Positions 1 to 64,000 are shown, counted from the stretch's first letter. The stretch is DNA of 64,000 nucleotides from an uncultured Chloroflexia bacterium (GCA_963735495.1 CAVTLG010000003.1:32080-96079); one strand, 5' to 3'. Notes: a model not told the origin generated them from the letters alone. Numbers and translations: made by a program.

Positions 1-690
1 AGCGATGCCCGGATGATCTATATCACACCGTCATATCAGTTTCCCCTGGGCAGCACCATGAGCCTCACACGCCGTCTGCTGCTGCTCCAATGGGCCAGCA
101 GTCATGGCACATGGATACTTGAAGACGATTATGATAGCGAGTTTCGCTACGCAGGACGGCCACTTTCTTCATTACAGGGACTCGATAATACCGGACAAAT
201 AATCTATATTGGCACATTCAGTAAGGTCCTTTTCCCAGGTTTACGCCTCGGCTATCTGGTTGTTCCTGAGGACCTGGTGGACGCGTTTACAGCTGCTCGC
301 GCCGTCTCAGATCGCCACTCACCCATGCTGGAGCAGATCATATTGACCGATTTCATCGCGCAAGGCCATTTCGCGCAGCACATCAGGCGCATGCGCAGCC
401 TCTACGCAGAACGACAGGCCCACCTTGTCGATGAGGCTACCCGCGAGCTGGCCGGCCTACTTACCCTCCACCCAGCTACGGCAGGCATGCACCTCCTGGG
501 CGCGCTGGCACCTGGCCTGGACGACGCAACGGTTGCACAGCAGGCAGCCAGACATAATCTGATTACGCCTGCACTATCAGCATTCAGTATGGGAAAGTCA
601 CGCCTGCATGCGCTCTTGCTTGGCTATACAGCGATCAGTAAAGCCGAAATCAGTGCCGGTATTCAGCGCCTGGCTACCGTGTTGTCATAA
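1..690 (+). CDS. C-terminal part of a MocR/PdxR-type (GntR-fused) PLP aminotransferase-like protein, 5' partial at window edge
   Basis: ORF 13..690 is open to the window start. Fold-type I aminotransferase-like motifs are present (IYIGTFSKVLFPGLRLGYLV, SPMLEQ). Confidence 0.7.
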   Translation, partial: SDARMIYITPSYQFPLGSTMSLTRRLLLLQWASSHGTWILEDDYDSEFRYAGRPLSSLQGLDNTGQIIYIGTFSKVLFPGLRLGYLVVPEDLVDAFTAARAVSDRHSPMLEQIILTDFIAQGHFAQHIRRMRSLYAERQAHLVDEATRELAGLLTLHPATAGMHLLGALAPGLDDATVAQQAARHNLITPALSAFSMGKSRLHALLLGYTAISKAEISAGIQRLATVLS

Positions 691-693
691 TTT

Positions 694-819
694 GGGTCTC
701 CGTCCTTGAGGGGGAGCCAGGTAAGGGCGTGTCCTGGCGACCCGCCCCAGGGCGCACGCGAGGTGACGCCCCTACCCCCGTTCCGTTTCCCAACGTTTCC
801 CTTGGGGGGATGTAGACCC
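694..819. repeat. MITE/REP-like palindromic element, copy A (core inverted relative to copies B, D, E)
   Basis: Terminal inverted repeats are GGGTCTCCGTCC ... GGATGTAGACCC. The core is GTAAGGGCGTGTCC...GCGCACGC...GGTGACGCCCCTACC. The same architecture recurs at 16.2, 19.7, 30.4, 38.8 and 51.5 kb. Confidence 0.75.
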
Positions 820-991
820 AGAAATTCACCGACCTTCTTAAAAGGGGCAAATGCTGGTATAATGAACTCTATATAATGGGATCTTGATCCTGAAAAAAGT
901 TGTTCCTGGAAAGCGCAGAGCAAAACACAACAGTTACGATAGTTTGCACACGCAATACTGTCTGTATTACCTCTTAATGAAAGGGAGTGGC

Positions 992-1276
992 ATGATGTCT
1001 CAACTACTCAGGCGTATCCAGTTGCCTCTGGTCGGCGCGCTGCTTTTTTGCTTGCTTGTTGGTATATACCTGGTTGCCTGGAAGCGTCTGGCAAAACCAG
1101 AACCTGCCGACATTATTGTAAAGCACTCGGTAGATACTCCTCCCGATGAGGTCCTCCAGTATTGGACGGTGGATAAAATGCGCCATGCCAAACCCGCTGA
1201 ATTGCCAAATGTCGATGTTCCTGACCAGGGGAAACAGCATGCGCAACGTCCCCCACATAAATCGCATCCGGCTTGA
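992..1276 (+). CDS. Small membrane-anchored protein, paralogous to the N-terminal pro-region of the downstream protease
   Basis: ATG at 992 is preceded by AAGGGAG. It has one TM helix (LPLVGALLFCLLVGIYLVAW) and a motif YWTVDKMRHAKPA that matches YWTVARMDNAIDA in the next gene. Confidence 0.45.
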   Translation: MMSQLLRRIQLPLVGALLFCLLVGIYLVAWKRLAKPEPADIIVKHSVDTPPDEVLQYWTVDKMRHAKPAELPNVDVPDQGKQHAQRPPHKSHPA

Positions 1277-1293
1277 GGAAAGAGAGAGACACG

Positions 1294-2271
1294 ATGTCAC
1301 GACAACATGGACGCACCTCACCCCTTCAGGCGGATAAGATCTTTCTTTGCCTGCTTGCCTGTGTGTACCTGGGATACCTGATAGTAATGGGGGGAGTTCT
1401 GCATATCGGGACGCTAATACCTGCTGCCATCACTGAGCACCCATTGACTACAAGTGCCAACGCCGTCATCAAGTATTGGACTGTGGCACGCATGGACAAT
1501 GCCATCGATGCAGATCAACAGAATAGCAACGTTTCCGATCTCACACAAACGCAGAGCGACACGAGCACTGGCACGGCGGCCTCGCAGCAGGGACAGTTGC
1601 CACGCGATGAGAGCCTTGCTTATCCCACCTCGACGGTGGGCAAAGTTTTCTTTACGAACTCTACTGGTTCCAACTCCGTCTGCTCCGGTACTGCTGTTGC
1701 CAGCGCCAACGATAGCGTTGTTGACACAGCTGGTCACTGCCTCTACCGCAATGATGGCTGGTCGAAGAACCTGATCTTCTGCCCACTGTACAATAATGGG
1801 AGTACGCCCTATGGCTGCTGGGCCGCGCGCGACTTAGAGGTCCCAGCCGACTGGATCAATGCCAAGCCTAACGACTATCATCATGACTTCGGCATGGCCA
1901 TCGTGGATGCCAATAGCCAGGGTCTCCTGACCGACCTGGTGGGCGGCGCGGGTTGGGCCTATAATCAGTCCGTCAACCAATCCTTTAGCGCGTATGGCTA
2001 TCCCGCCGCGTATCCCTTCAATGGTCAGATCAGGAAGTCCTGCGAGAATTCCTCCGGCACAGGTTTGCAGCATGGGGGTGGCAAGGTGGTTTCCATCGTC
2101 TGTAATATGACTGGCGGCTCCAGTGGTGGCCCGTGGTTCGTGAAGATCGGCAACAACTGGTACCTCAACGGCCATAACGACTTTATCAGCAGCCTCCAGC
2201 CCGGGTACATGTTCTCGCCCTACTATGACGATACGTGGTACGCCCTTTACAACAAGGCCCAGCATACATAA
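1294..2271 (+). CDS. Secreted or membrane-anchored trypsin-like serine peptidase (S1 family)
   Basis: Catalytic triad contexts are DTAGHC (His), HHDFGMAIV (Asp) and TGGSSGGPWF (Ser). There is an N-terminal hydrophobic anchor. ATG at 1294 has a GAGGAAAGAGAG upstream; the ORF itself opens at 1273. Confidence 0.8.
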   Translation: MSRQHGRTSPLQADKIFLCLLACVYLGYLIVMGGVLHIGTLIPAAITEHPLTTSANAVIKYWTVARMDNAIDADQQNSNVSDLTQTQSDTSTGTAASQQGQLPRDESLAYPTSTVGKVFFTNSTGSNSVCSGTAVASANDSVVDTAGHCLYRNDGWSKNLIFCPLYNNGSTPYGCWAARDLEVPADWINAKPNDYHHDFGMAIVDANSQGLLTDLVGGAGWAYNQSVNQSFSAYGYPAAYPFNGQIRKSCENSSGTGLQHGGGKVVSIVCNMTGGSSGGPWFVKIGNNWYLNGHNDFISSLQPGYMFSPYYDDTWYALYNKAQHT

Positions 2272-2327
2272 AGTCATCTCGCTGAAGCTGTTGCACTTGA
2301 ACGACAGCTTCAGCGGTGCTCCAGGTT

Positions 2328-5009
2328 TCAGGATAGTGCGTCTAATGCTTGCAAAAGCTGAGTGTAGTGCGCCTGGCTGATCACTGTTTTGGGGTGGGCG
2401 TCTCCCAGAGACTGGGAGCGGATCGTGAGAGCACGTTGCGCCAGAGCTATGGCCTCGTTCAGCTCGCCCTGTTTGTGCCGGAAGACGGCCAGACCATGAA
2501 GCGTGTTGGCTGTGTCCGGATGCTCTGGTCCCAACTGTCGCTGCTGAATGTGCAAGGCTCGCTGATATAACGGCTCCGCCTGTTCATATTTGCCCTGATC
2601 TTGATACAGGCTTGCCAGGCCAAAGCATATACGTGCCAATTCCGGGTGCTCATCGTTCAATTGCCGCTGCTGAATGTGCAAAGCGCGTTGATATAACGGC
2701 TCCGCCTGTTCATACTTCCCCTGATCTTGATACAGGCTTGCCAGGCCAAAGCATGTGCGTGCCAATTCCGGGTGCTCGTTGTGCAACTGCTGCTCCTGAA
2801 TGTGCAAAGCGCGCTGATATAACGACTCCGCCTGCTCATACTTCCCCTGATCTTGATACAGGCTTGCCAGATTGCTCTGGCTGACTGACATATCGGGATG
2901 TTCTGGCCCCAACTGCTGCTCCCGAATGTGCAAGGCGCGCTGGTACAACGACTCCGCCTGCTCATACTTCCCCTGCTGCCAGTACAGGAGTGCCAGATTG
3001 GCGAGCGTGTAAGATATCTTCGCATGGCTGGGTCCTAGCTGCTGCTCCTGAATGCGCAGTGCCCGCTGATACAATGGCTCCGCTTGCTCATACTTGCCCT
3101 GCTTCCCATATAGAAGAGCCAGATTGGAGAGCGTATCGGCTATCTCCAGGTGCTCGAACCCCAATTGTCGTTCCTCAAGATGCAAGGCTTGTTGGTACAA
3201 AGGCTCCGCTTCGGCATACTTCCCCTGGCTGTGGTAAAGTGCCGCCAGGTTGTTGAGCGTTTCCGCGATCTCGGGGTGCTCTGGTTCCAGGTGTTGCCCC
3301 CCAATCGCCAGAATACGCTGCAATAGCGGTTCGGCCCGCTCATACTGTCCCTGCTTCCAAAACAGCTCTGCTCGTCTCTTCAACCGAGGAATGAGCAGCG
3401 GATGGTCGAGGCCATACTGTTGTTCACCCAGCACCAATGCTTGTTCCAACAACGATGCTGCCTCTCTGTAGCGTCCGTGCATCAGGAGATAGCTCCCGGT
3501 TTTGTACAACAACTCACCCACTTCTGGCAGATTAGTGCCTACCACTTTCAGCAGCGGCACGCAGGCCAGCGCCTGCGCCAGGCAGCGCTCGCACTGTGCC
3601 CTGGTCTCAAACGTTGGCTCGGGAAAGGCAGCGTTGACCATGCGCACCACACGCTCGCTCCACAGGCGTGTCTCCCCTGGCTCCATCTGATCCTGGAGCA
3701 CCGCCTGCACCAACCGGTGGACCGAAAGCGTCCGTGTCTCCCCATGGCGAGCAAGCAACGAAGCACTACGCAAGGCAGCCAGGGCCAGATCGAACTGGTA
3801 GGGATCAACAACTGTCGGACCCAGCACTGGCCCCAGGTGCGCCGCACCTGCTACAAAGAGTTCCTCAGGAATGACTTCTGGATGCAAGAAGGCACTGGCC
3901 CGTAGGAGGTCTGCCGCAGCCGGATGCTGCCGCTCGACCTGCTCTGCCGCCAGTTGGAGGGTTGTAGCAACCGAGGCCGGATGAGCGCCAGCATGGGCAC
4001 CCCGTCGAGCAAGCACATGCTGGCGCTGCTCGTGGTAGCGCCGCAGATAATCCGCGAGACTACATCCAGTTTCTTCAATATATGCGCCGGCCTGATCCAA
4101 TGCCAAAGGCAATCCTTCCAGCAGCTGCACGAGTTCTACGGCTTCCGCGAAAGCGGGATCATCCAGCGGCGTCTGCTGTGACAGGGCAGCTTCGGGGAAA
4201 AAACTACTCAGCTTCCTGGCACGACGTAGGAGCAGCGTCACACCCTCTTCGTTGCTCAGTGGCGGAAGTTCCAATAGTGTAGCCACCGTCCCCAGTGTCT
4301 GCCTCCGCGTCGTGAGCAGGAACGCACCCTGCCTGCTCGCTGGCAGATAGCGCTGCAATAGGTCCAGGTCTTCCAGGTTATCCCAGATCAGCAACCACTC
4401 GCCATGCGTCTCCAGCCAACGTTGCACTGCTGCCACGATGCGTTGCTGGTCAATTTCCACACGCTCTGGCAAGTCTAAGCGTTCGGCGATACGTAACAGA
4501 CTGGCGTGTACCTGCTCAACAGTTTCCGCCCCGATCCAAAAGACCGCGCTGTATTCCGACGCATAGCGATAGGCATACTCCAGCGCGAGCTGGGTCTTGC
4601 CAATCCCACCCAACCCATGCAGGGCATATGACTGGGTCAGCGCGATCTGCTGGTCTGGACCAAGCTGCGCATGGAGCGTCGCCAGCGTTTCCTCGCGTCC
4701 CGTGAAGAAGGGATTGCGTGGATGTGGGAGAGACCAGAAGGCTGGCAGGAGGCCACTGGGGGGCGATGAAACGCTGCCAGAGCTTTCCTGCTCAGCGGAT
4801 ACGAGACACAGATCAACTGCACTTTTCCCGAAGAGTTCGCACAGCTTCCGGCGAAAGTACAGACTGGGCTGGGCTCTTCCACGCTCCCAGCGGTTGACCG
4901 TATACCCATCGGTACCAAGAAAACCTGCGACATCTGCCTGCGTCCAGCCATGCAGAACACGTTCCTGCTTTAAACGCTCATTGGGCCTGGGGGCAGAAGG
5001 ATGCTTCAT
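2328..5009 (-). CDS. STAND NTPase with XRE-type HTH, NB-ARC-like P-loop NTPase and TPR repeats
   Basis: The HTH is LKQERVLHGWTQADVAGFLGTDGYTVNRWERG. Walker A is GLGGIGKTQLA. Eight 42-aa TPR units form the C-terminus. The likely start is MKHPSAP at 5009; the ORF extends to 5123. Confidence 0.85.
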   Translation of the reverse strand: MKHPSAPRPNERLKQERVLHGWTQADVAGFLGTDGYTVNRWERGRAQPSLYFRRKLCELFGKSAVDLCLVSAEQESSGSVSSPPSGLLPAFWSLPHPRNPFFTGREETLATLHAQLGPDQQIALTQSYALHGLGGIGKTQLALEYAYRYASEYSAVFWIGAETVEQVHASLLRIAERLDLPERVEIDQQRIVAAVQRWLETHGEWLLIWDNLEDLDLLQRYLPASRQGAFLLTTRRQTLGTVATLLELPPLSNEEGVTLLLRRARKLSSFFPEAALSQQTPLDDPAFAEAVELVQLLEGLPLALDQAGAYIEETGCSLADYLRRYHEQRQHVLARRGAHAGAHPASVATTLQLAAEQVERQHPAAADLLRASAFLHPEVIPEELFVAGAAHLGPVLGPTVVDPYQFDLALAALRSASLLARHGETRTLSVHRLVQAVLQDQMEPGETRLWSERVVRMVNAAFPEPTFETRAQCERCLAQALACVPLLKVVGTNLPEVGELLYKTGSYLLMHGRYREAASLLEQALVLGEQQYGLDHPLLIPRLKRRAELFWKQGQYERAEPLLQRILAIGGQHLEPEHPEIAETLNNLAALYHSQGKYAEAEPLYQQALHLEERQLGFEHLEIADTLSNLALLYGKQGKYEQAEPLYQRALRIQEQQLGPSHAKISYTLANLALLYWQQGKYEQAESLYQRALHIREQQLGPEHPDMSVSQSNLASLYQDQGKYEQAESLYQRALHIQEQQLHNEHPELARTCFGLASLYQDQGKYEQAEPLYQRALHIQQRQLNDEHPELARICFGLASLYQDQGKYEQAEPLYQRALHIQQRQLGPEHPDTANTLHGLAVFRHKQGELNEAIALAQRALTIRSQSLGDAHPKTVISQAHYTQLLQALDALS
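2331..3350 (-). repeat. Tandem 126-bp coding repeats (8 TPR units) with very high internal identity
   Basis: Units read GKYEQAE(P/S)LYQRALHI(Q/R)(E/Q)(Q/R)QL..EHP.......(N/G)LA.LY.(D/Q)Q. Adjacent units are nearly identical at the DNA level. Confidence 0.85.
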
Positions 5010-5324
5010 AGTATCTGCTTTCTGGATAGGTATGCCCATACCACAGTTTAGACCGATTAGAGACACGGAAGAACCCATCGGTTTTACCCCTCTTGTGTTT
5101 TTAAGAGGAACCGCTTCCCTCATGCCGCTATTATAGTATGTCTGTCAAGCAGGATAAGGGAAAAGAAGCAGCCAGGATAGGCAAGGATGAACAAGGATAC
5201 ACTCTGTTTCAGAGGAACGGTTATGATAGCACCATACTGAATGGGAAATAATCGCAACACGTAAGCCGCTCCCGACGTTCTTAAATCCATTTTTTATGTG
5301 TGCTCAAAGGGGTTGTCAGATAGA

Positions 5325-5359
5325 AAGAAACCAGCATACTGCTTGCAACAGTATGCTGG
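5325..5359 (-). terminator. Rho-independent terminator of tRNA-Asp copy 1
   Basis: An 11-bp stem CCAGCATACTG/CAGTATGCTGG (5331-5341/5349-5359) is followed on the minus strand by TTTCTTTC. Confidence 0.6.
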
Positions 5360-5365
5360 TCAGGA

Positions 5366-5439
5366 CGGAACCGACGGGATTCGAACCCGCGATCTTCTGC
5401 GTGACAGGCAGACATGTTAGGCCACTACACCACGGCTCC
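5366..5439 (-). tRNA. tRNA-Asp (anticodon GTC), copy 1; CCA not encoded
   Basis: The reverse complement GGAGCCGTGGTGTAGTGGCCTAACATGTCTGCCTGTCACGCAGAAGATCGCGGGTTCGAATCCCGTCGGTTCCG folds as a cloverleaf. The acceptor stem is GGAGCCG/CGGTTCC, the anticodon loop is CTGTCAC, and the T-loop is GGTTCGAATCC. Confidence 0.9.
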
Positions 5440-5478
5440 TGATGCTCGCTTGTGCTATCAGCACTGCTCACAAGCTAA

Positions 5479-5508
5479 ATCATAGCAGATCTGACCATGC
5501 TTTGTCAA
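5479..5508 (-). promoter_or_regulatory. Sigma-70-type promoter for tRNA-Asp copy 1
   Basis: The minus strand reads TTGACA, an 18-nt spacer, then TATGAT. The -10 element ends about 40 nt upstream of the tRNA 5' end. Confidence 0.55.
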
Positions 5509-5662
5509 CTTTTTTGCTGACTCATCTCTGCGCCATACAATAGCGCGCCAGCACAGGGTTTGATGGCAGTCAGTTGAGGCTGCCATCAAACCCCGTTCGC
5601 TACACGCATTTATCCGTCACAACTGAGCGCAAACAATAACAATGCCTCACTCACTCACTCAC

Positions 5663-6778
5663 TCACAAGTTGCAGGCAATGCCAGCATAGGTCTTGCTCA
5701 AGGCAACCCCTACTGATCCGGTCATCTGGAAGGTGTCGATCATACGATGGGCAGGCGTCAAGCCTTCTTGCAGCATAAAATAGAGTGGATCAAGAAACTG
5801 GGCATCTTCATCAGCACCCAGCGCGCGCCTGACTGCATCTAATACAGCAAGCGCTCCGGCAGAAATATCAGTATTGCTAAAACCTTGAAATGCCGATCTC
5901 TGGTGCAGGGGGACATCAGGGGTCAGTGCGCGACCGGAGAGGGTTGTATCCAGCGCTAAGCCCTTGAGCAATGCGCAGATGCCCGCGTAAATGGTGAAAT
6001 CATCACAGCTATCACAGCCTTTAAACTCAATGCGACCAACTTCCCCAGGAATACGAGCCAGTTTTGTGAGCGAAGGCACACTATCGAGCAACTCATCAGC
6101 GTGCGCGAGAAATACGAGCGTCGCCGGTCGCAGTCCACTGCGCAGAAAGGTGCGCACGGATAACCCACCCCATAAATGACCCTCGATAAACGGTGAGCTA
6201 TACGTAAAAGGTATAATGTAAGGACTGTAATAGGTAAATTTGTGTCCAATATCGATCATGGCACTCGTTGTCATGCTTTGCATGGACATATTGATGTCAG
6301 GCCCATAGGTCAGCAGAGAAAATGGAGAAGTCAAATCCTCGGGGGAAATTTGTAGCTGTGCTTCTTCAAAAGCATTAAAAGGGGGATCGGGCACAAACTC
6401 CGAACGGTAGGGATGAAAGCTCGTGAGTACAGGGGAAAAACCGCTCTCGACAACCGTTTCATAGAGGATACGAAAACTCTGCGTTAACTCGTCAATAGCT
6501 CCCTGTATGGTTGGATGAGGTGTTGTACGAATCTCGATGCCCTTCGATAAGTGATCGATCAATTTACCTGATGCATCGAAACGTTCAAGACCTTCAATAT
6601 ACCAGCGTTTCACCCTGATCCCCGCGTCCCCAACATGTAGCCAGGGATAGTCTCCAGCATAGGTAGGCAGTTTCGCAATGATTGCCTCAAACTCCGCAAA
6701 TGATGTGGAGGCAAAATCAGCAAACTGACCCTCACGATTAAGAAAGGCTACCTCGTGCTCAATACCAAATGTGAACAT
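5663..6778 (-). CDS. Carboxylate-amine ligase / glutamate-cysteine ligase family 2 (GCS2)-like protein
   Basis: The N-terminal FGIEHEVAFL motif and overall size resemble GCS2-type ligases. The assignment is from memory of the family only. Confidence 0.45.
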   Translation of the reverse strand: MFTFGIEHEVAFLNREGQFADFASTSFAEFEAIIAKLPTYAGDYPWLHVGDAGIRVKRWYIEGLERFDASGKLIDHLSKGIEIRTTPHPTIQGAIDELTQSFRILYETVVESGFSPVLTSFHPYRSEFVPDPPFNAFEEAQLQISPEDLTSPFSLLTYGPDINMSMQSMTTSAMIDIGHKFTYYSPYIIPFTYSSPFIEGHLWGGLSVRTFLRSGLRPATLVFLAHADELLDSVPSLTKLARIPGEVGRIEFKGCDSCDDFTIYAGICALLKGLALDTTLSGRALTPDVPLHQRSAFQGFSNTDISAGALAVLDAVRRALGADEDAQFLDPLYFMLQEGLTPAHRMIDTFQMTGSVGVALSKTYAGIACNL

Positions 6779-7135
6779 GTTAACTTCTCCTAATTACCCC
6801 TTTTCACAATACAACGGCGGTAGACGCATACCCCGTGAGCTGCTCAAGTAGAGCGATATGCCTGCGGCTCACGCTATCTTCTCGCAGTCCATCTATTAGT
6901 ATAACCTAATATGCGGGTTTTTAGCAGGATTTTCGCGGCCAATTTGACCTTATATCCTATTTTTGATTACTCTATCATCGTTATCACGTGATTGAGATAG
7001 TTAGGCATTAAAAAAAATTAAGATATCGATGCTATCAGTATGAGGTTATTTGCAAAAAAGACTGCGAGAGTGTATATTTATGTAAGGAAGTGCAATTAGT
7101 GCTTTCAATTCAGACTCAGCCAAAAGGACTACAGA

Positions 7136-7462
7136 ATGGGTTTCGATCAATACCATGAACCTGTTAACGAATTGTCGCAAGCTACGCGGACGTTTGCTCG
7201 AGTGATTACATCTCTGCAAGAGGAGTGTGAAGCCATTGGGTGATATCAACAGAGAACCTCATTAGAGCAAGATCCCGAAGCAAAGAAAATCTTGCTCCGT
7301 GCTCAGTCCGAGGAGTTCCTACACTTCGCTATGGATCTGGAGTTCTTGCTTCGTCGCCACCCACAATGGCGAATCGCTGTTCAGAGTGTCCTATTTAAAC
7401 CTGGTGATATTATTGCAAATGCAAAGCACGGGGAAGCAGAGCTGGAAGCGTCAGAACAGTAA
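7136..7462 (+). pseudogene. Encapsulated-ferritin-like (EncFtn/Flp-type) gene interrupted by one in-frame TGA (7241-7243) at a conserved Trp position
   Basis: Translation is MGFDQYHEPVNELSQATRTFARVITSLQEECEAIG*YQQRTSLEQDPEAKKILLRAQSEEFLHFAMDLEFLLRRHPQW...EQ*. An AAAGGA lies upstream of the ATG. Neither half appears in the ORF track. Confidence 0.7.
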
Positions 7463-7805
7463 TTTGCCAGTCGCAGTAATATCTGTACACCCCTCAAACG
7501 CTCTTTTAGGATAGTAGCACTTTTCCGCGTAGCGTCTTTCTTTAGAAAGTTTCTACTATTCTTGTAGGGATACAGGTCATCCTTTCAACATGATGACCTG
7601 TATCCCTATTTCGACTGCCACATTTCTGACCTGGAAAGCCTGGAGTATGCTCTCCCTATCCCCCACACATCCCCATCCCAAATATTGAGCCTCGTCTCCC
7701 TGCCCCACTTTGCTACTGGCGAGAGAAACAAGAGGCGCGCTTCAGGCCCAACGAGAACGAGTGCTCTTGCTTCTCTTCCCTCTTCACCCGCCAGGAGACA
7801 GTGCA

Positions 7806-8414
7806 CTATGACAACCATGTTGTCTTCACTGAATAGTGGGTAGGTATACGTGCAGAGCGAGTGACTTTGGGATAGCCAACATAAATAAAACCCACGATGT
7901 GATCCTGAAGAGCCAGGCCGAACCAGCGCTTAACGACCGGATCATAGGCGGTGTCGCCTGTACGCCACAATGTTGCCAGTCCCATCTCTTCAGCCGTTAA
8001 GAGCATGTTCTGGACCGCCGCCGCCGTCGCTTCGATATTCTCAATCAGCAGTCCTTCCTGATGCAACGCACCTCTCATTGTCGCAACAATAATGACAGGG
8101 GCACGTAGCGGCTTATTGCGTTCCCTTAACAGCTTAACGCGTTTTTTCTCTTCAGGGAGTCCTTCGTCGTATTTTTCCATACGTGCTGCTAGCGATGCGG
8201 CCATCGCATCACCTAATCTCTCACGAGCAGTTCCTGTTACGACAAAAAAGTGCCATGGCTCGGTTACATGGTGGCTGGGCGCATAGACAGCGGCTTCCAG
8301 CATTTGCTCAATCTGTGCCTGCGTTGGTTGCTCCTGTGTGACCTGACCAACGCTACGTCGGTGCTTGATGACGTCCAATACTCGTACGGCTGGCGCATTT
8401 AGTACAGCGTTCAT
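7806..8414 (-). CDS. Nitroreductase family protein
   Basis: Motifs are VIKHRRSVGQV, APSHHVTEPWHFFVV and a C-terminal GFIYVGYP. ATG is at 8414; an alternative GTG start is at 8432. Confidence 0.8.
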   Translation of the reverse strand: MNAVLNAPAVRVLDVIKHRRSVGQVTQEQPTQAQIEQMLEAAVYAPSHHVTEPWHFFVVTGTARERLGDAMAASLAARMEKYDEGLPEEKKRVKLLRERNKPLRAPVIIVATMRGALHQEGLLIENIEATAAAVQNMLLTAEEMGLATLWRTGDTAYDPVVKRWFGLALQDHIVGFIYVGYPKVTRSARIPTHYSVKTTWLS

Positions 8415-8725
8415 ATGGCTTACTATCTCCACTAGAAGAAATACTCTTCATGGTTTCATATTAGCATGGAACTACTATAAAACCGTTTTCCTGTGAAATG
8501 TATCGCAAGCTTCTTTCTGATCACTTACGATAGAGGGGCGAATCTAAAATATCCCCTTCGTTTTACACGTACAAGAAGTGCTATTTTTACCGATTTCGTC
8601 GGCAATTTACCACTACACCCCAGAAAAAAGTACTTTCGGTATTTCTCACGCCCTGCTGTCTTTTCATAAATAAACACCTTCTATCCTTCTTAAATAAGAT
8701 GCAAAAACACTGCGTCATCTAATGA

Positions 8726-8759
8726 CAGATGTACTCACATAAGACAGCGAGTACATCTG
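8726..8759 (-). terminator. Hairpin downstream of the VIT1 gene
   Basis: An 11-bp stem CAGATGTACTC/GAGTACATCTG is present. There is no clear T-run. Confidence 0.35.
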
Positions 8760-8813
8760 AACAACAATAACGCCTTTCTTCTTCAGGGATAGCATCCAAA
8801 ACCAACCGGATCG

Positions 8814-9866
8814 TCAAGCATTTCCTAACAGAAATGCCACTGCAAAGACGAGAGCTCCACCACCAACCACCTGCACGATAGAAAGCCACCAACTGGTTCC
8901 GAAGAACTTATGGCGGATCGCAGCAATCACTACGAGCTCAACCGCAACGACAACATAAGCCGTCGTTAGCGCAAGGTGAATATTCGGCAGGAGGAAAGGT
9001 AATGCGTGTCCCAGTCCACTGAGAAATGTCATCAGACCCGTGACGCCTCCACGCAGAAATGGTTTGCCGCGCCCGGTGAGTTCGCCATCGTCGGAGAGCG
9101 CTTCAGAAAAGGCCATGCTAATGCCTGCGCCTAAAGCTGAAGCCAGGCCGATGATAAACGTTGTGAATGGGTTATGCGTTGCGAAAGCCACTGAAAATAT
9201 CGGAGCCAGCGTCGAAACAGAACCATCCATTAAACCCACTAAGCTCGGCTGGACTATTTGCAAAACAAAGTCCCGCGATGCGTCTTCCGCAGGAGCCTCT
9301 TCTGGCTGACTGCGCGTTGCAGCCGGGTTGTTAGGTCCTACTAACATTCCGGCATTGGGAGTAACGGGCATATTCCACGCGGGGTGAAGTGCCGGTTGCG
9401 CCTGCATTGCTTGCGCCTGCATGAGTTGCGCTTGCATCGCTTGCGTTTGCGTCAGTTGCGCCTGGATCGCTTGCAGTTGAGCCTCTATCCCTTGCCCCTG
9501 CATTGGCAAAGGCTGGGACTGTACCGTTCGTGCTTGCATTGGCAAAGGCTGGGACTGCGCAAGAGGGCTTTGCCCTACGTTGATGCTGTACCATTGCTGA
9601 TTAGCGCCCGCGAAGCTGACTCTCATGACAGGTGCGCCATCCGCTCCAAGCGCAGGCTGTGCGCCTTGCGGAAAATTCATGCCATTGGGTGGAGTCTCCT
9701 GCGGTTGCCCATTCACTACAGGTATGCGCCCTCCCGTAACAACTGGCGGCGTAATTTGCCATCCTCTCATGGGGGAAGCGGCCTGCCAATCATCCCCAGC
9801 TAGCGGTGGTGCATATGGGCTGACCGGTCCATCATCCCCGAAGGCTGTCGGTGCATAGTTTGTCAT
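8814..9866 (-). CDS. VIT1/CCC1-family iron/manganese transporter domain with a long low-complexity Q/A/M/P-rich N-terminal extension
   Basis: The C-terminal 170 aa (LVGLMDGSVSTLAPIF...GAGISMAFSEALSDDGE...TM helices) match the VIT1 pattern. The N-terminus contains QAMQAQLMQAQAMQAQ and a duplicated SQPLPMQ. A GAAGGAAAA lies upstream of the ATG. Confidence 0.75.
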   Translation of the reverse strand: MTNYAPTAFGDDGPVSPYAPPLAGDDWQAASPMRGWQITPPVVTGGRIPVVNGQPQETPPNGMNFPQGAQPALGADGAPVMRVSFAGANQQWYSINVGQSPLAQSQPLPMQARTVQSQPLPMQGQGIEAQLQAIQAQLTQTQAMQAQLMQAQAMQAQPALHPAWNMPVTPNAGMLVGPNNPAATRSQPEEAPAEDASRDFVLQIVQPSLVGLMDGSVSTLAPIFSVAFATHNPFTTFIIGLASALGAGISMAFSEALSDDGELTGRGKPFLRGGVTGLMTFLSGLGHALPFLLPNIHLALTTAYVVVAVELVVIAAIRHKFFGTSWWLSIVQVVGGGALVFAVAFLLGNA

Positions 9867-10056
9867 TTCGCTGTTTTTCCTTCAGTCCTCTATATTACTT
9901 GTATGCAACTGTGGCTGTCATACATTTATCTATATGGATAGTCTAATTAAAGACTATATGATGCTGCAAAGTTTTTCCAAAGAATATGCCCATTCCCGTA
10001 CTTATGGATAGGAAATAGCGGGCATTTCCTCACGACAAAGATACAAAACGACCCTA

Positions 10057-10293
10057 TCATGACTCACCTGTGTATGAGGGATTCACGTAAGCGCTGTGAG
10101 CTGAAAGATGCTCGTCGTTTCTCTTGCCCTTGTGTTGAAAAGAAAAACCCACGCTACAACAACCGCCTCCAACTGCGGCGAAGATCATCGTCAAGAATAT
10201 AACTCCATGTAGGAGCGCGACGAGTGCCAATCCATAGAGACAGAGTGTAGCACCCATGCTCAATACGAGAATGAGCGACGAACGGCTTACCAT
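10057..10293 (-). CDS. Small two-TM membrane protein, hypothetical
   Basis: A GGAGGG lies 8 nt upstream of the ATG. There are two hydrophobic helices. Confidence 0.4.
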   Translation of the reverse strand: MVSRSSLILVLSMGATLCLYGLALVALLHGVIFLTMIFAAVGGGCCSVGFSFQHKGKRNDEHLSAHSAYVNPSYTGES

Positions 10294-11216
10294 TTTTTAA
10301 CCCTCCTGGACCATCTCTCGTTGCTCTTAACCAACAGAGACAGGTCGTACATCTCTCAAACCTGGTGAGCAAGCTTTTCTTGCTAAAAAGGGTTCCTGGG
10401 ATATCCTCGGCATTCACTGTCATCAACTACCGCTACTCCTCTGCGCCAATTTAGAGTAGTTAGGCATATCACAAAATAACCCACACACAAGGTCAACTAA
10501 AGGTTAACTCTAAAAATCAGTCTACAGGCTGTATCAGAAAGTTTCAAGTCATTGTCCTGTTTACCAGGACTTGTTGGTATCCAGCAGTGAAGATTCTAGA
10601 GATAACGGCCATGAGATCCATGCTATTCGCCAGCAGAAAAATACTCAAAAATAACAATTTCCATTTAAAAATGCATCAAGTATACTATTGCTACTCTTAA
10701 TGCATTCAGAATTGGAGTAGTCTGGCCATGTGCCAATTTTTCACAACTGTGAAGTATGGATCTTCCAACAATTTTTCTTATCTCTCAGAGAGTGTTTGGT
10801 TTCAGCTCACAACTGACGAAAAGTGTGCGCGTTCCAAACACTCTCTCAGGAAAGTAGACGATAGCAGTAGTGACAGACACATTTTCGCTATGTCGTGCTC
10901 AGTTACCTATCCTTTCAATGCCAGCAGCAAAGAGAGATGTGAGCTTGAGCCTGATGGTGACAGCCCACACAAACATTTCTCGTTTCGCGCAACTACTGGC
11001 CCCAATACCACTTATATCATTGCACGCACTTATGCAGCTCTATTTACAAACGCGTACTCTTGTCTGGCCATGGGTACCTTGTCTGGCCGCGAACGCATCC
11101 AGGCATACGTTTTTTGAGCAGGACGAAGACGTTCTCGGGCCCTATTTTCGCTCAATTATTGCGTCGTACCCGCACTGTGCCTGCGGGACAAGAGAGCATA
11201 GAGCCGGAGTGCAACG

Positions 11217-11561
11217 ATGAAAAAACGCGTCATCTGGCCGCTCTTGCTGCTCTGTTCCAGCCTGCTGACCGCGCTTGTGGTGTTCCTCGCGCCAACAATC
11301 AGCATCCGCCCGCTGGTGGTCATGTGGTTTCTGTTTATCTGCCCCGGCATGGCATGGGTGCGCTTACTGCGCCTGCATTCCAACCTGGCGGAGTGGACCA
11401 TTGCGCTGGCACTTAGCATTGCGCTTGATGCGCTCGTAGCAGGCATATTTCTCTATGCCAGAGCCTGGTCTCCTGCGTCCATTTTTCTAGTACTTTTGTT
11501 GCTTTGCAGCACAGGCGCTTTTCTGCAAATGATCGTAGATGCCTTTTTTATCAAACTATAA
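11217..11561 (+). CDS. Small polytopic membrane protein, hypothetical
   Basis: A GGAG lies upstream of the ATG. There are 3-4 hydrophobic segments. Confidence 0.45.
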   Translation: MKKRVIWPLLLLCSSLLTALVVFLAPTISIRPLVVMWFLFICPGMAWVRLLRLHSNLAEWTIALALSIALDALVAGIFLYARAWSPASIFLVLLLLCSTGAFLQMIVDAFFIKL

Positions 11562-11976
11562 AATTCACGGTTCGCTCATTTTTCGAACGGTTTTGAAGAA
11601 TTGTGCTCTCAAAGGTGACACTTTCTGCCATGAAACTGGAGCAGCACTTCACTTTGATAAAAATACATGACTTTGGCCTAACGTACTTTTGCCAAGTAGG
11701 GTAAAGATACCGTTTTTGCGGCAACGAAGCACCAGGAAAAACATGAGGACTTCTCCTCATAGCAACCTGAGAAAAGTTAGGGTAAAGATAGTATGGTGGC
11801 CCGGTCTTTCTACACGTCGCATTCTCGGCCTCTGAGGAACAATAGCATGGGGAGGTGCGATTGCCCGCGCCAATCTCGCACAAAGCGACGCGGGAAACTT
11901 GGGCATGTGGTACAATGGAGGAGTATACGAGCACCATTGGGTGTACGATGCTACTTTTCAGCATAAAGGATATTCT

Positions 11977-12231
11977 ATGGGATACCAACACTCTTTTCAT
12001 GTAGAAGACGTGACGTGCGAGCACTGTGATACGCGTGTTCGCAACGCGTTACTGGCTCTTCCAGGAGCACAGACTGTAGAGCTTACCCGGACTCCCCAGG
12101 ATGAGGCTACGGTTCTCTTCACGACAACCGAAATCCTTGCCCCTGAGCAGATCGAGACAGCCATTACTCAGCAATCAATTGGAACGACTCATCACTATCG
12201 CGTCCGATGGGATGCCTCCCCAACAGTTTGA
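11977..12231 (+). CDS. Heavy-metal-associated (HMA) domain metallochaperone-like protein
   Basis: FHVEDVTCEHCDTRVRNALLALPGAQTV contains the CxxC metal-binding loop. An AAAGGA lies upstream of the ATG at 11977. Confidence 0.7.
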   Translation: MGYQHSFHVEDVTCEHCDTRVRNALLALPGAQTVELTRTPQDEATVLFTTTEILAPEQIETAITQQSIGTTHHYRVRWDASPTV

Positions 12232-12361
12232 AGATAGATCCAGACACATTTTCCCGGTGTTTTCCTATGAAGCAAGAGAAGAAAGTGACAACTGGAGAAG
12301 TATTTGAGAAGGAAAACGACCCCTGTAAGCCAAAACAGGGAAATCCATCGAAATGCTTGAC

Positions 12362-12426
12362 CATCTCTCGTCTTCTGATCTATTATAGACCCACTGAGTC
12401 TATAATAGATCAGAAGACGAGAGATG
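12362..12426. repeat. Perfect 28-bp inverted repeat with a 9-nt spacer
   Basis: The arms at 12362-12389 and 12399-12426 (CATCTCTCGTCTTCTGATCTATTATAGA / TCTATAATAGATCAGAAGACGAGAGATG) are exact reverse complements. Confidence 0.9.
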
Positions 12427-12523
12427 AAGTATTGGGTTTTGTATGACACACATTTGGCACTATCGATAGCTGCAATATCCAACAATTCTGAGGTAAAATA
12501 GCAAATGGAGGAGAAAACGATGA

Positions 12524-13207
12524 ATGAATCAGCACAATGCACAATCTGGACATGACTGGAATATCTTTGCGCGCGAGCTAAATTCTGTCCTTCAGCAACA
12601 CGGACTGGATTTAGAGCACCTGGATGAGCACATAGGCGTGCATCAGCTAACGCAACGTCGCCTGATCCAGTCATTGGATACACCGGAGAGCCTCCCGGTC
12701 TTAAGCGACGAGGAAATGCAGCAACTCATTCAGGCATTGCAGCTTGCTGAATCAGAGATCTTACACCTGAGAGCGGCTATGCTCGCTACGGCCATACACA
12801 GAGAACTGCTCTTACATATTCAAGAGGATGACGCACAACTGGCAGCAGAGCAGACTTTCTCTATCATTTTCCAATCACTGCAAAAGCACGAGCGCAATCT
12901 GGGGAATAAGCGCAAAGGCGATTTCGGGGGCATCGAAGATCCTGGGCTTGACTACCTGCTGACGCCGGCATGGAACAGGATCGATAGCGGCTGGGAACTG
13001 CTGGATCAGAGCAAACATACAAACGGCCATTCTCACGCCAGTGTAGAGAAAGCCCATCAGGCTCGCGGCAATTTTCAAGTCGCCAGCGATCTTATCAAGA
13101 GGCTGCCCGCTGTTATACGTCAGAAGCCAGCCAGTAAGCACGCGTATAACGCAGCTCAAAAGGGCTTATCATCCGCCACAAAACGGCTGACAGAGCTGGG
13201 TGAGTAA
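12524..13207 (+). CDS. Hypothetical protein with a degenerate HTH-like N-terminus; first gene of the TIR-STAND module
   Basis: It is a 227-aa ORF. The N-terminus FARELNSVLQQHGLDLEHLDEHIGVHQLTQRRLIQSL resembles an XRE-type HTH. It stops 24 nt before the next gene. Confidence 0.55.
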   Translation: MNQHNAQSGHDWNIFARELNSVLQQHGLDLEHLDEHIGVHQLTQRRLIQSLDTPESLPVLSDEEMQQLIQALQLAESEILHLRAAMLATAIHRELLLHIQEDDAQLAAEQTFSIIFQSLQKHERNLGNKRKGDFGGIEDPGLDYLLTPAWNRIDSGWELLDQSKHTNGHSHASVEKAHQARGNFQVASDLIKRLPAVIRQKPASKHAYNAAQKGLSSATKRLTELGE

Positions 13208-13231
13208 CGGTAGCAAGGGGTTTCTACACCA

Positions 13232-16174
13232 TTGAAGGACATATCTATACCGACAAGCACTGGATCTGACAAACCTATCGCCATCTATTATTCCTGCGCG
13301 CATACAAAGGAAGACCAGGCGCTCCTGCAACAATTGAACACGAGTCTGGCGGTGTCGCGACGTAAGCAAGAGATTACCACCTGGCATGAAGGCCAGATCA
13401 GCAGCGGAGGCTCTATTGAGCAGGAGCGCCTGGTACAGTGGGAGCAGGCACAGATCATCTTACTCTTGCTCAGCCCAACCTACATTGCGGACGACCATTG
13501 CTACGCACAAATGCAGTTGGCACTACAGAGGCAGCAAACGGCTGGCACACGTGTCGTTCCTATACTGCTGCGTCCTACACCTGGCTGGGAGGCCATGCCT
13601 ATCGCGGACCTGCAAGCATTACCGCAGGGAAATCGTCCGATTACAAGTTGGAACCAGCGTGAAGAAGCTCTGGCAAACGTCGCTGAGGGGATACACAATG
13701 TCGCCTTACAGTTACGCGAGCAGCAACACCCACTCCTATTGAGCAATGGTGTCATGCGCGTAGAGCCACCTCCCCACCAGCATAGCACGATACTGCCACG
13801 GGAAACGCTGGTCAACGCGCTCTACGCGCAGTTAACCCACTCCGATGTCTCCTCTGTAGTGCTCTCAGGCTTAAAAGGTGTGGGCAAATCAACGCTGGCC
13901 GCCCAGGTCTATGACCTTGCAGAGCAGCGCCGCAGTGCAGGAGAAGGTCCATTTACCGGCGCGGCGCTCTGGCTCAAGATCGAAGCCACAGGCACGCTGA
14001 CAGACCTGCTACGCGTCATCGCTGCCGCATTGCGCCAGGACTACGACAGCATTAACCATCTCCCGCCGCCAGCCAAAGATTTTTCTACTCCTCAGCTCAA
14101 ACCAGATCTAGAAATTTTTTATCTGCTGAAAAACTCCCCGACACCACGGCTGATTGTACTCGATCAGTTCGAGACCTGGCTGGATACCCAGACGGAAACA
14201 CAGCCTGCCAGACAGACAGAGATTAACACGTGGCTCGACCTGCTTAACGACTACCCCTGTGCCAGCCGTATCCTGTTAACCGCTCATACCTATCCTCAGG
14301 GCACAGGCGTTGCTCGTCCACTGTACCGACAGGCATTTCCTCTTGCAGGCTTCCAACCATCCGAAGGCGTGGCATTACTGCGTCTATGGGGCATACCCGA
14401 TGCTGATCGAGAGCTGTTACGCGCAGTTCAACACTGCGAAGGACACGCGCTGGCCCTCGTCCTTTTAGATCAACTACGACGACAGCTCCAGGTGAGCCTG
14501 GCAACCTTACTCGATGATCCCGCCTACAAACAATTATGGCTCAAGGATGTGCAACACAATATATTGGACTACATCTATGAACACCTGTTAAGGGATGAGC
14601 AGCAGCGCCAGTTGCTGCTGGCGTTCTGCATCTACCGCGAGGCCGTGCCATGGTCAGCCGCCTACGCCATTACCCATGCCCAGTCACAGGTCACAGAAGC
14701 ACAAACGCTGCGAGCGTTGGGCGTCCTGCAAGACTACCAGCTCTTCCAGAGGCAAGATAGCGGCGAAAAACGCTATATATTACATCCACTGGTGGCGGAT
14801 TATGCTCACGGTCGCTTTGCTACCGAGGATAACCATAACGGCTCTCCGTCCATTGACGCCCCTACCCAGTCACCAGACGTTTCCTCCACAAGGATGGAGA
14901 TCCCCCATCGCCAGACGCTCGACAAACGCCTGGCTCACGTTGCGGCGGCGCGCTACTACCAGCAGCACTCTCCACAATCTGGTCAACGCCATCAACGCAT
15001 CGATGATGTACACACGCTCATCGAGGCGCTCTGGCATCTTTGTCAGGCAGAGCAATACCAGGAAGCCTACACGCTCATGCGCCAGGAGCATCTTTTCGCT
15101 GATCTCCATCGTTGGGGCAGCAACACTATTTTGCTCAGCTTCTATCACATGCTATTGCCGCTTGAGCGCTGGAATACACAAATGGAGCAAGCTGCGCATA
15201 TCTCCTACGAGATCGGCGAAGTCTACAACGCACTGGGACAATTGCATGCCGCGCGCACTTCTTTTGCCAACGCTCTGGCCTTGTACCGTAACTGTGATCT
15301 CTGGGAGGGAGAAATCAAGGCTCTGAACAGCCTGATGCAGTATCCTCAGACGGATCAATGGCATGGAGAAAGTCAGATGCCGCCTCCCGCGCCTCCCAAC
15401 GGAGGATATGCTACGCGAATGATGCCGAAGAGGTCAAGTGGTTTTGCACCAGGGCCAATTTTCCTGGAGGACGGAGCAATAGAGCAAGCACAGATGTACT
15501 GCTTACAGGCACAACGCCTCGCTGAAAAGCACCCAGGCCACGTTGAGCAGGGCGTCACATTCAATAACCTGGGACAATTGCAGAAAAGGCTGGCACAGAC
15601 AGCACACACAGTCAACGCGAGAAACGCATGTTACCGGCAGGCCCTTACCGACTATAAGCAAGCTCTGGCTATCTACAAAGCATTGGACGATGTGTCAGAG
15701 ATTGCGCGCACGCTGAACAACATGGGTGAAGTCTATGATCAGCTCGATCAATCGAAGCAAGCACTCAACAATTACCGGCGAGCGCTTGGGCATTTTCGCG
15801 AGACTGGCGAGAGACGCGGCGAGGGCATTGTTTGTAATAATCTCGCGTATTATTATAAGCAGCGCCAGGAGAGACAAAACAGCGTTGAATATTATATCCG
15901 TGCGTTACACATCTTCCGTGAAATCGGAGATCGCCGGCACGAAGGGATTGTGCTCAAAAACCTTGGACATCTCTATGTATCAGTGCAGCGCAACGAGGTC
16001 GCGCTGGCCTGTTTTTTGTTAGCCAGAGATAATTTTACGCTCTTAGACGATCCTGAGCGTGGAGCGATAGACGTAGAATTACAAACGCGTCTAGCCGCCG
16101 AGCGGGTATTTGAAAGCATGGTAGCAGAGATATACCCACGTGCAGAGCAGATCATAGAGGGGGAATTCGGGTAA
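13232..16174 (+). CDS. TIR - STAND (NB-ARC-like P-loop NTPase) - TPR protein
   Basis: The TIR-like N-terminus is IAIYYSCAHTKED...IILLLLSPTYIADDHCYAQMQLAL...VVPILLRP. Walker A is GLKGVGKSTLA. C-terminal TPR-like units are FNNLGQL, LNNMGEVY, CNNLAYYY and LKNLGHLY. It starts at TTG 13232. The stop lies inside MITE copy B. Confidence 0.85.
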   Translation: MKDISIPTSTGSDKPIAIYYSCAHTKEDQALLQQLNTSLAVSRRKQEITTWHEGQISSGGSIEQERLVQWEQAQIILLLLSPTYIADDHCYAQMQLALQRQQTAGTRVVPILLRPTPGWEAMPIADLQALPQGNRPITSWNQREEALANVAEGIHNVALQLREQQHPLLLSNGVMRVEPPPHQHSTILPRETLVNALYAQLTHSDVSSVVLSGLKGVGKSTLAAQVYDLAEQRRSAGEGPFTGAALWLKIEATGTLTDLLRVIAAALRQDYDSINHLPPPAKDFSTPQLKPDLEIFYLLKNSPTPRLIVLDQFETWLDTQTETQPARQTEINTWLDLLNDYPCASRILLTAHTYPQGTGVARPLYRQAFPLAGFQPSEGVALLRLWGIPDADRELLRAVQHCEGHALALVLLDQLRRQLQVSLATLLDDPAYKQLWLKDVQHNILDYIYEHLLRDEQQRQLLLAFCIYREAVPWSAAYAITHAQSQVTEAQTLRALGVLQDYQLFQRQDSGEKRYILHPLVADYAHGRFATEDNHNGSPSIDAPTQSPDVSSTRMEIPHRQTLDKRLAHVAAARYYQQHSPQSGQRHQRIDDVHTLIEALWHLCQAEQYQEAYTLMRQEHLFADLHRWGSNTILLSFYHMLLPLERWNTQMEQAAHISYEIGEVYNALGQLHAARTSFANALALYRNCDLWEGEIKALNSLMQYPQTDQWHGESQMPPPAPPNGGYATRMMPKRSSGFAPGPIFLEDGAIEQAQMYCLQAQRLAEKHPGHVEQGVTFNNLGQLQKRLAQTAHTVNARNACYRQALTDYKQALAIYKALDDVSEIARTLNNMGEVYDQLDQSKQALNNYRRALGHFRETGERRGEGIVCNNLAYYYKQRQERQNSVEYYIRALHIFREIGDRRHEGIVLKNLGHLYVSVQRNEVALACFLLARDNFTLLDDPERGAIDVELQTRLAAERVFESMVAEIYPRAEQIIEGEFG

Positions 16175-16262
16175 GGGCGTCACCTCGCGTGCGCCCAGGG
16201 ACGGTCGACAGGACATGCCCCTACCCGAATTCCCAACGTTTCCCTCAGAAGGATGAAGATCC
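16150..16262. repeat. MITE/REP-like element, copy B (left end degenerate)
   Basis: The core is GGGTAAGGGCGTCACCTCGCGTGCGCCCAGGG...GGACATGCCCCTACCC and the right end is AAGGATGAAGATCC. It contains the palindrome GGGAATTCGGGTA.../...TACCCGAATTCCC. Confidence 0.7.
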
Positions 16263-16347
16263 TATATAATTAATATATCAATATATATAAATCAATGGTT
16301 CGTAGTGCATGCCACTTTATCGCAAGACAAGGAGTATAGCAGTCAAC

Positions 16348-17475
16348 ATGGCAAAGATCCTTTTTCTTTCAGCCAACACGCCCATGGGCGACGGATATCT
16401 CAAGACAGACAAAGAATACCGCACGATAGACGAGAAGCTACGCGCAGCCACCTATAGAGATCGCCTGGAATTAGTGTCCGCGTGGGCAGTACGTCCGCTA
16501 GATCTGCTTGACCAGTTGAACCTCCACCATCCCGACATCGTGCATTTTAGTGGACATGGCAATGCTAAAGGCGATCTTATGCTGGTAGGAGCCGACGAAC
16601 TGGCTCGCCCTATTTCTCTGCAAGATCTTAAAACGGTTTTTCAGGCGGTCGAGAGCAATACGCGACTGGTGATTTTGAATACCTGCTATTCCAGGCAGCA
16701 GGCGGAGGAGTTGACGAAGGTGATTGACTGCGTTATTGCGATGAAAGACAGTATTTATGACGACGCGGCCATCGCCTTTACAGGAGCTTTCTACCAGGCT
16801 CTGGGCTATGGACGCTCTATACAAAATGCATTTGCTCAAGGGCTAGCTGCACTCCCAATTGAAGGCATTGAGGGCGCAGATATTCCTGAATTGATCGTAC
16901 GTTCAGGGGTGAATGCAACCAAAATCGTGCTGACAGACCTGGTACAACCATCAGTACATCCAGGGGTGAAGGGAGCAAAAATCGTGCCAACAGACCCGGC
17001 GCAACAACAAGCACAAACGATACCCACGCTTTTTTATGTACACGCACCAGAAGATATAGACTTCTGTGTAGAGCTGGACAAGCAATTCTCCGTTATGAAG
17101 AGAAATGGACTTTTAAGGAGTTTTTATGAGCACGATCTCTTAGGTGGAGATGATATACAAAAAATAGTACAAAAAGAGCTACAAGCAGCAAAAATCATCC
17201 TACTCATTGTCACGCCTAATCTTCTGAGATCACAAGAGATCGATGAGCAACAACTCACACTGGCGTGGAAACTCTATCAAAGTGGAACCCGCGTTATCCC
17301 CATTAAGGTGAGACCTACGATGGACTGGGATCTGACTCCATTTAAAGGTCTCAGTGCATTACCTCGCGACGGGAAACCTGTGTATGCCCCCAAGAAGCGA
17401 GAGGAGGAATTCTATAACATAGCCATGGAGATCCGCCATGTTCTCGATGACGAGCTAAAAAAGCAAAACAATTGA
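16348..17475 (+). CDS. CHAT/caspase-like protease domain fused to a C-terminal TIR domain
   Basis: The His-Cys dyad contexts are DIVHFSGHG and RLVILNTCYS. The C-terminal TIR-like domain is LFYVHAPEDIDF...AKIILLIVTPNLLRSQEIDEQQL...RVIPIKVRP. ATG at 16348 lies downstream of an AAGGAG. Confidence 0.8.
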   Translation: MAKILFLSANTPMGDGYLKTDKEYRTIDEKLRAATYRDRLELVSAWAVRPLDLLDQLNLHHPDIVHFSGHGNAKGDLMLVGADELARPISLQDLKTVFQAVESNTRLVILNTCYSRQQAEELTKVIDCVIAMKDSIYDDAAIAFTGAFYQALGYGRSIQNAFAQGLAALPIEGIEGADIPELIVRSGVNATKIVLTDLVQPSVHPGVKGAKIVPTDPAQQQAQTIPTLFYVHAPEDIDFCVELDKQFSVMKRNGLLRSFYEHDLLGGDDIQKIVQKELQAAKIILLIVTPNLLRSQEIDEQQLTLAWKLYQSGTRVIPIKVRPTMDWDLTPFKGLSALPRDGKPVYAPKKREEEFYNIAMEIRHVLDDELKKQNN

Positions 17476-17616
17476 CCTGATTATTTTGTCATCAGATCGA
17501 TATTCATGTATGTATCTATCAAGCTAGAAATCGGGCTACAACACTTTATAGGTAAAAAATAGCATACGGACTCATGCCCATGGCGCAACGAAGTGTTTTG
17601 CGACCTTAAACCGCTC

Positions 17617-17655
17617 CCCGAGGAGGGCAAGCCCGGTTGACTCACCCTCCTCGGG
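17617..17655. terminator. GC-rich hairpin between convergent genes
   Basis: An 11-bp stem CCCGAGGAGGG/CCCTCCTCGGG has a 17-nt loop. It lies between the 3' ends of the 16348..17475 (+) and 17742..18122 (-) genes. Confidence 0.4.
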
Positions 17656-17741
17656 CAAAAGGGATAGGGCAATTGCCAATATTGCCGCAGGCATTGAAAG
17701 AGCAATAAAAGATCTCATAGGATGCACATGATGCAAGCTGA

Positions 17742-18122
17742 TTACGCGGGGCGCAAATCATACACTTCAACCTCCTTACTCAGCGAGCGTCGGTAGATAC
17801 GCACACGATGGATATGTTGAGTAAGGGGTAGCAGCAGGTATTCTACTTCTTCATCGCCCGTGGGCCGCACATTGAGCGAGCCACGTTTCGTGAGTTGAAA
17901 GTCACGTCGCTCACCTGCGTCGATAATACCGAGCAAGTGATAATCATGAAAAATCTTCCAGCTGATAGACGTCGCATTCATCACCAGCAATGTGTCGTCA
18001 TCGCCGCCTGCCATGGCTAACTTCACGCGTCCTACCAGGCGTCTAAACCATCCACCAGAACGGCGCGGACCTGGTTTAAGCACAGGCGACGGATCGATGA
18101 CGGGAGAAACTGTTACGGGCAT
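17742..18122 (-). CDS. Hypothetical protein (126 aa)
   Basis: A GAAAGGTGA lies 6 nt upstream of the ATG. No recognisable motif was found. Confidence 0.5.
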   Translation of the reverse strand: MPVTVSPVIDPSPVLKPGPRRSGGWFRRLVGRVKLAMAGGDDDTLLVMNATSISWKIFHDYHLLGIIDAGERRDFQLTKRGSLNVRPTGDEEVEYLLLPLTQHIHRVRIYRRSLSKEVEVYDLRPA

Positions 18123-18184
18123 AGGATATCACCTTTCATTATTCAATCGGTGCAAGCATACACGCGTAGACGCCATACAAGCCT

Positions 18185-19042
18185 TTATCTTATGAGAGTG
18201 AAACGTTCTTCCTCCATAGCTACCGGCGTTCCACAGACATGGGCGATACGCTCCGTAAAAGAAAGTTCCCCCCATCTTCTCTGTGATGGAACGCGACTCC
18301 GATCCGCCAGCGCGTGCAGCCCCTGACAGGCTCGCGTGCGCCCAACCCAACGTACCATCACCATATCTGCCTTCTGTGCCAGCCTCCTTATATATACATG
18401 CAGCAACCAGAGGATGGTCCCAATCAGCACGATACAAGCAAACATATTCAAGAAGCGCGTCAAGAGAGACAGCTCTTGCGAGAAGAGAGCGATCATGGCC
18501 CACACGAGCAGACCTAGTATTGCGCATATCGACAACACACGTGCCAGTACAGCGGTTGGTCTACGCAGCTCTTCGTATCGTGCCAGCCCGCCTGCCAGCA
18601 ACACATCCAGTTCCGCCGGTTTAATAGCCATATGTGCAGGTAAGGTAAGCTGAAGATGCTGTTTACTCAGCAGCACAACGCGTACACGCGGCACCCTGGT
18701 ACGCGGGGTAGAGCGACAAGCGAGCATATGCGTAGCAGGCGACCTATGTGCAGCGTATAAGATACGCGTAAAAGCCTCTTGCACGTTAGCAGGAAACGAG
18801 AAACGCCGTCTTCTGAGCCGTAGCCTGAAAGGTCGCCACACGTGACGTTGACGTCGTTGGGATGAACGCGGTTGTTGTACACCTAATTGTGAGCGAACCT
18901 GCAACCAGGAAGCTGCGGGCAACGGTTGTTCAGGCTGTGCGGGACCATAATAGGACCTCAGCCGTTGCTCAAGTGTATGCTCCATTTCTCGCCCATCCTT
19001 TTTTTCCCCAGCCTCGTCTGCGGGATGCCACTCATGCGTCAT
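18185..19042 (-). CDS. Membrane protein translationally coupled to the ECF sigma factor (putative anti-sigma factor)
   Basis: An ATGA start/stop overlap joins it to the sigma gene. There are two TM helices in the C-terminal half. The function is inferred from position only. Confidence 0.45.
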   Translation of the reverse strand: MTHEWHPADEAGEKKDGREMEHTLEQRLRSYYGPAQPEQPLPAASWLQVRSQLGVQQPRSSQRRQRHVWRPFRLRLRRRRFSFPANVQEAFTRILYAAHRSPATHMLACRSTPRTRVPRVRVVLLSKQHLQLTLPAHMAIKPAELDVLLAGGLARYEELRRPTAVLARVLSICAILGLLVWAMIALFSQELSLLTRFLNMFACIVLIGTILWLLHVYIRRLAQKADMVMVRWVGRTRACQGLHALADRSRVPSQRRWGELSFTERIAHVCGTPVAMEEERFTLIR

Positions 19043-19605
19043 CTCTCACTTCCTTTCATCTCATCCAGCAATAACTCACGACAGCGAGCACGAGCACGAT
19101 TCAAGCGAGATTTGACGGTTCCGACAGGCCAGCCCAGCACGTGCGCGATCTCCCATTCGGTAAGATCGGCCCCATAGCGCAAAGCGATGACGCGCCGTTG
19201 ATCGACGCTGAGCTGAGCCAACACCTGCCGCACCTCTTCTCGCCGAGCAACCTGCTCCTGTGGATCGCTACAACTGTTATCGGCGCACTGTCGTTCGCTC
19301 GCAACAATCTCGTCAAGTGAGAGAGGACGCTCGTAACTGCGTTGTCGCTCAAGCACATCAAGAGCATGGCGATAGAGTATGCGCAACAACCAGGGACGAA
19401 ATGGTCGTCCAGGCTGAAACTGTGGCAATCCACGCCAGGCCAGCAAAAAAGCTCCTTGCGTCACCTCTTCCGCGAGCGCGCGCTGCTGACAGAGTCGGAA
19501 TGCAGCAGCCATGGCGACGGCATGATACGCATCCCAGAGATGCCGAAATGCCTCCTGGTCTCCACACGCTGCTCTTGTGATATACTCATCTTCGCCGATA
19601 CTCAC
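19039..19605 (-). CDS. ECF-type RNA polymerase sigma-70 family factor
   Basis: Region 2 is AFRHLWDAYH...LLAWRGLPQF. Region 4 is LSVDQRRVIALRYGADLTEWEIAHVLGWPVGTVKSRLNRAR. The proposed GTG start at 19605 has a GAGAGGAA 7 nt upstream. The longer ORF (to 19800) runs through a MITE. Confidence 0.8.
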   Translation of the reverse strand: MSIGEDEYITRAACGDQEAFRHLWDAYHAVAMAAAFRLCQQRALAEEVTQGAFLLAWRGLPQFQPGRPFRPWLLRILYRHALDVLERQRSYERPLSLDEIVASERQCADNSCSDPQEQVARREEVRQVLAQLSVDQRRVIALRYGADLTEWEIAHVLGWPVGTVKSRLNRARARCRELLLDEMKGSER

Positions 19606-19655
19606 ACCGTCATTCCTCTCTTCTGTAGAAGTATTACGGCTATAGCAGGTCAAAA

Positions 19656-19812
19656 GGTTCCCATTTTCCGGTAACAGTGTTTTATTGCTGGGAAAACGTT
19701 GACAAATGGGGTAGGGGCGTGTCCTTGCGACCGCCCTGGGGGCCACGAGGCGAGCCACCGGGCGCACGCAAGGTGACGCCCCTACCCCATTTTCCCACAA
19801 GGATGGAGAACC
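19656..19812. repeat. MITE/REP-like element, copy C (with an internal 20-nt insertion)
   Basis: The core is GGGGTAGGGGCGTGTCC...GCGCACGCAAGGTGACGCCCCTACCCC. The right end is AAGGATGGAGAACC and the left end GGTTCCCATTTTCC is degenerate. Confidence 0.7.
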
Positions 19813-19924
19813 AATGCTGAACGATGAAACTGTCCCTATTTCTTCCTGAAGAAGCGGTGCAAATTTGCTATACTCACGACTATATGGAATCGATGAGATA
19901 TGCTTTCACAGCGGAAAGGCCACT

Positions 19925-21007
19925 ATGCCTCAACAGCAAGCACGACCAGGCTTCGCCTGGAGCAACCCTGCCTCTATTGCAGCCAACCAGCAAAGCACAA
20001 TCGCCCCTGAGCAGCGCGCCATGCTCAAGCGCCCCAATCTTGCACCTGCCATCATCATGACCCTTTTCGCCTTCATGCTCGCAGTTCCCATCTACCTGTT
20101 CGCCGCCGCGTTCGGCCACAGCGAAATCCTGTTTCTCGATGTTGTGACGTTCGGCTTCACTCTCCTCTTGTTCGTTCGCGCCTATCTGCAACGCGCGAGC
20201 CGCGTGCGAGCCGCTGATCAGGACCTGGTCAGACAAGAGCAGGGCGAGATCATCTGGCAGGGCAACAAATATATCGCACGCACCCCCACCTGCAAGCTCA
20301 CCACTGTCAACAACATCACCCTGCCTCCACCCGGCCCTTATCACTTCTATTACCTCTCCGCGAGTTCCATCCTGCTCGCCGCCGACCCTATCAAAACCTA
20401 CACTGGCATGATTGCTTATCCCGACACGCTCTCCGCCAGCGGCCTTCCCGGCAACGAACAGGCGCGCATCGCATTGCAAGAGGCGCTCTGTCACACCATC
20501 CACTTCACCCTCAACGATCTCAACAGCAACCAAATGGGCGTGATTAGCAAGGAGCAGCGTGGTAGCCTCTCGCAAAAACTACGCCGCACCTTCCTCGCCC
20601 CTCTGATCTGCATTCCCCTCGGTGTAGGCCTCCTCTTACAATCCGGGGTGATCTCTCCCACTGGCATCGGCAGCGCTTTTTCCCTTAATACGTTTCTGTT
20701 CATCGGCGGTGCTGCCCTTCTCCTCTTCGGCCTGTATCAACTTACCTTCAGCACACGTGCCCGCTGGCAAGAGATCCAACGTGCCGAAATCACTATCCTG
20801 ACAGGCCAGGTTAGCACACGCAAAATATCCTCCGGTACCGACGGTGGTGGCGACAATTTCTATTACTACATCGACTCCACCCTCATCCCCGTCTCCAAAG
20901 AGGCCTGCGACGCTCTTATGCCCAACACTCGCTACCGTCTCTACTATCTGCGCCACATGAAAACCCTTCTCAGCATCGAGCCATTAGAAGCGCCGCCTCG
21001 CTCTTAG
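19925..21007 (+). CDS. Polytopic membrane protein, hypothetical
   Basis: A GAAAGG lies upstream of the ATG at 19925. There are several TM helices. No motif was recognised. Confidence 0.55.
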   Translation: MPQQQARPGFAWSNPASIAANQQSTIAPEQRAMLKRPNLAPAIIMTLFAFMLAVPIYLFAAAFGHSEILFLDVVTFGFTLLLFVRAYLQRASRVRAADQDLVRQEQGEIIWQGNKYIARTPTCKLTTVNNITLPPPGPYHFYYLSASSILLAADPIKTYTGMIAYPDTLSASGLPGNEQARIALQEALCHTIHFTLNDLNSNQMGVISKEQRGSLSQKLRRTFLAPLICIPLGVGLLLQSGVISPTGIGSAFSLNTFLFIGGAALLLFGLYQLTFSTRARWQEIQRAEITILTGQVSTRKISSGTDGGGDNFYYYIDSTLIPVSKEACDALMPNTRYRLYYLRHMKTLLSIEPLEAPPRS

Positions 21008-21161
21008 TGGTAGTTTGTTGATCTGGGAAATCTCGCTTGATTTTCAGGTCTGTGTCGAGTATATACTCATCAGCCTGAGCTCAGATTATTGTTTTTGCTG
21101 TGTCTAAAATAAAGCGAAATCCCGAGTCAACCAACTACCGTTAGAGCGCTGTACAGAAGAG

Positions 21162-21400
21162 TTGAGCTGTGTTAAACTGTGCAAACGTACGTTCGAGCAG
21201 ATCCTGGCTCCCAGCCTGCATCCGGGACAGATCGTGATCCTGGACAATCTCTCGATTCACCTGGGACCTCATGTGAAGCAGGCCATCGCTGCCAGAGACT
21301 GCCAGCTCCTGTTTTTGCCAGCGTACTCGCCCGATTTTTTCCCCGATTGAGGGGGCCTTTTCTAAAAGGACTCTTGTCAGAGACACATCACCAGAACAGC
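21162..21400 (+). pseudogene. Remnant of an IS630-family DDE transposase (C-terminal fragment, frameshifted)
   Basis: PGQIVILDNLSIHLGPHVKQAIAARDCQLLFLPAYSPDF followed, after a frame change in a T-run, by PIEGAFSK matches the IS630 DDE C-terminal pattern (DN.S.H...LPPYSPDLNPIE..FSKLK). No N-terminal part or terminal inverted repeats were seen. Confidence 0.65.
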
Positions 21401-21456
21401 GGCTCCTCTCAAAGAGAGAAAAGAGGAGGGCAGCGACATCAGAAAGGAGATCATCC

Positions 21457-22173
21457 ATGCAGCAAGCCATTCGTCATCTGCTCATCGAGCTGTTCAGCCG
21501 GCACGGCTTACCGCTCAAGCTCAATGGGTATGAAGGAGACGAGTTCGAAGCAACAGACCATCCTGTCCTGGAAACGTCAGAAGAGCAATTCGAAGTGATC
21601 AAGGCAACGCCGTCCGGCGCATTGCAGGAACGCGCCAGGGTCGCCATCACCTCCAGCCAGCCGCACCCCGGCCCAGACAGTTCATGGCGAGATCAGAGAA
21701 GCTGGACCAGCCGTGTTGAGTTCATGGTTGAGCAGGAAATCAGACGCTTGCTGCCCACAAGGTATAGGTATTTCGATACCGAGTGCATCTATGACGACCG
21801 TGACTACGCGGGACTGCTCCTGGCCCTGGCAAAACTGACCGACGGCGAATGGCAGCCACGAAACGTGGTCTCGCGGCTCTCGGAGGATCGAAAACGGGCC
21901 TTCCTCACGTGGGACGATCCGCTCTGGCCGACCAACGCGGGCTTTCGAGAAGTGATGTTTTATCAAACTGACGATTGGGTGAGCATAGATTTCGACAATG
22001 TCATCAAGAGCCAGGGCAAGTATCTCCCTGGAACCTTCGTTTACCTGCCATCGGGAGATCAATGCAGCCGCGTCGTCTACTTGCCACATCATGCCGCGGC
22101 AGAATTGACTTCGCTGCTGAACCATTTCGCCAGACTCTGCAGAGCGGCCACAGCAGAACCAGAAGGGATCTAG
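21457..22173 (+). CDS. Hypothetical protein, first gene of the MazG-terminated operon
   Basis: A strong GAAAGGAG lies upstream of the ATG. It encodes 238 aa with no recognisable motif. Confidence 0.6.
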   Translation: MQQAIRHLLIELFSRHGLPLKLNGYEGDEFEATDHPVLETSEEQFEVIKATPSGALQERARVAITSSQPHPGPDSSWRDQRSWTSRVEFMVEQEIRRLLPTRYRYFDTECIYDDRDYAGLLLALAKLTDGEWQPRNVVSRLSEDRKRAFLTWDDPLWPTNAGFREVMFYQTDDWVSIDFDNVIKSQGKYLPGTFVYLPSGDQCSRVVYLPHHAAAELTSLLNHFARLCRAATAEPEGI

Positions 22174-22180
22174 CTTCTCC

Positions 22181-22795
22181 ATGGGGCTATGCAACTGGGA
22201 TCTCTTTGTCCAGGCTGGTGTTCTGGAACGTCTTCAGAAGGCAGCCGGGGACGATTACCTCCAATGGCATTTCGATCACAGCAACCTGCCTGCTCCCTAC
22301 ACCAGCGACGCTTCCACGCCATTTGAAGTCGAAAGCGAAGAAGGCATTTCGATCAACTGGAACGCCCTGCTTGACCAGAGGCTGGATCACCTGGAGCCGC
22401 CACCTCCCTCGCCTCCGGGCTACGAACTCTCCTCCGAGGATCACCTCCCGGCATTGAATGCGGCGCTGGAGATGCTCCTGTGGATTGAGGAAGAGAGCAG
22501 TGCCACGGTCTTTGTGCCTTTTGCGCCTTCCGATCGCACCTACGCCTTCGATCTGCTGCACCCGGATGGCAAGACTTTCTGGGTGGTTATAACCACCAAC
22601 CGCGTTCTTCTGGAGTGGCAGAGCCGATCAGCAGAGTACCGCCAGTATGCCCGGCAGCGGTTTGAGCAGATTCGTGATCCCAACGTGGGGCCGATCGATC
22701 GTGATTGGTTCGTCGCCGCCATGGTCGATCTGGCCAGCCAGTCTGTGCGCTATGGCCTGCCCGTTTTGATTAGCCTGCCAGCATCGAGGAAGTGA
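22181..22795 (+). CDS. Hypothetical protein, second gene of the MazG-terminated operon
   Basis: It starts 7 nt after the upstream stop and encodes 204 aa. Its stop overlaps the next gene's start. Confidence 0.55.
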   Translation: MGLCNWDLFVQAGVLERLQKAAGDDYLQWHFDHSNLPAPYTSDASTPFEVESEEGISINWNALLDQRLDHLEPPPPSPPGYELSSEDHLPALNAALEMLLWIEEESSATVFVPFAPSDRTYAFDLLHPDGKTFWVVITTNRVLLEWQSRSAEYRQYARQRFEQIRDPNVGPIDRDWFVAAMVDLASQSVRYGLPVLISLPASRK

Positions 22796-23124
22796 GTATG
22801 AGCAGCATGGCCCATTTACCAGAGCAGCCGACGCTCAAAGATCTCCAGAGCTACATGCAAGAGGTCTGCGCGGAACGCGGTTGGACCCACGATACCTACG
22901 CGGAAAAATTCTTACTCTTCACCGAAGAGGTCGGCGAGCTAGCCAAAGCCATCCGCCAGTCCCAGAGACTCTACGCGGAGCAGGCCAAACCCAGCTTCGC
23001 GCTCAGCGAAGAATTCGCGGACGTGCTCAGTTACCTGCTCGACCTGGCAAACCTGTTTCAGGTCGACCTGGAGCAAGCTTTCCGCGAGAAAGAGCGGCTC
23101 AACCAGACACGAACATGGGAGTAG
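22792..23124 (+). CDS. MazG-like nucleoside triphosphate pyrophosphohydrolase (single-domain)
   Basis: The metal-binding motifs typical of the all-alpha NTP-PPase fold are EEVGELAKA and EEFADVLSYLLDLAN. It starts at GTG 22792 or ATG 22798. Confidence 0.8.
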   Translation: MSMSSMAHLPEQPTLKDLQSYMQEVCAERGWTHDTYAEKFLLFTEEVGELAKAIRQSQRLYAEQAKPSFALSEEFADVLSYLLDLANLFQVDLEQAFREKERLNQTRTWE

Positions 23125-23132
23125 ATATTTCT

Positions 23133-24047
23133 TTAACTTACCTCGTAGCTTTTGAGCAAGAACTCTTTAGCACGTTCTAAATCTGCATCAGTTTTCAGAG
23201 AAATCTCTAAGCTGCCCGTTCCATAGTGACCAATCTTGCGCACATCGCGAGTAAACCCATCTTCCAATTGAATGTCATCCGGGTTTACTTTGACAAAAAG
23301 CACAATGCGCCTGGACTGGGCATGAACTTCTATGCAAGCAAAATTCTTGATGCGCCTGAAAGCAATATAGAACTTCAGCGTTTTCATCTGTACATCGTCA
23401 CCGAGTGCTATCAAAAAAGCTTTAAGCGCCTCAAAACGATCCTGAACATCAGGCGCAGCTTGCGCTAATTGTTCCATAACAGTCTTTTCATTGGATCTTC
23501 CCTGATTTTTCGCGGGCGTATCAGTAGGCGTTGCAATTGGTTGTGAGGTAACTGCACTTCCTAATTCAAGTAATAATAATTCAGTCCCATATCTCCTATA
23601 GCGAATTAATTCGATATCACGATTGATCTGTTGTACTGCGTGCTCATCGTACTTTGTAAAATCGTTGGCGATACAAAGCAAGCGAGGAAATGTCCATTCT
23701 ATTTTGTCAGCTTCTTTCTCCCCGAGCTTTTTGAGCACAAGCAGTTCAAACTCAGCCTTGTGATCCATCAGCCAGTCGAGGTAGAAGAGACCCTGGTTGA
23801 TGACGTTTTCGTTCAGCGCACGCTTGTATTCAATGATCACAGGTGAACCATTCTCATCGATGCCTAGTGTATCTATTCTTCCCCCATGTGTTTTCCCCGT
23901 GGAATATTCGGTTGCTAAGAACTGTACTCCAAGCAAGGCATCTAGATTTTTCTCAATGAGGGTTTGTAGCGTTTTTTTCAATAGCAATGGAAGTACCTTG
24001 CAATTCCTGAAAGCTTCCATTGTGTATTTGGAATAACTTGATATCAC
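23133..24047 (-). CDS. NucS/DUF91-like PD-(D/E)xK nuclease domain protein with a DUF5655-like C-terminus
   Basis: GRIDTLGIDENGSPVIIEYK is a PD-(D/E)xK signature. The C-terminal FYIAFRRIKNFACIE...LFVKV resembles DUF5655. The gene is AT-rich. Confidence 0.6.
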   Translation of the reverse strand: MISSYSKYTMEAFRNCKVLPLLLKKTLQTLIEKNLDALLGVQFLATEYSTGKTHGGRIDTLGIDENGSPVIIEYKRALNENVINQGLFYLDWLMDHKAEFELLVLKKLGEKEADKIEWTFPRLLCIANDFTKYDEHAVQQINRDIELIRYRRYGTELLLLELGSAVTSQPIATPTDTPAKNQGRSNEKTVMEQLAQAAPDVQDRFEALKAFLIALGDDVQMKTLKFYIAFRRIKNFACIEVHAQSRRIVLFVKVNPDDIQLEDGFTRDVRKIGHYGTGSLEISLKTDADLERAKEFLLKSYEVS

Positions 24048-24111
24048 TCATTCTCTATATAACTCAAAATTTACTTAAAATCTCATTCTTCTCATTTACG
24101 GCCTCTTTCCA

Positions 24112-25743
24112 CTATGTATCTGGTTGCGCATCTTTCCAATCTTCCGGTATCTGAATTTTTGCTTCTATTCCTGCATTTTCTTTAAGCAAATACAGTAGAT
24201 TGCTTCCACTCAGCAGTTCTAGTGGCTTGCCTTCGGCGAATTCAAACGAAGCTTTTCCATAGCCACTAGTCGTTACCAATATTCCTTTTGAAGCTCCTTC
24301 ATTTTGCACAGTACCATAAAGATCGCGTACTGCACTTACACCAACAGTATGCTTATAACGTTTGGCTTGGATAACCACTTTCCCACCAAAAATGGGACGC
24401 GTATCAAATGCCACACAGTCGACTCCTCCATCACGCGATGCCTGCGTTTGCCGTGTTTCCAGGCCCATTTTTTGAAATAAGTTGGTGATGAGAGACTCGA
24501 ATTCCGTAGGAGTAAGCTCCATCAAGTTAGGACGTTGATCAAGTTCCGAAAGTACATCAACCTCTTCAACAAAACGAGCATCAACCATATTGAATTCCAG
24601 GACAGGCCGTACCGGAGCCAATTCTACAGGGCTTTTAGAGACAGAAGCATTGAGGGTGATAAGACAAGTCTGTGGGTCCACCTGACTCAAATTCAGTTTC
24701 ATGAAGACATCACGACTAGTACGAATGGTAATAAGGCAGGTACGTATAGATCGTCCTGTTCCTTTATCAATACTGTCAACATAGCCATTGAAAACAATCA
24801 TATCCAAATGCTTCGTACGATCAGCACAGAATAGTTCATAGAGAGTACGTAGCGTAATCTGTGCAATGGTAGAAGAATACAGAGTTTTTCGTTGTGCCAG
24901 TGGCCGAGACGTCTCCGTAACGCTATCTTTTGACTTTATATATTTATAGATACCAATTTCAGGGATGACCTCAAATGCAGGCAAGTCATACTCAACCACC
25001 AACTGTTTAGACTCAGGCACATAGGCTAGTTTCGCTTGTTGCGGAAAACTGTCAGGATAAGCGCTTGAGGCAAGCACCATCGTAAAATACTCAACAACGG
25101 CCTGGGGAGAACCAGCGAGCCAATCACGCTGAAAGCTATCTATCTCAGCATGCTGCACGGCAACTCGCTGCTGCTCTTCTAATACTTGACGCTCAAATTG
25201 TGATCTCATTTCTGAAAGTGCCTGCTGGCGAGCAGCTTCACGGCTTACATGAATGGCCACATGAGACCTATACAGATCCTGTGCTCTCGCGACCTCTTGA
25301 GCATATTTTTCCTTCGCGCCTGGTAAGAGTTTCTGAAATCCAGTCAGTTCTGGTGGCTTATACATAGCTTGTGGCGGTGGTTCTGGTGTCGCCAGGGTTC
25401 CAGGGTTGAATATAGGCAAATTAGGAGCTTGTTTCAGGGACTGAATATCAATGTAAGTATCTAAAGAAAGAGAGCGCACTAACAGGCTTTCCAGTAATTT
25501 TACCTGCTGCTCCAACTGCTCATTCTGATAATTAACCTGAGCTATTCTTGACTCCACATAGAGTCTAGCCCGTTCTTTTTGATCAGCAGTTTTAGCTTGT
25601 TCATAAGCTTTTTTAGCCTTCTCAGCTTCCTTTGCAGCTTTCGACTGTAATTTATCCATCTCACGATAATGGGCAAGCCGCTTTTTTTCTGCATCACGTT
25701 GTGCCCGTGCAAGGGCATGTACCAGTCCACTTCTCCGTGCCAT
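24112..25743 (-). CDS. Restriction endonuclease-like protein with an N-terminal coiled coil and a C-terminal Mrr-cat nuclease domain
   Basis: The C-terminus is LTPTEFESLITNLFQKMG...DGGVDCVAF...VVIQAKRY...ILVTTSGY. The N-terminus is K/E/Q/A-rich and helical. An AAGGAGAAA lies upstream of the ATG at 25743. Confidence 0.75.
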   Translation of the reverse strand: MARRSGLVHALARAQRDAEKKRLAHYREMDKLQSKAAKEAEKAKKAYEQAKTADQKERARLYVESRIAQVNYQNEQLEQQVKLLESLLVRSLSLDTYIDIQSLKQAPNLPIFNPGTLATPEPPPQAMYKPPELTGFQKLLPGAKEKYAQEVARAQDLYRSHVAIHVSREAARQQALSEMRSQFERQVLEEQQRVAVQHAEIDSFQRDWLAGSPQAVVEYFTMVLASSAYPDSFPQQAKLAYVPESKQLVVEYDLPAFEVIPEIGIYKYIKSKDSVTETSRPLAQRKTLYSSTIAQITLRTLYELFCADRTKHLDMIVFNGYVDSIDKGTGRSIRTCLITIRTSRDVFMKLNLSQVDPQTCLITLNASVSKSPVELAPVRPVLEFNMVDARFVEEVDVLSELDQRPNLMELTPTEFESLITNLFQKMGLETRQTQASRDGGVDCVAFDTRPIFGGKVVIQAKRYKHTVGVSAVRDLYGTVQNEGASKGILVTTSGYGKASFEFAEGKPLELLSGSNLLYLLKENAGIEAKIQIPEDWKDAQPDT

Positions 25744-25927
25744 ACATTCTTTCTCCTTCATCCCTACGTAAAATAATGTGCAATTTTCTGTATGAGTACT
25801 ATTGAAGTAATACTTATATTTAATAACTCAACTATGTAGTACCCAATATTAACAGAGAATAAACAGAAATGCAAGATCGATTTTTCGATATAACATAGAC
25901 GATACGTACTAACAAGTACTTTATAGC

Positions 25928-26149
25928 CTATGCAACACAATCCTTACTCAAATTCTCAGTCTGCTCAATCAGCGTATTGACCGCCTCTTCCCGCTTCTCC
26001 TGCGGATAACCATGCTTCTTTAGCAGGCGTTTGATGATGACGCGTATGTTGGCGCGCGTACTCTCCTTGAGCGCCCAATCTATCGTTACGCTGCGACGCA
26101 CTGCCACTATCAGCTCTTGCGCAATAACTTTGAGTTGTACATCACCCAA
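25928..26149 (-). pseudogene. Orphan C-terminal fragment of a type I restriction enzyme R subunit (HsdR, DUF3387-like tail)
   Basis: IAQELIVAVRRSVTIDWALKESTRANIRVIIKRLLKKHGYPQEKREEAVNTLIEQTENL matches the conserved HsdR C-terminal tail (..TIDW..RE..RA.LR..VKR.L.KYGYPP). It encodes only 73 aa. No hsdM or hsdS is present. Confidence 0.65.
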
Positions 26150-26165
26150 AACCTCTAGCGCGCTC

Positions 26166-27164
26166 TTATATTGGCCTTTTTCCCGTCACTTCGTAGTTCT
26201 GTTCAGTGAGCTTGGACCATAAGTAATCATCATCTAAAAGCTTAAGAATGATCCATCTCTGCTTTTTGTCATAGACAAGCATCTCTTTACCTTCCACTTC
26301 TACTATCTGTAATGGTAATTTATTTTGTTCGATCACTTGTTTGATATGATCCATCGTGATTTTGCTCAGGTAAGGTTGGGTAGCAATATTCTTGAGTTTG
26401 CGCAATTTTAGGATATGTTTTTCACAATCCTGAGCAAAATCGTCAAAGTTTTGGATAGGTACCGTAGTCTTGATGGTGTTAAGCGCATCCTGAGCGACGG
26501 TACGTACCGTCTCGAAAAAACGAAATATGTTTTGAAAGTTTTCTTTATTAAAGATAAACATGACGCCACTACGGCTCATACAGTCTATTTCTCGATCAAA
26601 AAGGAGCAGTGGTTGTGTCACTTTGTCATAGCTTCCATCGTGCAGCCAGGCTGCAAAGATAGATGAGCGGTGCAGCCGTCGCATAGGGGTATAGACACGG
26701 AAGAAATACACGGGATCGCCCTCTGGAGGCTGAATTACGATGATGTAGAAATGCAGATCACCTATAAATTTCTCGTCTTTCTCAAAAATGTCCATACCAG
26801 CTAAAGACAAGAGCGGACTAATTTGCTCCAATAGAATGTTATAAGCGGATAAATCAATCCGCTCAATCTCATATGCTTCTGGTTTACTAGTGGTAGCAAA
26901 TTCGGGTAATAGTAAATCCTGTGCCTCCCACTCGCTTTTGTAGCGTTTGATTAGCTCTGCCACAATATTACTGAATTCAGCGGCTACCGTATCTGTGATC
27001 CTTAGTCGCTCGAAACGAGGAACGGCTTCAGTCTTCGCGACTGAAGCCAAACATACTGTTATTGTACATTTCTTGATGTCAAGAGTCAGAACACTATCAA
27101 AAACATCCTGGTGGCTATGCGCCAAAACTGCTGACTCATTTTTAAGAGCTGTTATTTCACCCAC
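26166..27164 (-). CDS. KwaB-like (DUF4868-like) protein of a Kiwa-type defence pair
   Basis: It is a 332-aa soluble protein directly downstream of, and overlapping, a 4-TM protein gene. The size, architecture and remembered sequence character fit DUF4868. This is not verified by search. Confidence 0.5.
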   Translation of the reverse strand: MGEITALKNESAVLAHSHQDVFDSVLTLDIKKCTITVCLASVAKTEAVPRFERLRITDTVAAEFSNIVAELIKRYKSEWEAQDLLLPEFATTSKPEAYEIERIDLSAYNILLEQISPLLSLAGMDIFEKDEKFIGDLHFYIIVIQPPEGDPVYFFRVYTPMRRLHRSSIFAAWLHDGSYDKVTQPLLLFDREIDCMSRSGVMFIFNKENFQNIFRFFETVRTVAQDALNTIKTTVPIQNFDDFAQDCEKHILKLRKLKNIATQPYLSKITMDHIKQVIEQNKLPLQIVEVEGKEMLVYDKKQRWIILKLLDDDYLWSKLTEQNYEVTGKRPI

Positions 27165-27679
27165 GGAATCTTCTCCAAAAAGACATTTCTACCCATATCA
27201 ACAATACGTACCGTCTCGCCTCGCTTAATGCGCCGACGTGTAATCAGAGAATATGACTCTGCCTCATTGTCTATAGTGATCTCATAGAGATGGTAACCAA
27301 GAATGCTAAACATAGGATTAATGCTTATCATTTCTGAGTTAATATAGACAATGCCCAACACTATCATGAAAATTAGCAGTACGGCGATCTGTTGCCAGCC
27401 GTTTAACGGAAACGCCACAAACGGGATAATATAGCTGGCAATATAGCCCATTACATCTCCATCGCGTATCTGCCGTCCAGTAATCTTCCCTTGAATTGCT
27501 GCCATGCCCGGGGCGATTTTGAAAAAGTATACATAGGTAAATATCAACCCAACAACTCCGATGACCAATGCGCTCCATGCCAACACTGGCTGCTGTGTCA
27601 AGAAAAGTATCCACATAATGAGCGCTAACGGAAAGTACGAGCTAATAAACAACATGCAGCGTACGAAAATGGTAGGCAT
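27152..27679 (-). CDS. KwaA-like four-TM membrane protein
   Basis: It encodes 175 aa with four predicted TM helices. A GAAAGGA lies upstream of the ATG. It overlaps the downstream gene by 13 nt. Confidence 0.45.
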   Translation of the reverse strand: MPTIFVRCMLFISSYFPLALIMWILFLTQQPVLAWSALVIGVVGLIFTYVYFFKIAPGMAAIQGKITGRQIRDGDVMGYIASYIIPFVAFPLNGWQQIAVLLIFMIVLGIVYINSEMISINPMFSILGYHLYEITIDNEAESYSLITRRRIKRGETVRIVDMGRNVFLEKIPWVK

Positions 27680-28343
27680 GTTTATATCCTTTCAGCTAGG
27701 GGGCAGTCTCTTTTTACTTCCAGACTGTTCTCTATTCCTATTCTTAATCTCTCCAGCAAAAGGAGTAATAAAAAGCCTCGAACCCACATTCCACGGCCTG
27801 GCATATGGCTCTTTCAGCATATTATAAAGTATCAGTGGAGAAGATATCCTGTGTAGCTGTAGATTATACAGCAAAAGCAGTTTCACCCACAACTTTTATA
27901 TTCAGCATTCATAGCCGTACAATAATGGATGAGCAGAGATATTGTCAAGTGAAAAGTTTGTATCAAAGAAGAAAAAGGACAATAGGCCCGCCTCTGTCCT
28001 ATCTCTATGGGATACTTGCTTCTATCAACCATATTAGCTATTGTTGTGACGTCTGCACAATAAAAGCGGGCATATAAATGCGGATGCAATCTTGCGATGT
28101 AACTGCATACAACGCGTAAGGGCCATTCATTCCAGCGAGGCTGAAATAGTTACGATTCTACTCAAGTGAGAAATTCTCTGAAGTCCTGAGCACCTCATAC
28201 ACTGATTGCGCCCACATGCGAACACTATCGCAATAGTTGTCCGCGCCATCCGCTATCACATTTGCGGCATACCTACAGTGAGCACAAGAGACCGGCTCAC
28301 TTTTTCCTGTTCTGGTGTCACCTCTTGACTCTCCGACATGAGA

Positions 28344-28388
28344 GAGGCAAGAGGGCAAAAACACCGGCTGTTTTTGCTCTCTTGCCTC
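28344..28388 (-). terminator. Long hairpin downstream of the beta-helix protein gene
   Basis: A 20-bp stem with one mismatch (GAGGCAAGAGGGCAAAAACA / TGTTTTTGCTCTCTTGCCTC) has a 5-nt loop. Confidence 0.4.
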
Positions 28389-28445
28389 CGAGACTCCCTG
28401 TTGCATTCATGCAGGGAAGTGGTCATTACCGCAAAGGCGCAGATT

Positions 28446-29645
28446 CTAAAAGAGGCAACTGATATCGCTGGAGGGGATGGAGTGGTTACCACCCCCATTG
28501 TTGATGGAACCCCCACAGTTGTTAGGATGGTTGTTTATCAGAGTGCTGTTGCTGATAGTCATCACATCAGTAGACCCGTTATTGATGCCGCCACCATTGC
28601 CGGAGGTGGCCGTGTTATTGGCGATGAAGCTCCCGACGACGGTCACCATGCCACTAAACTCGTTGTCGATGCCGCCGCCATTGTTGCTGGCTGTGTCGTT
28701 GGCGATGAGGCTCTTGCTTATGTTCAGCGTGCCACCGTTGAAGATGCCGCCACCGCCAAAGGTACTGTTGATGGAGGCTGTGTCGTTGGCGATAAGGCTC
28801 CTGGTAATGGTCACCGTGCCACCGGCACCACTGAAGATGCCACCGCCTAGTCCTGTGATGGCTGTGTTATTAGTGATGCTGCTCTTGCTTATGTTCAGCG
28901 TGCCTCCGACCGTATTGAAGATGCCTCCACCATTGCCGATGACCGTGTTGTTGGCGATGCTGCTCTTGCTTATGTTCTCCATACCATCATTGTTGAAGAT
29001 GCCGCCGCCGAACCTGCCGAAAGCCGTGTTATTGGTAATGCTGCTCTCGGTGATGGTCACCGTGCCACCGGACTCGCTGAAGATGCCGCCGCCTAGGCCG
29101 CCGCTGTTGTCGACGACTTGGGCCGTGTTATTGATGATGCTGCTCTTGCTTATGTTCAGCGTGCCTCCATTGTTGTCGATGCCACCACCGTTGCCGGTGG
29201 TGGCCGTGTTGTTGACGAAGGTGCTGCTGCAGATGGTCACCGTGCCTCCATTATTGGCGAGGCCACCACCATTTGTCGAAGACCCCTTGGTAATGGTGAG
29301 AGTCTTGAGCGTGAAGGTGACGCCGCTGTTCACGACGAAGACCTCTACACTGTTGTTGCCATCGAGGGTGACTTGCTGCCCGTCACCGTCCAGCGTGATG
29401 TTTGCGGCAATGGTCAGCGTCTTGGTGAGCAGAATATCTCCACTACAGCCAAAGACGATGGTTTCTCCGTTGGTCGCGGTGCTGATCGCCATTTGCAGTT
29501 GCGTCTCATCGCGACAATCGGCGATGACAACGTACCAACGCGCAGCGGCATGGACGAGGCTCTGCCGTGGGTTGACCAGCCCCAGCAGTCCGACGAGCAG
29601 GGCCAGGGCTAGCAACAAGAGCAAGTGGGTTCTTTTTCGTGTCAT
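28446..29645 (-). CDS. Secreted right-handed parallel beta-helix repeat protein (Pmp-like GGxI...NNTA repeats)
   Basis: The signal peptide is MTRKRTHLLLLLALALLVGLLG. There are more than 10 repeats of GGGIFN.GGTLNISKSSI.NNTA. ATG at 29645 has an AAAGGA upstream. Confidence 0.75.
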   Translation of the reverse strand: MTRKRTHLLLLLALALLVGLLGLVNPRQSLVHAAARWYVVIADCRDETQLQMAISTATNGETIVFGCSGDILLTKTLTIAANITLDGDGQQVTLDGNNSVEVFVVNSGVTFTLKTLTITKGSSTNGGGLANNGGTVTICSSTFVNNTATTGNGGGIDNNGGTLNISKSSIINNTAQVVDNSGGLGGGIFSESGGTVTITESSITNNTAFGRFGGGIFNNDGMENISKSSIANNTVIGNGGGIFNTVGGTLNISKSSITNNTAITGLGGGIFSGAGGTVTITRSLIANDTASINSTFGGGGIFNGGTLNISKSLIANDTASNNGGGIDNEFSGMVTVVGSFIANNTATSGNGGGINNGSTDVMTISNSTLINNHPNNCGGSINNGGGNHSIPSSDISCLF

Positions 29646-29856
29646 GGTCAACGATCCTTTCTGTTCTTGTGGATAGCCCGCACCAGAGAGCGATCTCACC
29701 GAGACACAGGGCATACTTTTTCTGCCAGTGTCTCTCTTTCTCTTCCCAGCATACCTCTCCTGCTGAACACAGAGATGTCTATCCCACGATGGATCGTTTG
29801 TCAGAAAACACAGAACGCTTTGCCAGGGATCTGGCGCAATGCCCACAGCATACAAA

Positions 29857-30327
29857 CTAGAGCAGCGCAGGATCAGTACCCGCCTCTGCCACCTGTTTCA
29901 AGAAGCTGTTCCTGGTCAGCAACAGCCCTTTCATGTAGCGCGTGAGCACCAACATCTCAGCCAACCGCCCCAGGATACCCAATGGAGCACGGAACGTAAA
30001 CTGATCGATCATCAGCGTTCCAGACCCCTGAGCAACAAACTCATGAACATGGGTTATTTCCTGAAAGGCCCCCTGCACCATTTCATCGGTAAAACGGGAT
30101 GGTCGTTCATAGGCCGTAATCTTTGAGGTCAGATGTTGCTTGATACCAAAATGCACCGCCTCCCAGGTCACAGTATCACCAAGTTTCATCATCCCCGAAG
30201 TCACACCCGCTACCGGGCGCTCATGTGTCTGCGCTACCGAGTGACGATGCAGGTCAATGCTCAGCGACAGATCGAAACAGCGCTCTATAGGAGCGTCGAT
30301 AAACGTTTCTAAGCGAATGTCAGCCAT
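29857..30327 (-). CDS. SRPBCC (START/polyketide cyclase-like) family protein
   Basis: The N-terminus MADIRLETFIDAPIERCFDLSLSIDLH is typical of the family. An AAGGAG ribosome-binding site (RBS) is present. Confidence 0.7.
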   Translation of the reverse strand: MADIRLETFIDAPIERCFDLSLSIDLHRHSVAQTHERPVAGVTSGMMKLGDTVTWEAVHFGIKQHLTSKITAYERPSRFTDEMVQGAFQEITHVHEFVAQGSGTLMIDQFTFRAPLGILGRLAEMLVLTRYMKGLLLTRNSFLKQVAEAGTDPALL

Positions 30328-30416
30328 ATCTTATCTCCTTACGCACATGAGGTAAAACAGTATAAGAGTTTCGCCCATAGACACGAACGTAAGAACTACT
30401 GAGTTTCGTTGATAAA

Positions 30417-30511
30417 CGGGTAGGGGCGTCACCTCGCGTGCGCCCTGGCGGCGGTTGCAGAGACACGCTCCTACCCTATTTCTCGACATTTCCCCGCGAG
30501 GATGGAGACCC
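30417..30511. repeat. MITE/REP-like element, copy D (left end truncated)
   Basis: The core is GGGTAGGGGCGTCACCTCGCGTGCGCCCTGG...GAGACACGCTCCTACCC and the right end is GAGGATGGAGACCCC. Confidence 0.7.
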
Positions 30512-31345
30512 CAAAAAAGCCATCAACTGCCTATCCAGCGAGCGAATATAATCTCTGCCATACTGACCATTCTCTAACTGCTCGCAGAGATGCGCGGGAA
30601 GATCCTGCGCGATCTCCTCACAGCAGGAGCCAGCAGCCAGAGCAATGGCAGCGACCGTATCCACATCACCTGAAAATTGAATGCATGTCTTCAACACCTC
30701 GCTCATCGCGCTACAGCCAACCAGGGCAGTAATTGCCGCTCGCACACTCATCCATCCCTTGGACATCACCTTGCCAGTCCAGGGTACGTCCCAGCGTCCA
30801 GGCACATGCGCTTCCAGAAAGCTACCAAGGGCTTTTTTAGGACCCAGCTTATAGAGGAAATAATGCGTCATGAGCGCGGCTGCGACCGCAGCGTTGATAC
30901 CATCAGGAGTATTATGTGTCACAGCAGCCTGCATGCTACAGCGCTCGATCACCAGGGCAACACTTGGATAGATACCAATTGGCGCGGCGCGCATAGCTGC
31001 GCCACTCTTATCGCTGGTTGGATTAATCTCCTGGAGAAACTGTTTGCCATCCTGAACATGCAGCAGAAAGTCATAGAAACCGGCTGCATATCCCTCCCTT
31101 GGATCGCGCCGAAAGACCTGCACAAACCTATCAGCCAGCAACGCAGGTTGCCAGGGTTCCCCTGAAACAATGCTTTCCGTGATAGCCAGACTCATCTGAG
31201 TATCGTCCGTGTAGCAACCGGGCTGAATGCGATGTCTGGGATGTTTCACATAACCGGAAAGGTCATTCCGCCGGAGAACCATCTCCCTATCAACGTATTC
31301 AAAACCGGCTCCATATGCATCACCGATTGCCAGCTCAAGTAACAT
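30476..31345 (-). CDS. ADP-ribosylglycohydrolase family protein
   Basis: Motifs are LELAIGDAYGAGFEY, YTDDTQMSLAI and SGDVDTVAAIALAAG. The last 12 codons and the stop lie inside MITE copy D. Confidence 0.8.
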   Translation of the reverse strand: MLLELAIGDAYGAGFEYVDREMVLRRNDLSGYVKHPRHRIQPGCYTDDTQMSLAITESIVSGEPWQPALLADRFVQVFRRDPREGYAAGFYDFLLHVQDGKQFLQEINPTSDKSGAAMRAAPIGIYPSVALVIERCSMQAAVTHNTPDGINAAVAAALMTHYFLYKLGPKKALGSFLEAHVPGRWDVPWTGKVMSKGWMSVRAAITALVGCSAMSEVLKTCIQFSGDVDTVAAIALAAGSCCEEIAQDLPAHLCEQLENGQYGRDYIRSLDRQLMAFLGSPSSRGNVEK

Positions 31346-31394
31346 ATGGTATTCACTCCTTCAGCAGCGAAGTAGCTCCCCTTGAGCAATGCAG

Positions 31395-31838
31395 TCAAAC
31401 ACGCCAGAAGCGCTTCAAGAGAGAGGGTCGCTGTCGCGTAATAGCTTGCTCGCTATCAATGTGAGAGGTGGTATCCTGGTGACTGCCAACTTCGAGAATA
31501 GCTTCCGCTTGTTGTCCAGCATATGGCAGATCAATCGTCACCACATCAGCCGGTATAACGACTTTCGTGTGCTCGTTCAACTTCTCCACGATGGTTTGAA
31601 TGGTTGGAGCGTCCTGATTGAGATGATGACCCTCGTATGCCAATGTTTTTTTGCTCCCATCGATCTGGATCGTCAGCGTCGTTTTTCTATTATCTAGCCA
31701 GGCTTTTAGCACGGTTGCGACGGCAGAGGAGGAGAGGATACCCGAACTGATCGCGATGACGACCTGAAGAAGAGCAACATCCTTCTCAGATAGTGCGCCT
31801 TTTTTCAAGACAAATGGCAGTTTGCATGGATTTTCCAT
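31395..31838 (-). CDS. Hypothetical protein (147 aa)
   Basis: An AGGAGA lies 8 nt upstream of the ATG. There is one hydrophobic segment (LLQVVIAISSGILSSSAVA). Confidence 0.5.
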   Translation of the reverse strand: MENPCKLPFVLKKGALSEKDVALLQVVIAISSGILSSSAVATVLKAWLDNRKTTLTIQIDGSKKTLAYEGHHLNQDAPTIQTIVEKLNEHTKVVIPADVVTIDLPYAGQQAEAILEVGSHQDTTSHIDSEQAITRQRPSLLKRFWRV

Positions 31839-32311
31839 CCTGCTATTCTCCTGAGAGGTCAGTTGCTGCGACTACTTCTCTTCTTGTCACAGGATTGCCT
31901 CTTAGTGTTAAATATACACTATTTCCGCTAGAAATGCCACCCTGGAGCACGTCGGTTATTGCCAGGATGATCCATTTTTATCTCCTCTCAATTCATTCCT
32001 ATTTGCATTTCAGCACCATTGCTGTTATACTGGAAAAAGAATTCCTGCTTTCCTCGTACTATCATAGGAAAAACACATGCACACACTATTGTCATCATCT
32101 TTCCCCCATCCGCTTCCTGTAGAGTATTGGTGCAACTCTTTCATAGGCATATATACTCTTCCTCTCCTCATCTTCCTCTTCCGCCAGCTTCCTGTAAGAC
32201 CTGTAAGACTTTGTGACAACAATTTGGTGCATGCACATGCTTTTTCCTCTATCTTATACGCTCTCATGCCACGCGCTTTATCACCGCGCCTGGGCAGCGA
32301 AAGGAAAAAAG

Positions 32312-33919
32312 ATGAACGTGCTTAATTCCGACAAAGCAGTGAGCACGGTGAGGGATACCACGATTGCGCTGCTGCGTTCACTCGGCATAACTACCATCTT
32401 TGGCAATCCCGGCTCGACGGAATTACCGTTTTTCAAAAATTGGCCTGGTGACTTCCGCTACATCCTTGGTTTACAGGAAGCAGCCGTCGTGGCGATGGCG
32501 GACGCCTATGCTCAGGCCACCCATAACGCGGCCTTTGTCAACCTCCATTCAGCGGCAGGTCTGGGCAATGCGCTGGGTAGCATCTTCACCGCCTCGCGCA
32601 ACCAGGCACCACTGGTCATCGCGGCAGGCCAGCAAACACGCGCAATGCTCCCCAGCGAACCCTTCCTCGGTGCCAAGGACGCCGCAGAGTTCCCGAAGCC
32701 GCATATAAAATGGAGTTGCGAGCCTGCGCGTGCGCAAGATGTACCCACGGCGCTCGCGCGCGCCTACTACCTCGCCATGCAAAAGCCCTGTGGTCCAACG
32801 TTCGTCTCCATTCCCGTCGATGATTGGGAAAGCGCAGCCGAACCAGTCATGCCGCACCAGGTCAGCTTCGAGTTTGCCCCTGATCCAATTGCGCTCCAGC
32901 GTGTCGCGGACGCACTCAACCAGAGTACATCTCCAGCGCTGATTGTCGGTCCCAGCGTAGATCGGGATGGCGCATGGGATGCCGTTGTCGCGTTGGCCGA
33001 ACGTACCCGTAGTGTTGTATGGGAAAGTCCAAAGTCCAGTCGGGCCAGTTTTCCAGAGGACCACCCGCTCTTCGCGGGCTTCTTACCTCCGATACGGCGC
33101 TCATTAGCGGAAAAACTCACCGGTCATGACGTGGTCGTCGTACTGGGCGCGCCAGTCTTCACGTACCACGTACATACGGGAGGTGCCTTTGTGCCTGAAG
33201 GCGTGCAACTCTTTCAACTCATCGACGATCCTGAGGCTGCCGCCCGCTCCCCGTTAGGTACGAGCATACTTTGCACACTCCGTCTGGGACTCACGCAACT
33301 GCTTGCGTTGGTGGAGACCACGACACGGCCTGCGCCCAGGCCACGCGTTCGTCCTCCTACACCAGCCGCAACCGATCCATTATCAGTAGAATTCTTCATG
33401 CACACCATCGCACACGTCATGCCACGCGATGCCGTTATCGTCGAAGAGGCACCTTCTCACGAGAACGCCATGCATGACTATCTGCCGATGCGCAAAAGCC
33501 ACAGTTTCTACACTATGGCGAGCGGAGGACTAGGCTATGGCTTGTCTGCTGCCGTCGGTGTTGCGCTGGCCGACCCTCGACGCCGCGTCATTTGTCTGCT
33601 CGGCGATGGATCAAGCATGTATACCATACAGGGTTTGTGGACAGCAGTGCAACACCATCTACCGATCACCTTTATTGTGCTCAACAACCAGGGCTATGCA
33701 GCCTTAAAAGACTTCGGTCGCATGTTTGACATACAGAATTTCCCGGGCAATGATTTACCCGGTATCGACATCCCAACCATCGCTAGAGGCTATGGTTGCG
33801 CAGCCAGGCGCATAGAGCAAGCCAGGGACCTCGCCGAGGCGCTTACCAGCTCGTTTACAAGTGAAGGACCTATCCTGCTCGATATACCCATCGCTCCTGT
33901 TACCGAGCCATTGTACTAA
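32312..33919 (+). CDS. Thiamine-diphosphate-dependent enzyme, benzoylformate decarboxylase-like
   Basis: The N-terminus is IFGNPGSTELPFF...LQEAAVVAMADAY. The ThDP-binding motif is LLGDGSSMYTIQGLWTAVQHHLPITFIVLNN. An AAAGGAAAA lies upstream of the ATG at 32312. Confidence 0.8.
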   Translation: MNVLNSDKAVSTVRDTTIALLRSLGITTIFGNPGSTELPFFKNWPGDFRYILGLQEAAVVAMADAYAQATHNAAFVNLHSAAGLGNALGSIFTASRNQAPLVIAAGQQTRAMLPSEPFLGAKDAAEFPKPHIKWSCEPARAQDVPTALARAYYLAMQKPCGPTFVSIPVDDWESAAEPVMPHQVSFEFAPDPIALQRVADALNQSTSPALIVGPSVDRDGAWDAVVALAERTRSVVWESPKSSRASFPEDHPLFAGFLPPIRRSLAEKLTGHDVVVVLGAPVFTYHVHTGGAFVPEGVQLFQLIDDPEAAARSPLGTSILCTLRLGLTQLLALVETTTRPAPRPRVRPPTPAATDPLSVEFFMHTIAHVMPRDAVIVEEAPSHENAMHDYLPMRKSHSFYTMASGGLGYGLSAAVGVALADPRRRVICLLGDGSSMYTIQGLWTAVQHHLPITFIVLNNQGYAALKDFGRMFDIQNFPGNDLPGIDIPTIARGYGCAARRIEQARDLAEALTSSFTSEGPILLDIPIAPVTEPLY

Positions 33920-34060
33920 TACGACACGCCAGACCACCCTAAAAATTCCATGCATACAAAACACCGTGCACAACGCAACACGCCTCAACAAAACAATTCT
34001 GCCATACGCATCGGCAAACACAGCTCCTCTGCTATCAAACCCGCCCCGCAGGAAAGTATC

Positions 34061-35581
34061 TCAGGGTTGCACGCCTGTATTCATCACTTCCAGAATCGTA
34101 GTAGCATCCAGATGCGGAGGGTCGAGGGTCGCGCAAACGCGCCCATTATAAAAGATAAATACGCGGTCGCAGACAGTCGCGAGTTCCCAGGGGTCAGTAG
34201 AGGCCAGCACTTGCACGACACCCCGTTCGGCAAGTTTTCTCATCAGCGCATAAATCTCAGCTTTAGCGCCTATATCCACGCCGCGTGTTGGATCATCGAG
34301 CAAGAGAACCTCTGGCTCCGCTTCAAGCCACTTAGCAAAGACAACCTTTTGCTGATTACCGCCTGATAAGTAACCCACCTGCTGGTCTACCGAGGAGCTA
34401 CTGATGCCCAGTTGAGCGACATACTCGCGCGCACGCGTGCGCAACTGGCTCGCTCGCAGAAACAAGCCATCCCGCAGCAGTGCAACAGAGCGCACTTGAG
34501 CCATATTGTCCCACAGAGGCTTGTCCAGCATCAAGCCAACGCGCCGTCGGTCCCCTGGAACCAGCGCAACCCCCTGCTTGATAGCCCCACGCATACCATA
34601 GCGCACCTGAGCACCACCTGGAAGCCGCACGCGTCCTTCCGTTGGGCGCGTTAACCCCGCTGCAACAGCCAGGATATCACGATGTCCCGCGTCCGACAGT
34701 CCGGTCACACCGACAATAGTTCCTACCGGTGCCTCAAACGTTACTGCGTGCAGGTGCTTCGGCACGGTCACATTTTCTACACGTAAGGCACGCGTGCCTG
34801 ACATGAGTTGATCCAGCGAGGTTGAGCGTTGTTGTACCGGGGCTGCCGTCTTGTCTCCCAGCATCGCCCGCACGATTTCATCGAGCTTCAACTGTGCAAC
34901 CGGAGTTGCGTCCAGCACGCACTCGCCATCGCGTAGTACAGTCACTTCGTCGCACAGGCTTAGTACATCCTCCAGGATGTGCGAGATATAGACGACTGCA
35001 ACCTCACGCTCGCAGAGTGTGCGCAATACTTTGTGCAATCGCTCCGTCTCACGTGTATGCAGCGCCGATGTAGGTTCGTCCAGGATCAATACGCGCGGGC
35101 GCACCGTCAAGGCACGTGCGATCTCCAGCAACTGGCTCTGCTCCAGCGAAAGGGACGCCGCTGGCAGAGACAGATCAACATCAAGTCCAAGCTCGCGCAA
35201 AATAGGTCTGGCCTGCTGCTCCATCTGCCGACGATTGATCAGCGGACCCCGGCGCGGCTCTCGCAGCGGAAACATATTCGCCAGGATATCGAGATCTGGG
35301 AAGAGCGTCAGCTCCTGCGAGACAACCGCAATACCATGTTTGGCCGCATCAGCCGTGCTTGAGAAGTGCACCTCCCGACCGTCAAGGCGTAAACTACCCG
35401 CATCCGGGGTAGTGGCTCCCACTAACAACTTGATCAAGGTGGACTTTCCTGCGCCATTCTCTCCCACTAACGCGTGTACAGATCCAGCATGCACACGAAA
35501 GTTCACCCCTTTGAGCGCTGCAACGCCACCATATGACTTACGCAGTCCCTCTGCTTCGAGCATAGCATCAGAGCTTGCCAT
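34061..35581 (-). CDS. Sugar ABC transporter ATP-binding protein (duplicated ABC domains, RbsA/MglA-like)
   Basis: Walker A is GENGAGKST, the signature is LSLEQSQL / LSGGNQQK, and Walker B is LILDEPT / LLLDDPT. Confidence 0.85.
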   Translation of the reverse strand: MASSDAMLEAEGLRKSYGGVAALKGVNFRVHAGSVHALVGENGAGKSTLIKLLVGATTPDAGSLRLDGREVHFSSTADAAKHGIAVVSQELTLFPDLDILANMFPLREPRRGPLINRRQMEQQARPILRELGLDVDLSLPAASLSLEQSQLLEIARALTVRPRVLILDEPTSALHTRETERLHKVLRTLCEREVAVVYISHILEDVLSLCDEVTVLRDGECVLDATPVAQLKLDEIVRAMLGDKTAAPVQQRSTSLDQLMSGTRALRVENVTVPKHLHAVTFEAPVGTIVGVTGLSDAGHRDILAVAAGLTRPTEGRVRLPGGAQVRYGMRGAIKQGVALVPGDRRRVGLMLDKPLWDNMAQVRSVALLRDGLFLRASQLRTRAREYVAQLGISSSSVDQQVGYLSGGNQQKVVFAKWLEAEPEVLLLDDPTRGVDIGAKAEIYALMRKLAERGVVQVLASTDPWELATVCDRVFIFYNGRVCATLDPPHLDATTILEVMNTGVQP

Positions 35582-35688
35582 ACATACCCCCCTTTCTCTT
35601 ATCAAATATGCCTGCCAGCCTGCTGTATACAGAAGCGGCAGAGCGTTGCCCTGCCGCTTCTACGGCAACAGTGTTGTCCAGTAGCTAC

Positions 35689-36777
35689 TTATCTTGCCTC
35701 AGATAGCGGTTTGATCTGAGCTGCTGGATCAGCAAACTCTTTCGTGATGATCGGCAAGTAGAAAGCGCCTTTGCTAGCAAGAGTCTTCTGACGCGTAATG
35801 ATCTGCTGGACATTGCTCTGGTTCACAAGTAAATCGCCGGGATTCCACCATCCCGTCGGAATGGTCGTCCCATACAGTGCGTGCTCAATCAGCAGTCGCA
35901 TCGCCACGTAGCCCTTCAGGAAGTGCTCCGGGTCAAGGAGTGCATAATTGGTACCATTGGCGACTGCCTGTAATGCTGTGGGGTCCAGGTCAAAAGCAGA
36001 GGTCAGGTATGTGCCCTTATTGGCTTCCTTGATTCTCGCCAGGGAAGAGTTGTCCGGGTCCCCAACGCCAATATAGGCCAGAGCACCAGGGTGGGCCTTG
36101 ATAAGATTGTTCCAGGCTTGATAATTCTGGTCCGGCTCCTGCTGCGAATCGTATGGACCAAGAACCGTCACACCAGGAAGCGCATCCTTGAATGCCTGCT
36201 TAATACCCTGGAAGCGGTATTCGAGCGGAGGTATGCCTGGGGTGTCGATACCAACTACCACGGTGCCCTTGGCATTCTTAGCCAGATGCTTGATAGCCTC
36301 CTGGGCCAGCGTTTCTCCGGCAGCGAAGTTGTCATTGCCAACATAGGTCGTGATGTTGGTACCCGCAGGCGGTGCCGTATCAACAGCAATGACCGGAATA
36401 CCCTGACTAACGGCGTTAGCCTCTGCACGGATGAAGAGGGCTGGCGCCAATGTCTCGACGGCAATGCCATCGCGCGCGGTTCTTGTCAGGCCCTGGAAGA
36501 GACTGACTGATTGTTCATCGTTCTCGTTGGCTGGTGCCACAATTTGTGCCGATACGTGGAACTGGTTCGCCGCGTATTGTGCGCCAGCCGCCATCTCGGC
36601 TGCAAAGTCCTCGCTACTGGTTTCAGAGACGAAACCGACATGAATGTCCGCCGGATTCTTGCTCGTTGGGGTACCTGTACCAGACGTCGATGTTGCTCCG
36701 CCGCCACAGGCTGCCAGAAGCAGGAGTGATAGCACCATCAGAGCGCTACTCAGGGGTGCCAGGATTTTTGACTGCAT
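35689..36777 (-). CDS. Sugar ABC transporter substrate-binding lipoprotein (RbsB-like periplasmic binding fold)
   Basis: The lipobox is LLLLAACGG. It has a type I PBP-like sequence and an AGGAGG ribosome-binding site. Confidence 0.8.
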   Translation of the reverse strand: MQSKILAPLSSALMVLSLLLLAACGGGATSTSGTGTPTSKNPADIHVGFVSETSSEDFAAEMAAGAQYAANQFHVSAQIVAPANENDEQSVSLFQGLTRTARDGIAVETLAPALFIRAEANAVSQGIPVIAVDTAPPAGTNITTYVGNDNFAAGETLAQEAIKHLAKNAKGTVVVGIDTPGIPPLEYRFQGIKQAFKDALPGVTVLGPYDSQQEPDQNYQAWNNLIKAHPGALAYIGVGDPDNSSLARIKEANKGTYLTSAFDLDPTALQAVANGTNYALLDPEHFLKGYVAMRLLIEHALYGTTIPTGWWNPGDLLVNQSNVQQIITRQKTLASKGAFYLPIITKEFADPAAQIKPLSEAR

Positions 36778-37126
36778 ACATTCCTCCTAAAATGAAAAAT
36801 AATTTTTGCTGAATCTGTGCATCAATGCATCATTCCGCAATGTAGTACTTGTAGTGAACCTGCTTCCCTCAAATAGGACCGTAACGCTTCAGATACCATC
36901 CTCGCACTGCACCAGCAGCGCGGCAAAAAAGCAGAGATAGTGCCGGGAACATCCCATGCCCCGACCAGGAGACTAATGACCCCAGTTCCCCTCACCTGAA
37001 TTGTTACCAGGAGAAAACGTGTCCAACTCGCGTACAAATAAGGAATACGTCAATTGCACATATAACTTCACAAATATATTACTTAAATCGCCACGGACAA
37101 CACAACATGAACTCCTGAAGACGTCC

Positions 37127-38260
37127 TCACAGGTGGGGACCGCGATTCGCTCGACTCCTACGTAGCAGGCTATCCAACACAACGGCGAGCAGAATCACAC
37201 CACCAGTAGCAAAGGTGGTCCAGTTAATACCTACGTTAAAGTATGCGAGACCACTGCTTACCACTTGTAGCAGAATGGAACCAAGCGCCGCACCGATAAT
37301 TGTTGCCTTCCCGCCTTTTAGGGAAGTACCTCCGATGACGGCGGAGGCTATCGCCAAAAGCTCATAGCCTGTACCAAGGTTGGGGTCTGCTGACCCAAAA
37401 TAGCCCAGCGTGAGTACTCCGGCCACTCCACCTAACGCACCCATCAACACGAAAGCGAGTAATCGAACCTGCCGTACTGGCAGACCACTAAATGTTGCCG
37501 CATCGGGATTCGATCCAATGGAGCGGACTCGATACCCAAACGGCGTCGCATACAGTACAACGGTGAAGAGCGCGACAAGCACAACCATCACCCACACGCT
37601 TGAGGGGATTCCCAGGAGATGACCACCCGCAAATTCAGCGAATGTGTCGGTCAAGGCCGGGCCGACGACCTGCGTGCCATTGCTCAACGCATAGGCAAGC
37701 CCACGATAGATAGACGCAGTAGCTAATGTTGCAACAATTGATGGCAGCCGAAACAATTGGATGATGAGTCCATTGACCAGACCCAGCGCCGCGCCGATCA
37801 AGATCCCCATAAAGGCACTGAGCCAGGTGGACATGCCTGTGTGTAGAAGCATGGCAGCACAAAGGCAGGTCAACCCATAGGTTGAACCTATAGATAAGTC
37901 CAGTTCGCGCATTGCCAGGAGAAACGCCATCCCACAAGCCAGGATAGCCACAAATGTAGCCTGATTAAGGATGTCTAGCAACTGACCGACAGCCAGGAAG
38001 CTGGGGTACACCGCACCAATACAGGCAACCAGTGCGATGATCGCAACAAGTACACCAATGTAGTCCTGCGAAACGACCGCGTGAGTAATGGAACGTAGAG
38101 ATAGGCCAGAGGCTCTTCCTTTGTTGCTAGTATACACCGTATCGGAGCTAGCACTGTCTATCTCAGTCGTCGCTACCGGTGACTGCGTACTTTCTGGCGA
38201 GGGCTGTTCATATGTTGGAGACGGGTCATCACCACGCGGATCGGGGAATTTCGCATCCAT
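37127..38260 (-). CDS. Sugar ABC transporter permease (RbsC/AraH-like)
   Basis: It is a polytopic membrane protein with GSNP.AA..SG and GGTSL.GG motifs. A GAAAGGA ribosome-binding site is present. Confidence 0.85.
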   Translation of the reverse strand: MDAKFPDPRGDDPSPTYEQPSPESTQSPVATTEIDSASSDTVYTSNKGRASGLSLRSITHAVVSQDYIGVLVAIIALVACIGAVYPSFLAVGQLLDILNQATFVAILACGMAFLLAMRELDLSIGSTYGLTCLCAAMLLHTGMSTWLSAFMGILIGAALGLVNGLIIQLFRLPSIVATLATASIYRGLAYALSNGTQVVGPALTDTFAEFAGGHLLGIPSSVWVMVVLVALFTVVLYATPFGYRVRSIGSNPDAATFSGLPVRQVRLLAFVLMGALGGVAGVLTLGYFGSADPNLGTGYELLAIASAVIGGTSLKGGKATIIGAALGSILLQVVSSGLAYFNVGINWTTFATGGVILLAVVLDSLLRRSRANRGPHL

Positions 38261-38732
38261 GAGTGCAGTCCTTTCATTTTATAAAAAATATTGTGGTTCG
38301 TGGAGGGCTCGAAGGATGATGCGCAAATACACTCTATGCAAGTTCCACAAAGCTGAGAGTTTGAAGGTGGGAAATTCTACAAGAGCGGGCTGCTTCGCCA
38401 CAACCACTGGTACTTTTGTCTCTACCATGGCTTGCCCCTTCCGCTACTCCCGTTGTTAGAATTGTTTGAAAGATGGTATCCACCATACATCCATGCTACG
38501 GGGCGGCAAGCGTCTTCTTCGTCCTCTTGGGTAAAACTGCTTCCGATTATAGCATGCAAAGAAATCTCAGTCAATTCTCCTATTTGGCTGCATCAGCGCA
38601 GTACCCCCAAAAGATGCAAAGTTCTTTTTTGCAGATAGCAATGTACCACGGGTCGCAAATGGAACACATGCTCTCACAAAAAAGCTATAATCTCTCATCA
38701 ATGGATGTATGTGTGTTCTATACAAAGAAAAA

Positions 38733-38855
38733 GGCTCTCCATCCTTCCGGGTGAAAACGTTGGGAAACAGGGTAGGGGCGTCACCTTGCGTGCGCCCTGG
38801 GGGCCGGTCGCAAGGACACGCCCCTACCCTGTTTCACCCTAATGGATGGAGAGCC
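38733..38855. repeat. MITE/REP-like element, copy E (best-preserved full-length copy)
   Basis: Perfect 12-bp terminal inverted repeats are GGCTCTCCATCC / GGATGGAGAGCC. The core is GGGTAGGGGCGTCACCTTGCGTGCGCCCTGGGGGCCGGTCGCAAGGACACGCCCCTACCC. Confidence 0.8.
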
Positions 38856-39450
38856 TATCGGGCTGTTTGATATATCGGGTGAAGATATGCAAATGCTGAA
38901 CACTAGTGTTGCCTTGAAACGCTATATACGCCATGCTCATGGCATTATTTTTCTGTTCGATCCAGCCACTTTTCCCAATGTGCAATACCAGATTAACCAT
39001 GAAAGTAAGTCAGGCTCCTCTACTACTATCCCACCTGACAATAGTGTGTTAGCCTTAAGAAGTCTCTTTGAGGCAGAGCGATTGGTGCGTACGACAGAAA
39101 AGGTAAAAACACCCATCGCATTTACGCTCTCAAAGGTAGATACGATACAATCGCTGCTTGATCCTGCTTCTCCATTACGCAGGCCTGGCTTATACCACAG
39201 CGACATAGAACAAGAACAATTGCAATCCTTGAGTACCGAAGCGCTGAGTCTCTTCAATGCCTGGAGTAATCCAAATTTTGGCAATCTGGTAAACAGCGAA
39301 TTTGCTACCTATGCGTATTTTGGTGTATCGGCTCTGGGAAGACAAGCTGACGAGAATAATCAACTCGCTGCAATTAGTCCCCTGCACGTTGAGGACCCAT
39401 TTCTCTGGCTTCTCTTACAACTCAAGGTACTGAAAAAAGACAAACGTTGA
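38842..39450 (+). pseudogene. N-terminally truncated TRAFAC-type GTPase-like fragment (P-loop missing)
   Basis: G3-like DISGED, G4-like SKVD and G5-like VSALG motifs are present, but no Walker A. The first codons (MDGEP) are MITE sequence. Confidence 0.45.
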
Positions 39451-39593
39451 TCATAGCAGGAGGATGAGTCTATGCCAACAATGGTCTTAGTACGAGGGAT
39501 ATCAGAAATACTTAATGAGCGTGGGGCTGAGGTTGGATAGACATTTCCATCTGAGGAGAGCACCTGATTTCAGAAATGGAGTTGTTGAGTATG

Positions 39594-39629
39594 AAAAAGC
39601 CAACGGCCTGCTTATAACAGAACGTTGGC
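39594..39629 (-). terminator. Rho-independent terminator of tRNA-Asp copy 2
   Basis: The stem GCCAACG/CGTTGGC is followed on the minus strand by TTTTTC. Confidence 0.5.
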
Positions 39630-39634
39630 AAGAG

Positions 39635-39708
39635 CGGAACCGACGGGATTCGAACCCGCGATCTTCTGCGTGACAGGCAGACATGTTAGGCCACTACACC
39701 ACGGCTCC
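39635..39708 (-). tRNA. tRNA-Asp (GTC), copy 2, identical to copy 1
   Basis: The 74 nt are identical to 5366..5439. Confidence 0.9.
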
Positions 39709-39757
39709 TGATGCTTGCTCGCTGCGCTCAAAAACGAAACACAGCTTACGAGATAGG

Positions 39758-39786
39758 ATCATACCAGACCGACCACGCCCTGTCAA
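39758..39786 (-). promoter_or_regulatory. Sigma-70-type promoter for tRNA-Asp copy 2
   Basis: The minus strand reads TTGACA, a 17-nt spacer, then TATGAT. Confidence 0.55.
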
Positions 39787-39917
39787 CCTTTTCTCGATAC
39801 AATTCCCGCCTGGTTCGCGTTTCTCCTTCCAATTGAATTGGTGTCCAGGCTAAATGCTAGCCAGAAGAAACTCGCCAGAGAAGGAAGAGGGAAACGTACA
39901 AACATTCATCCTTCCGG

Positions 39918-41592
39918 CTAGTTGTCGTGCGGCACTGAAGAAGCCCGGCTGTTCTTCTTTGGTGAAACCTCAACAGGGATAACACGAAACGTTTTTATTT
40001 CAAAAGGTTTTACTGCAAAGGAAAACCTGTTCTCTTGCACCGAAACATCCGCTAAAGGCTGCTCCAGCAGATTACAAGCCTGTACAGAGCGTAGAGCGGT
40101 TGCAAAGCTGAGTGTTCCGCCGCCGCGCCGATTATGTGCTTCGTAAAGACGCACAATCCATCCGTTGCCATCTTCAGCAGGTTTTACCGTCTCTACGACA
40201 ACATGAGGACAATCGGTTTGTACGAATGGCACGAGAGCATTGGCGGGAGACGAGATTGTTTGTGCCTGACCAGGAAGAGAGACAAGCGGAACATTGAGTT
40301 CATAGGCATGTCGTACCGTTTGTGCCTCACGCCAGTCGCCGAGGTGCGGCAAGAGGCTATAGATAAAACGATGCAAGCCCTGATCGGCCTGTGCATCAGG
40401 GTCCACGCCAGATTTCAGCAGAGTGAGGCGCATCACGTTATCATGCACATCGTAGCCATACTTGCTATCGTTGAGCAGACTTACACCATAGCCTCCTTCG
40501 CTCAGATCAGCCCAACGATGTGCGCAGACCTCGAAACGCGCCAGGTCCCACGAGGTGTTCCGATGCGTCGGACGCTCAACACTGCCAAACTGGATTTCAT
40601 AGGTTGCACGCGTACTGTTGATCGCCAGGGGAAATGCTGTCTTCAAGAGTGTCTGATGTTCATGCCAATCGATCTCTGTGGCGATATCAATGCGCGGTGA
40701 GTGACGCCAGATTGAGAGACGTTGCGTAATGCGCGACGAGAGGTAGAGCCGGGTGATCTCGACCGTAGCGCGTACCGGTCCCTCTTCAAGGATACGTAGC
40801 TTGGCCGCGTCATACAGAGGATAGGCTTTCTCTTCATAAAAGAGATCAATATCCCAGGCATCAAAATCTAATGGACGGTCCTCATAGGCAATCAGCTGAT
40901 TGCCCACTTGCTCAGGCGCAAGCACATCCCGCATGGCTCGCTTATCGTAGAGCCGACTGATGTTCCCATCGGCGTTGAGCCAGAGATCGTAATACTCGTT
41001 CTGAAGTAAAATTGTGGCGTTATCCTGGCAGAGCGCGCGGCAGTTTGCTGTTCGCCTGTTTGTTGCGCGCCTGTGATGTATATGTGCCCCGATGATATTC
41101 CAGATAGAGTTCACCAACCCAGGTGGGCAGGCGAGTATTCTTCCAGACACGCGCATAGAGTTCCGTAAAGAATGCTTCGGCTCGACCAGATTGCACCAGG
41201 GGAAAGCCGGGCAGATCGGCCATAATTTGTACGCGTTCCAGTTGCTCCTCGGTTGGTCCGCCACCACCATCGCCCCATCCAGCGAGGTAAAGCAAATGAT
41301 CATTGATGTCCTGCTGACGATAGTTGTGCCACGTGCCGATCATATCTGCTGGACGCAGAGGGCCATTATAGGTATAGGAATGCGAATCCACAGACTCATC
41401 GGGTGCCGTGATGAAGTGCGTCAACACCTCGCTACCGTCGATGCCGCGCCAGCGGAAGGTATCACAGGGCATGCGGTTAAATTGATTCCAGCTAATCTTA
41501 GTGGTCATGAACACAGGGATATTACAGCCGCACATAATCTGAGAGAGTGTTTGGCATGCGCACACTTTTTGCGAAGAGCGAGCTGAAATCAA
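39918..41592 (-). pseudogene. GH38 alpha-mannosidase remnant (N-terminally truncated, frameshifted, apparent internal deletion)
   Basis: The two overlapping ORFs are 41020..41592 and 39918..41303. The first reads KISWNQFNRMPCDTFRWRGIDGSEVLTHF...GWGDGGGGPT...EYHRGTYTSQARNK. The second reads NEYYDLWLNADGNISRLYDK...DFDAWDIDLFYEEK... The N-terminal catalytic region is absent. Confidence 0.7.
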
Positions 41593-41609
41593 ACACTCTC
41601 TCAGAAGGT

Positions 41610-42893
41610 CTATTCCTTCAGAAACAGCTCAACGACGGGGACCAGCACATCTGGCCGCTGAATGGGCAGATTGAGCCTGAGCGTGGTCGCGCCCTGTGAA
41701 TCGCCCTCAACGGTGCCTGCCTCCATGTGTATCTCAGATCCGTCATGCAGCAATTGAGCATACTCCACGCGGCCAACAAAGTTATCCAGATAGACCGCTT
41801 CCATGGGCCAGGCGAAAATGTGCAGGTAGAGACGGTTGCCACGCTGCGTGAAACGACAGTCCGGCGGAGCCGTAAACTCGCTCTGCGTCGCGCCATAGAT
41901 AGAGCGGGCATGCAGCCGCATCCATGCACCAAGAGCATGCAGTGTCGTAACCGCTCTGGGATCAAATTCGCCACGGGCAGTCGGGCCAACATTGAGCAGC
42001 AGATTGCCACCCTTGGAAACGGTATCTATCAGCATACGCAGGAGCAGATCCGGCGCTTTCCAGTTCAGGTTATCGCGATCATAGCCCCAACTACCGTTGA
42101 GTGTCTGACACGCCTCCCACACCACACGTTCGCCATTGATTTCTACCCAGTTGCGCGGCTGCTCCTGTTCCGGGGTATAGAAATCGGGATCGACCTCGGT
42201 GCGGTTATTGATCAGAATAGCCGGCTGCAACTCGCGCGCCATGTGCAGCAATTTCTCGGATTGCCAATCCTCTTTACCTTTGCCTTTTGACCAGCCCCAA
42301 CTCTGATCCGTATAGGAAAAGTCAAACCAGAGGATATCGATCTGGCCATAGTTGGTGAGTAGTTCACGCACCTGTCCGTGCAGATACGCGGCATACTTGC
42401 CTATATCCCGCTGTTTTGCTTGCTCCCGAAACTCCAGATCTTCACGCTGTGGGTACAACCCATCGACGGGAAATTCTGGATGATGCCAGTCAATCAGTGA
42501 ATGATAGAAACCAACCTTCAGGCCCTCGGCGCGGAATGCCTCAACCCACTCGCGGAGCAGATCACGACCGGCAGGCGTATTAGTGGCCTTGTAGTCGGTC
42601 AATCGCGAGTCCCAGAGGCAAAAACCATCGTGGTGCTTCGTGGTGATAACAGCATAGCGCATGCCCGCGCGTTTCGCGATACGCGCCCAGGTAACGGGAT
42701 CGTAGAGATCAGGATCGAAGTGATCAAAATAGCGCTGATAGTGCTCATCAGTCAACTGCTCACGATTCTTTACCCATTCATGCCTGGCTGGCAGAGCATA
42801 AATCCCCCAGTGAATGAAGAGCCCAAAGCGGTCTTGGATGAACCATGCACGTCGCTGTTCTACCGCATGTTGCGCAGGTTGTGTTTGTGCCAT
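41610..42893 (-). CDS. Alpha-L-fucosidase (GH29)
   Basis: Motifs are RFGLFIHWGIYALPA, YAVITTKHHDGFCLWDS and IDILWFDF. Confidence 0.85.
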   Translation of the reverse strand: MAQTQPAQHAVEQRRAWFIQDRFGLFIHWGIYALPARHEWVKNREQLTDEHYQRYFDHFDPDLYDPVTWARIAKRAGMRYAVITTKHHDGFCLWDSRLTDYKATNTPAGRDLLREWVEAFRAEGLKVGFYHSLIDWHHPEFPVDGLYPQREDLEFREQAKQRDIGKYAAYLHGQVRELLTNYGQIDILWFDFSYTDQSWGWSKGKGKEDWQSEKLLHMARELQPAILINNRTEVDPDFYTPEQEQPRNWVEINGERVVWEACQTLNGSWGYDRDNLNWKAPDLLLRMLIDTVSKGGNLLLNVGPTARGEFDPRAVTTLHALGAWMRLHARSIYGATQSEFTAPPDCRFTQRGNRLYLHIFAWPMEAVYLDNFVGRVEYAQLLHDGSEIHMEAGTVEGDSQGATTLRLNLPIQRPDVLVPVVELFLKE

Positions 42894-43041
42894 GAGAACT
42901 TTTTAACCTCCATACCCATTATTTCATAGAGTACCCGCTCAGATAAGCGAAGACGCCCTCAGTAACTCTTCAGGTCGACGAGGGTATAATTGCGTAGGGA
43001 CAAGCCCTTGCGGTTGTCCACGGTGGGCCGCTGCAGGGGTC

Positions 43042-43100
43042 GCCAAGACCTTTTTTGCCAGTTCCAACGCGAAAGACCAGCCACCAAAAAAGGTCTTGGC
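43042..43100 (-). terminator. Hairpin between the kinase and fucosidase genes
   Basis: A 15-bp stem GCCAAGACCTTTTTT/AAAAAAGGTCTTGGC has a 29-nt loop. Confidence 0.3.
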
Positions 43101-43145
43101 TCGGCCCCTACGCGAGGTCCTGTGGCTCCTGAATAGTTACCGCCC

Positions 43146-44171
43146 TCAACGTATTGGCCTTGTCTCAAACAGAGCCGCATCTGGAATAGTCGGCACCAGC
43201 CGCTCCAGCAACGCCTCATCAATGCTTACACTAGCCATCTCCAGAGCGCCGAAGAGGAGACCAACTACCGGCTCAAAGCGCGAGCGTACAGGTTGCGCAT
43301 GGGGTGAGGTTGTACGCACACGTTCAACAATCGCATCCCCTAACAGGGATGACGGATGCCTCAACACGCCGCCGGCTAGCACAACTGGAAACGCTGTCCC
43401 CTCGATGCCGACACGCCGCGCCGCGACAACAGCGATATTGCCTAGCGCCTGCCCCTGCTGCATCACAATGCGTCGTGCCACCTCGTCGCCCGCCTCTGCT
43501 TCATCCAGCAGGATTGGCGTCAGTCCCCCGATATGCCGATGGGCACGTGTTGCACGGTGCGTACGACCTGTCCAGTAATGGAGAACCTCCTCGACGCTGC
43601 TCATAGCAAAATATGCCAGAACACGCGCAGTAAGCGTGGTCGGTTGCTCAATTCCTAGCGCTGAGTAGTAAACGGCATCCAACGTCTTCTCGCCCAGTTG
43701 AATACTCCCACGCGCATCCAGTTGCCAGAAGCTGCTATGCCAGACCTGTCCATCCGGTCCACGCGCTCCCGTAGCCGATCCAGTACCACAGACGATAGAG
43801 ACGCCGATATTCTTTACCGTGCCAGCATGCAGCACGCCCAGCGCATCATTCTGTAGCAGCAGCTTGCGGCCAAACCCGCGTGCCTCTATGCCCGCCTGTA
43901 ACACAGCAAAATCTTCCTGCCAGTCAGCACCAGCCATACCAAATGCGCCAACCGCGAGATCGCTCGGCTGCGCCTGCGCAAGCTGCAACGCGTCGCCAAC
44001 AGCACACTCGATGTTACCAAATGCAGCCTCCTCCGATGTTTTTCCAGCAGCACGAGCACCGTAGATATCACCACAACCAGCTCGTCCCGATCCCACAATC
44101 CTCCCATCCAGGGTAGCTACCAGCGCGATGGTTTTTGTATTGCCACCATCAACAGCCAGCACACACTTCAT
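43146..44171 (-). CDS. BadF/BadG/BcrA/BcrD-type ATPase, N-acetylglucosamine kinase-like
   Basis: VLAVDGGNTKTIALV is the ASKHA phosphate-1 motif; VCGTGS is also present. Confidence 0.75.
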   Translation of the reverse strand: MKCVLAVDGGNTKTIALVATLDGRIVGSGRAGCGDIYGARAAGKTSEEAAFGNIECAVGDALQLAQAQPSDLAVGAFGMAGADWQEDFAVLQAGIEARGFGRKLLLQNDALGVLHAGTVKNIGVSIVCGTGSATGARGPDGQVWHSSFWQLDARGSIQLGEKTLDAVYYSALGIEQPTTLTARVLAYFAMSSVEEVLHYWTGRTHRATRAHRHIGGLTPILLDEAEAGDEVARRIVMQQGQALGNIAVVAARRVGIEGTAFPVVLAGGVLRHPSSLLGDAIVERVRTTSPHAQPVRSRFEPVVGLLFGALEMASVSIDEALLERLVPTIPDAALFETRPIR

Positions 44172-44216
44172 ATGATACATCTCCCGCTGTGCCATTTTTC
44201 TGACGCAGCATCCTCT

Positions 44217-45515
44217 CTAACGCAAGAGACGCTCAGGTAGATAGTCCCGGTGTGCCGCTGCCATTTCGTCATATAATGCTTCTGCTTTAGAGGGCGAGAA
44301 GACCAGTGGATGGCTGGCCATGGCGCGGATAGCATCCTTACGCGTCCCACTCCAGGCGGCCTCAGCAGTCAATGCCTGATATGCACCAAGCGTCTGTACC
44401 AGCCCTCGTATCTGCTGCGGCAGGTGTCCCTGTTGGAGTGGAACAATGCCATTATGATCAACGTAGCCAGTCAGTTCGACGACCAGGTCGTCAGGGAAAT
44501 CCGCGATAGCCCCTTGATTGGGCACATTGACGTACCAGACCTCTTTGCGGTCATTATAGATTGCGTCCATGACGTCTACCGCCAGTTCCAGTTCATTGAT
44601 CCCACCACGCGAGCGCGCGGGATCAAGCTCGGGACTGTCTTTCTCTGCCTGCTCACGATAATGTCGCCAGTAGTCATCGACGTGCGCCATGATATCCTGC
44701 GCCCGCGTGGTTGGTTTGGCCTGGAGGCTCGCCAGAAGCTCATCTTTAAAATAGTAGTACTGGAAGTAGGAGTTCGGCAGTGCTCCCATCAGGCAAGCCA
44801 GTTCCAGCATACGCTGGTCGTGGAGCGATAGTGTGCCATCCTTGCGCTTGCGCTCGTAGGCAGCTTGCAGCAAGGGCATGAAATCCTGCCCTTCGTAGCG
44901 ATTGCGCACAGACCAGGAGCCATGATTTAAGCCAAAAAACGAGGTCTCGACCTTAGCAGGATCAAGGTCGGCCTGTCGCGCATACCACTGGGCATCAAAA
45001 ATCGGTCCCTCACATAAGGAAACAGTCGGAATAGCAGCATGATGTGTGACAGCCTCAGAGACGATGTTAATGGGATTGGTATAATTGAAGAGACGAGCGT
45101 TGGGACAGGCCAACTCCATATCTTCGATGACGCCCTTCATGACGTGAATAGAGCGCAAAGCCATAAAGAAGCCGCCCGGTCCCTGTGTCTCCTGCCCTAT
45201 CATTCCATGTTTTAGTGGTATACGCTCATCATTGTAACGCGCCTCAAAGCCACCTGGTCGGTAACTCGTCAGCACCGCATCACAGTCCTTCAGCCCCTCA
45301 CGTCGGTTGGTAGTAATCGAGACGCGCAGATCCAGTCCTCTTGCCCGTGCCATCTTCTGGGCGAGCGTCTGTACCAGTTTCAAGCGCTCCTCATTCAGGT
45401 CAATCAATACGACTTCTGAGCCGCTGAAATGCTCTCCCTGCTGAATAATTGAGGCCATGGTGCCAGCACCACGCGTGCTACCACCACCAACATACGCCAG
45501 TTTGATACGTGCCAT
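44217..45515 (-). CDS. Glycoside hydrolase family 4 (NAD/Mn-dependent glycosidase)
   Basis: The N-terminal Rossmann motif is IKLAYVGGGSTRG. Also present are SLCEGP, NHGSW and FNYTNP. Confidence 0.75.
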   Translation of the reverse strand: MARIKLAYVGGGSTRGAGTMASIIQQGEHFSGSEVVLIDLNEERLKLVQTLAQKMARARGLDLRVSITTNRREGLKDCDAVLTSYRPGGFEARYNDERIPLKHGMIGQETQGPGGFFMALRSIHVMKGVIEDMELACPNARLFNYTNPINIVSEAVTHHAAIPTVSLCEGPIFDAQWYARQADLDPAKVETSFFGLNHGSWSVRNRYEGQDFMPLLQAAYERKRKDGTLSLHDQRMLELACLMGALPNSYFQYYYFKDELLASLQAKPTTRAQDIMAHVDDYWRHYREQAEKDSPELDPARSRGGINELELAVDVMDAIYNDRKEVWYVNVPNQGAIADFPDDLVVELTGYVDHNGIVPLQQGHLPQQIRGLVQTLGAYQALTAEAAWSGTRKDAIRAMASHPLVFSPSKAEALYDEMAAAHRDYLPERLLR

Positions 45516-45667
45516 AAAAAGTCTCTTTCCTATCCAGACACCATCGCGAGATGGCCTAAAACAATACGACCAGATTAATGTATCACATACCAACAGCTTA
45601 ACGCAGCGCAAAATATGTTTCTCGTATGTTTTGAGAACAAGATTGTTGAATGGAGCGCAAAAAAACG

Positions 45668-47781
<2,114 letters not shown>

Positions 47782-47925
47782 AATGAGGGAAAATTGCTAG
47801 GTGATTTGCCGAGCAAGCCGATTGGGAAAAGGAGTGGAATCTATCATCCCCGCATCTTTCCGTTTAGAGCAGCAATAGAGCTTATCCCCAAATCTAGCAT
47901 TTTGCCAGTCTTAGCATTAGGACTA

Positions 47926-47959
47926 GAAAAAACACACCGACGATATATTGTCGATGTGT
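47926..47959 (-). terminator. Rho-independent terminator of tRNA-Asp copy 3
   Basis: An imperfect 14-bp stem (ACACATCGACAATAT/ATATCGTCGGTGTGT on the minus strand) is followed by TTTTTTC. Confidence 0.55.
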
Positions 47960-47979
47960 CCCACTTGGTAGAGTTCAGA

Positions 47980-48053
47980 CGGAACCGACGGGATTCGAAC
48001 CCGCGATCTTCTGCGTGACAGGCAGACATGTTAGGCCACTACACCACGGCTCC
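47980..48053 (-). tRNA. tRNA-Asp (GTC), copy 3, identical to copies 1 and 2
   Basis: The 74 nt are identical to 5366..5439. Confidence 0.9.
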
Positions 48054-48089
48054 CGGTGATGCTTTTGTTAGCATACCTTATGGAAGTGG

Positions 48090-48118
48090 ATAATAACAGG
48101 CTTCGCTAACCCTGTCAA
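48090..48118 (-). promoter_or_regulatory. Sigma-70-type promoter for tRNA-Asp copy 3
   Basis: The minus strand reads TTGACA, a 17-nt spacer, then TATTAT. Confidence 0.5.
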
Positions 48119-48230
48119 GCCTTTCTCCCCGGCTAAAGCCTTGAGCCTGATTTATTTGTATCATTTCTGCTGTTTCAGGCATAAAGATAATCAATCTGAG
48201 AAAATAGCCATAAGACAGGGAACTATGCAC

Positions 48231-48746
48231 CTATGATCGGGCAACGAGACCAGATGCCTCAAATTCAGAGGTAATCCGCTCAATTACCATGACTGGCTGT
48301 GATAAGATCATCGCAATCTGTTCAATACTGTGCGTACCGTCAGCGAGAAAATACACGGAACGTTTCAGATCCGACCAGGTGCGAGTTTGAGACGCAGAAG
48401 CGGTAAAGCGCCGCGAAACGAAGCGTCCTTTTTTCTCCACTGGCTTTGCCAGCGGTACTGCGGGTGGAACAACTGCATTTGAAGTAGTAGGAGCAGCGGA
48501 AGAGGCAAGCTTCCAATCTAATATCCCGAACTTGGGAAGCAAACGTTGAGCCTCCGGGCCGTGATACAACTTCCGCCCACTTTTATCGAAAATGAAACAA
48601 GACATGATATTGCCATCTTGCACTAACAAGACGACACGACCACCTCCTCTCAACGCCGGTTGAGAAGACACAACGGCGTTGAATTCTCCTGAGTATTTTA
48701 ACTGCTGCAGAACCTGGACGATCATTCCATATGCAAGGCTATACAT
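48231..48746 (-). CDS. Hypothetical protein (possibly DUF4388-like)
   Basis: A GGAGGAG lies upstream of the ATG. The N-terminal pattern VLQQLKYSGEFNAVV...VVLLVQDGNIMSCF...G.EA..LL weakly recalls DUF4388. Confidence 0.5.
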   Translation of the reverse strand: MYSLAYGMIVQVLQQLKYSGEFNAVVSSQPALRGGGRVVLLVQDGNIMSCFIFDKSGRKLYHGPEAQRLLPKFGILDWKLASSAAPTTSNAVVPPAVPLAKPVEKKGRFVSRRFTASASQTRTWSDLKRSVYFLADGTHSIEQIAMILSQPVMVIERITSEFEASGLVARS

Positions 48747-49216
48747 AACACACTATTCTCCTCCAAATGCGCTAGAGGTACCGTCATTGGCAAATATTTA
48801 TGCTAGATTGAGCGAGAACACCTATACCTTGCGAGGCTGCAATTGCAGCCTCGAAGAGAGCACGCGCTTCTCCGTTCCTGGTTGTATATGCTCGCATAGA
48901 AAAGTGGTCGATTGCTTACGCGAGTGTAAATTACCATACAAAATAAATCAATTAAAAATTAATTAAGATATTTAAAAAAATCTCTGTTAACTTCAAAAAT
49001 ACAGAATTACTCACAGAGTGGCATGATGCCGGAACGGCCATACCCTATCAACCTTTCAGCATACCAAACTGCGCCGGTTTCGCGTTTCTCCTTAACATAG
49101 TGACACTCTTTTTTGTGCAAGATGCAACGCGCTCTTTTTGTAGTAATGTCGAGTATAATATTGAGAGAAGGTTCGTTTACATCGCTCTATATATAGCATT
49201 CAAGCGGGAGGCGTCT

Positions 49217-50032
49217 GTGACCAATAGCCGGTCAACTCAGCAGCCAGGACCACCAGATCGTCCTTTCATTAGCGAAAAAGGTACACTTGCCTGCGTTATT
49301 TGCCAGGCAGTTTATACGCCTGCTCCAGCACACGCTTATCTCTTAAAAGCGCCTGCTATCGCCTTCGAGTCAGCGTTTATGAGCATGTGTCATTTCTGTT
49401 TCCGCTGCCGACGTCCCGCCTGTCCGAGCTGCTGGGATGACGTGCACGCCGTCTGTGGTATGTGTACGCTTGAAGCACATCTGCCCTTCCGGGCTGAAGC
49501 TGATCCTTTACACGGAGTGCTCTTCTCACCGCTACGCCAGGAGCAAACCAGGCGCATACATGCTGAACCAGCACGTTTTATCTGCGTACGCCCCGGTCGC
49601 TTCCAGCGCACAGGATCGCTCGTAGCTCCTCTTGAGGTGGCAACGACGCTCCCTATCCCTGTCACCCCCAAAAAACAGCCCGCTCCCCAGATGAATCCCC
49701 CTGCTGTGGATAAGCCCCTATCACCATCACCCGCCGTTACACCAGTCCAGACTCCCGCGCCAGAGCGACTGGTGGATATCGATAAGATTGTCACACGGCC
49801 CGCACACGATGAAATAAAGACGCGCCCTGAACGTCATCCATCCAGTGCCGCGTCTAAGATCGAAATCATCTTCACCAATATCTTATTGTTTTGCCTGCTT
49901 TTTATCTTACTGGCGATCTTCTCCGCTGAATTCTCCTCAGGAGTAAATGCGTTTATTGCCAATCTCCTGCATATTGACATTCGCCTGGAAATCGCCTACC
50001 TCTGGCAACTTATCAGCCAGCTCCATCTTTAG
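49217..50032 (+). CDS. Cys-rich (zinc-ribbon-like) protein with a Pro-rich linker and a C-terminal TM anchor
   Basis: GTG at 49217 follows a GGGAGG. Motifs are CVICQ...CHFCFRCRRPACPSCW...CGMC. The TM helix is ILLFCLLFILLAIF. Confidence 0.45.
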   Translation: MTNSRSTQQPGPPDRPFISEKGTLACVICQAVYTPAPAHAYLLKAPAIAFESAFMSMCHFCFRCRRPACPSCWDDVHAVCGMCTLEAHLPFRAEADPLHGVLFSPLRQEQTRRIHAEPARFICVRPGRFQRTGSLVAPLEVATTLPIPVTPKKQPAPQMNPPAVDKPLSPSPAVTPVQTPAPERLVDIDKIVTRPAHDEIKTRPERHPSSAASKIEIIFTNILLFCLLFILLAIFSAEFSSGVNAFIANLLHIDIRLEIAYLWQLISQLHL

Positions 50033-50355
50033 TTTCCTGTTGTGCACATCATGCAGGCCTGGTTCCGATGACACTGACAAATGTGCCCAGAGCGCAGAAG
50101 TTGGGCCTGCTTGCCAGAATGCTCAGACATTGGTAAGCTGTGCATAGTACTTCAGGACTCTTTGAGGAAAACAGAGGAGCTATGGTCACATTTTCCACAG
50201 GTGAATACGTGAGAGTCACAGAAGGCGAAATTTGCAGTACAATAGCACTGGGTACAGGATGCTCTGCTGATGTTGAAGACACTCTCTGCAAGACTGCTTG
50301 CACGCAGAACAGTCCTGCCCCTGTACTTACAATCAACACAAGAAGGGATTAGCAT

Positions 50356-51405
50356 ATGCAACTTGGTTTAGTTGGACTTGGCCGCATGGGCGCAAATATG
50401 GCGAAGCGGCTGCTACGTGCAGGTCATACCTGCGTCGGTTACGCCCGACATGAAGAAACAGTGCAAGCACGCATCCAGGATGGTTCGATCAGTAGCGGAG
50501 CAACCTCGCTGGCCGATCTTGTCCATCAGCTTGATGCGCCACGTGTTATCTGGCTCATGGTGCCAGCGGCCTCCGTCGATGCAACATTGGAACAACTCAT
50601 TCCGTTGGTCTCACCCAATGATGTGATTATCGATGGTGGCAACTCTTACTATCATGATGATATTCGGCGTGCGGATACGCTCAAAAAGTTTAACATCCAT
50701 TATCTTGACGTTGGTACCAGTGGCGGTGTCTGGGGACTGGAGCGCGGCTACTGTCAGATGATCGGCGGCGAGACGGAGATTGTCCAGCGTCTCGACCCCA
50801 TCTTCTCAACACTGGCTCCCGGCATTGACGCGGCTCCGCGCACACCTGGACGCGAGCAAATCGGCGGCACAGCTGAACAGGGCTACCTCCACTGTGGTCC
50901 TCATGGGGCCGGTCATTTCGTCAAAATGGTGCACAACGGCATCGAATATGGCATCATGGCCGCCTACGCCGAGGGACTTAACATCCTGCACCACGCGAAC
51001 ATTGGCCAGCAACAGCAGACCGTCGATGCCGAGACGGCTCCCCTGGGCGATCCACGCTACTATCAGTACGATCTCAACCTCACCGACGTCACGGAACTCT
51101 GGCGACGTGGCAGTGTCATCGGTTCATGGCTACTGGATCTGACAGCCAGCGCCATGCTCAAGAGTCCAGAACTCGACAATTTCCAGGGCCGCGTGTCCGA
51201 CTCCGGGGAAGGTCGCTGGACCATCAGTGCAGCTATCGACGAAGGTGTTCCCGCACATGTGTTGACGGCGGCTCTCTACGAACGTTTCAGCTCACGCGGC
51301 AATGCTGATTTCGGCAATAAGATCATGTCAGCCATGCGCTTCGAGTTCGGTGGTCATCTGGAAACCAATGAAACAGCCAGGGCGAAGACAAAAGTCGAAG
51401 GCTAA
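50356..51405 (+). CDS. gnd: 6-phosphogluconate dehydrogenase, decarboxylating (short GntZ/YqeC-like form)
   Basis: Motifs are MQLGLVGLGRMGANMAKRL, GHFVKMVHNGIEYG and WRRGSVI.SWLL. Confidence 0.85.
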   Translation: MQLGLVGLGRMGANMAKRLLRAGHTCVGYARHEETVQARIQDGSISSGATSLADLVHQLDAPRVIWLMVPAASVDATLEQLIPLVSPNDVIIDGGNSYYHDDIRRADTLKKFNIHYLDVGTSGGVWGLERGYCQMIGGETEIVQRLDPIFSTLAPGIDAAPRTPGREQIGGTAEQGYLHCGPHGAGHFVKMVHNGIEYGIMAAYAEGLNILHHANIGQQQQTVDAETAPLGDPRYYQYDLNLTDVTELWRRGSVIGSWLLDLTASAMLKSPELDNFQGRVSDSGEGRWTISAAIDEGVPAHVLTAALYERFSSRGNADFGNKIMSAMRFEFGGHLETNETARAKTKVEG

Positions 51406-51435
51406 CCCATCCGCTTCTCTGCGGCTAAAAAATAT

Positions 51436-51897
51436 GGCTCTCCGTCCATAGGGGAAACGAGGTAGGGGCGAACTTAAGAATGGATCAGTTTAGAGTATGA
51501 TGTGTCAGATGCAAAAAGGGAAATACCGGGAAGGTTGCCACCTTTCCAGGCTCCGCGCCCACGAGGACAACGGGGTAGGGGCGTCACCTTCCTCCTTTCC
51601 GACACATGAGCCGAAGGCTAGCGGCGAGAGCCGCGTTTCCTCCGCTCCGTCAGATGAGCGAAGCTAGAAGCGACAGCTTCGTTTCTGACGGTCTTAGAGG
51701 TTGTGTCGGTCTAAGAGGCAGCGTGCGCCCTGGGCCTCACGAGAGCCACCCCTTGATCTCTGAATACCCACCGGGGGCGGTCGCCAGGACACGCCCCTAC
51801 CCGTTTGCCGATGACTCTCAGCAGTTCCTAAGTTAGCGCCTATAGGTGACGCCCCTACCCAATTTCCCGACGCAATTCTGCCGGGATAGGTGATCTC
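51436..51897. repeat. Composite locus of nested MITE/REP-like elements
   Basis: The outer copy runs from GGCTCTCCGTCC...GGTAGGGGCG (51436-51470) to GGTGACGCCCCTACCC (51845-51860). Its core is split by about 370 nt of inserted sequence that contains a second copy spanning about 51570-51810. That second copy is itself split at 51589-51720 by a 132-nt palindrome-ended insert. Confidence 0.7.
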
Positions 51898-52065
51898 GTA
51901 CGCTAAAATTATCGTATATAAGCAGAGGTAATACGTTTTTAGTCAATTAGTATAGAAGGAGTTGTTTATCATGATAGTAGACATCAGCCAATGGAACGAT
52001 GCGAGTGTGGAACGCAGCCCATCTCGACAGCGAACCAGACAGCATGGTCCGCTGACAGAGACGAG

Positions 52066-52611
52066 ATGGAGCTTATGGGGTTTGAGATTTTAGTTGACGG
52101 CTACAATGTAATTAAAAATAATATGATGTTTCAGATGGTGGAGATGAAAAGCCTCGCCGAGGCCCGCATGCTCCTCGTCCGCCAATTAAAGAACCGTTAT
52201 CGCCAGACAACACATCGTGTGATTGTTGTTTTCGATGGCAATGACCGCCAGGAACAGGTCAGCCACGATGAGCATATCCGCATTATTTACTCACGCTATG
52301 GGGAAACAGCCGATAGTGTTATTGCGCGCCTGGCTGGCGAGGCACAGCGCAATGGGCAACAAGTCATGCTCTATAGCGATGACGTAGAGGTGAAAGAGAA
52401 CGTGGTGGAACGTGGTGGTCAGACTCAAACGACACGCACCCTGACAGCCCATCTCAATGAGGCTCCCCGTGATATCGCGCTGCGCTCACAGCATCGCCAG
52501 GCCATGCGTCGCGCCTATGGCATCGATCCTGCCTATAAACCTGATGATGAGCTAGAGCCTCACCACCAGGCTCACAAGAAAAAGAAAAAATCACCGAAAC
52601 GCTATAGATAG
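52066..52611 (+). CDS. NYN-domain protein, YacP/Rae1-like
   Basis: Motifs are ILVDGYNVIKN, VIVVFDG, ETADSVI and LYSDDVEV. It has a basic C-terminal tail. The start is uncertain (52066 or 52075). Confidence 0.7.
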   Translation: MELMGFEILVDGYNVIKNNMMFQMVEMKSLAEARMLLVRQLKNRYRQTTHRVIVVFDGNDRQEQVSHDEHIRIIYSRYGETADSVIARLAGEAQRNGQQVMLYSDDVEVKENVVERGGQTQTTRTLTAHLNEAPRDIALRSQHRQAMRRAYGIDPAYKPDDELEPHHQAHKKKKKSPKRYR

Positions 52612-52646
52612 ACATACATCAATGTATCACCAGGGAATCCCATGGG

Positions 52647-53426
52647 CTACTTCCGCACGCCTGAGGTTACTTCACTTACTGCTTCAGGCTGCTTGTCTGG
52701 CAATGGTAGTGCGCTATCGCTAGCTTGTGGCTTGCTAAAACGGGCACGCAATACAAAGGTAAAAGCCTCGGTCACAATCTTGCTTGACATCTTCGATGCG
52801 CCGACGCGCCTGTCCATAAAGACAATGGGGATCTCAACTATTTTATAGTGCTGTTTCATGACACGATAGGCTAGCTCCACCTGGAAGGCATAGCCCTGTG
52901 ACTGCACACTATCCAGATCGATATGTTCCAGTACTTCACGCCGGTAGCAGCGATAGCCTGCCGTACAGTCATGCACGGGGATACCCAGCATGATGCGAGC
53001 AAAGATATTTCCACATCCACTGATGAGGCGACGGGCCAACGTCCAGTTCGGTGTCGAGCCGCCCGGGATATACCTTGAGCCGATCACCAGGTCTGCCTGC
53101 TCAATGGCCTGTAAGAAGTCTGGCAAATAGCGTGGATCATGTGAGAAGTCGGCGTCCATTTCGAAGGCCGCGTCATAGCCATGCTCGATAGCATACTTGA
53201 AGCCCGCCACATATGCTGTTCCCAGGCCTAATTTGCCAGCGCGGTGCATAACGTGAATACGCGGATCATCTGCGCGCATTTGTTCAGCAAGTTGCCCTGT
53301 ACCATCGGGAGAATTGTCATCGACAATTAAAACATCAGTAGCAGCCGCATTGGCAAAGACCGCAGTCATGAGTGGACCGAGATTCTCATATTCATTATAG
53401 GTTGGAATAATAATTAACGTCTTCAT
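52647..53426 (-). CDS. Polyprenol-phosphate mannosyltransferase (GT2, Ppm1/DPM1-like)
   Basis: Motifs are IIIPTYNEYENL, VDDNSPDGT and EMDADFSHDP. ATG at 53426 has an AGGAGA upstream. Confidence 0.85.
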   Translation of the reverse strand: MKTLIIIPTYNEYENLGPLMTAVFANAAATDVLIVDDNSPDGTGQLAEQMRADDPRIHVMHRAGKLGLGTAYVAGFKYAIEHGYDAAFEMDADFSHDPRYLPDFLQAIEQADLVIGSRYIPGGSTPNWTLARRLISGCGNIFARIMLGIPVHDCTAGYRCYRREVLEHIDLDSVQSQGYAFQVELAYRVMKQHYKIVEIPIVFMDRRVGASKMSSKIVTEAFTFVLRARFSKPQASDSALPLPDKQPEAVSEVTSGVRK

Positions 53427-53588
53427 AACAAAGTTTCTCCTGTATTCGCTGATACTGACGCAGGGATTAACCTCGTCAGGCATCATCACAGCTCTCCTGT
53501 GACAGTCCTCATGCCTTGAGGATGAAGGAGGAAATACCGCTCCATGAGGAACCGTTACCTTCCATTTACACAAATGTACGTCTCCATG

Positions 53589-54581
53589 CTACGTTGGAAG
53601 CAGATACAGAACTGTGATAATCAGGACTGTACATATCAAAACGGTTCCCAATATATGGTAGTCACGCAATAGGACTTCTTCGGGACTCCCGCCTTCCATT
53701 CGCATATAGACCAGATATAAATAACGGAATATGCCATACAAAACAAATGGCACCGTCACAAATAAGCGATGATCCCCCGTGGTTGACTCAATGGTATACA
53801 AGCTGTATGCCATGATGATACCTGTCACAACGATGGTTATCATCTGATCCAGCAGAGGAATACTATATTCTTTGAGTATCTGGCGATGGCTGCCTGCTTC
53901 CCCATGCAACAACACGAGTTCTTGACGCCGCTTGCTGAGTGCCAGGAAGAGCGAGAGGAAACACGTGACCAGGAAGAGCCATGGCGAAATAGCCACCGGC
54001 ACAGCGACTGCGCCTGCCATGATCCGTAGCATAAAACCTAGCGCAATACAAAAGACATCGATCAGCACAACATGCTTGAGATAGACGCTATAAAGCGCCA
54101 TCAAGAGCAAGTAGGACGCGATGCTGAGCGCAAAGAGTATATTTGCACCACCAGATGCGACATACACATCTTGCAAAGTGATGGGGAGCTTGAAAATGCA
54201 GAGCGTCAATGCTCCACAGACGATGAGTAGCAACCCTATCATGGCGATAGCCCAGGAGATTGGTAAACTCCCGGAAGCCAATGGACGCCAGCGTTTCGTT
54301 GGATGTTGACGATCCCGCTCTACATCCAGCAGATCGTTAAACAGATAAATACTACTGGACGCCAGGCAAAATACGAGAAAAGCGAGCGCCGTTCTCTCCA
54401 GAGGGACACGCTCGAAAAGTTTTTGTGCAAATACCAGGCCAATAAATACAACGAAGTTCTTTGTCCATTGCCGAGGACGTAGTGCCACCAGTAGCGCACG
54501 CAGACGACTCGCCGTGCTCGCAAATGTAGCAGTCGTGTCATCCGCTCCTACGTTGGCAGGACCCTGTTCCTCCTCTGTCAT
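53589..54581 (-). CDS. UbiA-family decaprenyl-phosphate phosphoribosyltransferase-like protein
   Basis: Motifs are LRPRQWTKN and NDLLDVERDRQHPTKRWRPLASG. It is a polytopic membrane protein. Confidence 0.75.
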   Translation of the reverse strand: MTEEEQGPANVGADDTTATFASTASRLRALLVALRPRQWTKNFVVFIGLVFAQKLFERVPLERTALAFLVFCLASSSIYLFNDLLDVERDRQHPTKRWRPLASGSLPISWAIAMIGLLLIVCGALTLCIFKLPITLQDVYVASGGANILFALSIASYLLLMALYSVYLKHVVLIDVFCIALGFMLRIMAGAVAVPVAISPWLFLVTCFLSLFLALSKRRQELVLLHGEAGSHRQILKEYSIPLLDQMITIVVTGIIMAYSLYTIESTTGDHRLFVTVPFVLYGIFRYLYLVYMRMEGGSPEEVLLRDYHILGTVLICTVLIITVLYLLPT

Positions 54582-54730
54582 CGCTTACTTCTTTACTATA
54601 CTTCCTTATTCTAAGAATGCATATTCCCTCTGGCGTGTACTGCACAGACGCGCAGCTACACACCCAACGTAATTGGAACGTACCGCAATTCAAGCAGGTA
54701 ACAATACTTACCCCAAACCCAATACTATTG

Positions 54731-55427
54731 CTAGTATATGCGTTTCTTTAAATCAGCTACACTTTTCAGTGTAATCCTATGTTTATCGGTACTGATATAG
54801 TCTTTCTCTGTAAAATATCCCAGCACCTTATTCACGCTCTCACGCGATGCCCCAACCATTGAGGCAATTTCTTGCTGCGTCAGCCGCAGATCGATGCGCA
54901 GACCATCGCCCACTTTGATGCCGTGGCTCTCAGCCAGATCCAGCAGTTTCTTGGCTACACGCCCATAGACATCCAGGAAGATCAAGTCCTCCACCTGCTG
55001 ATCCGTATTACGCAACCGCTCACAGAGCACTTCCATCACACGAATAGCAATCTGCGGATTTTTCATAATGGCACGATGAAAATCGCTGCGCTGCAAGCTG
55101 TAGCATTCAACCTTTTTCGAGCGTAATCGCGTCAGCGGAGCGCGGCAAATTATCGAGCAGCGCTAACTCACCAAAGCACTCGCCTTTGCTAAATACAACC
55201 AGTGCGATTTCTTGCCCATCGGGGCTGCTACGACAGATTTTTACTTTGCCTTCTTTGATCACATACAAGACCTGCCCCGGATCATCCTGGTGAAAGATGA
55301 CCTCACCTGCGCGGAACGTGCGCCTTTTTACCACGGCTGCCAGCGCGTCTATCTCTTCATTACTCAGGCCATTGAAGATGTGTACCTGTTTGAGGTAACT
55401 GACTTCTTTCTCAGCCTCCATCGTCAT
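54731..55427 (-). pseudogene. Crp/Fnr-family transcriptional regulator interrupted by a frameshift in an A5 (plus-strand T5) run
   Basis: The cNMP-binding half is ORF 55107..55505, and the HTH half is ORF 54731..55096. Removing one base from the run at 55113-55117 gives the continuous reading ...DAITLEKVECYSLQRSDFHRAI... Confidence 0.7.
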
Positions 55428-55642
55428 TTCCTTTATGTCTCGGGTTACAATTGAAAAGGGCGAAATACTCCCGCAAAGCCATACTATCATAACCATCCCA
55501 CACATGCAATTCTACCTATTGTTTATGGGCAATCTCCCTCCTCACACATGCGCAAATACACAGGACTTTTCAGGTGAAAAGGCCCTGTTTCTGCTTGCAC
55601 ACAAACCATGCTAGCGTTATAGTTCCAAGAAAAGCAAACATT

Positions 55643-56911
55643 CTATTGACCGCTTGCCTTCTGGCTTCGTGAGGGGAACGACAACCTCACTGGATGGACT
55701 ACCGGCTTGTGGCCTTTCCCATCCTCTACCCCCTCCGACCCGAAGGCATCAGGGGCTACTTTTCTGATAATGTTGCCTGAACCATTGCAATCGGCATTCA
55801 TGAGCGTGCCATCTGCTGCACGATACAATCCACGCTTCATGCGCTTGCCGCTAAACTTTGGTTTCTCTGTCTGATTGGGATCATAGACCGGCATCTCATC
55901 ACGATCAAGGAAACTGGCTTTGCTCGTGTAGGACTCTTCGGTGATCTTGACCGTAATGCCTGCTCGTTCCGCTTTGTACGTCAGCATGGAAATGAACCGA
56001 GCATGAGGGATAGCAACGAAATTTTGATTGGTGCGCTTGCCCATGTTGGCTTCCTGCTTCCATCCATCATTCTTGCCAATCACGAGCGTCCCAATCCCAT
56101 GAGCTACCAGATCATCGACTATCCATCTGGATGTCGTGTGCAGGTAATGCTCTATCCGCCGATTGCGTTTGTTCGTCAGACGCTCCATACGCGCAGTACG
56201 GCCTGGATGACCGAGCTTGCTCTGTAACGCTGCTTTACGCTTGTTGTAAAATTGGTTCACCGATTTTATCGGACGCCCGTTAACCAGAACCGGTACGAAA
56301 CCGGGAAGGTTTGAAGTTAGCGCCACCAGATTATCCAGGCCAATATCTATGCCAGCGTAATAGTCAGGGTTGACCGCACTCTTTGGCTGTTCGTGTTCAT
56401 AGACCACTTCGATCACGTAGAACCCGTTACGCGGTACAATCCGCACTTGATCGATGTCCTTGTACCTCGTGTGCACCGAGATCGCGAGCATGGAGGGTTG
56501 AATACATCCTTGCTTCAACCCTCTCTTGCTGATCGCCTGGATGGTGTAGACCAGCAGGTTCCGCCCTTCCGTTTTCTGTTTGTACCTGGGCAACCTGGGC
56601 CGTCCCAAGAACATGGAGGGGTCTTTGTTGTAGGCAGCACGTGCTTTGAAGAAGCTTTCCCAATCGTGGGCAAGCTGCATCAACACCTGCTGACTGACCT
56701 TTGCCGGAAGCGCCTTGTACGCCTCGTGCGATTGCATGCGCCGTTGCACCTCGTTGTAGGTGAGGTACGTTCCATCAGCAAAGAAGGCTTGACGTACCTC
56801 GTAGTTTCCCGCATTGTACAAATTCTTCGACTTGAAAGCCGCTTGATCGATCACGGCATAGCGTGGATCACTCCGGCTGATCACATGCTGCTCTACCAGC
56901 TTCATTCGCAC
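55643..56911 (-). mobile_element. tnpB: IS200/IS605-family (IS1341-type) TnpB RNA-guided nuclease gene with no adjacent tnpA
   Basis: RuvC-like motifs are GIDIGLDNL, EESYTSK and NADCNGSGNI. The OrfB N-terminus is typical (VEQHVI...LYNAGNY). Confidence 0.85.
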
Positions 56912-56986
56912 TGCCCCTCTCGGTTCATCTGCAAACGTAAGGCTCGTAGCGCATTCCGGTCTCTACAGGGAAGCATGCGACACCCC

Positions 56987-57313
56987 TCACAGAAGGACAC
57001 CCTCGCGCTCTTCTTCGTCCCGTTGCTCATCCACTGGCACGACATGCACCTCACAGACAGGACGATCACAGCCATAACAGGTCACGGGTGTCAGGATATT
57101 ACAGAACCCGAGAGTCCCGTCCAGGAGCATAACAAGCTGCATACAATGCAACAACTCTTCTCGTTCCTCAGAAGCCAGCAGCGAACGAAATTCCGGCAAG
57201 AGTAGTACAATGTCTCTGTGTGTCAGGGAAACACCCACCAACGGGTGGAATGATTGGTGGATGCTCTGCTCGATTGATATCCCTGCCCCGTAATGCGCGG
57301 GTTGTTCACTCAT
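56987..57313 (-). CDS. Hypothetical protein (108 aa)
   Basis: A GAAAGGAAA lies upstream of the ATG at 57313. It is the last gene of a co-directional cluster. Confidence 0.45.
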   Translation of the reverse strand: MSEQPAHYGAGISIEQSIHQSFHPLVGVSLTHRDIVLLLPEFRSLLASEEREELLHCMQLVMLLDGTLGFCNILTPVTCYGCDRPVCEVHVVPVDEQRDEEEREGVLL

Positions 57314-57332
57314 GATCGATTTTCCTTTCTCA

Positions 57333-58691
57333 CTAGACATCCTGCAGGAGCAGTAGATGAATCTGATTGAGATCAGTTGGCAGGCGCTCGGTGTGCGTAG
57401 TCGTAATCGAGACACTTTGCACGCCTGGTGCCCCAAGCAGTCGTTGCGTGGCCTGTGCTTTGCTCTGCCCGGCAATCAAGGCCGCCAAGTGCTGAAGCTG
57501 GCTCGGCTGAAACTGATACATCCATTGGCCTGTGGCTTTGACCACAAACGCAATAGTACCCGCTGATTGTTGGGTGGTGCTCACGTGCATCGTGCTTGCC
57601 TGGACGTCCCCTACCTGGCTATAGCCTGCTCCCAATTGCCGGGTTGCCTGGCTGATCACAAACTGCGTCACGAGCGCGTGATAGTCGTTGGCGTTGTACA
57701 CTTCTCCGGTGCACGTCTCGCTCTCCGTCACACGAACCTGAGCAGCCTCTGCTCCTGGCTCGTGGTCAGCCGTCACGGTTGGTTGACATGGCAGCGGCGT
57801 GATGAGCGTCTCGTTGGCCCGGACCTGCGTTTGCAGTGCCGCCTGGATACTCTGATCGATGCTTGTGGTGAGAGTGGAGGCGGCACTGGTGATATCCTGC
57901 TGCGTTGCCGTCTGATAGGTGCGTGCAGCCTGTCCCCCGCTAAAGGCGTGACTGACCGCTGAGATATTGAGGCGGCAACAGGATCCGTAGATATCTCCTG
58001 CGTGGATGTTGCCCTGGGGTCCTGCCACGACCGCGTGGGCGCTGACCGTTGCCTGCCCAAACGTGGGATAGCTGGCAGCCGGGATAATCGCGTCCTGCTC
58101 CGTCACCACCTGTACCCCGTCTGCTCCTGTGAGCAAGGTCCCTGCTGGGATCGTCTGTGCACCGGTCGCGGCGTTGTAAAACGTGATCACACCCTGAGCG
58201 GCATGTGCATCCTGATGCGCAGTTCCAGTGGTGGGGACGGTTTGCGCCTGGCTCATGGTGATGGAAGAGAGGCGTCTGCCTGCTATCTGATCGTGCTGCG
58301 CGCTCGGGGGAGCGGTGACAACGATGATGGTCCCGGTGCTGCTGATCGTCTTTGTGATAGGGACCAGGGTCACGGTGGCCGATGGTGCCCACGAGGGCAG
58401 TAACGCAACGACCACCGTGATCCCTGCGATAAGCAAGCAGCAGGCAAGAAACACGACAGGTAATACCAACCCCCGTCTCCAGGGTTGTCGTGGTGGTGGG
58501 GCTGCCTCATCCTGGCTGGCCTCTTCGTCCTGCGTGTCATCCGGTAGGATCGTACTCTCCACGCCTGGCAGTTCGGTTTCTGCTGCGGGAAGATCATAAA
58601 TGTGCACGTCAATCAAACGGGTGGGTGGTCCTTCTGGCACTGGCGTACCTGTCTGGGTGAGTATTTCGTCGGTATGACGGATAGAGCTCAT
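57333..58691 (-). CDS. Single-pass membrane protein with a large T/A/Q-rich extracytoplasmic domain, hypothetical
   Basis: An AAGGAGGA lies upstream of the ATG at 58691. The TM helix is LVLPVVFLACCLLIAGITVVVALL. The motif GVITFYNAATGAQTIPAGTLL is present. Confidence 0.55.
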   Translation of the reverse strand: MSSIRHTDEILTQTGTPVPEGPPTRLIDVHIYDLPAAETELPGVESTILPDDTQDEEASQDEAAPPPRQPWRRGLVLPVVFLACCLLIAGITVVVALLPSWAPSATVTLVPITKTISSTGTIIVVTAPPSAQHDQIAGRRLSSITMSQAQTVPTTGTAHQDAHAAQGVITFYNAATGAQTIPAGTLLTGADGVQVVTEQDAIIPAASYPTFGQATVSAHAVVAGPQGNIHAGDIYGSCCRLNISAVSHAFSGGQAARTYQTATQQDITSAASTLTTSIDQSIQAALQTQVRANETLITPLPCQPTVTADHEPGAEAAQVRVTESETCTGEVYNANDYHALVTQFVISQATRQLGAGYSQVGDVQASTMHVSTTQQSAGTIAFVVKATGQWMYQFQPSQLQHLAALIAGQSKAQATQRLLGAPGVQSVSITTTHTERLPTDLNQIHLLLLQDV

Positions 58692-58761
58692 GGTTCGTGT
58701 CCTCCTTTTCACGGAACAAAAGGGAAGAGAGGATAGGTATCACCTCTCTTCCCAGGTAAGG

Positions 58762-59022
58762 TTACGATGATGACGCAGGTCCCGCTTGAGGACCAGGGGC
58801 ATCATAGATCAGGTAATCGAGCATATCGGTATCCTGTTTGAGTTTGGCGGCAAAGCGTGCAGGGATGGGTTTGCTCCACTCCAGGAGGACAAAGCCGTCT
58901 CTCGCCTTTGCCGTGACGCCGTACAGCTTGACAGCGAGTCCTTCGTCCTTCCAGTCTGCGAACTCGTCAACGATCTTCTCAAGCTCTCGCTTGTTACAGG
59001 TGACAAGCATCATACTTGGCAT
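58762..59022 (-). CDS. Hypothetical protein (86 aa)
   Basis: A GGAGGGGG lies just upstream of the ATG. Confidence 0.5.
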   Translation of the reverse strand: MPSMMLVTCNKRELEKIVDEFADWKDEGLAVKLYGVTAKARDGFVLLEWSKPIPARFAAKLKQDTDMLDYLIYDAPGPQAGPASSS

Positions 59023-59035
59023 TATTCCCCCTCCG

Positions 59036-59816
59036 CTATATGGTGATCTTGTCGGTTGAGGTGCTCGGACGAAACCCCGTATGGGTATTGATCAAGATGT
59101 AGCGTCCAGTGCCCACCGCAATGATCATATCGGGAAAGCCATCCCCGTTGACATCCCGAAACGAGATGGTGGCAGGTTCCTGATCAACGCCTGCTCCTGA
59201 GAACACCGGACCGGTATAGACTTTGGAGTGGGACAAGTCACCGGGCAATACCTCGGGTAATGATGATATGCCCGTTCAGGTTCTCCACCGTAAAATGGCT
59301 GACCCCACCATGCCCGACATTGGCATCACATTGGTAGGTCCGGGGAAAGCCATACTGCCAGGTCTCTTGCGCTGCCTGCCACCAGTGAACCAGGCCAGAA
59401 AACGCAAGAAATACCAGCAGGGCAAGCAGCATTCCCAGGCCGATGGACCACAGGAGTGGGAGCCGTGGTAGGGTCGGTTGTGGGAGCACGAACGGCCGCG
59501 CGTGTTGCTGGTGTACCGGTGCCTGTGTTCGTGATGCGCGTTGCATAGGCGGAGGCGGAGCCTGGTGCCTAGTCACACGGATCATCGTTCGCGGTTGCGT
59601 CTGTGCAGCAGGAGCCGTGTAGCGCCGGGTACTGGTTGGCAGCCGGGTGCTGTAGAGCGTGTCGTCTTCGTCCCCGTGCATCGGGCGTTCATCGGTGAGA
59701 TAAGGGCTATCGTCCGGGTGAAAGCCGTGGGTGGTTCCAACACTGTGCGTGGGCGCTGCATGTGCCCGTAGCGGGACGCGTCCAAATCCGGCGGTCTGTT
59801 CCTTCAAGGGTGGCAT
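59036..59816 (-). pseudogene. Membrane-anchored FG-GAP/VCBS-like repeat protein, apparently split by a frameshift near 59240-59250
   Basis: ORF 59238..59816 (TM helix plus ...VENLNGHIIIT) and ORF 59036..59248 (...SFRDVNGDGFPDMIIAVGTG) overlap by 11 nt in different frames. Confidence 0.4.
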
Positions 59817-60061
59817 AGACGGGCCTCCTCCCTCGGTTGCTGGTGGGTGGAACAGTCAAAGGGAAACGTGCGCTCATGCGTGACAGGGGAAAGGTGGTGC
59901 TGCAGCAAACACGCTGGGCAATAAAACACGGTGCCACAGGCAAGACAGACCTGTTCTCCTGGACGAAAGGTGGCGCTCAGGAGATGCTTCCCTTGGTGGC
60001 ATTGAACAAGCGTGTGCCTGTGTGAAGGTTGCGGCGTCCGGGTGCCAGGAGTGTTGTACAT
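59804..60061 (-). CDS. Small Cys/His-rich (zinc-ribbon-like) protein
   Basis: The motif is CHQGKH...CLACGTVFYCPAC. It overlaps the downstream gene by 13 nt. Confidence 0.35.
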   Translation of the reverse strand: MYNTPGTRTPQPSHRHTLVQCHQGKHLLSATFRPGEQVCLACGTVFYCPACLLQHHLSPVTHERTFPFDCSTHQQPREEARLCHP

Positions 60062-60076
60062 GGGACCCTGCCTTCC

Positions 60077-60307
60077 TCACACGGTGGTGCCGTGAAAAAT
60101 ACGGTCAACGTCGCGCTCAGAGACTTCTCCATTGCGTCGGGCCTGCTCCAGATCAGCAATAGATGCCGGGTTTTCATGGCATTCATGGCTCATGTTATGA
60201 CAAAAGCCGGTCGAGTTATGTTCGGGGTAATCTTCCCCCTCATACTGAATGACAGGAACAACGGTATATTCTTCGTTGTCGTCCTGGGACGGTCGAGGTA
60301 GAAACAT
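60077..60307 (-). CDS. Small acidic hypothetical protein
   Basis: An AGAAAGG lies 7 nt upstream of the ATG at 60307. Confidence 0.45.
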   Translation of the reverse strand: MFLPRPSQDDNEEYTVVPVIQYEGEDYPEHNSTGFCHNMSHECHENPASIADLEQARRNGEVSERDVDRIFHGTTV

Positions 60308-60576
60308 GGTTGGCCTTTCTTGACTTTGGCGTCCCATGAGGTATAGAATCCCCCTGGGACCATGTAGACAACTTAAAGGGGTTTAACGGTCCTGCTCGGC
60401 TGTCTTCGTCTGATCCACGAAGCCAGCTTCTTTTTGTTCAAAACTTACTGTCCTGCCTGCCTTTCTAGTTAAGTACATCTAACATGCTAATTATACATGA
60501 CTGAATGATATTTTTTCAAGGTTTCTGCTATTGAATATGATTATTTGATATAGATCATAATAGAACAAACTAATTG

Positions 60577-60605
60577 TTGACCAAATATTATGCTAGTACT
60601 ATAAT
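60577..60605 (+). promoter_or_regulatory. Near-consensus sigma-70 promoter for the excisionase-type HTH gene
   Basis: It reads TTGACC, a 17-nt spacer, then TATAAT. It lies 30 nt upstream of the ATG, which has a TAAGGAG ribosome-binding site. Confidence 0.6.
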
Positions 60606-60635
60606 GATTGCAAATAATGGTAAGGAGTAGATTTA

Positions 60636-60839
60636 ATGTCGCAATCGCAAGATGAGCCAATGCTCACCGTAAAGCAGGTTGCCCGACGTATGAGTGTAGA
60701 TGAGGCTACCGTTAGAAGGTGGATACAGGCAGGCACATTGCGGGCTGTAAATTTAGGGCGTATTCGGCCAGAGTATCGTATCAGACCTTCTGACTTAGAT
60801 GATTTTATTCAGCATAGAGAAACTGACAGGAATAATTAA
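60636..60839 (+). CDS. Excisionase-family (MerR-superfamily) helix-turn-helix DNA-binding protein
   Basis: The motif is LTVKQVARRMSVDEATVRRWIQAGTLRAV. Confidence 0.8.
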   Translation: MSQSQDEPMLTVKQVARRMSVDEATVRRWIQAGTLRAVNLGRIRPEYRIRPSDLDDFIQHRETDRNN

Positions 60840-61080
60840 CTATCCATTTCATCCTATCAGGATTTTTTTAAGTGTACCTTGTAGCCTGTCTCTGCGTATT
60901 ACCTAAACAGAGGCAGCACACACGAGACCCCATATGGTCACATTTCTATACAGTGTGCTATAATATCTTAGTGAAAGAGTCGGAATTAGGTTTTTATCAC
61001 AAGCTTATCTACGCTTCAGCTAAAAAAGAGGAGAGTAGCAAGCGGAGTCTGTTTCCTTTGCTACACGTGAGGATACAAAT

Positions 61081-62115
61081 ATGGCGGAAACGATTACTGC
61101 CGAGATGGTTATTCATGATGTCGTCAGCAAGTACCCGGCGACGGTGAAGGTTTTTCATGGACATGGCCTTCCCTGTACGGCTTGCGCGGTCGGTTCGCGC
61201 GAAAGTGTGGCTGGCGGAGCGCGTACGCATCATTTCCCACCCGAGAAGCTGGACCAGTTGGTGACAGATTTAAATGCGGTCATCAACGGTGAGCCGATTT
61301 CTGTGGCGCCCAAAAAGGCTCCTGTTGGCCGTGGTGTGCCCCTGACGATGGCATCTGGCGCTCCTGATCGCAAGATTAAGCAGGTCATCGCGATTATGAG
61401 CGGCAAAGGTGGCGTCGGGAAGTCGCTCGTCACAGGGCTGCTCGCTGTGTCGCTGCGCCGGCAGGGACAGCAAGTCGGCATTCTGGACGGCGATATTACC
61501 GGTCCCAGTATTGCGCGCATGTTCGGCACTCATGGACAGCCTACCAAGTCTGCCAGCGGCGGTATCGAGCCATTGCGCAGTAAAAGTGGCATCAAGGTCA
61601 TGTCCATGAACATGTTCCTGGAGAAGGAAAGCGATCCAGTTGTCTGGCGTGGTCCGATGATCTCCGGCGCCATCAAGCAATTCTATAGCGATGTGGATTG
61701 GGGTGCGCTCGATTACTTACTGGTTGACCTCCCGCCGGGCACCTCTGACGCGCCGATGACGGTGATGCAGTCACTCCCCCTGGATGGTGTGGTGATTGTT
61801 TCTTCTCCGCAGATGCTCGCTACCATGATCGTGATGAAGTGCATCAATATGGTACGCCAGCTCAAAGGCATCATCGTGGGTGTGGTGGAGAATATGTCCT
61901 ACTTCGAAACGCCAAATGGCGAGCGCTACGAGATATTTGGTCCCAGCAATGGCACTGACCTGGTTGGTATGACCGGCGCTCCCTTACTCGGCACGATGCC
62001 CATTGACCCTGCTCTCACCACGCTGTGCGATGCCGGTCGCGTTGAAGAATACTATGCTGAACCCTACGAGGAATTAGCGGCTAACTTCATCAGCACGCTG
62101 AAAATCAAACGCTAG
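61081..62115 (+). CDS. Mrp/NBP35/ApbC-family Fe-S cluster carrier ATPase with an N-terminal DUF1858-like domain
   Basis: The N-terminus is VVSKYPATVKVFHGHGLPCTACAV. The deviant Walker A is SGKGGVGKS. Also present are VDLPPGTSD and ENMSYF. Confidence 0.85.
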   Translation: MAETITAEMVIHDVVSKYPATVKVFHGHGLPCTACAVGSRESVAGGARTHHFPPEKLDQLVTDLNAVINGEPISVAPKKAPVGRGVPLTMASGAPDRKIKQVIAIMSGKGGVGKSLVTGLLAVSLRRQGQQVGILDGDITGPSIARMFGTHGQPTKSASGGIEPLRSKSGIKVMSMNMFLEKESDPVVWRGPMISGAIKQFYSDVDWGALDYLLVDLPPGTSDAPMTVMQSLPLDGVVIVSSPQMLATMIVMKCINMVRQLKGIIVGVVENMSYFETPNGERYEIFGPSNGTDLVGMTGAPLLGTMPIDPALTTLCDAGRVEEYYAEPYEELAANFISTLKIKR

Positions 62116-62184
62116 CAGAGCTGGACGCAGCATCCGCCAGTTTCCTATTTCACAGAGGAATAACTGGCGGAAGTTTTTTGGGGA

Positions 62185-63081
62185 CTAGATGCTGCGCACA
62201 AATGAACCCAACACTTTGCAGAACGTGGTATGACCGGCGAGGTCTGCCAGTGCACTGCGTACAGTCGGATCATCGCGATGTCCCTCCAGATCGAGGTAGA
62301 AGACGTATTCCCAGGGGCGTTGCCGCGATGGCCGTGACTCCAGTTTGAGCAGGTTAATCCCGTTGGCGGCCAGAAAGCCCAGGCATTTATAGAGCGAGCC
62401 TGGCTGGTGAGATGTCGCCATGACGAGCATCGTCTTCGCGCTCCCGGCGCGGCGCGCGGTGGATTCTCGACTCAAGGCAATAAAGCGCGTATAGTTATCT
62501 TTAATGGTCTGAATATTACTTGCCAGTATCTCCAACTGGTAGAGTTCTGCGGCTCCGGCTCCAGCCACCGCCGCCACACCCTCTAACTGTCCTTCGCGCA
62601 CCATCTTCGCACTACCCGCCGTATCATAGGTCGCGACAATCTCTACACCCAACTCACGCAAGTAGACATCGCTCTGGGCCAGGGCCTGCGGATGGGAAAT
62701 AACGCGTTTGATCGCACTCAATGGCTGTCCCGGCAAACAGAGTAAGCAATGATTGACGGGATGAGCGATCTCACCGATCACAAACAGATCATGCTGGCGC
62801 AACAGATCATAGACATCGTTGATACTACCGGCCTGCGAATTTTCTACCGGCACCAGCCCATAGTCAACATCCCCTGCTGCCACAGCGCGGAAGACCTCGG
62901 CAAAGCTGCGATAAGGCATCGCCTCTGGCTGACGATGGGCCTCTTTGCCAAAATAGATCTGTACCGCCTCATCGCCAAAGGCTCCACGTTCGCCCTGGAA
63001 AGCGACGGTGATCGTGCGGGACTGTGGCTGGACGTTGTGCTCTTGGACCAGCTCTTTATCTTCGTTGGTCGATGGTATCAT
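62185..63081 (-). CDS. pheA: Prephenate dehydratase
   Basis: Motifs are VAFQGERGAFGDEA and VPVENSQAGSI, with a C-terminal ACT domain (PGSLYKCLGFLAANGINLLKLESRP). Confidence 0.85.
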   Translation of the reverse strand: MIPSTNEDKELVQEHNVQPQSRTITVAFQGERGAFGDEAVQIYFGKEAHRQPEAMPYRSFAEVFRAVAAGDVDYGLVPVENSQAGSINDVYDLLRQHDLFVIGEIAHPVNHCLLCLPGQPLSAIKRVISHPQALAQSDVYLRELGVEIVATYDTAGSAKMVREGQLEGVAAVAGAGAAELYQLEILASNIQTIKDNYTRFIALSRESTARRAGSAKTMLVMATSHQPGSLYKCLGFLAANGINLLKLESRPSRQRPWEYVFYLDLEGHRDDPTVRSALADLAGHTTFCKVLGSFVRSI

Positions 63082-63585
63082 TAGGGATATGTTCTGCCTT
63101 TCTAAATGGTTCTCTCAATTGTTTTGCGCGCGACGAGATGGAGTGCCCTGTACAAACAGCCCTGATGCTTGTTGCGCTTTGCTGCGAAATGTGCTTGCAC
63201 ACCTGACTCAAGTACTGATATCGGCGCGCTCCTCTTTGACAACAATCTCGCTTAGAACGGATGGTGTCCAGTTGTGTATTATACCACTTGCCCCCCTTGC
63301 AAACAGCGATATGGTAGAAACATCCTTGCTCGTTCACCCCCGTTGCCAGGGATCTTGCTATTTTGATCCCCGGGCCTATTCGCGCCCTATTTTCATGGCA
63401 GATGGCGCGTCTTCAGTACTGGCTGATTAAGAGGTGCAATCTGTTTAAGGCTGTCATACATGAATATGTTATTATCTATCTATCTATAATAAATGATGTC
63501 TGCTATAGCTGCGGACAATACAATGCCGATGAAGTTACCCTTGGATTTTATCCAGGATGTCCGCAAGGAAGAGAGGAGCACAAGC

Positions 63586-64000
63586 ATGGACCGACGCGCA
63601 TGGGAACATCAGCGTACCATCGATACGCGCAAGGGACAAAACGGTGATCACAATGGAACCAGGGACCAGAACTTTTTGCAGATACAACGGCAGGAAAATA
63701 GGATGCGAGCTGATCGGCAAACTCAGCAAACTCCACGTGAACAAGAGCGCATAAATCAATATGAGCAGATAGAGCGGCAGCATATTAATGATTTTTTACG
63801 AGCCTTTAATAGGCAAATGGGAAACAGAGAAACAATTCATGATCGAGAGTACAAGCGTCACTGGATAGATAGAGAGGAGGAAAGTGCTTGGAAGAATTTA
63901 TATCTAATACAAAATTTAAATAGGCAAGAGAAGCGGCATGGGCAAGAATGGCAGAAATTGTCAGATCAGGAGCGGAGGCAAGCTCGGCGACAGTTGCAAA
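63586..64000 (+). CDS. 5' part of a highly charged Q/R/E-rich (coiled-coil-like) protein, 3' partial at window edge
   Basis: ATG at 63586 lies 7 nt after GAGAGGAG. The frame is open to the last base of the window. It is not in the supplied ORF track. Confidence 0.45.
   Translation, partial: MDRRAWEHQRTIDTRKGQNGDHNGTRDQNFLQIQRQENRMRADRQTQQTPREQERINQYEQIERQHINDFLRAFNRQMGNRETIHDREYKRHWIDREEESAWKNLYLIQNLNRQEKRHGQEWQKLSDQERRQARRQLQ

What the first reader, a model, noticed from the sequence alone, without database searches (positions are those of the whole stretch)
38733..38855. Family of about 125-bp MITE/REP-like nested-palindrome elements (at least 7 copies in the window)
The best copy (38733-38855) has perfect 12-bp termini GGCTCTCCATCC/GGATGGAGAGCC. 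These enclose sub-terminal GGGAAAC/GTTTC(A/C)CC repeats and a GC-rich core, GGTAGGGGCGTCACC-GCGTGCGCCCTGG-spacer-GGACACGCCCCTACC. Related copies lie at the following positions.
- 694-819, with the core in the opposite orientation
- about 16150-16262
- 19656-19812, with an internal insertion
- 30417-30511, truncated on the left
- 51436-51897, a nested cluster

All copies are intergenic or at gene ends. They encode no protein, are too long and complex to be simple terminators, and differ by indels, which is consistent with a mobile non-autonomous element or a REP-type element. I cannot name the family or its cognate transposase, whether a RAYT/TnpA(REP) or a DDE enzyme.
Basis: seen in the sequence. 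Interest (0 to 1): 0.6.

Follow-up and report, generated by a model that had tools for sequence, protein, structure and literature searches.

The report
ISL3-type MITE carrying a REP doublet
The ~125-bp nested palindrome is a real small mobile element of an uncultured Ktedonobacteraceae genome: its ends come from an ISL3 insertion sequence and its core is a REP doublet, so two known kinds of bacterial repeat are joined in one unit.

Summary
The element at 38733-38855 is one of about 90-140 related copies in the 7.1-Mb genome, a Ktedonobacteraceae MAG.

It has two layers.
- **Outer layer.** About 24 nt at each end are the terminal inverted repeats of an ISL3-family insertion sequence.
  - 21 of 47 intact copies carry an 8-bp target duplication with at most one mismatch. 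Shuffled pairings give about 0.4.
  - Three of 12 tested insertions are clean empty sites in a congeneric genome.
  - An intact 1414-bp ISL3 element in a related genus has the same first 23 nt.
  - The host genome holds only a 1414-bp copy broken by one stop codon.
- **Core.** The core is a head-to-head doublet of GTAG-tagged REP hairpins, like a REPIN or BIME.
  - The genome has 291 exact REP heads and 148 doublets, and 56 of the doublets have no ISL3 ends.
  - In a relative, the same REPs flank a single-copy REP-associated tyrosine transposase (RAYT) gene.
  - No RAYT was found in the host assembly, which is about 86% complete.

The window copy has no target duplication. It sits exactly where a GTPase gene is truncated.

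Verdict: a new variant of known kinds, of moderate interest.

The parts
38733..38756 (+). Left terminal inverted repeat of the best copy, GGCTCTCCATCCTTCCGGGTGAAA. It is of the IRL type (CCATCC).
   Evidence: It matches the left end of the ISL3 element in L084 (GGGTCTCCATCCTTCCGGGGGAA) and of the resident broken IS at G000 C9:1218099 (GGCTCTCTGTCCTTCCGGGTGAAAG)..
38757..38769 (+). Sub-terminal stretch ACGTTGGGAAACA. It holds the ~11-nt duplication that marks the long arm and the variable, covarying junction nucleotides.
   Evidence: Alignment of 50 full-length copies. Pair counts at alignment columns 35-37 / 96-98.
38770..38797 (+). REP type Y, GGGTAGGGGCGTCACCTTGCGTGCGCCC: a GTAG tag followed by an imperfect hairpin.
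   Evidence: Exact match to the Y consensus. The genome has 180 Y singlets. The same sequence flanks the RAYT gene in L096.
38798..38801 (.). Short linker between the two REPs.
   Evidence: Linker length classes of about 2, 23 and 43 nt.
38802..38829 (-). REP type Z in inverted orientation. On the minus strand it reads GGGTAGGGGCGTGTCCTTGCGACCGGCC.
   Evidence: One mismatch to the Z consensus. Head-to-head Y/Z doublets make up 134 of 148 doublets.
38832..38855 (-). Right terminal inverted repeat (short arm). On the minus strand it reads GGCTCTCCATCCATTAGGGTGAAA.
   Evidence: Short-arm consensus GGCTCTCCGTCCATGCGGGGGAAA compared with the IS right end GGCTCTTCGTCCTTCCGGGGGAAA.
694..819 (-). Full-length copy (126 bp) in inverted orientation, lying between two ORFs.
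   Evidence: Termini at 694-717 and 796-819, REP Z+ at 719-746, REP Y- at 750-777. The flanking 8-mers match at 4 of 8.
14840..14903 (+). A 64-bp internally deleted copy, consisting of both termini and a REP fragment. It is in frame (64 + 8 = 72 nt) inside the TIR-STAND-TPR ORF 13232-16174.
16150..16262 (-). Copy with a degenerate left terminus. The 980-aa ORF ends (16174) inside it.
   Evidence: REP Y+ at 16169, REP Z- at 16199, terminus at 16239-16262.
19656..19812 (+). Copy with the 23-nt linker class and a ~20-nt insertion in the left terminus.
   Evidence: REP Z+ at 19709, REP Y- at 19760, terminus at 19789-19812.
30417..30511 (-). Hybrid copy. It has a REP doublet and one ISL3-type terminus (30488-30511). 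The other side is a different REP-cluster flank.
   Evidence: The flank resembles the conserved flank of long-linker doublets.
51436..51897 (+). Nested cluster. The outer copy has an ISL3-type terminus at 51436. It is interrupted by a long-linker REP cluster, and that cluster's REP Y is in turn interrupted by a further ~130-bp repeat.
38857..39450 (+). Truncated GTPase gene that abuts the best copy. Similarity to the full-length paralogue starts at the first base after the element.
   Evidence: tblastn. The paralogue at C2:1239915-1241090 has 193 more N-terminal residues, including the P-loop GSSAAGKT.

Best explanation
The element is a chimeric non-autonomous transposon.

**Outer layer (ISL3-family MITE).**
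- The two ~24-nt ends are the left and right terminal inverted repeats of an ISL3-family insertion sequence.
- A DDE transposase of that family, supplied in trans, would bind them and insert the unit at AT-rich sites with an 8-bp staggered cut.
- Shown: end identity, 8-bp duplications, empty sites.
- Inferred: the catalysis itself.

**Core (REP doublet).**
- Between the ends there is almost nothing but a head-to-head doublet of REP sequences, like a REPIN or BIME. Each REP is a GTAG tag plus an imperfect hairpin, and they come in types Y, Z and W.
- REP doublets are normally moved as single-stranded hairpins by a RAYT, a Y1 HUH transposase.
- Shown: the same REPs occur without ISL3 ends, and in a relative they flank a RAYT gene.
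- Inferred: RAYT activity.

**State in this genome.**
- No RAYT is detectable, and the only cognate ISL3 copy is broken by one stop codon.
- A five-copy subfamily that includes the window copy differs by only 1-6 nt. It shares its end variant with that broken IS, which points to recent mobilisation.
- The whole unit can fold into a long hairpin or into a 'clover' of two REP hairpins.
- Effects on neighbouring genes are side effects: supplying stop and start codons, in-frame insertions, and deletion breakpoints.
For: **Ends.**
- The MITE consensus GGGTCTCCATCCTTCCGGGGGAA is identical over 23 nt to the left end of a 1414-bp IS in L084 (G017).
- That IS has a perfect 8-bp duplication (ATATTTTT) and a 419-aa ORF matching PF01610 DDE_Tnp_ISL3 at E = 4.8e-64.
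- Left-end and right-end signatures are shared between the IS ends and the long and short arms of the MITE: position 3 is G or C, position 9 is A or G.

**Target duplications.**
- 15 of 47 copies have a perfect 8-bp duplication and 6 more have one mismatch.
- Shuffled pairings give 0.31 and 0.12.
- The duplicated sites are AT-rich.

**Empty sites.**
- 3 of 12 tested insertions have contiguous orthologous sites with a single copy of the target 8-mer in the congener G001.

**Resident IS.**
- C9:1218099-1219512 is 1414 bp. Its transposase is 64% identical to the L084 one and has one in-frame TAA.
- A young subfamily of 5 copies differs by 1-6 nt in 123. Four of the five have perfect duplications.

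**Minimal copy.**
- A 47-bp copy made only of the two ends has a perfect duplication.

**REP layer.**
- There are 389 REP singlets and 148 head-to-head doublets, with linker classes of about 2, 23 and 43 nt.
- 56 doublets have no ISL3 end, and the mid-linker ones have unrelated flanks.
- The genome has 291 exact REP heads against 0 for the control.

**RAYT.**
- L096 (G044) encodes a 160-170-aa protein with an HUH motif and a catalytic-type Tyr.
- It matches PF01797 at 38 bits (cut-off 23). Its best NCBIfam match is NF047646, REP-associated tyrosine transposase, at E = 1.5e-21.
- It is the only PF01797 hit in that genome, and REP Y and Z copies flank it on both sides.
- RAYT homologues in other Ktedonobacteria are flanked by their own GTAGGGGC-type repeats.

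**Literature.**
- An ISL3-mobilised MITE with GGCTCTTCG ends and 8-nt direct repeats is described in PMC11448079.
- REPINs and their compensatory changes are described in PMC3116915.
- GTAG REPs, including in the phylum Chloroflexi, are described in PMC3733652.
Against: - No intact cognate ISL3 transposase was found in any of the six genomes that carry the chimera. Current mobility is therefore unproven.
- No RAYT was found in the host genome, and only one of six REP-bearing genomes has one. The host assembly is only about 86% complete.
- The RAYT candidate scores 76.8 bits, just under the NCBIfam cut-off of 80. It has no sequence match in the PDB.
- The best copy itself has no target duplication.
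- The REP core is more conserved than the ends: 0.92-0.94 against 0.85-0.87 identity to consensus. Simple neutral decay of a MITE does not predict this.
Confidence: 0.78

Rival explanations
1. The element is a pure REP/BIME element spread only by a RAYT acting on single-stranded DNA. On this reading the outer 'termini' are just an extended stem of the REPIN and have nothing to do with a DDE transposase.
For: - The core has every formal REP feature.
- RAYT genes flanked by these REPs exist in a relative.
- The long hairpin and the compensatory changes are typical of REPINs (PMC3116915).
Against: - 8-bp target duplications flank the outer termini. The established IS200/IS605-type mechanism leaves none.
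- The termini equal the ends of an ISL3 IS, down to differences specific to the left and right ends.
- A 47-bp copy without any REP still has a perfect duplication.
- Empty sites keep exactly one copy of the 8-mer.
Confidence: 0.06
2. The REP-like core is only the internal part of the ISL3-derived MITE. On this reading the 'naked' doublets are MITE remnants that have lost their ends, so no RAYT layer exists in this lineage.
For: - No RAYT is found in the host genome or its congener.
- 92 of 148 doublets still have at least one ISL3-type end.
- Many copies have only one recognisable end.
Against: - Doublets without ends mostly carry the 23-nt or 43-nt linkers, which are rare inside MITEs. The counts are 40 of 52 outside against 6 of 42 inside.
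- Mid-linker doublets have flanks that are unrelated right up to the REP.
- In G044 the REPs flank a single-copy RAYT.
- In G041 and G043 most sampled doublets are Y-Y and lack ends.
- Other Ktedonobacteria pair RAYT homologues with their own GTAG repeats.
Confidence: 0.1
3. The repeat is a host-functional structured RNA or DNA site that is kept by selection and is not mobile. Candidates are a terminator, an mRNA stabiliser or a protein-binding site.
For: - The fold is very stable, with z = -10.95.
- Copies are mostly intergenic.
- The REP core is more conserved than the ends.
- There is a weak sub-threshold Rfam match to STnc540, at 21 bits against a gathering score of 38.
Against: - There are target duplications and empty sites.
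- No Rfam family reaches its threshold.
- No T-run follows the hairpin.
- Copies occur in both orientations and inside ORFs.
- A host function could still exist as a secondary use, as is proposed for REPs in general.
Confidence: 0.04

Closest known systems
ISL3-family MITEs, for example the 187-nt Microcystis aeruginosa MITE with GGCTCTTCG ends (PMC11448079)
   Same: - The ends start with GGCTCT / GGGTCT.
- Direct repeats of 8 bp flank the element.
- The ends match those of ISL3 transposase genes.
- The element folds as a stem-loop, is non-coding and is present in many copies.
   Different: - The interior is not a remnant of the IS. It is a REP doublet that also has an independent life in the genome.
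- The host is in Chloroflexota.
- No intact partner transposase is present in the genomes that carry it.
REPIN/RAYT systems and BIMEs of Proteobacteria (P. fluorescens REPINs, PMC3116915; E. coli BIMEs; GTAG REP super-family, PMC3733652)
   Same: - Each REP is a GTAG tag plus an imperfect 20-30-nt hairpin.
- REPs form inverted doublets that fold into long hairpins.
- Two or three REP types (Y, Z, W) combine with discrete linker classes.
- There are hundreds of mostly extragenic copies.
- Stem changes are compensatory.
- In a relative, a single-copy RAYT is flanked by the REPs.
- REPs serve as insertion targets for another IS.
   Different: - About 60% of doublets are enclosed in DDE-type inverted repeats with target duplications.
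- The host genome shows no RAYT, yet it has the largest REP population of the six genomes compared.
- The lineage is Ktedonobacteria, for which the searched library holds no report.
REP-containing inverted repeats around tyrosine transposase genes ('double inverted repeats' in P. putida and P. fluorescens; TIRtrons; PMC3733652)
   Same: They are composite palindromes in which REP sequences are embedded in longer inverted repeats, and they occur in many copies.
   Different: Those repeats are associated with tyrosine transposases. Here the outer repeats belong to a DDE (ISL3) element and generate 8-bp duplications.
Rickettsia palindromic elements (RPEs) and intragenic REPs (as cited in PMC3733652)
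   Same: Some copies are inserted in frame inside protein-coding genes. The two cases here are the window copy at 14840-14903 and G000 C10:319837-319957.
   Different: This is a minority behaviour, seen in 2 of 47 copies, and the elements have no sequence relationship.

Membership tests
MITE derived from an ISL3-family insertion sequence | Terminal inverted repeats that match the ends of an ISL3-family IS | tested here: met
   The first 23 nt are identical to the left end of the 1414-bp IS in L084. The short arm matches its right end at 21 of 24. Left/right-specific positions 3 and 9 are shared. The resident broken IS at C9:1218099-1219512 has related ends.
MITE derived from an ISL3-family insertion sequence | Target-site duplication of the family's length (8 bp) | tested here: met
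   15 of 47 copies have a perfect duplication and 6 more have one mismatch, against 0.31 and 0.12 in shuffled pairings. The IS in L084 has a perfect 8-bp duplication. The window copy itself has none.
MITE derived from an ISL3-family insertion sequence | Partner element encodes a DDE_Tnp_ISL3 transposase | tested here: met
   PF01610 at E = 4.8e-64, plus a weak Zn_ribbon_ISL3 match, for the L084 ORF. The own-genome copy has one in-frame TAA. No partner was found in G001, G041, G043, G044 or G045.
MITE derived from an ISL3-family insertion sequence | Small, non-coding, multi-copy, with presence/absence polymorphism | tested here: met
   Copies are 117-123 bp. There are about 50 full-length copies and 89 end-REP junctions in G000. 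Three empty sites were found in the congener G001.
MITE derived from an ISL3-family insertion sequence | Mobilisation in trans by the transposase | not testable with these tools
   This needs a transposition assay.
REP / REPIN (GTAG super-family) | A GTAG tag at one end of a 20-40-nt imperfect palindrome, in high copy number | tested here: met
   The REP reads GG-GTAG-GGGCG..CGCCC(C). G000 has 389 singlets with up to 4 mismatches and 291 exact 21-nt heads, against 0 for the control.
REP / REPIN (GTAG super-family) | Inverted doublets that form a hairpin, with preferred spacings | tested here: met
   There are 148 head-to-head doublets, with linker classes of about 2, 23 and 43 nt. The fold has z = -10.95. 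Compensatory pairs are seen at the junction columns.
REP / REPIN (GTAG super-family) | A RAYT gene flanked by the same REPs in the same genome | tested here: not met
   The own genome has only IS200/IS605-type TnpA genes, and they are not flanked by REPs. RAYT protein searches give no hit. The feature is met in relative G044 (L096). The host assembly is about 86% complete, so absence is not proven.
REP / REPIN (GTAG super-family) | The associated protein is a RAYT (Y1 HUH enzyme of the REP-associated clade) | tested here: inconclusive
   PF01797 scores 38 bits against a cut-off of 23. The best NCBIfam match is NF047646, REP-associated tyrosine transposase, at 76.8 bits, which is below its cut-off of 80. 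The HUH motif (HIH) and the motif RNYMEH are visible in the sequence. There is no sequence match in the PDB.
REP / REPIN (GTAG super-family) | Insertion of naked doublets without target duplication | not tested
   The flanks of mid-linker doublets are unrelated, but no orthologous empty sites were examined for them.

The most novel reading that the evidence does not exclude
The REP doublet may have changed vehicle. In a lineage with no detectable RAYT, the REPIN population would be maintained and expanded by riding inside an ISL3-type MITE, that is, by a DDE transposase instead of its own HUH enzyme.

Evidence consistent with this:
- The RAYT-less host genome has 291 exact REP heads. Five related genomes have 35-73, and the only RAYT-bearing one has 72.
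- 62% of the host's doublets sit within ISL3-type ends.
- The same chimera is present in all six REP-bearing genomes.
Probability: 0.3. Interest if true: 0.65.

Novelty: new variant of a known kind. Interest (0 to 1): 0.45.

Why it matters
- REPINs are discussed as long-lived, vertically inherited partners of a single-copy RAYT, expected to decay once the RAYT is lost. A REP doublet packaged between DDE-type ends would be a second way to persist and spread, and it would link the two main classes of small bacterial repeats.
- The finding extends the REP/RAYT/BIME picture to Ktedonobacteria (Chloroflexota). The shared features are Y/Z-type REPs, discrete linkers and an IS that targets the REP hairpin.
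- For annotation, the family explains several things in these genomes: contig breaks in short-read MAGs, ORFs whose starts or stops lie in repeats, two in-frame insertions, and at least one gene truncation.

Tried and rejected
- **CRISPR.** A 9-hit, 71-bp periodic array in L036 is a tandem amplification of the right half of the element. It has 8.1 copies at 97% identity and no unique spacers.
- **Autonomous copy found by pairing ends 200-6000 bp apart.**
  - C8:243339-245023 is a MITE with an IS4/IS50-like IS nested in its REP.
  - C10:112580-114256 is two MITEs flanking an ordinary acyltransferase gene.
- **Other ISL3 transposases in the genome.** There are 24 PF01610 hits, and none has these ends except the C9 copy.
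- **RAYT in the own genome.** PF01797 hits are an IS200/IS605 TnpA and a pseudogene, neither flanked by REPs. tblastn with three RAYT-like proteins gives nothing.
- **Genes recurrently flanked by REPs in G000.** The 28 intervals hold only ordinary genes.
- **Strand bias of doublets against GC skew.** There is none; Fisher p = 1.0 and 0.40. An apparent 83:26 bias came from double labelling.
- **Age of MITE-borne versus naked doublets.** Both average about 1 mismatch per 56 nt, so no difference was found.
- **Rfam.** Nothing reaches threshold.
- **PDB sequence search of the RAYT.** No hit.
- **Literature.** The searched library returned nothing on REPs or MITEs in Ktedonobacteria.

Full report
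**1. Observation**

- It has perfect 12-nt termini, nested inverted repeats of 25 nt (88%) and 34 nt (85%), and a GC-rich core.
- As single-stranded DNA it folds into one long hairpin at -50 kcal/mol. Shuffles average -20.8, giving z = -10.95.
- The terminus 12-mer occurs 7 times in the window against 0.48 expected. The core 16-mer occurs 12 times against 0.35 expected.

All listed copies exist.
- An eighth copy, 64 bp long, lies at 14840-14903.
- The copy at 694-819 is inverted as a whole.
- The 'insertion' in the core at 19656-19812 is the regular 23-nt linker class. The left terminus of that copy also carries a ~20-nt insertion.
- The copy at 30417-30511 is a hybrid with another REP-cluster flank.

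**2. Host and census**

- The window is C3:32080-96079 of a 7.1-Mb, 15-contig assembly with about 52% G+C.
- An exact 27-mer of the core was found only in MAGs labelled uncultured Chloroflexia or Ktedonobacteraceae. Short-read contigs of one of these MAGs often end in the repeat.
- blastn finds 276 related loci in the genome, about 50 of them full length.

**3. Outer layer: an ISL3-derived MITE**

*Target duplications and empty sites.*
- Among 47 copies with both termini, 15 have perfect 8-bp direct repeats directly outside the termini, and 6 more have one mismatch. Shuffled pairings give 0.31 and 0.12.
- The duplicated 8-mers are AT-rich.
- I joined the flanks of 12 such insertions and searched the congener G001. 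Three sites are contiguous there at 82-90% identity.
- All three contain exactly one copy of the 8-mer and no element.

*The partner IS.*
- A related genus holds a 1414-bp element at L084:2822-4235. It has a perfect ATATTTTT duplication and a 419-aa ORF matching PF01610 DDE_Tnp_ISL3 at E = 4.8e-64.
- Its left end, GGGTCTCCATCCTTCCGGGGGAA, is identical to the MITE consensus over 23 nt.
- The MITE's long arm carries CCATCC and G at position 3, like the IS left end. Its short arm carries CCGTCC and C at position 3, like the IS right end.

*The host's own copy.*
- The host genome has one 1414-bp copy at C9:1218099-1219512. Its ends are related (GGCTCTCTGTCCTTCCGGGTGAAAG), and its transposase is 64% identical but interrupted by one TAA.
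- A subfamily of five copies, including the window copy, differs by only 1-6 nt of 123. It shares the GGCTCTC...CCGGGTGAAA end variant with that IS, and four of the five have perfect duplications.
- A 47-bp copy made only of the two ends also has a perfect duplication.
- ISL3-mobilised MITEs with GGCTCTTCG ends and 8-nt repeats are already described (PMC11448079).

**4. Core: a REP doublet**

*Anatomy.*
- 128 blastn loci contain the core without the termini.
- Each half is GG-GTAG-GGGCG...CGCCC(C), that is, a GTAG tag plus an imperfect hairpin. Three types occur:

| Type | Sequence |
|---|---|
| Y | GGGTAGGGGCGTCACCTyGCGTGCGCCC |
| Z | GGGTAGGGGCGTGTCCTkGCGACCGCCC |
| W | a rarer third type |

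*Counts.*
- The genome has 389 singlets and 148 head-to-head doublets, with linkers of about 2, 23 or 43 nt.
- 92 doublets have at least one ISL3-type end and 56 have none.
- The doublets without ends mostly carry the longer linkers. The mid-linker ones have flanks that are unrelated right up to the REP.
- This is the architecture of REPINs and BIMEs (PMC3116915, PMC3733652).
- The five 'same-base' mismatches of the long hairpin arise because each arm is itself a hairpin. This is the 'clover' alternative fold discussed for REPINs.

*The RAYT link.*
- The own genome has no RAYT. PF01797 finds only an IS200/IS605 TnpA and a pseudogene, neither flanked by REPs. RAYT protein searches find nothing.
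- In relative G044 the single PF01797 hit is a 160-170-aa HUH/Tyr protein.
  - Its best NCBIfam match is REP-associated tyrosine transposase, at 76.8 bits. This is just under the cut-off of 80.
  - A Y/Y doublet lies upstream of it, and Z and Y REPs lie downstream.
- RAYT homologues occur in 18 of 41 relatives.
- In several relatives they are flanked by that genome's own GTAGGGGC-type hairpins.

**5. How the two layers relate**

- The MITE is essentially two 24-nt ISL3 ends around one REP doublet, plus an 11-nt duplication in the long arm.
- Relative to that marked arm, the core occurs in both orientations: YZ 35, ZY 21, YW 5, WY 2. I take this to be inversion between the inverted arms, or repeated capture. 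This is inference.
- The 3-4 nt between the end and the REP vary and covary, for example UA 23 / CG 20 at one pair. These changes largely follow subfamilies, so they are not many independent events.
- The REP core is more conserved than the ends: 0.92-0.94 against 0.85-0.87. This remains unexplained. Selection on REPs, homogenisation among about 400 REP copies, or later replacement are all possible.
- Exact-pattern counts across six genomes, with controls at 0:

| Genome | REP heads | End-REP junctions |
|---|---|---|
| G000 | 291 | 89 |
| G001 | 41 | 11 |
| G041 | 73 | 14 |
| G043 | 35 | 4 |
| G044 | 72 | 12 |
| G045 | 58 | 5 |

- The chimera is therefore shared by all six genomes and has expanded in the host genome.
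- None of the other five genomes encodes the cognate ISL3 transposase.

**6. The window copy and its gene context**

- The best copy has no duplication; its flanks are AAGAAAAA and TATCGGGC.
- The ORF 38842-39450 takes its first five codons from the element. Similarity to a 392-residue open frame encoding its paralogue begins at 38857, the first base after the element.
- The paralogue's 193 N-terminal residues, including the P-loop, are missing from the window.
- I infer a deletion associated with the element, for example recombination between two copies. This is not shown.
- Two of 47 intact copies lie in frame inside long ORFs.
  - One is the 64-bp window copy, which is 72 nt with its duplication. 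It sits in the linker of a 980-aa TIR-STAND-TPR protein.
  - The other is C10:319837-319957.

**7. Comparison and verdict**

- The element meets the tested defining features of an ISL3-derived MITE.
- Its core meets the sequence-level features of GTAG REPs and REPINs. The feature 'RAYT in the same genome' is not met here, although it is met in a relative.
- No Rfam family reaches threshold.
- The held literature reports GTAG REPs in the phylum Chloroflexi (PMC3733652). It holds nothing on Ktedonobacteria REPs or on REP doublets packaged in DDE-type ends.
- I rate it a new variant of known kinds, with interest 0.45.
- The most novel reading still open is that the REP population now spreads by the DDE route in a RAYT-less lineage. 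I put this at about 0.3.

Noticed in passing
G000 C8:243410-244966; C10:126097-126256; 15 further places: A 1557-bp IS4/IS50-like IS and its ~160-bp MITE derivative both target the REP hairpin.
- The IS has ends CTGTCTTTTACCCAC, and its transposase has Tnp_DNA_bind and Tn5 dimerisation domains.
- In 16 of 17 cases they are inserted at one exact position in the apex of the REP Y hairpin, duplicating ACCTyGCG.
- This is a REP-targeting IS, as known for enterobacterial BIMEs.
   Followed up: partly
window 14840-14903, and G000 C10:319837-319957: Two MITE copies are inserted in frame, each with a length plus 8-bp duplication divisible by 3 (72 and 129 nt). The window one adds about 24 residues between the NTPase and the TPR array of a TIR-STAND-TPR protein encoded by ORF 13232-16174.
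   Followed up: partly
window 38842-39450: A GTPase gene lacks its N-terminal ~190 residues, including the P-loop. The breakpoint is exactly at the MITE end, and the MITE supplies the ATG. A full-length paralogue lies at G000 C2:1239915-1241090.
   Followed up: yes
L036:1576-2148 (CAVQVR010000010.1): A tandem array of 8.1 copies of a 71-bp unit, made of the right half of the element (REP plus short arm), lies about 6 kb from the RAYT gene of that genome.
   Followed up: partly
window 51589-51720; also G000 C10:~115700-115800 and C2:~934170-934270: A further ~130-bp repeat, ending ...GTGTCGGTCTAAGAGGCA, is inserted inside REP Y at the same place in several loci. This looks like another REP-targeting small element.
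   Followed up: no
window 5366-5439, 39634-39708, 47980-48053 (all on the minus strand): Three identical tRNA-Asp(GTC) genes lie within 43 kb.
   Followed up: no
L112 (G014), L122 (G035), L115 (G022), L120 (G010): RAYT homologues in other Ktedonobacteria are flanked by their own GTAGGGGC/GTAGGGAC-type hairpin repeats, for example GGGTAGGGGCAATCCCTTGCGGTTGCCC in L112. Similar sequences also occur in G000, for example near C11:410444.
   Followed up: partly
G000 C2:1294967-1324462: This is a ~30-kb stretch in which almost every gene is bracketed by REP clusters.
   Followed up: no
L140, L141 (G001 C1:1614118-1614714, C3:326220-326804): Two ~195-aa HUH/Tyr proteins are only 27% identical to the G044 RAYT. 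They are not flanked by the Y or Z REPs, and G000 has no counterpart.
   Followed up: partly
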